DNA of 29,818 bases from a bacterium (lineage in GTDB: Bacteria > Bdellovibrionota_C > UBA2361 > CALJRW01), in NCBI GenBank assembly GCA_031385045.1, contig JANNBC010000035.1, positions 1 to 29,818 on the forward strand, read 5' to 3'. The translations under genes were made by a program, and so were the position numbers. The notes beneath the pieces are model-generated. The model was not told the origin of the DNA. It ran no database searches and worked only from the letters and a program-made list of their open reading frames with translations. Each line of letters opens with the position of its first letter. The first letter of the stretch is position 1. Shown piece after piece: positions 1 through 29,818 of the stretch.

Positions 1-141
1 GCGTCCACATGGAACTCTAGGTGGAATTACTCCGCAGATGTTTGTGGAAAATTGTTTACAGAAAAAACTTTGCGCTTGAATACGGAGAAATACTATGCGA
101 ATCTATCATTAATACTGGCTCTAAAACGCGCGGCTACGCCG
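1..141 (+). mobile_element. Right end of an IS3-family element (transposase C-terminus plus right terminal region), cut by window edge
   Basis: Frame from nt 2 reads RPHGTLGGITPQMFVENCLQKKLCA* (stop 77-79), matching the RPHxxLgxxTP C-terminal signature of IS3-type integrase cores. It is followed by CTGGCTCTAAAACGCGCGGCTACGCC, which resembles an IS407-group right end. The boundary coincides with the point where IstA similarity stops on the other strand. Confidence 0.7.
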
Positions 142-444
142 GGTTACTCCTCGCTTTTTTAGATCCCTAGATATCTCTTGAGAATCAAGTGCCGAATGTA
201 ATCGCTTTCTTCCAGCTCGATTACCACAAAAGATTTCTTCATACCGCTCCTGACTGAGTGCACTGACCGCCTGACTGTTCAAATTATGAGCCTTCGCTTT
301 GCTGATGTAATCTCTTACTGTTTTCCTGTGCACCCTAGCCGATTCGGATATTTGGCTCTTATTACAACCAGACTCCGATAATCTGATTATTTCAAATACT
401 TTCGATTGCATAATAAATAGTCCTCCAATTCTTTGCTTCCTCAT
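121..444 (-). pseudogene. istA: IS21-family transposase IstA N-terminal fragment (HTH), truncated
   Basis: EIIRL..GCNKSQIS....VHRKTVRDY and LKKRGVT match the IstA N-terminus. The sequence after GVT (nt ~141) runs into the IS3-like end and stops; no DDE domain. Confidence 0.75.
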
Positions 445-875
445 CTAATATTATTTTTATTAGTATATCTTTCCAAATCTAGAAAAGATTCTGAAAACTG
501 TAATGTAAAATGATGATCAACAAAGATTTTTTTATCTAAGTAATCTGACTCTAGAATGTCTATGAATTCCTTAAAAGTAAAATCTTTTTTTATATAGTAG
601 TCCATATAGAAATAATACTTATCTAAATATGAGGAGATAATTCTATCAACAGGATTTCTGACTACTAAGATATTCTTATAATTTAGTAATTTGGGATGAA
701 AATTATCATATTCAAAATGAGTATCAAGAATATTTTTTTTGTAAATTACATTATAAATGATGTGCTTGATTGTGGAGCACCCACACTTTGCGGAATACCA
801 GACGCATATTTTATACTCATGTAAATAAATTTGGTATCATTGATAATACAATATTTTATGGGTTTTTAATGGCAT
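441..875 (-). pseudogene. Sulfotransferase family 2-like gene, broken (not in ORF track)
   Basis: ATG at 875, in-frame TGA at codon 13 (837-839), then an open frame with SAKCGCSTIK (5'-PSB-like), VVRNPVDRIISSYLDK (3'-PB motif) and DHHFTLQ. It ends at TGA 441-443, where the IstA fragment starts. Confidence 0.75.
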
Positions 876-962
876 CCTTGTGTCTAGCTGCAAAAAGTAA
901 CTTGGCTTAGATCTGCATGATAACGCGAACTAGTTTGAAAATCTATGGAATGTTGGAATAAG

Positions 963-2285
963 TTAATCTTTTTTAATAACATAAAATTGTTGTGAGGGGC
1001 TAACGAGCGCATAAATTAAACAGAAGGTTTCTATTAAGACACAAATTGGAGACAAGACAACAGCTTTTAAATAAAAATTTACCTTTTGGATCTTATTCCA
1101 TTTTAGTAATTGGATATTGCGATGTGCGCCAATTAGATATTGAAAGGCTGAAAAAGTAATTAAAATAGAAGTTAGCAATAAGATCTGATTACCTTCTGGT
1201 ATGTTTAATATTAATATTAGTAAAATACTAAGCAGGATTAGTGCAATCCTCCAAAGACCCAATGATATTAAAATTGTTAACCGGTAAATAAGTTTAATTC
1301 TAGAGTCAAATAAAATAAAGGTTATTCCATTGATCCATCTACGCCTTTGTTTAATTAAATCGTAAATATTTAGAGGAGATTGTTCCCGAATATATCCATT
1401 GATCCAACCAAAACTATATCCTACCTGTAAAGCCTTGAGGCCAAAAAAAAGGTCTTCAGTTATTGATGCTTTAGGGCCAAAATCAAAGCCAATTTTATCT
1501 TCAATCATTGCCGGGACTAAAAGGTATGAACCATGTATTCCAAGCAGAGGAGCTTTTAAAAGCTTATATTGCATGCGAAAGTAACCTAGATCATGACAAG
1601 TGCGCATTGTATCCATGATGGTTGGTAGTACATGCCTAGCATAGTTTTTAGCATTATATTGAATCTCACCTTGCCCGATCGAGTTTATTGTTGCTGCAGT
1701 ATTAATAAATTCATGAATACCAGAAATGGCCGAGGTTGACACTATCGACTCTTCGTCCAAATGCAAGATCCATTTATTATCTAGAGAGGAGTAATCTTCC
1801 TGCCGGACCATCCGAGCATATTCACAGGCACGAGCTTTAAATCTAGAGTGCTCTTTTGTTACGAAGTTTTCTGGAACAGTTATAAATCTAATCTTCTCTA
1901 GTGAGGGTAGATTAGGAAGTGATACAGGCTGATCGGTAATTACTTCAATTCTATAATTGACCTTAAGATTATTTAAGATTTGAATTGATTGATGGATAGC
2001 ATTTTCTAATGTCTTAATATTTTTACCAACAGAAACATAACTTAAGATTAATAATTTAGAATGATTCCAATGTTCTAATTCCAATTTGTCATCAGAAAGT
2101 GTGTTTGAATTATCAGGATTACCCCAAAACAAAAGGGCAAAATAGCTAATAAAATAGTAAATTAGAAAAGGAAAAAATAAAACGGTAAGGATTAATTGTT
2201 CATTATTATCAATTGATATGAGTCTACTAATTAATAATCCATTAATTAGAATTGGCAAAATGGCAAAGATATAAAAAGGTGACAT
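963..2285 (-). CDS. Membrane glycosyltransferase family 2, egghead/BRE-3 (beta-1,4-mannosyltransferase)-like
   Basis: SRFKARA, LHLDEES, GEIQY, GIHGSYLL, SITED and the QRRRW (QxxRW) motif, with N- and C-terminal TM helices. Confidence 0.8.
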   Translation of the reverse strand: MSPFYIFAILPILINGLLISRLISIDNNEQLILTVLFFPFLIYYFISYFALLFWGNPDNSNTLSDDKLELEHWNHSKLLILSYVSVGKNIKTLENAIHQSIQILNNLKVNYRIEVITDQPVSLPNLPSLEKIRFITVPENFVTKEHSRFKARACEYARMVRQEDYSSLDNKWILHLDEESIVSTSAISGIHEFINTAATINSIGQGEIQYNAKNYARHVLPTIMDTMRTCHDLGYFRMQYKLLKAPLLGIHGSYLLVPAMIEDKIGFDFGPKASITEDLFFGLKALQVGYSFGWINGYIREQSPLNIYDLIKQRRRWINGITFILFDSRIKLIYRLTILISLGLWRIALILLSILLILILNIPEGNQILLLTSILITFSAFQYLIGAHRNIQLLKWNKIQKVNFYLKAVVLSPICVLIETFCLIYALVSPSQQFYVIKKD

Positions 2286-2647
2286 TTAGGCCATATATTC
2301 TATAAAAATCAACACTAGTTATTCAATATTGAAGCCACTAAGTCAATTCAAATAAAATTGTCTAGGTTAGTAAAATCATTACGCTAACTATTAATTTAAT
2401 ATTCTTCTTGTCCATCATGGAGTTCACAGGTTCTTTCGTTTAGAGTAGACTTAAATAATACTACTGAGCCTTCTTAGTAATTATCTAATTTTATCTTGGC
2501 ATATTGATTAATGCTAATTTCCTATCTTTCTAATTTATTTTAGACATTATACTCTCAATTGCTAAGGTTTAGATAACAATTGAACGTTTAATCATTTACG
2601 CAAGATTATTTATTGGCTCTCAAAGTAATCGAAATCAATATGATGTC

Positions 2648-3409
2648 ATGACAAAAAACATAACGTTTTTGTATCAATATATAGTCGACCTTAATCGGGT
2701 TGCCATAGTTCAGGCAAAAAGGAATTTCCTTGTTAAAAATGAAGGTAGCTTGCTCGGAATCTTTTGGTACCTACTAAACCCACTCGTGATTTTTTTTGTA
2801 CTATTGCATGTTAAACAGTTTGTTATTGTTGATGTTCCCATCTATCCAATGTACCTGTTTATTGGATTAGTAATTTTTAATTTTATAAAAAAATGTACCG
2901 GACTGATTGCCAATTCGCTAGTTGGTAATGCTAGTTTTATTAAAAACACCGATTTAAATAATCTTGTATTACCCTTGAGTCGGCTTTTCGAAGTTATTTT
3001 TTCGCATATATTTGAGCTCTCAATTATCTTTTGCATGATGGTTTACTATCATGTCAATGTCTTAAATATTTTTTTATATTTAATTTTTTTCATATTCATT
3101 TGCATTTTTGCTTTTTCGATTGGATTAATTTTAGCTATTATTCGGATGTTTGTAGTTGATTTAATGGATATCTGGGGAATTGTAATGCATATATATTGGT
3201 TTCTAACCCCAATTTTTTATGCTTCCAAAGGAACGCTTAGCAATTTTATTAATCCTTTTTACTACTTTGTTGAGGCGAGTAGGATTATTCTTTTTGGTAA
3301 AGGCAATCCTCAGATCGTTCTATTTGCCTGTTTAATCTCATTAATCAGTGCGATTATTTCAGGAATTATTTATTGTAAGGTCAAGCGCTATATTGCTGAA
3401 TTTGTTTGA
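2648..3409 (+). CDS. wzm: ABC-2 polysaccharide export permease (Wzm/RfbA-like)
   Basis: GSLLGIFWYLLNPL, YPMYLFIGL, FLTPIFY and NPFYYFVE motifs; about 6 TM helices. Confidence 0.85.
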   Translation: MTKNITFLYQYIVDLNRVAIVQAKRNFLVKNEGSLLGIFWYLLNPLVIFFVLLHVKQFVIVDVPIYPMYLFIGLVIFNFIKKCTGLIANSLVGNASFIKNTDLNNLVLPLSRLFEVIFSHIFELSIIFCMMVYYHVNVLNIFLYLIFFIFICIFAFSIGLILAIIRMFVVDLMDIWGIVMHIYWFLTPIFYASKGTLSNFINPFYYFVEASRIILFGKGNPQIVLFACLISLISAIISGIIYCKVKRYIAEFV

Positions 3410-4146
3410 TACTAAAGATGAATGCTATTGAAATCGAAAATTTAAATAAATCATTTCTTAGGAATTTACCTCAGGGGATGCGCTGCTTCAATTTAATTTA
3501 TTGCCTATTGAGGAATTCCCAAAAAATTAATACTTCAAAAGTACCTGTATTGGTTGATCTGAATCTTTCGATTGAGGCTGGGAAAATAATTGGAATCAAA
3601 GGTCCTAATGGTAGTGGTAAGAGTACATTGTTACGTATAATTTCTGGTATCTACTCTTCGGATAGTGGAAAAGTAAAGATTAACGGTACCATCCTATATA
3701 TTAGTGGCTATTCAATCCTAATTAATAAAGGCATGACAGTGCTTGATAATTTTCTTTATGTACCCTTAATGTATGGAATTTCTGATCGATCAATTCGAGA
3801 ATCATCATTGCCAATTTTAGAAGAAGTTGGCCTTAGTGAATATTTAGATCGTAAGACTTTTACTTTATCTGATGGACAACGGGCGCGCTTAGGTTTTGCT
3901 ATTAGCTTTTTCATAATCAAAAGTAAGAATCCAGAGATTCTGATCCTAGATGAAGTTTTTGCTGGTGGAGGAGATGATGATTTTAAGAAGTATTCAATTG
4001 CTAAAATTCGTCAAATAATTAAAGGCAAGACAGTTTTAATTGTTAGCCACGATCGAAATTTATTAGAGCGCGAATGCTCTATATTTTATAAAATGAATAA
4101 TGGAACTTTAGAGCCTATCCATTTCTCAAATAATAAATTGAAATAG
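3406..4146 (+). CDS. wzt: ABC polysaccharide export ATP-binding protein (Wzt-like, no C-terminal CBM)
   Basis: Walker A GPNGSGKST, LSDGQRARLGFA signature, ILILDEVFAGGD Walker B, VSHD; coupled to wzm. Confidence 0.85.
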   Translation: MILKMNAIEIENLNKSFLRNLPQGMRCFNLIYCLLRNSQKINTSKVPVLVDLNLSIEAGKIIGIKGPNGSGKSTLLRIISGIYSSDSGKVKINGTILYISGYSILINKGMTVLDNFLYVPLMYGISDRSIRESSLPILEEVGLSEYLDRKTFTLSDGQRARLGFAISFFIIKSKNPEILILDEVFAGGGDDDFKKYSIAKIRQIIKGKTVLIVSHDRNLLERECSIFYKMNNGTLEPIHFSNNKLK

Positions 4147-4330
4147 TTGTTTTTTTCTATTAGAAAATAAATGTAATTTTAGTTCTAAAGGATCACTTTC
4201 GATATAGCCTCTAGTCTTAAATTTATCTCCTTGGCAAAAAAGAAGGAGTTGAGCTTTATTCTGTACTGGCAACTAAAACAGGGCTAATTTAGAAACTAGA
4301 ATTTATTCATTAAAGTGAAGAGAGATCTTT

Positions 4331-4539
4331 ATGTCTGACAATCAAGGTAAAAGGGGAGTGGATAGTTTTATCATTTGTACCTCAGCTAGAACAGGAAGTA
4401 CATTACTTTGTAACCTTCTTGAAAGTACTGGTGTTGTTAAGCTCTATCAAACACAGGATGAATTTTATGAGCCTTTTCAAATCGTTACACCAATTGAACC
4501 AGTCTTAAATATACTCAGAGAACCAAGAACCTTCCCATT
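4331..4539 (+). pseudogene. Stf0-like sulfotransferase N-terminal fragment, cut by IS110 at 4540
   Basis: FIICTSARTGSTLLCNLLESTG is the Stf0-type PAPS-binding loop. The ORF (to 4597) reads into the IS110 right end after codons FP. Confidence 0.7.
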
Positions 4540-4554
4540 AGAGACTCTGTTAAT

Positions 4555-4560
4555 AGTCAA
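4555..4560 (-). promoter_or_regulatory. -35 half (TTGACT) of the IS110 circle-junction promoter; -10 half TATGTT at 5768-5773
   Basis: Joining the right and left ends at one CT core gives TTGACT-17 nt-TATGTT directly upstream of the predicted bridge RNA, as known for IS621. Confidence 0.75.
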
Positions 4561-4579
4561 TAAAAAACAATTAAATGTT

Positions 4580-5551
4580 TTAAATATGTTGAGTTAAATA
4601 TCGGTCACTAGACCATTGTTTTCCGTCCCGCACCATCGCATTTAAAGTAATTAGTAGCTTTCTCATACAGGCTACGATAGCAACTTTTCCATTTTTCCCA
4701 GCTTGAACTAATCGAAGGAAAAAGTTTTTAAAGCAAGGATTCATCCGAATAGCTGTCATGGTTGCCATATATAATACTGCTCTGACATGAGTTCTTCCGC
4801 CATAGACAGAACGTTTTCCTGAGTATCGACCGCTTTCTTTGTTAAAAGGAGCTACTCCTACAAGTGCTGCTATTTGCTTTCGATTAATTTTCCCGATTTC
4901 TGGCAGTAATGCAATCAAAGTTGCAGAGGTAGTCTGACCTACACCTTGTATATTTTGTAATAACTGATTTTTATTAGAGAAATCATTATTATCACTAATC
5001 TTAGTTTTAATTTTTTGATTTAAGGTTTTAATTTGTTTATTAATAAAATGAACTACTTCCTCGACTGACATTCTGACTTCTTCTGTTATTACAGGAGCCT
5101 TTAATCTGTTTTTCTCTGCGGTTAAAGTTTCTACCAACTGCTCCCGCCTTAAAATCAGGCTTTTAAGCTCCTTAGTAGCCTCATCCAGAGGTTTCGTTCT
5201 GACAGGGTTCATCCGCTCTCCAAATAGACAGAGAATCTCAGCGTCCAGTAAATCACTCTTCGCATTTCTACCAAGTGACCTAGCAAAGCTCTTCGTCCGG
5301 CTAGGATTTACTACAGAGACAGCTACGCCTTCTACCTGCAGTGCTTCAACAAGCTTCTGCTCGTATCCACCAGTAGCCTCAACAACCACCAAGTAAACAG
5401 CTGATGTTTTAAACAGTTCTACTATTAATTTAATTCCAGAAGAAATATTCTTCTTTCTCATTCTCCTGCAATCTGAAAGATGCACATCTAGGTAATCTTT
5501 GGAAACATCAATCCCAGCATATATTTTATTTGTCATTGACCTTATCTCCAT
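4580..5551 (-). CDS. IS110-family DEDD recombinase/transposase
   Basis: GIDVSKD, VEATGGYE, KSDLLDA (RuvC-like DEDD), IQGVG, and GVAPFNKESG (catalytic Ser loop). Confidence 0.95.
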   Translation of the reverse strand: MEIRSMTNKIYAGIDVSKDYLDVHLSDCRRMRKKNISSGIKLIVELFKTSAVYLVVVEATGGYEQKLVEALQVEGVAVSVVNPSRTKSFARSLGRNAKSDLLDAEILCLFGERMNPVRTKPLDEATKELKSLILRREQLVETLTAEKNRLKAPVITEEVRMSVEEVVHFINKQIKTLNQKIKTKISDNNDFSNKNQLLQNIQGVGQTTSATLIALLPEIGKINRKQIAALVGVAPFNKESGRYSGKRSVYGGRTHVRAVLYMATMTAIRMNPCFKNFFLRLVQAGKNGKVAIVACMRKLLITLNAMVRDGKQWSSDRYLTQHI

Positions 5552-5574
5552 GGTATTAATAATTTAAGTCCAAT

Positions 5575-5762
5575 AAAAAAGAAGCTCATTCTTGCCTAAA
5601 TTCGAACTCGCGAGTTACAAATTCAACGGTTCTAGAGACTCTTCGAGCTTTAATTTTAAAACTGGAGTAGTGACCTATCTAATGGTCGTGTCGTTTACAC
5701 AGGTTTTTCTCGGTCTACTACTCCAGGGACTTGTTTATCTAAATTTATAGATAAATAGAACT
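5575..5762 (-). ncRNA. Predicted IS110 bridge RNA (5' hairpin, target-binding loop, donor-binding loop)
   Basis: 5' hairpin 5734-5755. Stem 5717-5726/5662-5671 encloses GAAAAACCT (5701-5709) and CCATTAG (5679-5685), which match the flanks. Stem 5645-5650/5582-5587 encloses AGAGTCTCT (5634-5642) and GCAAG (5591-5595), which match the element ends. RNA ends are approximate. Confidence 0.85.
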
Positions 5763-5777
5763 TTTTCAACATACAAG

Positions 5778-5976
5778 GTTTTTCCTAACAGCTTGGAAAA
5801 AATCTAATAGATTTTTCAGTGTTTCGGGTTTTAGTATATTTGTCTTCCCCATTATTTAGCCTTATAAAATAAGGCTAAATACCTTGGCGACCCCCAAGGG
5901 TCGCTTTAAGCGCTTCGCGCTTGATATACTAGGCGACTAATTTTAGAACAGTAATTTCTAATGTCGCCTAGTATAT
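5778..5976. repeat. Multi-hairpin dispersed repeat, copy 1 (5' arm missing at IS110 junction)
   Basis: Near-identical to 16340-16534; tandem palindromes such as TATTTAGCCTTAT-AAA-ATAAGGCTAAATA and GCGACCC-CCAA-GGGTCGC. Confidence 0.9.
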
Positions 5977-6090
5977 TCAAGTCTTATCACCAATTGATGT
6001 ACAACAAGACAAACACTGCGGAATTTATCTAGAGATAATTCTAGAATGACATGATGTCGCCAGTCTTTATGTTTTATGTAGGTAAAGTAT

Positions 6091-6576
6091 ATGAAAATTT
6101 ATCAAATCAAAGAGCAATTTCTCCTAGATAATGATCTAGATCAAGTTTGGGCTTTTTTTTCTAATCCAAAAAATTTAAAGATTATCACGCCAGAATTTCT
6201 AAATTTTAAATTTATCTCTGGGGCTGAGGATGGTCAAATTTATCCAGGAAAAATTATTGAATATCGAGTTCATCCGCTCTTCGGCATTCCCCTGCAATGG
6301 GTTACTGAGGTTACACAAGTAAAAGATCGGGAATATTTTATTGATGAACAGCGTTTTGGGCCTTATAAATTATGGCACCATCAACATTCCTTTAGCCAAA
6401 CAGAGGATGGCGTTTTAGTGGAAGATTTAGTGCACTACGGCTTATCTTTTGGAATCTTAGGACAGATTGCTCGAGAAGTAATTGTGAAGCGACAATTAGC
6501 TTCAATTTTTAAGTATCGCCATCAAAAAATGAATGAAGTTTTTAAAGTACTTAAGTATCAGAGTCTTTCTGACTAA
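6091..6576 (+). CDS. SRPBCC (START-like) ligand-binding protein
   Basis: VWAFFSNPKNL.ITP, WVTEVT, FIDEQRFGPYKLWHHQHSF motifs. Confidence 0.88.
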   Translation: MKIYQIKEQFLLDNDLDQVWAFFSNPKNLKIITPEFLNFKFISGAEDGQIYPGKIIEYRVHPLFGIPLQWVTEVTQVKDREYFIDEQRFGPYKLWHHQHSFSQTEDGVLVEDLVHYGLSFGILGQIAREVIVKRQLASIFKYRHQKMNEVFKVLKYQSLSD

Positions 6577-7046
6577 TCACCCTGGATTTTTGAAAGCTGA
6601 ATACTGAAGGCAATCGTTTCAAATGCTGGTAGGCCATGGTTTTGAATAACCTGACATCGTGAAGTTGGAGGTAGCTCAATTTTTTGTCCAGTTAGTTCTG
6701 ATCTTTCAATTGCACACTCCAACCAGTTTAAATCCGCATTAAAAGTCTTAATAGAAGAGCTGAGCCTTAGAAGTGCTTGATGTCTTGTCGGATGTTGATG
6801 ATATTTTTCAGTTCGTCGATAGACTTGATAGTCTATTAATCGATAGCCTTGGTTCTCAAGAGATTGTAGTTCTTCTTTGCTGTCGGTGATTTCTATGATT
6901 TTAAAAGAGCGATACCACTCATCTCTTAGCATTAATCCAACTTTTCCAAGCTGCTCTTGGCGATCTCCATGTTTATGAGACAGTTCAGTTTTTTTAAGCG
7001 CGTCGCTAAGCTCTGGCGCAATGATTGCTGAATGAAGAGGGTGCAT
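6573..7046 (-). CDS. Hypothetical protein
   Basis: 157-aa ORF co-oriented downstream of rsmE; no recognisable motif. Confidence 0.6.
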   Translation of the reverse strand: MHPLHSAIIAPELSDALKKTELSHKHGDRQEQLGKVGLMLRDEWYRSFKIIEITDSKEELQSLENQGYRLIDYQVYRRTEKYHQHPTRHQALLRLSSSIKTFNADLNWLECAIERSELTGQKIELPPTSRCQVIQNHGLPAFETIAFSIQLSKIQGD

Positions 7047-7114
7047 ACTTTGAGCTTAGGGCAAATGTCTTGTTCCAGGATATTATTGATTTTCTAGTTC
7101 TTACTCAAATTTTT

Positions 7115-7852
7115 TTACTCAGCAAGACATTGGGACTTTTGGATATTTAAGTAGGCAATACTAGCAATTGCTGCGGTCTCTGCTCTTAAGATGTTTTGAC
7201 CTAAGCTGATTGGCAGAAAGCCTAATTCTTGAAACAATTGGTACTCCTCGCTCGTGAAGTCGCCTTCTGGTCCTACGGCCACGTTCATTGTTGGATAATT
7301 GATTAGATTATTAGGAACTGGGACTTTAATTGCCTCTAGCGACGCGATTAACGATAATGATTCTGTATTGGCGAATTCCGTCATTAATTCTTTTAGCTCT
7401 GATTGATTCTTGGCAGTTAAGATCCGAGGGATAGAGTTTCTTTTGCTTTGGCAGGAGGCAGCTTCGGCGATTTTTTCTAGACGTTCTATTTTGTTCTCAT
7501 TAAGTTGAGCAATCGAATGTTTAGCCTGATAGATAATAAAATTATCAACTCCTAACTCAGTACATTTTTCAATAATTATTTCATTCTTGTCGCTCTTACA
7601 AAATGCAAAGATCAGATTGAGCTTCCCAGGCGTTGTAGGAGTTTTTATTTCTGATAAGAGTGATGCGGAGGACTGAGTATCTACTAAATTAGCTAGAAAA
7701 ACTTGTTTAGTTGTTTTGTTAACGACTTCAATCGGATCTGAATCTCTAAGTCTTAGGACTTTTTGTAGGTAATGTTTCTGATCTTTAGATAATAAAATGC
7801 CCTCACCGCTTTGCCAACTATTTTCAGAGTTAACAAAGATTCGGGAGGGCAC
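7115..7852 (-). CDS. rsmE: 16S rRNA m3U1498 methyltransferase
   Basis: HYLQKVLRL, IEKCTELGV, EAASCQSKR, VGPEGDF and LGQNILRAETA SPOUT motifs. Confidence 0.95.
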   Translation of the reverse strand: MPSRIFVNSENSWQSGEGILLSKDQKHYLQKVLRLRDSDPIEVVNKTTKQVFLANLVDTQSSASLLSEIKTPTTPGKLNLIFAFCKSDKNEIIIEKCTELGVDNFIIYQAKHSIAQLNENKIERLEKIAEAASCQSKRNSIPRILTAKNQSELKELMTEFANTESLSLIASLEAIKVPVPNNLINYPTMNVAVGPEGDFTSEEYQLFQELGFLPISLGQNILRAETAAIASIAYLNIQKSQCLAE

Positions 7853-7858
7853 CTTGGG

Positions 7859-8479
7859 TTAAACCCCTAAATTAAGAGATTTAAGATATTCATCAACGTA
7901 AGGTACTTTATCAATTCCGTAGAATCTTTCTTGGTTGATAACGATAGTTGGAGTATCAAATACACCCATCTTACGACCACGGTGGTAAATTGCTTTAAGT
8001 CTTTGGCGGATTTCACTTGCAGAAGATTTGCTAATGTAGTCTCCAAGCTCGATATCTAAGTCTTCGCAAAGCTCAGATGTGAATTCATCAGTGTTTGGAT
8101 CGCGACCTTCTCCCCACCAGCACTGAAATACTTTATAGTTGTATTCCATTAGTACTCCAAGATCGTTAGCAACTAATGCTCCACGGCAAACACGACCTGG
8201 ATCGAACTCTTCATTTGGCCAGTTCTCAGGAAACTCTAGTGGTAAATTCATTTTACCAGCAAATCTCTTAGTATCTTCAATAAGATAAGAGAATTTTTCT
8301 GGCAAAACAGTCATCCCTGATGGAGCTTGCTGTCCACTTGCTTTAGCAGAAAAGGGTTGCCACAAAAGGTCAATATCATACTTTTTCTCTAGGTTATAGA
8401 TCGACTCTAAGGCTAGGTAAGAGTAAGGACTCTGAAAGGAATAAAAAACTTCTACTTGTAAGCTCATGAAAATACACAA
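7859..8479 (-). CDS. DsbA-family / 2-hydroxychromene-2-carboxylate isomerase (GST kappa-like)
   Basis: FYSFQSPYSYLA N-terminus and GVFDTPTIVINQERFYGID C-terminus. Confidence 0.85.
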   Translation of the reverse strand: MCIFMSLQVEVFYSFQSPYSYLALESIYNLEKKYDIDLLWQPFSAKASGQQAPSGMTVLPEKFSYLIEDTKRFAGKMNLPLEFPENWPNEEFDPGRVCRGALVANDLGVLMEYNYKVFQCWWGEGRDPNTDEFTSELCEDLDIELGDYISKSSASEIRQRLKAIYHRGRKMGVFDTPTIVINQERFYGIDKVPYVDEYLKSLNLGV

Positions 8480-8694
8480 TGTTTAAAATGACACGGTATA
8501 TTGTATACTTTCATTTTCGGAAGATTACAATGCTTTTTGAGCTTTAATATCAATTACAATGCACTTGAAGCAAACCTTTCGGGGTTTAGCCTGAGAATCT
8601 ATGGTGGAACTGCTAGGGAGATAGTTTTTTGACGCCTAGGCCACATCGGTATCAGCAATAGACATTTATTATTCACTGTAATATTTAGAAGCAA

Positions 8695-9585
8695 ATGAGC
8701 CAATTCCCATTCAATATCCCAAATTATCAAAATAATCGAAAATTATTCTGCTTAGAAGTTAATCCTCCACGTGGGATATCTTCGGAGGAGGTCTTTAGTC
8801 GCCTTGATAAATACCTAGGAAAAATAGATTTTTTAAATGTTACAGATTCAGCTCTCGCCCGGATGCGGATGAATCCAATTGTATTCGCTTCGAAACTAAA
8901 GGAACGTTATGGAATTGAGGCCATGGTGAATCTTTCTTGCCGAGATCGCAACCTAATTGCGATGCAAGGGGAGCTTTTAGCCGCTGGTAGCTTGGGAGTG
9001 AATCATATCATTGCTTTAACTGGTGATGCTATTAGTGTTGGTGACAACAAGGACTGCAAGGGAGTTTTTGAAGTAAATTCGGTGGGTCTTTTAGATACAA
9101 TTAAAACCTTGAATGCCGGCAAGGACTTAGCAGGTAATGAGCTAGATGGTGCACCAACAATTATTCCTGGTTGTGTTGTAAACCCAAATGTTAGAAATCC
9201 AGGACCAGAACTTCGCAAGTTGGAAAAGAAAAAGTTAGCCGGAGCTCAGTATGCCCTTAGTCAGCCAGTTTTTGATGTTGATCAGGCAGTGGGATTTTTC
9301 AAGGCGGCTAGTGAAGTTGGTGTGCCACTTTTTTTGGGGCTCTTGCCTTTTCGTAAGGGGCGCAATGCTTTAGCTTTTCAAAATGTCCCTGGAATTAAAA
9401 TTTCTCCAGATTTAATTGCCATGGCGGAGGCCAATCCCGAAGCAGATCTGGGAGAGTTTTCTTTTCAATTATGTCGAGAGATCGCGATTGCCTGCAAGGA
9501 CTATGTTGTTGGATATCATTTGATCTGTGGGCCAACTCCTGTGGCCGCGATGAAGTTGTTAAAGAAGTTGCAAGAGTGCTTGTAG
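8695..9585 (+). CDS. metF: Methylenetetrahydrofolate reductase-like (MetF / YitJ C-terminal type)
   Basis: EVNPP, NVTDS, SCRDRN, ALTGD, KKKLAGAQYALSQPVFD and VPGI motifs. Confidence 0.85.
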   Translation: MSQFPFNIPNYQNNRKLFCLEVNPPRGISSEEVFSRLDKYLGKIDFLNVTDSALARMRMNPIVFASKLKERYGIEAMVNLSCRDRNLIAMQGELLAAGSLGVNHIIALTGDAISVGDNKDCKGVFEVNSVGLLDTIKTLNAGKDLAGNELDGAPTIIPGCVVNPNVRNPGPELRKLEKKKLAGAQYALSQPVFDVDQAVGFFKAASEVGVPLFLGLLPFRKGRNALAFQNVPGIKISPDLIAMAEANPEADLGEFSFQLCREIAIACKDYVVGYHLICGPTPVAAMKLLKKLQECL

Positions 9586-9898
9586 CTTCATCGATAATCT
9601 TAATTGTCATAGTAGTAAAATCAGTTACTTAAAAATATCAAATTTTTATTTGTGGTTTTTGAGTTTGCTGTCAATGTTTTTCTTTAGCTAAGATTTCAAA
9701 AAATAAACCGATCGACTAAAAATAATTCTTGCTTAGGCTTGATATTCAATATAATACTTTAAATAAGATTAAATTTTAGTAAAAGAAACTTTGCTTAATT
9801 TGTCTTCCGGATTTAACCAAAAAACATTTCTGAATTACTTAGTATTCCGTAAGTAAATATTCTTTGAAGGTGTTTTGTTGTAAAGAGGAAGTAGTCGT

Positions 9899-12052
9899 AT
9901 GGGAGGTGTTAATACTCAAGGCGGTAGAGCTAAGAGAGATAGTAAGAGTAACTTGCCAAGACAGGTTCAGTATCCCATGGCTCGGATTACTTTCCCTAAT
10001 CCTCGTGAAATTCAAGGTCGGTTCCCAGCTCGTGATATTCCTAAGCCCAAAGTAGATCCCTTAACAACAAATGGTGAATTGCCAATCATCGCTCATAAAG
10101 CCAGGATTCAACGAGCTGTTCGCAATAATAATGTGACAGTTATTCAGGCAGAAACTGGATCGGGCAAAAGTACTGAAGTTCCTATGTTTCTAGCAGAGCT
10201 AGGTTATAAGGTTGTCGTCACACAGCCTCGAAGAATGGCAGCAGTTAACTTAGCATCCTATGTTTCTTCAAAGAATGGCACAGAGCTTGGGCAAGAGGTT
10301 GGCTATCAACATGGTTATGGAAAATGTTGTCATACGCTTAGTCAGGTTACTTATCTAACAGATGGATTACTTTTAGCACAAAAGTTAGGTGGTCATCGGG
10401 ATTCCAATAAGGGAACTGTCTATGTGATCGATGAAGCCCATGAAAAGAACATGTACATGGAAACATTACTAGCCATGTTTCTTCAAGAGCTAGAAAATCC
10501 GCATGCTCCAAAACCAAAGTTAGTGATTATGTCCGCCACGCTAAATACGGAAAAAATGCAAAAAGTATTTGGCATCGGAACGCCAGTTGTGAAGATTCCT
10601 GGACGTACCTTTCCAGTTAACGAAAGACCAAGAGGAAAATCAATCCTTGCTGATGCTGTTGATGCTGTGAGGCGTGGCAAGAATTCTCTTGTTTTTCTTC
10701 CAGGTAAATATGAAATTAACGAGATGGAAAAGGCAATTAATGATGAGCTGAAAAAACAGGGCTTGTCTGCTGCGGTGATGCCATTACATTCTAAACTGTC
10801 CTCAGCTGAGCAACAAAAAACAATGGATTCTTATGCTGTTCCAAAGATTGTTTTAGCTACTAATGTTGCAGAGGCCAGTATTACAATACCTGATATAGAT
10901 TTAGTAATTATGTCTGGTCAGGTTAAGAGAATAGTTGTTGAGAATGGTGTTCAGTGCTTAAAGTTAATGGCAATTTCTAAATTTAATTTTACTCAGGAAA
11001 AGGGTCGCGCGGGAAGGACTCATCCTGGAGAATTTATTTATCATGGAACAACGCCACATCGCTATTTAGCACCAGAGCCACCAGCAGATATTCAAAACTC
11101 TAAGCTGGAAAGTCTATTCTTAAGATTGTTAAGTAGTGATATTTTTCCTAATCGTGAAGCTCTAGAACGTTTGCCATTTCCAAGCAAAATCTCTAAGAAA
11201 AAGTTTGATGAAACTTTTAAAGTTCTGCAGGATTTAAATTTGTGTGGCCCTAAAGGACATATCACGACAGAAGGTCGAGCCGTAGCTTGCTTACCAGTAG
11301 ATGTTCATATCGGTAAGATGTTAATTACTGCACAGCAAAAATCTGTTGCCTATGATGATTTTGAGATCCTTCGTCTTGCTATTGATGTTGCTGTTGTGCA
11401 AGAAAATGGTGGTGTCGTAAAAAGTGGTAGTAACTCCTGGAAAATCTTGTGTGATGATGAGAAGGATTCTGATGCTATTGCTCAAGCGCTAGTTTTTCAG
11501 GCAGCAGTGGGCATGTCTCCAGAAGTACAAGCTGAAAGTGGTATCGATCCAGTGGGGATGAAGCGTTGTGCCGAGCTTAAAGAAATTTTAATTCGCAGAT
11601 TCCAGTTAGATCTAGAAAAATACCCAATTCGTCATATGGACGAAACGATTCATCAAGCAGTCCTTGAGTCTATTTGGGCTAGTTCGGATTCGCTTTTCAG
11701 TGCCAGAAGAACTGACAAAGGTACTAGGTATGTTGCTGCAGCCAGTCAAGATTCTTATCAGCGTTCTTTAGATCGCAGCTCAATTTTGCCTAAGGGTACT
11801 CGTTTAGTAAGTGGAGTTCCTTTTGATGTTATCTCATATAAAGATCCTGAAAATCCAAAAATAGTTCCGCTAATCCACTTCGGGGTGAAAATCAGTGCGA
11901 AATGGTACCAAACTCATGGACCACAAACTGTACGACAGAAACTGGGTGGTTTGTTGCGTGGAGAAGCTAATCATAAGAAAAGTACTCCAGCCCCAAAGGA
12001 TCGAAAATTTCGGAATGAGCCTCGAGGGAAAAGTCACCACCGAGAATATTGA
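9899..12052 (+). CDS. DEAH/RHA-family ATP-dependent helicase (HrpA/HrpB-like, divergent)
   Basis: AETGSGKST, TQPRRMAA, TDGLLL, DEAHE, MSAT, FLPG, ATNVAEASITIPDI, GRAGR and an HA2-like segment. Confidence 0.9.
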   Translation: MGGVNTQGGRAKRDSKSNLPRQVQYPMARITFPNPREIQGRFPARDIPKPKVDPLTTNGELPIIAHKARIQRAVRNNNVTVIQAETGSGKSTEVPMFLAELGYKVVVTQPRRMAAVNLASYVSSKNGTELGQEVGYQHGYGKCCHTLSQVTYLTDGLLLAQKLGGHRDSNKGTVYVIDEAHEKNMYMETLLAMFLQELENPHAPKPKLVIMSATLNTEKMQKVFGIGTPVVKIPGRTFPVNERPRGKSILADAVDAVRRGKNSLVFLPGKYEINEMEKAINDELKKQGLSAAVMPLHSKLSSAEQQKTMDSYAVPKIVLATNVAEASITIPDIDLVIMSGQVKRIVVENGVQCLKLMAISKFNFTQEKGRAGRTHPGEFIYHGTTPHRYLAPEPPADIQNSKLESLFLRLLSSDIFPNREALERLPFPSKISKKKFDETFKVLQDLNLCGPKGHITTEGRAVACLPVDVHIGKMLITAQQKSVAYDDFEILRLAIDVAVVQENGGVVKSGSNSWKILCDDEKDSDAIAQALVFQAAVGMSPEVQAESGIDPVGMKRCAELKEILIRRFQLDLEKYPIRHMDETIHQAVLESIWASSDSLFSARRTDKGTRYVAAASQDSYQRSLDRSSILPKGTRLVSGVPFDVISYKDPENPKIVPLIHFGVKISAKWYQTHGPQTVRQKLGGLLRGEANHKKSTPAPKDRKFRNEPRGKSHHREY

Positions 12053-12120
12053 TAATCCTACTAGTTTCAGTTTGAGGACCTTGTTGTTCCCACTTTAAAA
12101 ATAGGCTATAGATCTGCCCT

Positions 12121-12699
12121 ATGAGACGTCGTGAGGAAATGAATTTTTGGGAAAAGATCTACTTAATTGAGGTTGCTAAAGGTGTTGCTTTCACTTTTAC
12201 AAAGCTTGTTAAAAATTTCTCCTTACATGTCTTGCATACAGTTGGTATCGCCAAAGATATCGCTGCCGATGTTGCCATTCAGTACCCTAATGAGCGCCGA
12301 GAATATCCCGATCGTTATCGTGGGCGTCATCGTTTAACCTTAACAGACGAAGGCAGTGTTAAGTGTACTTCCTGCTTTCTTTGCGCCACAGCTTGTCCTG
12401 CAAAGTGTATTTACATTGAGGCAGCCGAGCACGATGATCCTGAGATTGAAAAATTCCCTAAGCGTTATGAGATTGATACTCTGCTTTGTATCTACTGTGG
12501 ATTTTGTGTTGAAGCCTGTCCAGTAGATGCAATTAGAATGGACACTGGACTTCATCCCGAAGTTCATCATCCCGATCCCCGTCTTTTTATTGAAGACAAA
12601 GAAACTTTGATGAATAGATCTCGTGAACTAGAGGATTTTGGTAAAGAAAAGCTTTATCAGATCCATATGAAGAAGATGCAGAAGGTAGAATCCTCTTAG
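12121..12699 (+). CDS. nuoI: NADH-quinone oxidoreductase subunit I (2x[4Fe-4S])
   Basis: QYPNE...RYRGRHRL, CTSCFLCATACP and CIYCGFCVEACPVDAI; the real start may be the second Met. Confidence 0.92.
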   Translation: MRRREEMNFWEKIYLIEVAKGVAFTFTKLVKNFSLHVLHTVGIAKDIAADVAIQYPNERREYPDRYRGRHRLTLTDEGSVKCTSCFLCATACPAKCIYIEAAEHDDPEIEKFPKRYEIDTLLCIYCGFCVEACPVDAIRMDTGLHPEVHHPDPRLFIEDKETLMNRSRELEDFGKEKLYQIHMKKMQKVESS

Positions 12700-12983
12700 A
12701 CACTCAGCAGTCAAGTACCCCACTTCTACTAGCTTTGCCCAAAGCATATTTCTACCTGATATTTTTAAGTTAATTCTAGCAAGCTTGACCTTTCTGTTCT
12801 TCTTAAACAAGGCAGGGCAGATGGCTGTTTTTAAATATTTAATGTTCAGATTAATTTATAATCTATAGATATTAGTCTTAATTATTTATATAATACCTAT
12901 TGAGTTGATTCTTTGGCCAATTCGAGATTATTGATGCAATTTTATGATCTTTCAAAATTATCTTAATTTATTTAAAAAAATCT

Positions 12984-13580
12984 ATGGTATTTGGTAAGAG
13001 AACATTTAAACGACAAGATCAACTAGGTCTAAGTGATATTATTCAAGATTCTGTTCGTTCCAGAAGTACTGCTAATTTAAAAAAGTTTGCGCAAGAATAT
13101 AAGTTTAGACGCAAAATGGAGAAATATGCCAAAATTTTTGGTGGAGCACTCTCGGGGGTTATTTTATTATTCTCAGTGATTTCTTATGTCTATCAGCCCG
13201 TTGTGGATCCTAACGCAAATCAAGTAATTGATGCGATTGATCGCAATATTTTCTTAAGGATAAATCGTATTGATAATTGGAATACAGGGGGATTTAATAG
13301 GCTTCAAGCTATTAATGATGACAATTATCAAGTAGTCTTGCCCTTAAATCCTGGAGAATATGAACTTAAGATTGCCGATCAAGGCTGGACTTTCCCTTAT
13401 ATTTTTGGATTTAACCAACCAGGCTTGAATCTTAATTTAAATGAAGATGTGAATCTATCAAATAATGAAGGCAACCAAAATATAAAGCTAAGTATTACGA
13501 CTGTTGGTGCATATCAGTTTACGTTTACAGCTAATTTACCGGACATCTTTTTGCTAAATTGTAAAAAACTCGATATTTAG
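12984..13580 (+). CDS. Single-TM membrane protein with a C-terminal SusF/X25-like beta-sandwich (putative carbohydrate-binding) domain
   Basis: One hydrophobic helix at about aa 50-70, then IFLR..DNW...LPLNPGEYELKIADQGW...GAYQFTF. Confidence 0.55.
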   Translation: MVFGKRTFKRQDQLGLSDIIQDSVRSRSTANLKKFAQEYKFRRKMEKYAKIFGGALSGVILLFSVISYVYQPVVDPNANQVIDAIDRNIFLRINRIDNWNTGGFNRLQAINDDNYQVVLPLNPGEYELKIADQGWTFPYIFGFNQPGLNLNLNEDVNLSNNEGNQNIKLSITTVGAYQFTFTANLPDIFLLNCKKLDI

Positions 13581-13651
13581 CTAGTGTTTTAATTAAGATA
13601 GTCTATAATCTTTTTCGACTTGCAATCTTAGCTCATTCATCGGTAATTCAT

Positions 13652-13810
13652 ATGAAAAAAATAAAAGAAAATAAAAAGGGAGCAACCTTCATTGAGTATG
13701 GCCTTGTGGTCGCACTAATTGCACTTGTTGCGATTATCGGCGTCACGGCACTGGGTAAAACCACTTCTAGTAAATTTCAAAAGACTTCTGATACAATAAA
13801 ATATCGGTAG
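13652..13810 (+). CDS. flp: Flp family type IVb pilin (52 aa; missing from ORF track)
   Basis: MKKIKENKKG/ATFIEYGLVVALIALVAIIGVTALG...KF: prepilin cleavage Gly, E5-Y6 Flp motif, hydrophobic helix. Confidence 0.93.
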   Translation: MKKIKENKKGATFIEYGLVVALIALVAIIGVTALGKTTSSKFQKTSDTIKYR

Positions 13811-16087
13811 CTATTCTCCCTTAACTCTTAAGGTGAAAAATGGAGTCTCGACGAATGAGTGATCGCTATTTAGTAAACTAAATGTATCTTCTGATTTAAT
13901 TAATCTGCTATTAAGTATAACATTAGGGTCTATTTTTTGAGCAATTTTTGTTATTTGACGAATTCTCTTTTCGGGTCTGTTTGCTTTAATCCACTTAACT
14001 TTGAAGTTTGGATCAGTAAAACATTTTTTCCCTAGGAAGATAATATTTGAACTTAATTGTGTTTTTAAATTCTTGCTTGTCATCAATTTGATTGTTTTTA
14101 ATCTTTCGTAACTCTCACGACAAGTATTCTTACTTCCCGCTGAAAAAATTAATCCCGAAAATTCCTTCAACAAACTAGGATCGTTTTTTATTAAATTGAA
14201 ATAATCATAGACGAGATTAAAGTTAATCTTTGCATCGTAGGCGAACCAGTCCCTAAAAAACATTTTAAAAGTTAGTTCTTTGGAATCAAAAAATAAATAT
14301 TGAGGTAATTTTACATCAGAGTTTATTAAAGTTTCGGGAAGTGTAAATATTCTATAATTAGCAATTCTTTTATTTAAGACTAGCAATTTAGTTTTCACAA
14401 ACAATTTATTTATTTTCTTGAAGCTCTCTCGATCTGTTGTAATTAAGACCTTCACGCCCAATATCTTTAGCTTCTCAATCATTAATTTGGGTTTTTTTTG
14501 AGGATTATTATAATAGTTAAAAAGGTATAATTCTTTACTTCCCCAGACCATTTGATTCGTTTGTAATCCTAAAGTTGGATTGATTAGTGATGAATAATAA
14601 GAAGATTCAGCTAAAAGTCCATTTTTGATTGGAATCTTATATTTGAGTGGTAATAGATATGAAGCGGCGTGTAGTGAGCCTATTTCTAAGCGAAAAAAAT
14701 AACTTTGCTCAATTGCAACACCTGAAGTGAGATTATGCTCAACTAAATATTGGGCAACCCGATCTAGGTCTTGATATCCTTTATAATCATTCAGTAATAA
14801 ATTAGATTTTTGATATTTAGGATCGCTAATATATAGCATTTGAAAAGAGACAGTGAGTAATAAAATGACTGCAAGTAATATCCCACCAAGTATTTTTTTG
14901 GTATAACCTTGAAAGTGATCAGACTCCTTAATTCCATAGGCGATAATAAAGATAAACATGAAACTAAGTAGCCCTGTAAAGCGATAGTAGTGAATTGAAA
15001 GGGTACTTAATCTTATTAAATAATTTCGAGGCAAGAATATAAATAAAATAATAATTGTTACTAGAAACCCTGTTAGTCGTTTTTGGTTTTTAATAATTAT
15101 AATAGACCCCTTAATTCCAAAATATAAGGCAATTAACGCGTAGTATGGGAATTGACTAATGATTAGTGGTAAATCAATTTTATAATTGAAAAAGTTGAAA
15201 CTATTGCTAAAATTTGCGTTCAACATCTGTGTAAAATGTTCGATATTGAGATTTGGAAAGATGACTAACAATGGATCTAAAAAGGAGCCGTGAAGACCAA
15301 TAGCCTCTGAGCTAGAAAATTCAAGATTATTAATAAAGATCCAGTAATATGGGGAAGTAACTATTAAGGCACCTACAATGATCAACAACCATTTCTTAAG
15401 GGCTCTTTCATTTGCCTGAATTGTCAAATAGATTGATATAAATATTAAAGTAAAGACTGCTGTCAGGATATGGTTAAGTAGAATTAAGCTCAGTAGTAAG
15501 ATTGAAAGATAACAAGAGCTAGTTATTTTTAATTCAAGTTTTCGAATTTGGGCAAATAATAATAAGAATAGAATTAGTCCTGTACTATTTGATAGAAACC
15601 CAGCATAAAATACACCCGCTAGTCCTACAAAATGTGTCGAATAGATAATATTAGTATGTAAGATTAGAGTTAGTACTAACATTACATATTTCCTAGATTT
15701 AACTCCTAGAAGATATTTTGTAGTCCAATAAGAAGTTATTACTAGAAATTGAGCTTGAAGATAAATAAATAAATTAAAACTAAACGTTAGATCGTCTGAG
15801 AAAGTTATCAGGTGTAATAGATTAATTAAGATATATGTAAGTGGTGGATATAGAACAAATAGTGCAGTTCCTGAGAACCAGTTAGGATCGTAGCCAAACC
15901 AAGTTCCTGATGCTAGGAATTCTTGCATTTTATAGCTCAAGTAAAGATGTCCTGGAGTATCCCACCCAGCGATTGGCAGACTTGAAACTATATTGAAAAG
16001 GCTCAAATGGACACAGCAAACAGCTAGAATTAGAGATATAATATTATAATTAATTCTAGTTAAGCCAATCAAACGCTTGAAATTCAT
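13811..16087 (-). CDS. Polytopic membrane protein, GT-C-like (so-called PTPS-related family)
   Basis: GWDTPGH, YDPNWFSG..LFVLYPPL, NHILT, YRF; many TM helices plus a soluble C-terminal domain. Confidence 0.7.
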   Translation of the reverse strand: MNFKRLIGLTRINYNIISLILAVCCVHLSLFNIVSSLPIAGWDTPGHLYLSYKMQEFLASGTWFGYDPNWFSGTALFVLYPPLTYILINLLHLITFSDDLTFSFNLFIYLQAQFLVITSYWTTKYLLGVKSRKYVMLVLTLILHTNIIYSTHFVGLAGVFYAGFLSNSTGLILFLLLFAQIRKLELKITSSCYLSILLLSLILLNHILTAVFTLIFISIYLTIQANERALKKWLLIIVGALIVTSPYYWIFINNLEFSSSEAIGLHGSFLDPLLVIFPNLNIEHFTQMLNANFSNSFNFFNYKIDLPLIISQFPYYALIALYFGIKGSIIIIKNQKRLTGFLVTIIILFIFLPRNYLIRLSTLSIHYYRFTGLLSFMFIFIIAYGIKESDHFQGYTKKILGGILLAVILLLTVSFQMLYISDPKYQKSNLLLNDYKGYQDLDRVAQYLVEHNLTSGVAIEQSYFFRLEIGSLHAASYLLPLKYKIPIKNGLLAESSYYSSLINPTLGLQTNQMVWGSKELYLFNYYNNPQKKPKLMIEKLKILGVKVLITTDRESFKKINKLFVKTKLLVLNKRIANYRIFTLPETLINSDVKLPQYLFFDSKELTFKMFFRDWFAYDAKINFNLVYDYFNLIKNDPSLLKEFSGLIFSAGSKNTCRESYERLKTIKLMTSKNLKTQLSSNIIFLGKKCFTDPNFKVKWIKANRPEKRIRQITKIAQKIDPNVILNSRLIKSEDTFSLLNSDHSFVETPFFTLRVKGE

Positions 16088-16320
16088 TTAGTTAAATAAA
16101 TTATAATTGTATCTAAATTGTAGTAGTCACGATCTGTTCTGACAATTGAAGAAAAATCGAGTACGGGTCGAGGTTATTAATCTCTAAATAAGCAGTCAAC
16201 TTCTACACGAAAAAAACAATAACGACTAGCGATTTCTGTTAGAAATAAGTAACAGGTCCTTAGACTTTGAGTAGTTTAAAGTGATGAACTTTTACAACTA
16301 TACACGTCATCACCGAGCAT

Positions 16321-16534
16321 ATATACTAAAACCCATTGGGTTTTTCCTAACAGCTTGGAAAAAATCTAATAGATTTTTCAGTGTTGGGTTTTAGTATATT
16401 TGTCTTCCCCAGTACTCAGCCTTATAAAATAAGGCTGAGTACCTTAGCGACCCCCAAGGGTCGCTTCAAGTGCTTCGCACTTGATATACTAAGCGCCTTT
16501 GCCTTTTTGGTAATTTTCAATGTCGCTTAGTATA
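16321..16534. repeat. Multi-hairpin dispersed repeat, copy 2 (apparently intact)
   Basis: 15-bp perfect stem 16321-16335/16385-16399, then hairpins at 16412-16442, ~16446-16465, ~16466-16484 and 16485-16534; homologous to 5778-5976. Confidence 0.9.
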
Positions 16535-16634
16535 CCGGAAAGACTCCTTTTGAAATTCTTCAAACTAAGCTATCTTCAGTATCTCCTCCCCAAAAGGATC
16601 CAAGTAGTAGTTAGGATCGACACATTTTAGTCAA

Positions 16635-18437
16635 ATGAGCACCTCAGTTTTTTTAATTTTATTAATTCAATTATTCTCTTGGATTCTCTTGGTTTCTTAT
16701 CCTGAAGACTGGCAAGCTTTTCATTTGAGATTATTATTACTATTTTCGTTAGGCTACTTAATTTTTATTTACCGGAAGCTTCTTCCCGCCTCTGTCATTG
16801 TTCCATTAGTAGCAATTCATCTTGTAGAATTCATATGTTTTACTCAAATAATTATATTTGACTTTGAGTTACAAGCATTTGTTATTTATTACACCTTACT
16901 ACTATTTATTTTTTGTTTAAGTTTTAAAGATAGATCAAATGAAATAAGTATTATTAAGATTGAAAAATCTGATCAGTTATTATTAGCAATTAGCATTCTT
17001 TCGATTATTATTACTCCACTAGCATATTCATCTTTTACCTATTTTAAATTAACGGATACAATTACAGCCACTTGGACTGCTGTTGAAAATTTAATAAATT
17101 TTAATAATCCCTACAGCAATCCTGAATTAGAAGAAGGTTGGCATAATACAGCTATTCATCAGCAGAATTATATGTATCCTCCTGGAATGCTGGCACTTTA
17201 TTTGCCACTACACGGCCCTTTTATTCTCCTTGGGGAGAAGTTTAAGTTACTCGGAATTTACTTTTCGAATATATTTCTAACCTTAATATCTATTAGATTA
17301 TTTTACTTAATCCTGAGAAATTGGTTATTAAACAATAAGTTGATTCTAGTGAGTACCTTGTTATTTGCTTCTTCTCCCTTATTGTTATTTGAAGGTGTAT
17401 GTAGAGCAACCAATGATCTTGCTCCAATATGTCTAACCTTAGCTGGGATTTATTTTCTTTCTAAGGAAAGAAAGTTAATCGCATATCTATTTCTATTCTG
17501 GGCAACTTATACAAAGTGGTATCCAGGAATATTTGTTGTCTATCTTGCATTTAAAGATTTTCATCAAAAAAATTATCAGACTCTTATCAAGGGAATGTTA
17601 ATTGGTGTTGGCCTTACTTTGGTGCTTTTTCTTCCATTTTTCTATGATGATGCGGATGCTTTAATTTCTGATCTGAGCTGGCAAGCGAAACGTCCAATTC
17701 AAGATTGGGAGTTAGGGCTAAATCCAGAAATTTGGATTTTCATTTTAAGTGCCATTCTTTGTTGGAAAGTATTTTTTAGAACAATCTATGAGCAATCTCA
17801 TAATTTGCTAGTACCAATTATTACGATTTTTTTATTTGTTTTATTAAATAGAGTTTATCATACAAACTATTTACTTTGGCTTTTGCCCTTAATCTTTCTC
17901 CTGCCTGACTATCTGCGATTAAATAGTCCTTTGCTGTTAAACGGAGTCAGCTACGTTCGTATTGGGTTGCTAATTTTTGGAGTAATTGGCTTAGGTTTGT
18001 TTAATTACTTTATAGTTTATTTTCCAACTCCAAGAGTAATTAGCAGTGAAACTTTCAATGATCAGATAGTAATTGAATACTATAATCCCTGGGCTAAATC
18101 TGTATATCTTAGGTGGTGGTCAGATAATATGCTGCAACCGATTGAGTTTCCTGGAGACGCACCGATTTTTAATGCTAAGACGGATTTTGCTGTGCGAAGT
18201 CTAATGACACCACTTCAGGGTAGTAGGTTCCGCATTCAATTGCCAATTTCAAGTGATCGTCATATTATTAACTATGAATTTTGGTATAGTTTTACTAAGG
18301 AGGTGGATCGCCAGAAATTATTAAGAAGTCCTACTAAATTAGTACCTAAGGAATTTCCTCAGCAGATTTTTAATCTTTCGGATGATTTTATTTTTGATAA
18401 TAATTCCCATCTTTATTGGCGACATGTAGTTGATTAA
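16635..18437 (+). CDS. GT87-like (GT-C fold) membrane glycosyltransferase with a C-terminal beta-sandwich domain
   Basis: NPY..YMYPPG, SPL, ATND, TKWYP, LPF and YLLWLLPL pattern typical of GT87/DUF2029-type proteins. Confidence 0.7.
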   Translation: MSTSVFLILLIQLFSWILLVSYPEDWQAFHLRLLLLFSLGYLIFIYRKLLPASVIVPLVAIHLVEFICFTQIIIFDFELQAFVIYYTLLLFIFCLSFKDRSNEISIIKIEKSDQLLLAISILSIIITPLAYSSFTYFKLTDTITATWTAVENLINFNNPYSNPELEEGWHNTAIHQQNYMYPPGMLALYLPLHGPFILLGEKFKLLGIYFSNIFLTLISIRLFYLILRNWLLNNKLILVSTLLFASSPLLLFEGVCRATNDLAPICLTLAGIYFLSKERKLIAYLFLFWATYTKWYPGIFVVYLAFKDFHQKNYQTLIKGMLIGVGLTLVLFLPFFYDDADALISDLSWQAKRPIQDWELGLNPEIWIFILSAILCWKVFFRTIYEQSHNLLVPIITIFLFVLLNRVYHTNYLLWLLPLIFLLPDYLRLNSPLLLNGVSYVRIGLLIFGVIGLGLFNYFIVYFPTPRVISSETFNDQIVIEYYNPWAKSVYLRWWSDNMLQPIEFPGDAPIFNAKTDFAVRSLMTPLQGSRFRIQLPISSDRHIINYEFWYSFTKEVDRQKLLRSPTKLVPKEFPQQIFNLSDDFIFDNNSHLYWRHVVD

Positions 18438-18581
18438 AACTAGCGCTAAACTTTTCTAAAACTTGTAAAATTTATACTTTACTCAAGAAAAACCTTTTTA
18501 ATGCGTTTTGTTGCCTCCCTAGCAATAAATTGTAAAAGCCAATAGAATAAGGACTGTTTTTAGTATTGAGGCTATGATATC

Positions 18582-18703
18582 ATCTAACTCAAGAGTTGGG
18601 TTGTTGCCTTCGGGCTTCTCCAAACGCAAGGGGAATCTGTAAAAATGCCTTCGGAGATAGGCGCAGGTTCTGACGGCTTAGATTTAACAAACTAGGGTCT
18701 CTT
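18582..18703 (+). ncRNA. Candidate structured RNA of unknown family
   Basis: GC-enriched patch in an AT-rich intergenic region. GCC-TTCG-GGC hairpin (18606-18615), GAATCTGT/GCAGGTTC stem enclosing GCCT/AGGC, G-U-rich closing stem 18596-18605/18672-18681. -10-like TATGAT at 18573-18578. Confidence 0.5.
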
Positions 18704-18705
18704 AA

Positions 18706-20451
18706 TCAAATTTCGCCCAACTCTTTTAAACAACTTTTGTAAGTTGCTTTGGTAATAAAAATTAAATGTTTTAAGTTACATTTAGTTAATATTTTTTCTC
18801 CATCCTCGTTGACCATTCGGTAATTAGACATCCATGATTGCGATAGTGTTTCTGTGTATGGCAAATTCTCTGGTTCCACCTCATTAGCATTTGTTACTGC
18901 AACATAGTTGTGTTCTTTAGTCTCTGGTGAAAGTTCCCTACTTAAGTCGATATTTTTACTTTGGGTAAAAACGGAAGCATAGTCATAGGCCGTCTTAATT
19001 GCTAATTGATTATCCGTTTTTCCAAGGAGCTCTGTCGTATTATTTAAGGCATTAACTGTAAAATTTGCTGTGCCAAATAATAATTCTTTCCGATCAACAA
19101 TAATTACTTTCATGTGCGGAAAAGGATACTGATCTTTCACTACGTCACCAGAGTAAAATTGATTGGCAAATTCTTTACTGATTACCGGTGATTTAAAGGC
19201 TAACATCACATAAACCTTAAGGCCTTCTTTTTGTTTCTTAAGTAAAGCATTGGCAATCGATCGATCGGTGAGTTTGTAAGATGTAACAATAATCTCTTCT
19301 TTCGCCTGATTGATAAAATTTAAGACATATTGCTTTAAATCGTGATCTTCGGAATTAACAAAGTAACCAGAACGATAAATTTTTGACTCAGGGTTGTTAA
19401 CAGGACAATTCCGAGTAATTAATTCTGGAATATGAGAACTTGTTTCTTCGCTATAAAAATTTGCTAAGCATTCATAATCTTCTTTTCGTTCACAAAATCT
19501 TTGGTTATTATTTTTAGAAATAGAAAGAAACTCATCCCGTATTTCGGGACTATTAAAGAAAAAATTTAGGTCAATATAAGGTGTTCTATCCGGAGTAGCT
19601 AAATTCATCGATGCCAGCATTGATTTATTGGTCTGGGGACTAGCAATAAATTTAATATGATAGAAATAATCAAAGTTATATCCGCTTGTAAGGGGGATAA
19701 ATTGAGCATACGGAGCAGTCTCAAGAATTTTAGCAATTCGGATCTCTTGGTTGTTAAAGAGCGAGACGCCAGCATCATAACTGAGTACCAGTTTCTTATT
19801 AGTCTTTACTAAATCTTCAGAAAGAGAAGATAGCAATTGGTTTCCAAGGGTCATCGTTGAGGTGTGTATTTCTTGGAGGTTCGGATCATTAATATACTGC
19901 CGCAGTAATTCGCTAAATGGTTCAAATGGATGCAACTTAACTGTAACATCGTGGATAATTTTTGATTCTACTCCTAATATTTTTGGTTTTGATTTATCTA
20001 AGAGACCTGCGAGAGTAACTTTACCATGGCAATTCCGTAACTGTTTCTTAGGTCTAAAAGTATCTAGAATATTACGTTTGCAATATCCTAGTTGTAAACA
20101 AGCTTTTTCCAAGAAACCTGATTGATCAATATAGAACTTAAGATCTGATTTCATAAATTGCTCAACAAGCGGAATAACTGGCTTGGGCTTACGAATATCT
20201 CGTAGTGAACGTAAGAAACGTTCACAAACTAAGGCGGCATTTATTACTGGTGTACTGTAGAGGTTTTCAAAATTAATTTGATATAGCTTGCCTTGATAGT
20301 TAATTTCTAAAGTTTTGTCTTGAACACTTGAACAGGAAGTATTTTGTTGAATATACTCAAAAGGTATTTTAATTGTTTCTGCTTTTACTACGGTTGAGAT
20401 AGATGCCCAGGCTAGAATTACACACAGTAGAATCATTTGATTAAATCTCAT
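18706..20451 (-). CDS. Exported phospholipase D-superfamily protein (two HxK modules)
   Basis: Signal-peptide-like N-terminus (MRFN..LLCVILAWASISTVVKA), degenerate HIKFIA...ASMN, and canonical HMKVIIVDRKELLFGTANFT; Cys-rich. Confidence 0.85.
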   Translation of the reverse strand: MRFNQMILLCVILAWASISTVVKAETIKIPFEYIQQNTSCSSVQDKTLEINYQGKLYQINFENLYSTPVINAALVCERFLRSLRDIRKPKPVIPLVEQFMKSDLKFYIDQSGFLEKACLQLGYCKRNILDTFRPKKQLRNCHGKVTLAGLLDKSKPKILGVESKIIHDVTVKLHPFEPFSELLRQYINDPNLQEIHTSTMTLGNQLLSSLSEDLVKTNKKLVLSYDAGVSLFNNQEIRIAKILETAPYAQFIPLTSGYNFDYFYHIKFIASPQTNKSMLASMNLATPDRTPYIDLNFFFNSPEIRDEFLSISKNNNQRFCERKEDYECLANFYSEETSSHIPELITRNCPVNNPESKIYRSGYFVNSEDHDLKQYVLNFINQAKEEIIVTSYKLTDRSIANALLKKQKEGLKVYVMLAFKSPVISKEFANQFYSGDVVKDQYPFPHMKVIIVDRKELLFGTANFTVNALNNTTELLGKTDNQLAIKTAYDYASVFTQSKNIDLSRELSPETKEHNYVAVTNANEVEPENLPYTETLSQSWMSNYRMVNEDGEKILTKCNLKHLIFITKATYKSCLKELGEI

Positions 20452-22688
20452 ATCAGTTTTTGATTGTAAAAATTTAAATCAGCTATTGGTTGGGCGCAGA
20501 CTGATTTGTTTCGCTGAGCATAAGGATGAATTGTTCTTTGGGCTATCAGATAGTCTTGTAAGCTGGCAATAAACTTGGCCTGTGGATCAATTATATTCTT
20601 GAAATAATAATATTGATTTAAAAAAAAGATTTTTTTGCTAATCAAAAAATTATCATAAGTCTTTAAATTTACTTGTTGATAACAAATATAATTAAAATTA
20701 TTTTTTTTAATTATTAGCAAAGATCCTGAAAGATCTTGTGCCACATATTTATTAACATTAAAATAATTATTAAGAGCTAGATTGTAATGTTTAAGCTTCA
20801 GTCTTCCAGTTTGAACAATTTTACCTCGGTTTATTTCTAATCTAGGTAGATTCTTAAGTTCAGGAATGATTTCTTCTAAGGGAGCCCCTGATTCTGCAAG
20901 TCGAAAGATTTCTTCTTTGAAGATTAATTTTAAATAAAATTTATTTCTTACTTTTTGCAGAAGTCTATTTCTAAATTCAAGTGCATAATAAAACTTATAA
21001 ATATTTAAGAGTGTTAATTTTAGATCCAGATTTAAATCAATTTGGTGGATCGCAACGATACTTAAGCTTTTGAAATCTTCCAGAGACATTGCTGAAGATG
21101 ATGAAACTAAATAAAGACCAGCAGAATATTTAGAAATTAGTAAATCTTTCTTAAAAGGTAAGGCATGTTTGATTCGATCTAACCTTAGATCTCTTTCGTA
21201 AAATGCTATCAAATAAATATTTGTTTTGTTGGTTTTTAGTTGCTGTGCTCGCAGTTGCAATTGTAAGGTTTCTGGATTACACAGCGGCAGTTCTCGACGT
21301 GCTTTTTTAATCCGACTAAGTATAAATGGACTAATATTAAAATTTAGATTCTTATAAAGTAAGATGCTGGCAAGCAAGAAAGTTATTATTTCAATCAAAT
21401 AAACTGTTTGCAAGTTTGCTTTTAAATAATTAAAGAAAAAACTCTGTAGCGGTAATCCTACTAGGAGAAAGATGCTGGCAATTTGACGGTAATGATAACG
21501 ATCTAAGGCAAGTGACTGAATCTGACTGTAGATAATAAAAAATAAAGTATGAGCAATCATTGCTAAAGGTAGCAATAATAAGAATTCTTCGAGTGTAATA
21601 GGAATAAATAAATAAAATGATTTTGAAAAAAGTACTAAACTAATAAAGCCAGTTACCAGAAGTAGACTTAAGATCAGACTAAGTTTTAGGATTCGGCGAG
21701 CCAGAAAGCTAGCCTTTTTCGTTAGTCCGTGCTTAGCGGTAGTATAGATATCAAATAGTGCCGAGCGACAAATCTGTGTAGTAAAAAAAACGGCAAAGTT
21801 AAGGCTAAAAAAATAGATAATATTAGTAATCCAAGCATTTAAGCTTCTTTCGAATATAATCAAACCAAGGCCTAGGAAATAACAGGGTAGGATAGCATTA
21901 AAGTAAAAATATTTTCGGGCTAACTTGTTGTTAAGATATCTTGAGATAATTCGAAAAAATCGGAAGGGCTTCTTTTTTCTTTTCCAAGTAAATTTAAAAT
22001 CCAAGGCCTTTATAGCAAGTTTAATTAAATAAATACTTTCAATTGCTCTTCCAAGGAATAGGGCAAAAATATAGCTAAGTGGACCAGCTAGCGCTCCAAA
22101 AAGTAGTAGTGTAATGCTTGGTAGGAGTCGACAACTTGCAACGATCAGGGCACTTCGCGGAAGTCGTCGGCTAAGATAAACCGTATTCCAAAGTTGTGTC
22201 GTGCATTGCTCTAGCGGTATTAGTAAGCACCAAGTAAGCACAAAATATCCATTTAATTTACTAGAAAAATTTAGCGTCAGGCAGAGTGTGCTAATCAGTA
22301 GTACAAAGATTAATGAACAAGCAAAGTTTACAATTAAGGCTTTGCTCAGTTCGATATTGATGGCACTAGAATTCTTAGCGACTACTAACGGCATAAGTCG
22401 TACTCGAAAAAACTGAGTAATTCCCTTAAGCGCTCCACGACTTATAAAGATAATAAAAATATATAGTGTTAAGTCACCAAAGACATTATAGCTAAAAAGC
22501 TGATGAATGATTGTGACTTCTGCAAGAAGAATTAAACGAGTAATCAGTTTAAATAAAATAGGCCACTTGATTCGATAAATGAGATAAGGGAGATAGGACC
22601 ATAAGTCATATTGCTGTAATCCTTGCTCAACAACCTTACGTCGTTTTTGATCTAAACTGGAAATCTTTTGTAGCTCGGAGAATTTCAT
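20448..22688 (-). CDS. Polytopic membrane protein, MOP (MATE/Wzx/MurJ) flippase-like N-terminus plus ~300-aa soluble C-terminal region
   Basis: About 12 hydrophobic segments in aa ~40-450 in two similar halves, each with an amphipathic cytoplasmic helix (RLMPLVVAKNSSAINIELSKAL; ALFDIYTTAKHGLTKKASFLARRIL). Family call is by pattern only. Confidence 0.55.
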   Translation of the reverse strand: MKFSELQKISSLDQKRRKVVEQGLQQYDLWSYLPYLIYRIKWPILFKLITRLILLAEVTIIHQLFSYNVFGDLTLYIFIIFISRGALKGITQFFRVRLMPLVVAKNSSAINIELSKALIVNFACSLIFVLLISTLCLTLNFSSKLNGYFVLTWCLLIPLEQCTTQLWNTVYLSRRLPRSALIVASCRLLPSITLLLFGALAGPLSYIFALFLGRAIESIYLIKLAIKALDFKFTWKRKKKPFRFFRIISRYLNNKLARKYFYFNAILPCYFLGLGLIIFERSLNAWITNIIYFFSLNFAVFFTTQICRSALFDIYTTAKHGLTKKASFLARRILKLSLILSLLLVTGFISLVLFSKSFYLFIPITLEEFLLLLPLAMIAHTLFFIIYSQIQSLALDRYHYRQIASIFLLVGLPLQSFFFNYLKANLQTVYLIEIITFLLASILLYKNLNFNISPFILSRIKKARRELPLCNPETLQLQLRAQQLKTNKTNIYLIAFYERDLRLDRIKHALPFKKDLLISKYSAGLYLVSSSSAMSLEDFKSLSIVAIHQIDLNLDLKLTLLNIYKFYYALEFRNRLLQKVRNKFYLKLIFKEEIFRLAESGAPLEEIIPELKNLPRLEINRGKIVQTGRLKLKHYNLALNNYFNVNKYVAQDLSGSLLIIKKNNFNYICYQQVNLKTYDNFLISKKIFFLNQYYYFKNIIDPQAKFIASLQDYLIAQRTIHPYAQRNKSVCAQPIADLNFYNQKLI

Positions 22689-23967
22689 GCTTTCTTGGGT
22701 AAATATTTTTGTAATTTAATACGGAGAATAGACCTGCCTCACGGATTTGTCTGTAGGGAACTTTTCGAAAAGCGCTAGAGCGGGAACAGTTTTCGACCAG
22801 CGCTATGATTGTCTCAGCAATCCAGATATCAAATTCTTCAATTCGTTTTTTATCCGTAGCAAATAGGATTAGATCATTATAATTTTTATAGTAGTTTAAA
22901 TCTTTGAGAGTAAAATTTAAATCTCTAATCAAGTTCTGATATTGCATTTCTTTGGTCAGGCCTAGCTTGTGATATTTGCGGTATGCATTAAATAACCTAC
23001 TTTTTATGTCTTTTTTAAGTTTTTTAAACTTATAGGATTTTAAGAAAATTAAGCCTTGATCATTAATTTGGTATCCTAAGTAATCAAAAGTTCTTTTTGT
23101 TTGATAGGGTAGTTCCTCTTTACTAGATAGCTCTTGACCACATTTGATAAAAACTTCTTTGTCGGGGTGAAATTTCAGTTCCCTTTGCTTAATTTGTTCT
23201 TGATACTTAGCTAAAATAAAATTTAACTTTTCTCTGTTTTGATCTGCAAATATTATGTCATCACCATAGCGGACATAAAAATCTAAATTATTTGCTGCCA
23301 GATGATCTAGATCTTGTAGATAAAAATTAGCAGCAAAATTTGAAAGACAAGCTCCAGTTGGAATGCCAATTGCTAGTTGCTCTTCTAAGTCTCTTTCTGG
23401 ATCATAGTAGGTAGGCTGTAGAAAGCTTTCTACTAGTTTCCAGAAATAGGGCTGCTGCTCTCCAAAATTTTCTTTTAATTGAGTGATTAAGATTTTACTG
23501 TTGATATTGTCGTAGTAGGATTTAATGTCCCTTTTTGCTATGTAAATTGAACTATCTTGGTTCTTTTGAATATATTTACAGAGGCTTTTCACTGCCTTTT
23601 TATTAGAAAAAGTCTTACGATAAGAAAATAATTGCTTGGAAAAGATATCTTCGCTGACCTCAAAGAACAGTTTTGTCAAAGCATAGTCCATAATTTTATC
23701 AACCCAGTTGATATTATAGATAGTTCTTTCTTTATCAATGAAAATAGTTTTTTTAACTCTTAATTGTGGCTGGTAGGTTTTCTTTTTTAAATTTTGTAGA
23801 TAGTAGTCTACCAATAGGTCTTGATTATTTACGCACCAACCTAAAGACATTGATTTTTCAATTGGAGCTGATTGTAGGATTCTTGGCTTAGAACTTTTTT
23901 TGCTTTTTAGGTGTGCGATTACAGCTAGAAAGTTTTTAGAGGCGGATAGTTCTTGTAATAAATTCAT
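22636..23967 (-). CDS. Reverse transcriptase, group II intron-like but not within an intron
   Basis: TYQPQ, ERTIY..WVDKI, FSKQLFSYR, KRDIKSYYDNIN, GIPTGACLSNFAANFYL, YVRYGDDI, FDYLGY, and thumb-like FDIWI...GLFSV. Confidence 0.92.
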   Translation of the reverse strand: MNLLQELSASKNFLAVIAHLKSKKSSKPRILQSAPIEKSMSLGWCVNNQDLLVDYYLQNLKKKTYQPQLRVKKTIFIDKERTIYNINWVDKIMDYALTKLFFEVSEDIFSKQLFSYRKTFSNKKAVKSLCKYIQKNQDSSIYIAKRDIKSYYDNINSKILITQLKENFGEQQPYFWKLVESFLQPTYYDPERDLEEQLAIGIPTGACLSNFAANFYLQDLDHLAANNLDFYVRYGDDIIFADQNREKLNFILAKYQEQIKQRELKFHPDKEVFIKCGQELSSKEELPYQTKRTFDYLGYQINDQGLIFLKSYKFKKLKKDIKSRLFNAYRKYHKLGLTKEMQYQNLIRDLNFTLKDLNYYKNYNDLILFATDKKRIEEFDIWIAETIIALVENCSRSSAFRKVPYRQIREAGLFSVLNYKNIYPRKHEILRATKDFQFRSKTT

Positions 23968-24011
23968 TATCTCATATTAGATACACTGAGTCTGCAGATG
24001 CAACGGAGTAT

Positions 24012-24506
24012 TTATTTGATTCTTGTAAGCTGTGGTTTTTTTGTATCTGAAGGAGCTGGTTCAGGTTCTTGTTCATTTGTAGAGCTATTTAATTTGGGAG
24101 TAGAGCTAATTTTATTAACTGCTAACTTAGGCTTTTTGATACTTTCCATTTCTGAAGCTAAGTTTGCATAGGAATCTGTGGAAAGACTCTCCGGCCAAAT
24201 ATAATTTTTCTGGGCAGTAGTAGTGCATCCCCAAATCGCCCCAAGTGGAATTTGGCAAGAAAAATGCTTTCCATTAAACAGTAGCTCGGCTGAGATAGAT
24301 TCCTTGCTAATTACGGTAAGGCCTTGAAAATGATAACTTAATTTAAGGGTTAAGGTTGGACCACTGAGGAAGCTTTCCGGAATAATCACCCCTGGATATG
24401 CGGGATTAAGATGAATTAAAATAAACTGATCCTGACTTATATGGGTCTCTAAAGTTTGGTGTTTTTCATCAGTATTAGCAAATGTCATATACCTAAAGTA
24501 ACCCAC
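24012..24506 (-). CDS. sspB: ClpXP adaptor SspB-like protein
   Basis: PGVIIP, LKLS, AELLFNG...CQIPLGAIWG core, disordered linker, and C-terminal KKPQLTRIK ClpX-binding-like tail. Confidence 0.8.
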   Translation of the reverse strand: MGYFRYMTFANTDEKHQTLETHISQDQFILIHLNPAYPGVIIPESFLSGPTLTLKLSYHFQGLTVISKESISAELLFNGKHFSCQIPLGAIWGCTTTAQKNYIWPESLSTDSYANLASEMESIKKPKLAVNKISSTPKLNSSTNEQEPEPAPSDTKKPQLTRIK

Positions 24507-24644
24507 TGATTAACTATTTTCAAATCTGATCTTTACTGAAGGGGGCTTCTTGTTTAAATTGAATTATTCTTAAAATGAGAACCTTAACCCTAGTTCTTTA
24601 TAACTAGTTGATATTATTGCGTTAAATTCAATTCTAAGCCGTAT

Positions 24645-26903
24645 ATGACCATTATTAGTACCCCTTTTCGACAGGAAGCCCAGGATCGTTACCTGACTTA
24701 TGCCCTAAGTGTTGTCTCCGGTAGAGCCCTCCCTGATGTCCGTGACGGGCTAAAGCCAGTGCAAAGAAGAATTCTTTACGCCATGTTGCATGATTTAAAT
24801 CTTAAACCGACTTCTAGCTATAAAAAGTCAGCAACGATTGTTGGACAAGTGCTTGGTAATTACCATCCCCACGGAGACGTAGCTTGTTACGAAGCAATGG
24901 TTCGAATGGCGCAAGATTTTAGCATGCGTTATTGCCTAGTGGATGGGCAGGGGAATTTTGGATCAATGGATGGTGACTCCGCGGCAGCTTATCGTTATAC
25001 CGAAGCAAAGTTGCAACCAATTGCCCTGGAAGTTTTAGGGGAGATTGATCAGGAGACTGTGGATTTTCGTGATACCTTTGATGCTTCGAAAAAAGAGCCA
25101 GTAGTGATGCCTAGCCGTTTACCAAATCTATTGGTTAATGGTGCTACTGGGATTGCAGTTGGAATGGCGACTAGCATTCCACCTCATAACTTAAGAGATG
25201 TGGTTAAGGCTCTGCTATTACAATTAGAAGATCCTGAAGTTACTAACTCTAAGTTAGTTGCCGCCCTTAAAGGTCCAGATTTCCCAACGGGCTGTCAGAT
25301 TTTAAATACTAAGAAAGAGCTAGAAGAAATTTATGAGACGGGACGTGGTCCAATTAAAATGCGTGCCGATTGGAAAGAGGAAAAAGAAAATCGAGGCAAG
25401 AAACAAGTTGTGATAACTAGCGTTCCTTACATGGTTAATAAATCTCAGCTAGTAGAAAAAATCGCTGATTTAATTATTAATCGTAAAGTTCCCCAACTAG
25501 TGGATATTCGCGATGAATCAACTACTGATGTGCGCGTAGTACTTGAGTTGCAAGCTGACTCTGACATTCAAAATGTCATGGCCTATCTCTTTAAGAATAC
25601 TCCACTAGAGCAAAACTTTAATGTTAACTTAACAGCCTTAGCGCCAGATAAGAATAAAGTAACTGTGCCAATGCCAATGTCACTCAAGTTAATGTTGCAA
25701 CATTTTCTTGATTTTAGAAAAGATATTGTTCGTCGTAGATTAGAATTTGAAAAGAAGAATTTATTAGCACGGCTTCATATCCTAGAAGGCTTTGTACTGA
25801 TTTTTGCTGACTTGGATAAAGCAATTCAAATCGTGAGACGTAGTGAAGGGCGCTCTGATGCTGCAGAAAAGTTACGAGCTCATTTTAAGCTAACTGAGAT
25901 TCAATCTTTCTCGATTGTTGATCTTAGAATCTATCAACTTTCTCGAACAAATATCGAAGAAATTCGTGCTGAGCAAAAAGAGAAATTAAAAAGACTAGCG
26001 GAGATTCAAAAAATTCTAGATAGCGCTAAGAAGATTGCCGAAACAGTTAAAGCTGATTTGGAGCATGTTGCTAAGGAGTTCGGAGATAACCGCAAATCTC
26101 AAATCCTAAAAGATCACGTACAGTTTGAAATTCAGGCTGATGATTTCGTTGTAAAAGAAGAAGTCTTTGCCTTGGTTAGTACCGATGGTTGGATTAAGCG
26201 AATTCGCCAAGGGAATGATCCAGTTCTTAGTCGCTTACGAGAGGGCGATTCCTTATTAGTTGCTCATCCACTAAATACACTGGACCGAGTCGTCTTCTTT
26301 ACTAGCTTAGGAAATGTTTACAGTATGGCGGTGACCGATTTCCCATCATCTAGCGGATATGGAGATCCGATTCAGAAACATCTGAAGTTTAAAGATGGTG
26401 AGAAGCTTGTTTCTAGTTATGGATTACTTTCTGAATTAGAGCTGGGACACATTAATGATTATCCTTTCTACCTAGCAGAAGGACAGGACTTTCTTCTAGT
26501 TAGTGCTAATGGCCTAGGGTTTCAAACTAAGATTGAAGGAATTGCCGACGTTAAGCGTAATGGTAAGCGGATTATGAAATTAAAAGGAAGCGATCAGTTA
26601 AAAGCTGTTTTGGAACCTGATAAATTAATTAGTTTAATCTCTAAAGATGGGTATGCCATTACGATTAATAAAAATGAAGTTCAGGAGCGTAATGCACCGG
26701 CAGTTGGAATAAGTTTGATGGGCTTTAAAAAAGGTGATTACTTAGCGATTGCTGTTTCTTGGAGTAAAGAACGAGAGATTGAATTAATCATGAAAGATCA
26801 AAAGACCAAGAAGATTGATTTAAAAGAAATCAAAAAATCTGCTCGTGGCTTAAGGGGTAACAAATTATCCGTTAAATCAGAGATTCTAGGAATGGTCGTT
26901 TAA
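24645..26903 (+). CDS. parC: DNA topoisomerase IV subunit A
   Basis: [35 protein letters not shown]. The C-terminal domain is short and has no QRRGGKG GyrA-box at its start. Confidence 0.85.
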
Positions 26904-26920
26904 AGAATTTAAGTAGTATT

Positions 26921-28846
26921 ATGGCAAAGAGCAAAAATTATAGTGCTTCGAGTATTGATGTTTTAGAAGGATTAGATCCTGTCAGACATCGACCAGGGAT
27001 GTATATCGGTGGAACTGATTCCGTTGGATTACATCACTTAGTTAAAGAGATTTTAGATAACTCGATTGATGAGGCAATGAACGGCTACGCCTCGGAAATA
27101 ATTGTAGAGTTAGATCGCGATGCTCAGGGTATTAGTATCTCCGATAACGGGCGTGGTATTCCAGTTGATATTCACCCCAAGATGAAAAAGCCAGCGCTGG
27201 AGATTATCTTAACAACACTCCATGCTGGAGGAAAATTTTCTGATGATAGTTACGCTTCTGCCGGTGGACTTCATGGCGTTGGTTCTTCCGTAGTTAATGC
27301 TCTTTCTTCTAAATTAGTTGCCGAGGTGTCGCGAGATGGATTCGTTTGGACACAAGAATATAGCCAAGGTAAGCCAATCACTAAACTACAAAAAGGTTCT
27401 GCAACTAGCAAAACCGGCACAAAGATTTACTTTCAAGCCGATTCAGAAATTTTTAAAATTACAAAATTCGCTAGTTCTGAAATTGAACATCTAGTTGAAG
27501 TTAAAGCCTTTTTAAATAAAGGTCTTAAAATTATTTATAAAGATAATTTAGCTGGGACAGTAAAAACATATTGCTTCCAAGAAGGGGTTAAGGCTTATTT
27601 AGAAACTCTTTTAGATCGTTATAAGATGACTTCTATTAGTAAGGAGAGTTTCTATTTTGATAACAATCAAAGTATTAAAGTGGAGTTAGCTTTTGCTTGG
27701 ACCGAGTCTACCCAAAGTAAAATTCTTTCTTTTGTAAACGGCATTCCTACCGCCCAAGGTGGTAGTCATGAAGATGGATTTAAGAATGGTTTGTCTAAAG
27801 CAATTCGCAATTATATTAATGTTCATGATGTAAAGTTAAAGGGTATCAAACTTACGGGAGATGATTTCCGAGAAGGTTTAATTGCTATTGTTTCGATTAA
27901 TGTTCCTGGTTCAGTTGCTCAATTGCAATTCCAAGGTCAGACTAAAGATAAATTAAATAACGCAGAAGTAACAGCTCCAGTAGAGAATGTCGCTCGTGGT
28001 TTAGAGAACATTTTAAACTCTCAACCGGCGGTTGCTAGTCAAATCATTGAGCGGATTACATTATCTGCTCGGGCTCGACAAGCCGCTCGCCAGGCTTCGC
28101 AAAGTGTTTCTAGGAAAATTGGTGCCGCTCGCCGTTTAAATCTTCCAGGGAAATTAGCGGATTGTTCTAGTACGCAAGCTAATAAATCAGAACTATTTAT
28201 TGTCGAAGGGGATTCGGCTGGTGGTTCTGCTAAACAAGGCCGTGACCGTAAAACTCAAGCGATTTTTCCACTTCGTGGAAAGGTTATGAACACAGTAGCA
28301 TCTGCTAGTAGTAAAGTTACCGCTAATATTGAGTTAATGGATCTTGTCGCCGTCCTAGGTTGCGGGATGGGCGAGAGTCTTGATCTGAAAAAATTAAGAT
28401 ATTCTAAAGTAATTATCTTAACTGATGCTGATTCTGATGGAATGCATATCGCGACATTGTTAATGGCGTTCTTTTACAAATACATGAAGAAGCTAGTTGA
28501 GAATGGTCATGTCTATTTAGGATTACCGCCACTTTATCGAGTGAAGCTTGGTGTTGGCAATAAAGAAGAAACACATTGGACTTATAACGATCAGGACAAA
28601 GAAAAGTTAGTTAAGAAATTTGCTAATCGCAAGATTACAGTTACGCGATTTAAGGGTCTGGGAGAGATGAACCCTAGTACACTTTGGTCAACAACTTTAG
28701 ATCCGAAAACTAGAAGCTTGCTACAGATTGATATCGTTGATGAGTTTGAAGTGAATGCCTCACTAGAAAGTCTTTTAGGTAAAGAAACAGGAGATCGTTT
28801 TCAGCTGATTCAAGAAAATGCCCATCGTTTAGAAGTTGATCTTTAA
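26921..28846 (+). CDS. parE: DNA topoisomerase IV subunit B
   Basis: RPGMYIG, EILDNSIDE, DNGRGIP, GGLHGVG, VEGDSAGG, PLRGK, DADSDG, RFKGLGEM; paired with parC. Confidence 0.85.
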   Translation: MAKSKNYSASSIDVLEGLDPVRHRPGMYIGGTDSVGLHHLVKEILDNSIDEAMNGYASEIIVELDRDAQGISISDNGRGIPVDIHPKMKKPALEIILTTLHAGGKFSDDSYASAGGLHGVGSSVVNALSSKLVAEVSRDGFVWTQEYSQGKPITKLQKGSATSKTGTKIYFQADSEIFKITKFASSEIEHLVEVKAFLNKGLKIIYKDNLAGTVKTYCFQEGVKAYLETLLDRYKMTSISKESFYFDNNQSIKVELAFAWTESTQSKILSFVNGIPTAQGGSHEDGFKNGLSKAIRNYINVHDVKLKGIKLTGDDFREGLIAIVSINVPGSVAQLQFQGQTKDKLNNAEVTAPVENVARGLENILNSQPAVASQIIERITLSARARQAARQASQSVSRKIGAARRLNLPGKLADCSSTQANKSELFIVEGDSAGGSAKQGRDRKTQAIFPLRGKVMNTVASASSKVTANIELMDLVAVLGCGMGESLDLKKLRYSKVIILTDADSDGMHIATLLMAFFYKYMKKLVENGHVYLGLPPLYRVKLGVGNKEETHWTYNDQDKEKLVKKFANRKITVTRFKGLGEMNPSTLWSTTLDPKTRSLLQIDIVDEFEVNASLESLLGKETGDRFQLIQENAHRLEVDL

Positions 28847-28848
28847 GA

Positions 28849-29199
28849 CTAGGAGCTTGTGACTAGAGCTTCTAATCCCGCAAATAATTTAGAAATAGAA
28901 CGATAGGTGATCACCTCAAATTTAATTGGTAGATTACCTGTCTCTTTTCTGATCTGTGCTTCAATTTCAGCTAGATCTCTTGTCGAATCATGTGGTTCTG
29001 CAAACAACACTCTAATATATGGTTTGCCAGAATCTTTTTGTCGTTCAATCGAGAATGGTTCTAGAAATGCTTTTTTCAGTTCCACAATTTTCTGATCTAA
29101 CTCACGATCAAGTTTTGGTGTAAAGCTAAAGCTGTCTAAGCTCAGTAAACCAGTTGCCAGTCTAATCATATAAGATTTGATAAATAATTTTATATCCAT
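28849..29199 (-). CDS. Hypothetical protein
   Basis: 116-aa ORF filling the space between parE and the next gene; no motif recognised. Confidence 0.55.
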   Translation of the reverse strand: MDIKLFIKSYMIRLATGLLSLDSFSFTPKLDRELDQKIVELKKAFLEPFSIERQKDSGKPYIRVLFAEPHDSTRDLAEIEAQIRKETGNLPIKFEVITYRSISKLFAGLEALVTSS

Positions 29200-29367
29200 A
29201 ATTTAGCAATTTCTGCTAGGTAATCAATACCTCCGTTAGCACTCTGTAGCTAATCCATTTTTATAAAAAAGTAGATTAGCTAGTAAAATACCCCAGCTCT
29301 TGCTATAAAAGTATTATGGTAATTAGTTTTTAGCTTGATTAATTGACCATAATCTAGATTGTCATTT

Positions 29368-29818
29368 ATGAGCGACTCAAAAACTAAAGATCTAATTAAT
29401 AGCATTAAAAACCTTACTCGGCGTCGTTCTCCGACACAAGAGTTTGCCAATCTGCTTGATATTATGAATATCACTGAAGAGCAGCGCTTAAAAAACATGG
29501 AACAAGATTTGAGCCTAAATTACACTCTTTGGGCAGAGCATTTTCAAATGCTAAAAGATGAATTTAATGCCCTTTGGGAATTTTTTCTTTCAATTGAAAA
29601 AGAGGGCAAAGGCTGGTTCTGCGTTTCTCCTTGTCTAGTGTCTTGGCGAGCTGTAGGATATAGCTCGCGTGATGGCTATATGTTTGGTGCAACTATTGCT
29701 AAGAACAAAGATCGCAATGCACCGATGCCCGAAAAAAGTTTAGCTGTTACCTTTGCCGTAGAAGAATGGGGTGGTGGAGTTGGAGATGAGCGGGAGCTTG
29801 GTCGCCATGGTAAAGTTG
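29368..29818 (+). CDS. Hypothetical protein, runs off window end (not in ORF track)
   Basis: ATG at 29368 opens a stop-free frame MSDSKTKDLINSIKNL...ELGRHGKV of about 150 codons to the edge. Confidence 0.75.
   Translation, partial: MSDSKTKDLINSIKNLTRRRSPTQEFANLLDIMNITEEQRLKNMEQDLSLNYTLWAEHFQMLKDEFNALWEFFLSIEKEGKGWFCVSPCLVSWRAVGYSSRDGYMFGATIAKNKDRNAPMPEKSLAVTFAVEEWGGGVGDERELGRHGKV

Follow-up and report, generated by a model that had tools for sequence, protein, structure and literature searches.

Can a bridge recombinase be read completely from the genome in which it lies, that is, can its ends, its guide RNA, its donor, its target and the sites that it has already used all be recognized and matched to one another? 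The question is raised by an element of about 1.2 kb on the minus strand of the window, by which we mean the whole stretch of 29,818 nucleotides analyzed here; the window is contig C10 of a 2.83-Mb assembly in 61 contigs with 36.8% G+C. The system with which we compare it throughout is IS621 of Escherichia coli, which consists of a recombinase and a 177-nt bridge RNA (Durrant et al. 2024, PMC11208160; Hiraizumi et al. 2024, PMC11208158).

The initial annotation took the element for an intact IS621-type bridge system with a specificity of its own, and all of the defining features that can be tested at the level of sequence were found. We conclude, with a probability of about 0.9, that we are dealing with an intact insertion sequence (IS) of the IS110 family, IS110 group, which was active recently and works like IS621. 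The features that place it in the group are a DEDD/Ser recombinase, the lengths of the ends, a covarying RNA, the pairing of both loops of that RNA and a CT core. Expression, circle formation, RNA binding and guided recombination are attributed to the element by analogy with IS621. On this analogy, the element would excise as a circle, in which the joined right and left ends would form a sigma-70-type promoter across the CT core, and this junction promoter would drive a bridge RNA of ~185 nt, running from about 5761 to about 5575 in the left end. The DEDD/Ser recombinase would bind the RNA, whose donor-binding loop would pair with both strands of the joined ends and whose target-binding loop would pair with both strands of a 14-bp target, and the element would then be recombined in at the CT core. 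The features that carry this reading are collected in Table 1.

Table 1. Features of the element and of its two flanks, in window positions.
Feature	Positions	Strand	Basis and remarks
Whole IS110-group element	4540..5777	-	1238 bp, CT core counted at both ends; ends from junctions and unoccupied sites
CT core, left junction	5776..5777	-	CT before the left end in 5/5 left junctions
-10-like hexamer TATGTT, start of left end	5768..5773	-	17-nt spacer across the junction
5' stem-loop of predicted bridge RNA	5734..5755	-	8 bp; fold
Target-binding loop module	5662..5726	-	65 nt: 14-bp outer stem, internal loop, small inner hairpin; fold and relatives
Left target guide, 9 nt including core	5701..5709	-	Identical to left flank plus core, 5784-5776
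Right target guide, 7 nt including core	5679..5685	-	Reverse complement of 4541-4535 (core plus five right-flank bases)
Handshake-guide positions, target-binding loop	5677..5678	-	First (A, 5678) can pair donor position 7 (T)
Donor-binding loop module	5584..5648	-	65 nt: 4-bp basal stem, internal loop, 29-nt inner hairpin; fold and relatives
Left donor guide, 9 nt including core	5634..5642	-	Identical to right terminus, 4548-4540
Right donor guide, proximal part, 5 nt	5591..5595	-	Pairs core and left-end bases 1-3: 4 Watson-Crick pairs and one G-T
Six-T run directly after donor-loop basal stem	5575..5580	-	Likely 3' end of the RNA
Recombinase gene	4580..5551	-	323 aa as listed; probable start at the second ATG, 5536, giving 318 aa
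-35-like hexamer TTGACT, right end	4555..4560	-	Predicted to be active only after circularization
CT core, right junction	4540..4541	-	Present in 10/10 right junctions
Right flank, Stf0-type sulfotransferase N-terminal remnant	4331..4539	+	PF09037 profile positions 1-33; ends at the element
MITE-like repeat, ~200 bp, whose tip gives the left half of the target	5778..5977	-	55 BLAST rows in own genome

An intact element and its recombinase

Read along the minus strand from 5777 to 4540, the element consists of CT, a noncoding left end of 226 nt, the 323-aa frame, a right end of 40 nt and CT again; long left and short right noncoding ends are described for the IS110 group (PMC11208160). There are no long terminal inverted repeats, and reading by eye we found only a 3-bp inverted pair around the 14-bp donor. 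In occupied sites, the element sits between the CT core and the right half of the target, with CT on both sides. Because four unoccupied sites carry an uninterrupted 13-base target word, the point of insertion can be placed after the CT core and before the right half of the target.

The recombinase frame contains the Pfam domains PF01548 (DEDD_Tnp_IS110; 8.1e-21) and PF02371 (Transposase_20; 3.2e-18), and the IS621 structure 8wt6 was matched over residues 11-317 (E 2.8e-36, 128.6 bits). Residues D15, E58, D100, D103 and S240-G241 align with D11, E60, D102, D105 and S241-G242 of IS621, a pairing that we counted by hand on the 8wt6 alignment with a chain offset of +2. Mutation of these residues in IS621 abolishes its recombination (PMC11208158). 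The corresponding residues are all present in the element, in an open reading frame that is uninterrupted, and are invariant across 9-10 relatives in the protein alignment.

Two in-frame ATG codons lie at 5536-5551 on the minus strand, with a GGAG-like word upstream of the second, from which the relatives align. Since M6 is invariant among the relatives, translation probably begins at the second ATG (5536).

In a large protein collection, the closest proteins are 56-61% identical, 61% being the maximum among the proteins listed, and they lie on element-sized metagenome contigs. The best recombinase match in 90 other genomes of the same order reached 46%, and a search of genome contigs with the protein returned only four distant loci. 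Two recombinase genes from genomes of the order (L027 and L028, in G045 and G057, respectively) contain one in-frame TAA each and may therefore be broken copies.

A covarying RNA in the left end

The left end folds at -52.4 kcal/mol (z -3.9), and none of 200 shuffled sequences was as stable. In the predicted RNA, the two loop modules are preceded by a 5' stem-loop, an element that belongs to the consensus RNA of the family (PMC11208160). The run of six Ts after the second module is absent from the list of a simple terminator scan.

From the window and a related metagenome element, L032, we built a covariance model with 24 pairs, which was searched against the window and 93 loci (80 metagenome, 4 genome-contig and 10 same-order loci, less L020, which was left out because it holds only the 3' part of the recombinase gene). 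The model gave 46 matches in these 94 sources, and in the rows that we compared by eye, the RNA match lies just upstream of the recombinase match. Across the 46 loci, 95.5% of stem cells are paired, as against 36-47% with slid partners, and 20 of the 24 pairs covary, with 240 compensatory double-change cells versus 68 in shuffles; these counts were made on an alignment fitted to the model and lean toward structure. In the target module alone, both partners have changed in 12 of the 14 stem pairs among the 46 relatives. An Rfam scan of 4300-6000, at E values up to 1, returned no bridge-RNA family and gave two chance-level matches, both of which lie outside the element.

One structural claim of the initial annotation does not survive this comparison. 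The donor loop had been described as carrying an apparently extended hairpin, but the whole donor module is 65 nt long versus 68 nt (nt 110-177) in IS621 (PMC11208158). Its inner hairpin, at 29 nt versus a median of 15.5 nt, is the fourth longest of 44 relatives, three of which have one as long or longer. Thus, the module is close to that of IS621 in size and is not an unusual extension; the inner hairpin is long only relative to the relatives sampled.

Guides, donor and putative junction promoter

All four guide strings fall inside the internal loops of the two predicted stem-loops, with the left target guide on the 5' side of the first internal loop and the right target guide on its 3' side. 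In IS621, each guide includes the core, and its partner is the bottom strand for the left guides and the top strand for the right ones (PMC11208160). The pattern of sense and antisense among the predicted guides here is exactly that defined for IS621.

The matches themselves are those that the initial annotation had read from the window. The right target guide is complementary to the core and right flank at 7/7 positions, and the five flank bases involved are common to all 10 right junctions; the left donor guide equals the right-end terminus at 9/9, and the right donor guide has the core and the left end as its partners, one of the pairs being G-T. The left target guide agrees with the left flank plus core at 9/9 in the window copy, as claimed, but at the four other left junctions the agreement is 8/9, with T in place of A at target position 2. 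Likewise, the word derived from the guides stands as the predicted target, except that the natural target differs from it at one position and is better written with T or A at position 2. The left target guide word occurs three times in the 29.8-kb window versus 0.72 expected, and the left donor guide word only twice, in the guide and at the right terminus, versus 0.26 expected.

The right donor guide is not flawed by its G-T wobble. IS621 has the same pair at donor position 12: there, donor T12 is the noncanonical partner of G161, and two flipped bases interrupt the right donor guide (PMC11208158). In the element, the guide may likewise have a distal part, an A-U at 5601-5600 that could base-pair with left-end bases 5-4 if 4 nt bulged out. 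The concept of a handshake guide comes from the same report (PMC11208158), and of its two contacts we predict a single one here, because the A that follows the right donor guide cannot pair with target position 7 (C).

The string that the initial annotation expected from circularization, and in which we see a putative junction promoter, is also present, the joined right and left ends reading TTGACT, 17 nt, TATGTT. Left ends of relatives begin with the same TATGTT or a one-base variant of it, and in 22 of 43 related loci the word TTGAC stops 15 nt short of the end of the core. A promoter and terminator scan of the linear sequence, which is blind to a junction promoter, found 5 candidates versus 4.2 expected and nothing above shuffles.

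Guides in related loci

In each relative, we compared the strings in the loops with that relative's own donor and flanks. The 7-nt left-donor word recurs exactly downstream of the locus's own gene in 45 of 46 loci, in six word variants, and is followed by CT in 43 loci and by TT in two. The right target guide agrees with its own flank at 7/7 in 30 of 43 loci, as against 1 of 1780 cross pairs. For the left target guide, a suffix of at least 7 nt is found upstream in 26 of 43 loci, as against 62 of 1802 cross pairs, some of these cross matches coming from near-identical elements. The 5-nt right donor guide word is present in the donor loop of 30 of 46 relatives. Finally, in all 30 loci with a located right target guide, this guide is followed by a base that pairs with donor position 7, as T:A in the window and L032, G:C in 27 loci and G:U in one. 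The two donor-loop bases that face the core are CT in only 13 of the 46 relatives, and CT is found in 43 of 45 donors; full pairing of the core by the left donor guide is therefore not universal.

L032, the closest relative for which DNA is available, has a recombinase 58% identical to that of the element. The two have the same donor guides, left donor word, start of the left end, RNA architecture and T:A handshake pair, although the donor-loop hairpin of L032 is 4 nt shorter. The target guides, in contrast, differ, and those of L032 match its own, different flanks.

These comparisons bear on a quite different account of the left end, in which the protein reads its words directly as DNA (subterminal repeats), and the left end itself is a mere 5' leader with no guide RNA. 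The left donor guide does repeat the right terminus directly, which would suit a protein site, but compensatory changes maintain the RNA stems in 46 relatives, and the loop words track host DNA that flanks the elements and lies outside them, both across the related loci and in L032. Moreover, a right target guide that is a reverse complement, together with a left one in the same sense, is what the dual-strand RNA pairing of IS621 produces (PMC11208160). We therefore regard the DNA-site account as extremely improbable and take the left end to encode a bridge RNA.

The repeat used as target, and the other copies

The right end of the element is found at 10 places in the assembly and the left end at 5, and all except those of the window copy are at contig ends. 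The element sequence is identical across the junction pieces, except that two right-end pieces differ by one base in length. All nine other right flanks share 15 bases, and all four other left junctions end in one type of repeat, which agrees with the left target guide at 8/9. The initial annotation had named other copies with different ends, or with targets unrelated to the guides, as the evidence that would speak against it; in fact, the ends are shared by all of these copies, and their targets are related.

The natural target is the tip of a MITE-like repeat and consists of seven target bases, CT and five target bases, to which the guides match at 8/9 and 7/7. As the tip of the repeat lies between two short inverted words, the target would be held in the loop of a hairpin. 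Nine of 103 repeat ends examined carry the element. Four unoccupied ends match the guides equally well (8/9 and 7/7, with a CT core), and two more match at 7/9 and 7/7. Of the 13 tips in this resident repeat family that match best, the element has thus taken 9. In a second subtype of the repeat, the A at position 2 fits the left guide, but the core is CC, not CT, and the four best cases are unoccupied. The two subtypes differ at the IS target, with T versus A at position 2 and CT versus CC at the core. The repeat also has 44 matches in G008, a genome of the same genus, in which a search with the recombinase gave no match at E 1e-40 or better; the repeat is therefore older than the arrival of the element.

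Several further observations concern the repeat and its surroundings. It contains internal palindromic modules in addition to the short inverted words at its tip. One stretch of it, 5913-5988, forms a long, perfect-looking hairpin, which gave a chance-level Rfam match to mir-190 (21.4 bits versus a gathering score of 48), and this hairpin module recurs beside other repeat copies (contig C2). An 8-base palindrome near the repeats occurs 28 times versus 11 expected, a signal that is not strong, and the cyanobacterial origin that it had suggested was given up. The genome has two Y1-transposase-like (RAYT-like) genes (G000:C28:1008-1289 and G000:C26:104279-104509), the former on a contig that also ends in a left junction of the IS. 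We considered a link between the target repeat and these genes and found no support for it; the target repeat lies beside neither gene, and there is one weak motif match near one of them.

We also looked for the circle junction and for empty sites in the Logan contigs of four DNA runs (X1, X2, X3 and X6) and found no joints of either kind. This absence says little, because contigs drop rare forms. Nine sequencing runs are listed for this DNA, none of them an RNA run. The loose ends in the run contigs are other copies of the repeat and other copies of the element. Contig depth in X1 is 112.6 for the element and 14.1 for the flank, a depth that is not a copy number.

It could be argued that the copies merely look intact and are immobile now, the remains of a finished burst. 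The lack of circle or empty-site contigs in the four runs and the filling of 9 of the 13 best-matching repeat ends would fit such a history. Against this, the copy ends are identical save for the one-base length difference in two copies, the frame is open with all of the catalytic residues in place, and four good sites are still empty. A finished burst seems to us very improbable, and we retain the reading of an element that has been active recently.

The copy in the window

The copy in the window itself has unusual flanks. Its left flank belongs to the second repeat subtype but has a CT core, which makes it the only site in the genome that matches the guides at 9/9 and 7/7. Its right flank has six bases in common with the usual right flank (the right-guide half-site and one more base), after which an 88-aa frame follows. 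This frame (4331-4597, plus strand) matches PF09037 positions 1-33 of 244 with its residues 12-47, and its tail enters the IS. We found no other piece of the sulfotransferase gene in the assembly and, with this query, no relatives of the remnant in 90 further genomes of the order. The empty site was also sought in the sister genome G008, where the region after the ABC-transporter gene could not be aligned with the window flank.

Three readings of this copy may be considered. First, the right flank may be a diverged end of the repeat.

Second, the assembler may have joined the junctions of two different copies through the 1.2-kb repeat that the element constitutes, in which case the element itself would still be genuine. 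All other copies break contigs, and only C10 runs through the element; the right flank in the window is without the repeat tail seen after the nine other right junctions, and 10 right but only 5 left junctions were assembled. Among the public contigs listed, none spans the element together with both unique window flanks, and the element-length pieces have few flank bases and 2 to 4 differing letters. Each junction taken singly, however, must exist in the reads, and a 4177-base contig from X1, possibly the source sample, spans the right junction from 4300 to 4563. Moreover, the assembly offers no alternative partner flank for either junction. On balance, we think such a join unlikely.

Third, the copy may be the product of a rearrangement guided by the bridge RNA itself, namely a deletion between the right end of the element and a half-matching site. 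Recombination at half-matching sites has been reported for IS621 in vitro (bioRxiv 10.64898/2026.08.31.748434). The rest of the sulfotransferase gene and the tail of the MITE are both missing from the assembly, and a deletion would account for a left side that is a perfectly matching MITE tip, a right side that is the interior of a sulfotransferase gene with a half-site, and a missing remainder. We put this forward as a doubtful possibility.

Comparison with known systems

The class, its mechanism and its landing in dispersed repeats are already published (PMC11208160). The element adds a clear example of a mechanism described in 2024; the mechanism itself is not new, and what is known of it is unchanged by our analysis. 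What the element offers is a cleanly decodable natural bridge recombinase with a donor and target of its own. Because the donor, the target, a handshake contact and about 10 natural sites can be read from a single genome, it is a convenient ortholog for comparison at the bench with IS621 and ISCro4.

The likeness to IS621 is extensive. The two share the order of the protein domains, the five catalytic residues and a long left with a short right end; an RNA made of a 5' stem-loop, a 65-nt target-binding module and a donor-binding module of ~65 nt; and a 9-nt left and a 7-nt right target guide, both of which include the CT core. By the residue names given in PMC11208158, the right donor half of IS621 consists of the same seven bases as that of the element, and both have a G-T pair at donor position 12. 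A junction promoter like that of IS621 is predicted in the element. Both, too, have a short palindromic genome repeat as target. The differences are equally plain. The proteins are only distantly similar (128.6 bits over the full length), and the left donor half and the target differ; IS621 targets a REP sequence, whereas the element targets the tip of a MITE-like element of ~200 bp. Distal pairing of the right donor guide in the element would require a larger bulge than in IS621. Furthermore, IS621 has been tested experimentally, whereas the element is known here from its sequence.

The transposase of ISCro4 (PDB 9t56) belongs to the same family, as its full-length match (E 1.1e-35) indicates. 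ISCro4 is distant from the element in sequence, and the likeness between the two is one of protein.

Insertion of IS110-family elements into repeated elements (REP sequences) was reportedly described by Tobes and Pareja in 2006. Such REP-targeting elements resemble the present one in their site-specific insertion into a dispersed short repeat; they differ from it in the family of the repeat and in the lineage of the host.

Follow-up and report, generated by a model that had tools for sequence, protein, structure and literature searches.

A conserved pair of reverse transcriptase and MOP-type transporter with a candidate structured RNA and clade-specific exported partners

In the reports considered here, systems of a reverse transcriptase (RT) and a non-coding RNA (ncRNA) work within the cell, most of them to signal phage infection. 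According to the available parts of two reports, DRT10 consists of a UG17 RT, a SLATT protein and a separately expressed ncRNA of about 140 nt (137 and 143 nt) with a basal stem, and its RT has a conserved C-terminal serine, S456 (10.1101/2025.10.16.682844; 10.64898/2026.04.29.721553). For UG26, the available part of a third report gives a YcjD-like nuclease as the partner in 9 of 35 members (PMC9226505). Here I describe a locus in which the obligate partner of the RT is a flippase-superfamily transporter. The window, that is, the whole stretch of DNA analysed, is 29,818 nt long (GCA_031385045.1, contig JANNBC010000035.1). The features are as follows.

22636-23967, minus strand: RT, an ORF of 443 aa
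20448-22688, minus strand: MOP-type membrane protein (transporter), an ORF of 746 aa; in the AF2 model, a MOP domain (about 25-460), then a soluble alpha/beta domain (about 470-560), then a low-confidence tail
18706-20451, minus strand: PLD enzyme, an ORF of 581 aa
18591-18725, plus strand: candidate structured ncRNA of 135 nt, from conservation and a CM match
24012-24506, minus strand: sspB-like gene upstream of the RT, outside the system

The four parts (RNA, RT, transporter, and PLD) span 5.4 kb. As stated in the first-pass annotation, the three protein genes are co-oriented and overlap, by 53 nt between the RT and the membrane protein (22636-22688) and by an ATGA on the minus strand between the membrane protein and the PLD (20448-20451), and a gap of 44 nt separates the RT from the sspB-like gene. 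Since two genes part sspB and the RT in a same-genus genome, the sspB-like gene was not counted in the system. A GT87 gene also adjoins the system in the window and is missing from the same-genus locus. A promoter and terminator scan gave nothing better than shuffles. No description of the system was found in the literature searched, and it is apparently undescribed, as had been suspected; a term search of one supplementary file of PMC9226505 returned no transporter or PLD term, although other supplements could list members. Its composition suggests that the system delivers newly synthesised DNA, or a signal derived from that DNA, across the cell membrane. If the product crosses the membrane, this would be a dedicated route to make and export DNA from an RNA template. 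If it stays inside, the RT-RNA family remains large and unstudied, and its membrane partner is of a new kind.

Is this gene arrangement conserved? The family comprises 139 non-redundant loci across many phyla. The transporter adjoins the family RT in 114 of the 117 non-redundant loci with at least 1 kb downstream, versus 1 of 10 for other RTs, the transporter HMM having been seeded from 102 of these loci picked by position and TM count. The model gave 14 matches in 11 of the 124 genomes of the phylum, where a genome has up to three paralogs, and every match lies next to a family RT. The RT and transporter genes overlap or abut at 103 of 123 loci, a count that took the nearest start and is hence biased towards small gaps. 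The two trees are congruent (rho 0.917, n=86; 42 of 54 well-supported splits in common), which shows long linkage and not co-evolution as such. The RT and the MOP transporter are the conserved core, and the transporter is an obligate partner. A chance neighbourhood of a stray retroelement RT and envelope genes would draw only on the moderate similarity of the RT to group II intron RTs; it is refuted by the linkage, the congruent trees and the conserved RNA, and can practically be dismissed. The RT had been proposed to pair with both the transporter and the PLD. This holds almost universally for the transporter; the PLD is clade-specific (25 of 139 loci), and among the other RT homologues it is swapped for a lipoprotein or Wzz/Wzc, or neither was found.

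By record title, many of the named carriers belong to predatory or host-associated groups (Polyangia and other Myxococcota, Bacteriovoracaceae, Coxiellaceae, Legionellales, Rickettsiales, and Chlamydiales), and Gaiellales, Binatia, and further free-living groups are carriers as well. The 80 named genome records obtained are all MAGs, and surveys may have overlooked the system for this reason.

RVT_1 is the sole Pfam domain of the RT (E 8e-20). The catalytic motif YGDD occupies residues 234-237, and YGDD or FGDD is present in 81 of 86 family RT rows. The C-terminal GLxS motif holds S415, which is near-invariant (81/86 rows) and may be the priming residue. Priming on S415 as in DRT10 would tether the DNA to a cytoplasmic protein and require its release first, a point against export. 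The top PADLOC group for the window RT was UG26 (110 bits), a model that comes without a cut-off; the placement is by profile scores. Drt9 scored 88 bits. UG26 ranks first or second among the named groups for most of the 42 RTs tested and its profile is often matched almost end to end, with scores of 59-161 bits for single-domain RTs versus 270-430 bits for members on the family's own model. Against solved chains, the family profile scored 78 bits for G2L4 and 120-128 bits for group II, CRISPR-RT, and DRT9 RTs; chain 9ioa (499 aa), which I take to be DRT9, scored 122 bits. The RT was initially called group II-like, which these scores do not establish. Judged from its sequence, it is probably a member of an unnamed clade nearest to UG26, UG17, and DRT9/DRT10 (class 2 UG/DRT-like), with scores below member level.

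Several known classes were rejected, most of them in agreement with the first-pass annotation. For a group II intron, no Rfam match was found in the window, genes overlap the 3′ end of the RT and adjoin its 5′ end at 44 nt, and TIGR04416 (group II RT/maturase) gave 108 bits with a cut-off of 300. For a DGR, the repeat search of the window revealed no TR/VR pair, and no avd match was found among the 22 window ORFs scanned. For a CRISPR-associated RT, the window has no array and the same ORFs gave no cas1 match; the Cas1_IIIb PADLOC match to the RT concerns the RT part of a fusion model. For a retron, NF038233 gave 40.8 bits with a cut-off of 235, and the VTG motif of retron RTs is present in only 2 of 86 family RTs. 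Membership of the UG17 (DRT10) clade was also rejected; the UG17 profile score of 97.7 bits is below those of UG26 and the generic RT model.

The membrane protein has no Pfam match, and a word-based homolog search retrieved only the protein itself. Its AF2 model (mean pLDDT 69) bears out the MOP-type fold proposed earlier. Residues 25-459 match MATE/Wzx/MurJ (Foldseek E 5e-7), and VIA gave a Z of 29.9 for MATE1 (rmsd 3.7 over 423 residues), 21.8 for WzxE, and 21.3 for MurJ, with the next unrelated row at 7.6; no match was found in the viral fold library. The protein is thus predicted to be a MOP-superfamily transporter with about 12 helices, and R39, R95, R175, and D313 are near-invariant. A degenerate GGDEF was not supported for the soluble domain; hhalign gave a probability of 1.2% versus 0.6% for the reversed control, none of 62 transporter C-terminal pieces matched GGDEF, and no GGDEF protein was found in the own genome. 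Complex prediction gave a score of 0.35 (best control 0.00), a weak support. Of 157 solved complexes, 116 attain this score, as do 2 of 215 mismatches, but just 18 of the 157, along with both mismatches, do so at 0.60 or below. At least 49% of contacts recur between runs, and the partner pLDDT is at least 78.

The ESM Atlas neighbours of the transporter are Polysacc_synt flippases (0.91; 198 of 256 features). This likeness, the Wzz/Wzc genes at three loci and the GT87 gene adjacent in the window would fit an RT-RNA that merely regulates an ordinary lipid or glycan flippase, with the PLD remodelling lipids, no nucleic acid crossing and no defence. Such regulation is very unlikely, in view of the conserved catalytic residues of the RT, the absence of a conserved glycosyltransferase neighbour across the family loci and the absence of GT87 from the same-genus locus. 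The 127 flanking genes are mixed housekeeping genes; that they show no glycosylation-cluster enrichment also counts against export.

The PLD protein matches PLDc_2 (E 4e-16). It has a full HxKxxxxD motif at H446/K448/D453 and an N-terminal HxK without the Asp at H265/K267, one sister clade having HxR in the second motif, and a hydrophobic N-terminal stretch (signal) is present in 20 of 24 5′-complete homologs. These features support the earlier reading of an exported PLD-superfamily enzyme with two HxK motifs. Within its clade, the PLD is found at 24 of 24 untruncated loci. A lipoprotein is the alternative partner at 46 loci; 35 of 37 have a lipobox-like sequence, compared with 104 of 1016 other neighbours. 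Its C-terminal domain gave no useful Pfam, PDB, or Atlas match, it has no likeness to the PLD, and its single-sequence AF2 model had a pLDDT of 33.6, too low for use. Wzz/Wzc occur at three loci; L059 and L146 have the domains, and L153 falls into the same cluster. Every third partner identified is an exported protein, of a type that differs by clade. At 68 of 139 loci, neither PLD nor lipoprotein is nearby; many of these are short contigs, and long Actinomycetota loci are also among them. This gap speaks against export.

The closest solved relatives of the PLD are the nucleases NucT (E 1e-10) and MitoPLD/Zucchini, and their being plain nucleases is a further point against export. The NucT likeness and the many predatory or host-associated carriers would fit import. 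In that reading, nucleic acid from outside (prey, host, or phage) is trimmed by the exported PLD nuclease, the fragments enter through the MOP protein, and they serve the RT-RNA as a primer or trigger for recording or sensing. However, characterised MOP proteins act as exporters, the lipoprotein does not resemble the PLD, and Gaiellales, Binatia, and other free-living groups carry the system too. Import is therefore quite improbable.

The 44-nt upstream gap had been judged too short for a retron msr/msd. In effect this was wrong, as the gap does not exclude an RNA; the candidate RNA sits on the opposite strand, beyond the end of the PLD gene. The sequence at 18591-18725 (+) is a candidate fourth part of the system, a putative structured ncRNA that is convergent with the operon, shares 20 nt with the 3′ end of the PLD gene, and is single copy in the genome. 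In the predicted fold, a basal stem pairs 1-10 with 126-135 and is followed by a hairpin P2 and a long hairpin P3; a pseudoknot can form between the P3 loop and the strand that follows P2, and the single-stranded 3′ linker is a candidate template. In the first 87 nt, 81 are identical to L021 (93%), with four-fold sites in that comparison at 31-46% identity, i.e., synonymous sites are saturated. CM R1, built from two sequences, found a match upstream of a paralogous RT (L022:6702-6840, E 4e-6). It missed the RNAs of L023 and L032 even with filters off, so RNA homology across clades rests on shared architecture. The RNA strand is opposite to the RT in 11 of 25 family RNAs. Folding alone does not fix the strand of the window RNA (z -1.6 plus, -2.9 minus). 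Its pseudoknot is only 5 bp and was equalled by 29 of 200 shuffles; by a permissive criterion, the family count was 17/25 versus 230/600, and a second family-level test picked the wrong P2 for the window RNA. MAFFT alignments of the divergent RNAs are out of register and unusable for pair counts. No universally conserved U-tract template was seen in the family RNAs. An A-B-A template repeat, a DRT10 feature, was not above chance (17/25 versus 16.8 expected; 50/70 versus 45.4), and this and the short pseudoknot are again points against export.

Does the system serve phage defence? In a DRT10-like antiphage reading, the MOP protein replaces SLATT as the toxic membrane effector; it is gated by protein-primed cDNA from the RT-RNA and acts through ion leak or lipid-carrier trapping, and the PLD or lipoprotein serves as an additional sensor or effector. 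The layout of RT, ncRNA, and membrane protein is the same, the RNA is similar in size with a basal stem, the conserved C-terminal serine (S456 in DRT10) has a counterpart in S415, the closest RT groups are UG26, UG17, and DRT9, and the spread over genomes is patchy. Nevertheless, the system is outside a defence-island context; PADLOC at 1e-15 matched 11 of 143 neighbours in 17 loci, and only 2 resemble real defence genes. No family RT was found in viral contigs or plasmids with the queries used. A pore effector needs less than an obligate 12-helix transporter and an exported partner, and the PLD is fixed in its clade. On this balance, I consider defence of this kind unlikely, though a serious alternative.

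The reading that I tentatively prefer, at somewhat less than an even chance, is that an RT-RNA complex docked on the transporter makes a short DNA, which is then handed outward for the PLD to process. It draws on the linkage, the congruent trees, the weak complex prediction, the basic residues of the transporter, the exported third partners, the few defence neighbours, and the mixed housekeeping flanks. The separately transcribed RNA would bind to the RT and give it a scaffold and a template, like the RNAs of DRT9 and DRT10. The RT would sit at the cytoplasmic side of the transporter and copy the single-stranded 3′ loop into short DNA, with its own C-terminal serine or a lipid carrier as the primer. 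The Arg-lined MOP protein may move the anionic product, or a lipid-linked form, across the inner membrane, where the exported PLD would cut it or transfer it to an outside acceptor via a phospho-histidine intermediate; other clades would use a surface lipoprotein or Wzz/Wzc proteins at this step. The outcome of such export or transfer would be a nucleic-acid product on the envelope side, which need not be an abortive-infection toxin. More speculatively, and rather doubtfully, this may be a Wzx-like pathway for nucleic acid, in which a telomerase/DRT-type RT-RNA builds a defined oligodeoxynucleotide on a membrane carrier, the flippase turns it outward, and the PLD, the lipoprotein, or Wzz/Wzc-assisted machinery attaches or displays it, so that bacteria tag or coat their surface with programmed RNA-templated DNA.

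How does the system compare with known ones? Like retrons, it has an RT, an ncRNA closed by terminal inverted repeats, and a partner gene, but the VTG motif is rare, retron models score far below cut-off, the RNA strand is often opposite, and the RT is closer to the UG and group II lineages. The UG26 partner in the available part of PMC9226505 is a YcjD-like nuclease, whereas the partners here are the transporter and the PLD, and no YcjD/COG2852 nuclease was found among the window ORFs or the 127 flanking genes. DRT9 (UG28 RT and ncRNA) shares an RT with a structured RNA as scaffold and template, a role proposed here, but works without a transporter. In the available parts of the DRT10 reports, the similarities are a class 2 UG-like RT without fused domains, a tightly linked membrane protein, an RNA of about 140 nt with a basal stem (predicted here), and the C-terminal serine. 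The partner, however, is a 2-TM SLATT in DRT10 and a MOP transporter of about 12 helices here, with no PADLOC or Pfam SLATT match at the window locus; an exported third partner is present, the UG17 profile gives just 98 bits, and the system lies outside defence islands. With the Wzx/Wzy-type and MurJ flippase pathways, it shares the MOP fold with its conserved arginines and acidic residues, a processing partner that is exported, and, at three loci, Wzz/Wzc; the linked synthase here is an RT with an RNA and not glycosyltransferases.

The window is a complete contig of a 2.83-Mb genome. The three ORFs described in the first-pass annotation, their overlaps of 53 nt (RT/membrane protein) and ATGA (membrane protein/PLD), and the 44-nt gap to the upstream sspB-like gene agree with the ORF listing. 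A candidate RNA lies behind the PLD gene. The features are as follows.

18591-18725, + strand: candidate ncRNA behind the PLD gene, with a 10-bp closing stem
18706-20451, - strand: PLD (581 aa)
20448-22688, - strand: membrane protein (746 aa)
22636-23967, - strand: RT (443 aa)
24012-24506, - strand: sspB-like gene

In Pfam, the RT, which has a YGDD motif, matches RVT_1 and the PLD matches PLDc_2; the 746-aa membrane protein has no match in Pfam, PADLOC or NCBIfam. The trio has a GC3 of 0.26-0.30, inside the genome's 5-95% range (0.24-0.33). A same-genus genome has an orthologous trio (locus L021; amino-acid identity 71/58/61%), where the RNA-PLD-transporter-RT block and two neighbouring genes have exchanged positions and the RNA moved with the block.

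Other features of the window were also recorded. A repeat of about 160 nt occurs at 5777-5938 and 16339-16498 (100% over 47 nt, 89% over 118 nt), with one copy beside an IS110 transposase gene (4580-5551) and the other between the genes for a 758-aa membrane protein and a GT87-family protein; the repeat is possibly an IS110 end, a bridge-RNA region or a derived mini-element. The 758-aa protein (13811-16087, - strand) has about eight predicted TM segments and no Pfam, NCBIfam or PADLOC match; L021 encodes its ortholog (71%), and contig C24 encodes a paralog (29%). The GT87-family membrane glycosyltransferase gene (16635-18437, + strand) is missing from the same-genus locus; it stops 153 nt short of the RNA, which is on the same strand, and read-through into the RNA could occur. 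Two more RT fragments of 262 aa are encoded on contigs C40 and C31 of the same genome; their score on the family model is about 104 bits, and they are not family members.

The AF2 model of the membrane protein (12-row alignment) has a confident helical domain up to about residue 460 and an alpha/beta domain at about 470-560 (pLDDT 53-71), beyond which the tail is unreliable. Foldseek matched the model to the MATE/Wzx/MurJ (MOP) superfamily (E 5e-7), and VIA-align gave Z 29.9 (rmsd 3.7, 423 aligned), with 14 MOP chains at Z of at least 19.9 and the next entry at 7.6. Thus, the predicted fold places the protein in this superfamily, as the MOP-type identity first proposed would have it. The soluble domain was also tested for a GGDEF identity, which is unsupported. 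Among 86 homologs, conservation of residues R39, R95, R175 and D313 is 90% or higher, and there are additional basic columns; judging from helix order and assuming the MOP topology, these positions may lie at the cytoplasmic helix ends. The ESM Atlas features resemble Polysacc_synt flippases (0.91), and an ordinary flippase under regulation is a quite improbable explanation of the system.

Is this gene pair common? In a phmmer search of 1.8 billion representatives, 39 matches had E<1e-30 and 502 had E<1e-10; among the best 150 matches listed, nearly all fit a family model along its length. RT-bearing loci were drawn from relatives, metagenomes (best 80 of 105) and species genomes (best 80 of 175, all of them MAGs). 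The 177 loci were reduced to 151 at 90% identity. Of these, 139 reached 200 bits or more on the family model and were counted as family loci, and the remaining 12 carry other RTs. The first-pass annotation had made co-occurrence of RT homologues with both partners its test. With an HMM seeded from 102 of the same loci, chosen by position and TM count, the transporter was found in 114 of 117 family loci having at least 1 kb downstream, against one of 10 other RTs, and that single locus is a partial family member. The PLD is present in 25 of 139 loci and is clade-specific.

In the window's phylum, the transporter model hit 14 places in 11 of 124 genomes, every one next to a family RT; one further locus was missed (36 bits there). 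In 103 of 123 loci, the RT and transporter genes either overlap or adjoin. The RT and transporter trees are correlated (Spearman 0.917; best of 999 permutations, 0.248) and have 42 of 54 supported splits in common. A chance association is hardly credible.

By record titles, carriers include Polyangia, other Myxococcota, Bacteriovoracaceae, Bdellovibrionales, Coxiellaceae, Legionellales, Rickettsiales, Chlamydiales, Gaiellales, other Actinomycetes, Binatia, Anammoxibacter and Margulisiibacteriota. Genome G001 has three divergent copies of the whole system (L021, L022 and L023) and G037 has two (L024 and L027). L168 is the only locus seen with the transporter gene upstream of the RT. P0148, P0099, P0054 and 21 related proteins form a well-supported subclade (24 representatives) whose C-terminus is unlike the family motif.

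The third partner is variable and, judged from sequence, is exported wherever found. A PLD is present in 25 of the 139 loci and a lipoprotein in 46; the other 68 have neither. The PLD is characteristic of a single RT clade of 29 loci (support 0.90), 24 of which carry it; the sequences of the remaining five stop less than 1.5 kb from the RT. The PLD gene of L023 and of L179 is in divergent orientation instead of downstream, and in L023 the RNA lies between the divergent PLD and RT genes. In a largely myxobacterial clade, a lipoprotein gene is mostly directly upstream of the RT and RNA. The stalks of these lipoproteins vary (EGF, STIG1 or MopE), whereas their C-terminal domain is conserved and has no known family; a lipobox-like N-terminus was found in 35 of 37 complete lipoproteins versus 104 of 1016 other neighbours. 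In these surface lipoproteins (L126:5149-6606 and 45 other loci), the C-terminal domain is Cys-rich, about 300 aa long, with conserved His and Arg motifs. Different signal-peptide proteins are the partner in L025/L028 and L040/L143, and a gammaproteobacterial subclade (L059, L146 and L153) has Wzz/Wzc chain-length-regulator domains encoded immediately upstream of the RT. No conserved third gene was seen in the long Actinomycetota loci. PLD-family enzymes use a phospho-histidine mechanism, with which both hydrolysis and transfer are possible. Import of nuclease-trimmed fragments is improbable.

The predicted structured RNA appears, from sequence comparison, to be a conserved component of the system. 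It is identical to its entirely intergenic L021 counterpart at 81 of the first 87 positions, while four-fold codon sites of the two genomes are 31-46% identical. Among the six changes are two by which an A-U and a G-C pair become G-U when read on the + strand, and this favours the + strand. A CM built from these two RNAs found one copy in the window's own genome and a homolog upstream of the paralogous RT in L022, sense to the RT (E 4e-6); it did not recover the candidate RNAs of L023 and L032. In the PLD clade, 25 candidates were selected for their closing stem, and a UCAA motif was used in part to set their orientation. In 16 of the 25, the stretch that follows the first hairpin forms a pseudoknot-type pairing (score at least 13) with the loop of a later hairpin in the same RNA; this score is reached by 115 of 594 cross pairs and, on the opposite strand, by 0 of 25. 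The script mis-picked the window RNA's own hairpin; its pairing is 5 bp, not significant alone (29 of 200 shuffles). The RNA is antisense to its RT in 11 of 25 candidates, as expected of a separately transcribed RNA. Family-wide, 70 of 128 regions upstream of the RT contain a hairpin whose loop is of the YGCG type, and nearly all of these regions belong to loci outside the PLD clade; such a hairpin occurs in 42 of 332 control windows. Two-sided changes are seen at 8 of its 10 predicted pairs (44 sequences). Rfam gave no match for the RNA.

The catalytic aspartates of the RT are invariant, and among 86 sequences the motif reads YGDD in 48, FGDD in 33, YCDD in 4 and LGDD in 1. PADLOC on 42 RTs usually gave UG26 as the best named group, at 59-161 bits for single-domain proteins, far below the 270-430 bits of members on the family's own model. 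Against solved structures, the family profile scored 128 bits for GsI-IIC, 125 for Cas6-RT-Cas1, 122 for a 499-aa chain that I take to be DRT9, and 78 for G2L4. These profile scores suggest a class 2 UG-like family sister to UG26. Double-RT-domain proteins, about 800-840 aa in length (L193:6872-9268, L195:297-2819 and P0152; records titled Anaerolineae and Anaerolineales) are sister to the RT family, and their best PADLOC group is UG26, in two stretches.

Complex prediction for the RT with transporter residues 1-565 gave 0.35 versus 0.00 for the best control (contact agreement at least 49%, pLDDT at least 78), weakly supporting a contact: of 157 solved complexes, 116 reach the mark, as do 2 of 215 mismatches, but with scores of 0.60 or less it is reached by just 18 of those 157 complexes and by both mismatches. 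Beyond the established linkage, folds, motifs, conserved RNA and exported third partners, I tentatively favour, at somewhat under an even chance as a whole, a reading in which the RNA would serve as scaffold and template of an RT operating at the transporter, and an anionic product would cross outward and reach the PLD.

At 1e-15, PADLOC matched 11 of 143 neighbours (17 loci picked randomly from 62 long ones), a raw count without a genome-wide background. Nine of the matches seem to reflect generic domains (ABC ATPases, methyltransferase-like, protease, desulfurase, kinase); the other two, a Fic protein and an AriA-like ATPase, could plausibly act in defence. Among the 127 of 148 listed flanking genes compared with Pfam, likewise without a genome-wide background, there are assorted housekeeping and metabolic functions, one integrase and one Wzc.

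The combination of an RT with a MOP-type transporter and a PLD had been thought undescribed, and a search of the non-subscription literature gave no RT paired with either partner. The parts compared were from PMC9226505, PMC8632793, 10.64898/2026.04.29.721553, 10.1101/2025.03.24.645077 and 10.1101/2025.10.16.682844; the main text of PMC9226505 has neither 'phospholipase' nor 'PLD', and one supplementary file is likewise without a match. In DRT10, synthesis is primed on a conserved serine at the C-terminus (10.1101/2025.10.16.682844). The present family likewise keeps a serine near the RT C-terminus (S415, 81 of 86), and the A-B-A template pattern of DRT10 is at chance level in its RNAs; a DRT10-like system whose cDNA gates a membrane effector is possible, if on the unlikely side. 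The system appears to belong to none of the families tested. This RT-RNA-transporter system with clade-specific exported partners is real and conserved, and apparently undescribed, and its RT-RNA core probably works like DRT9/DRT10.
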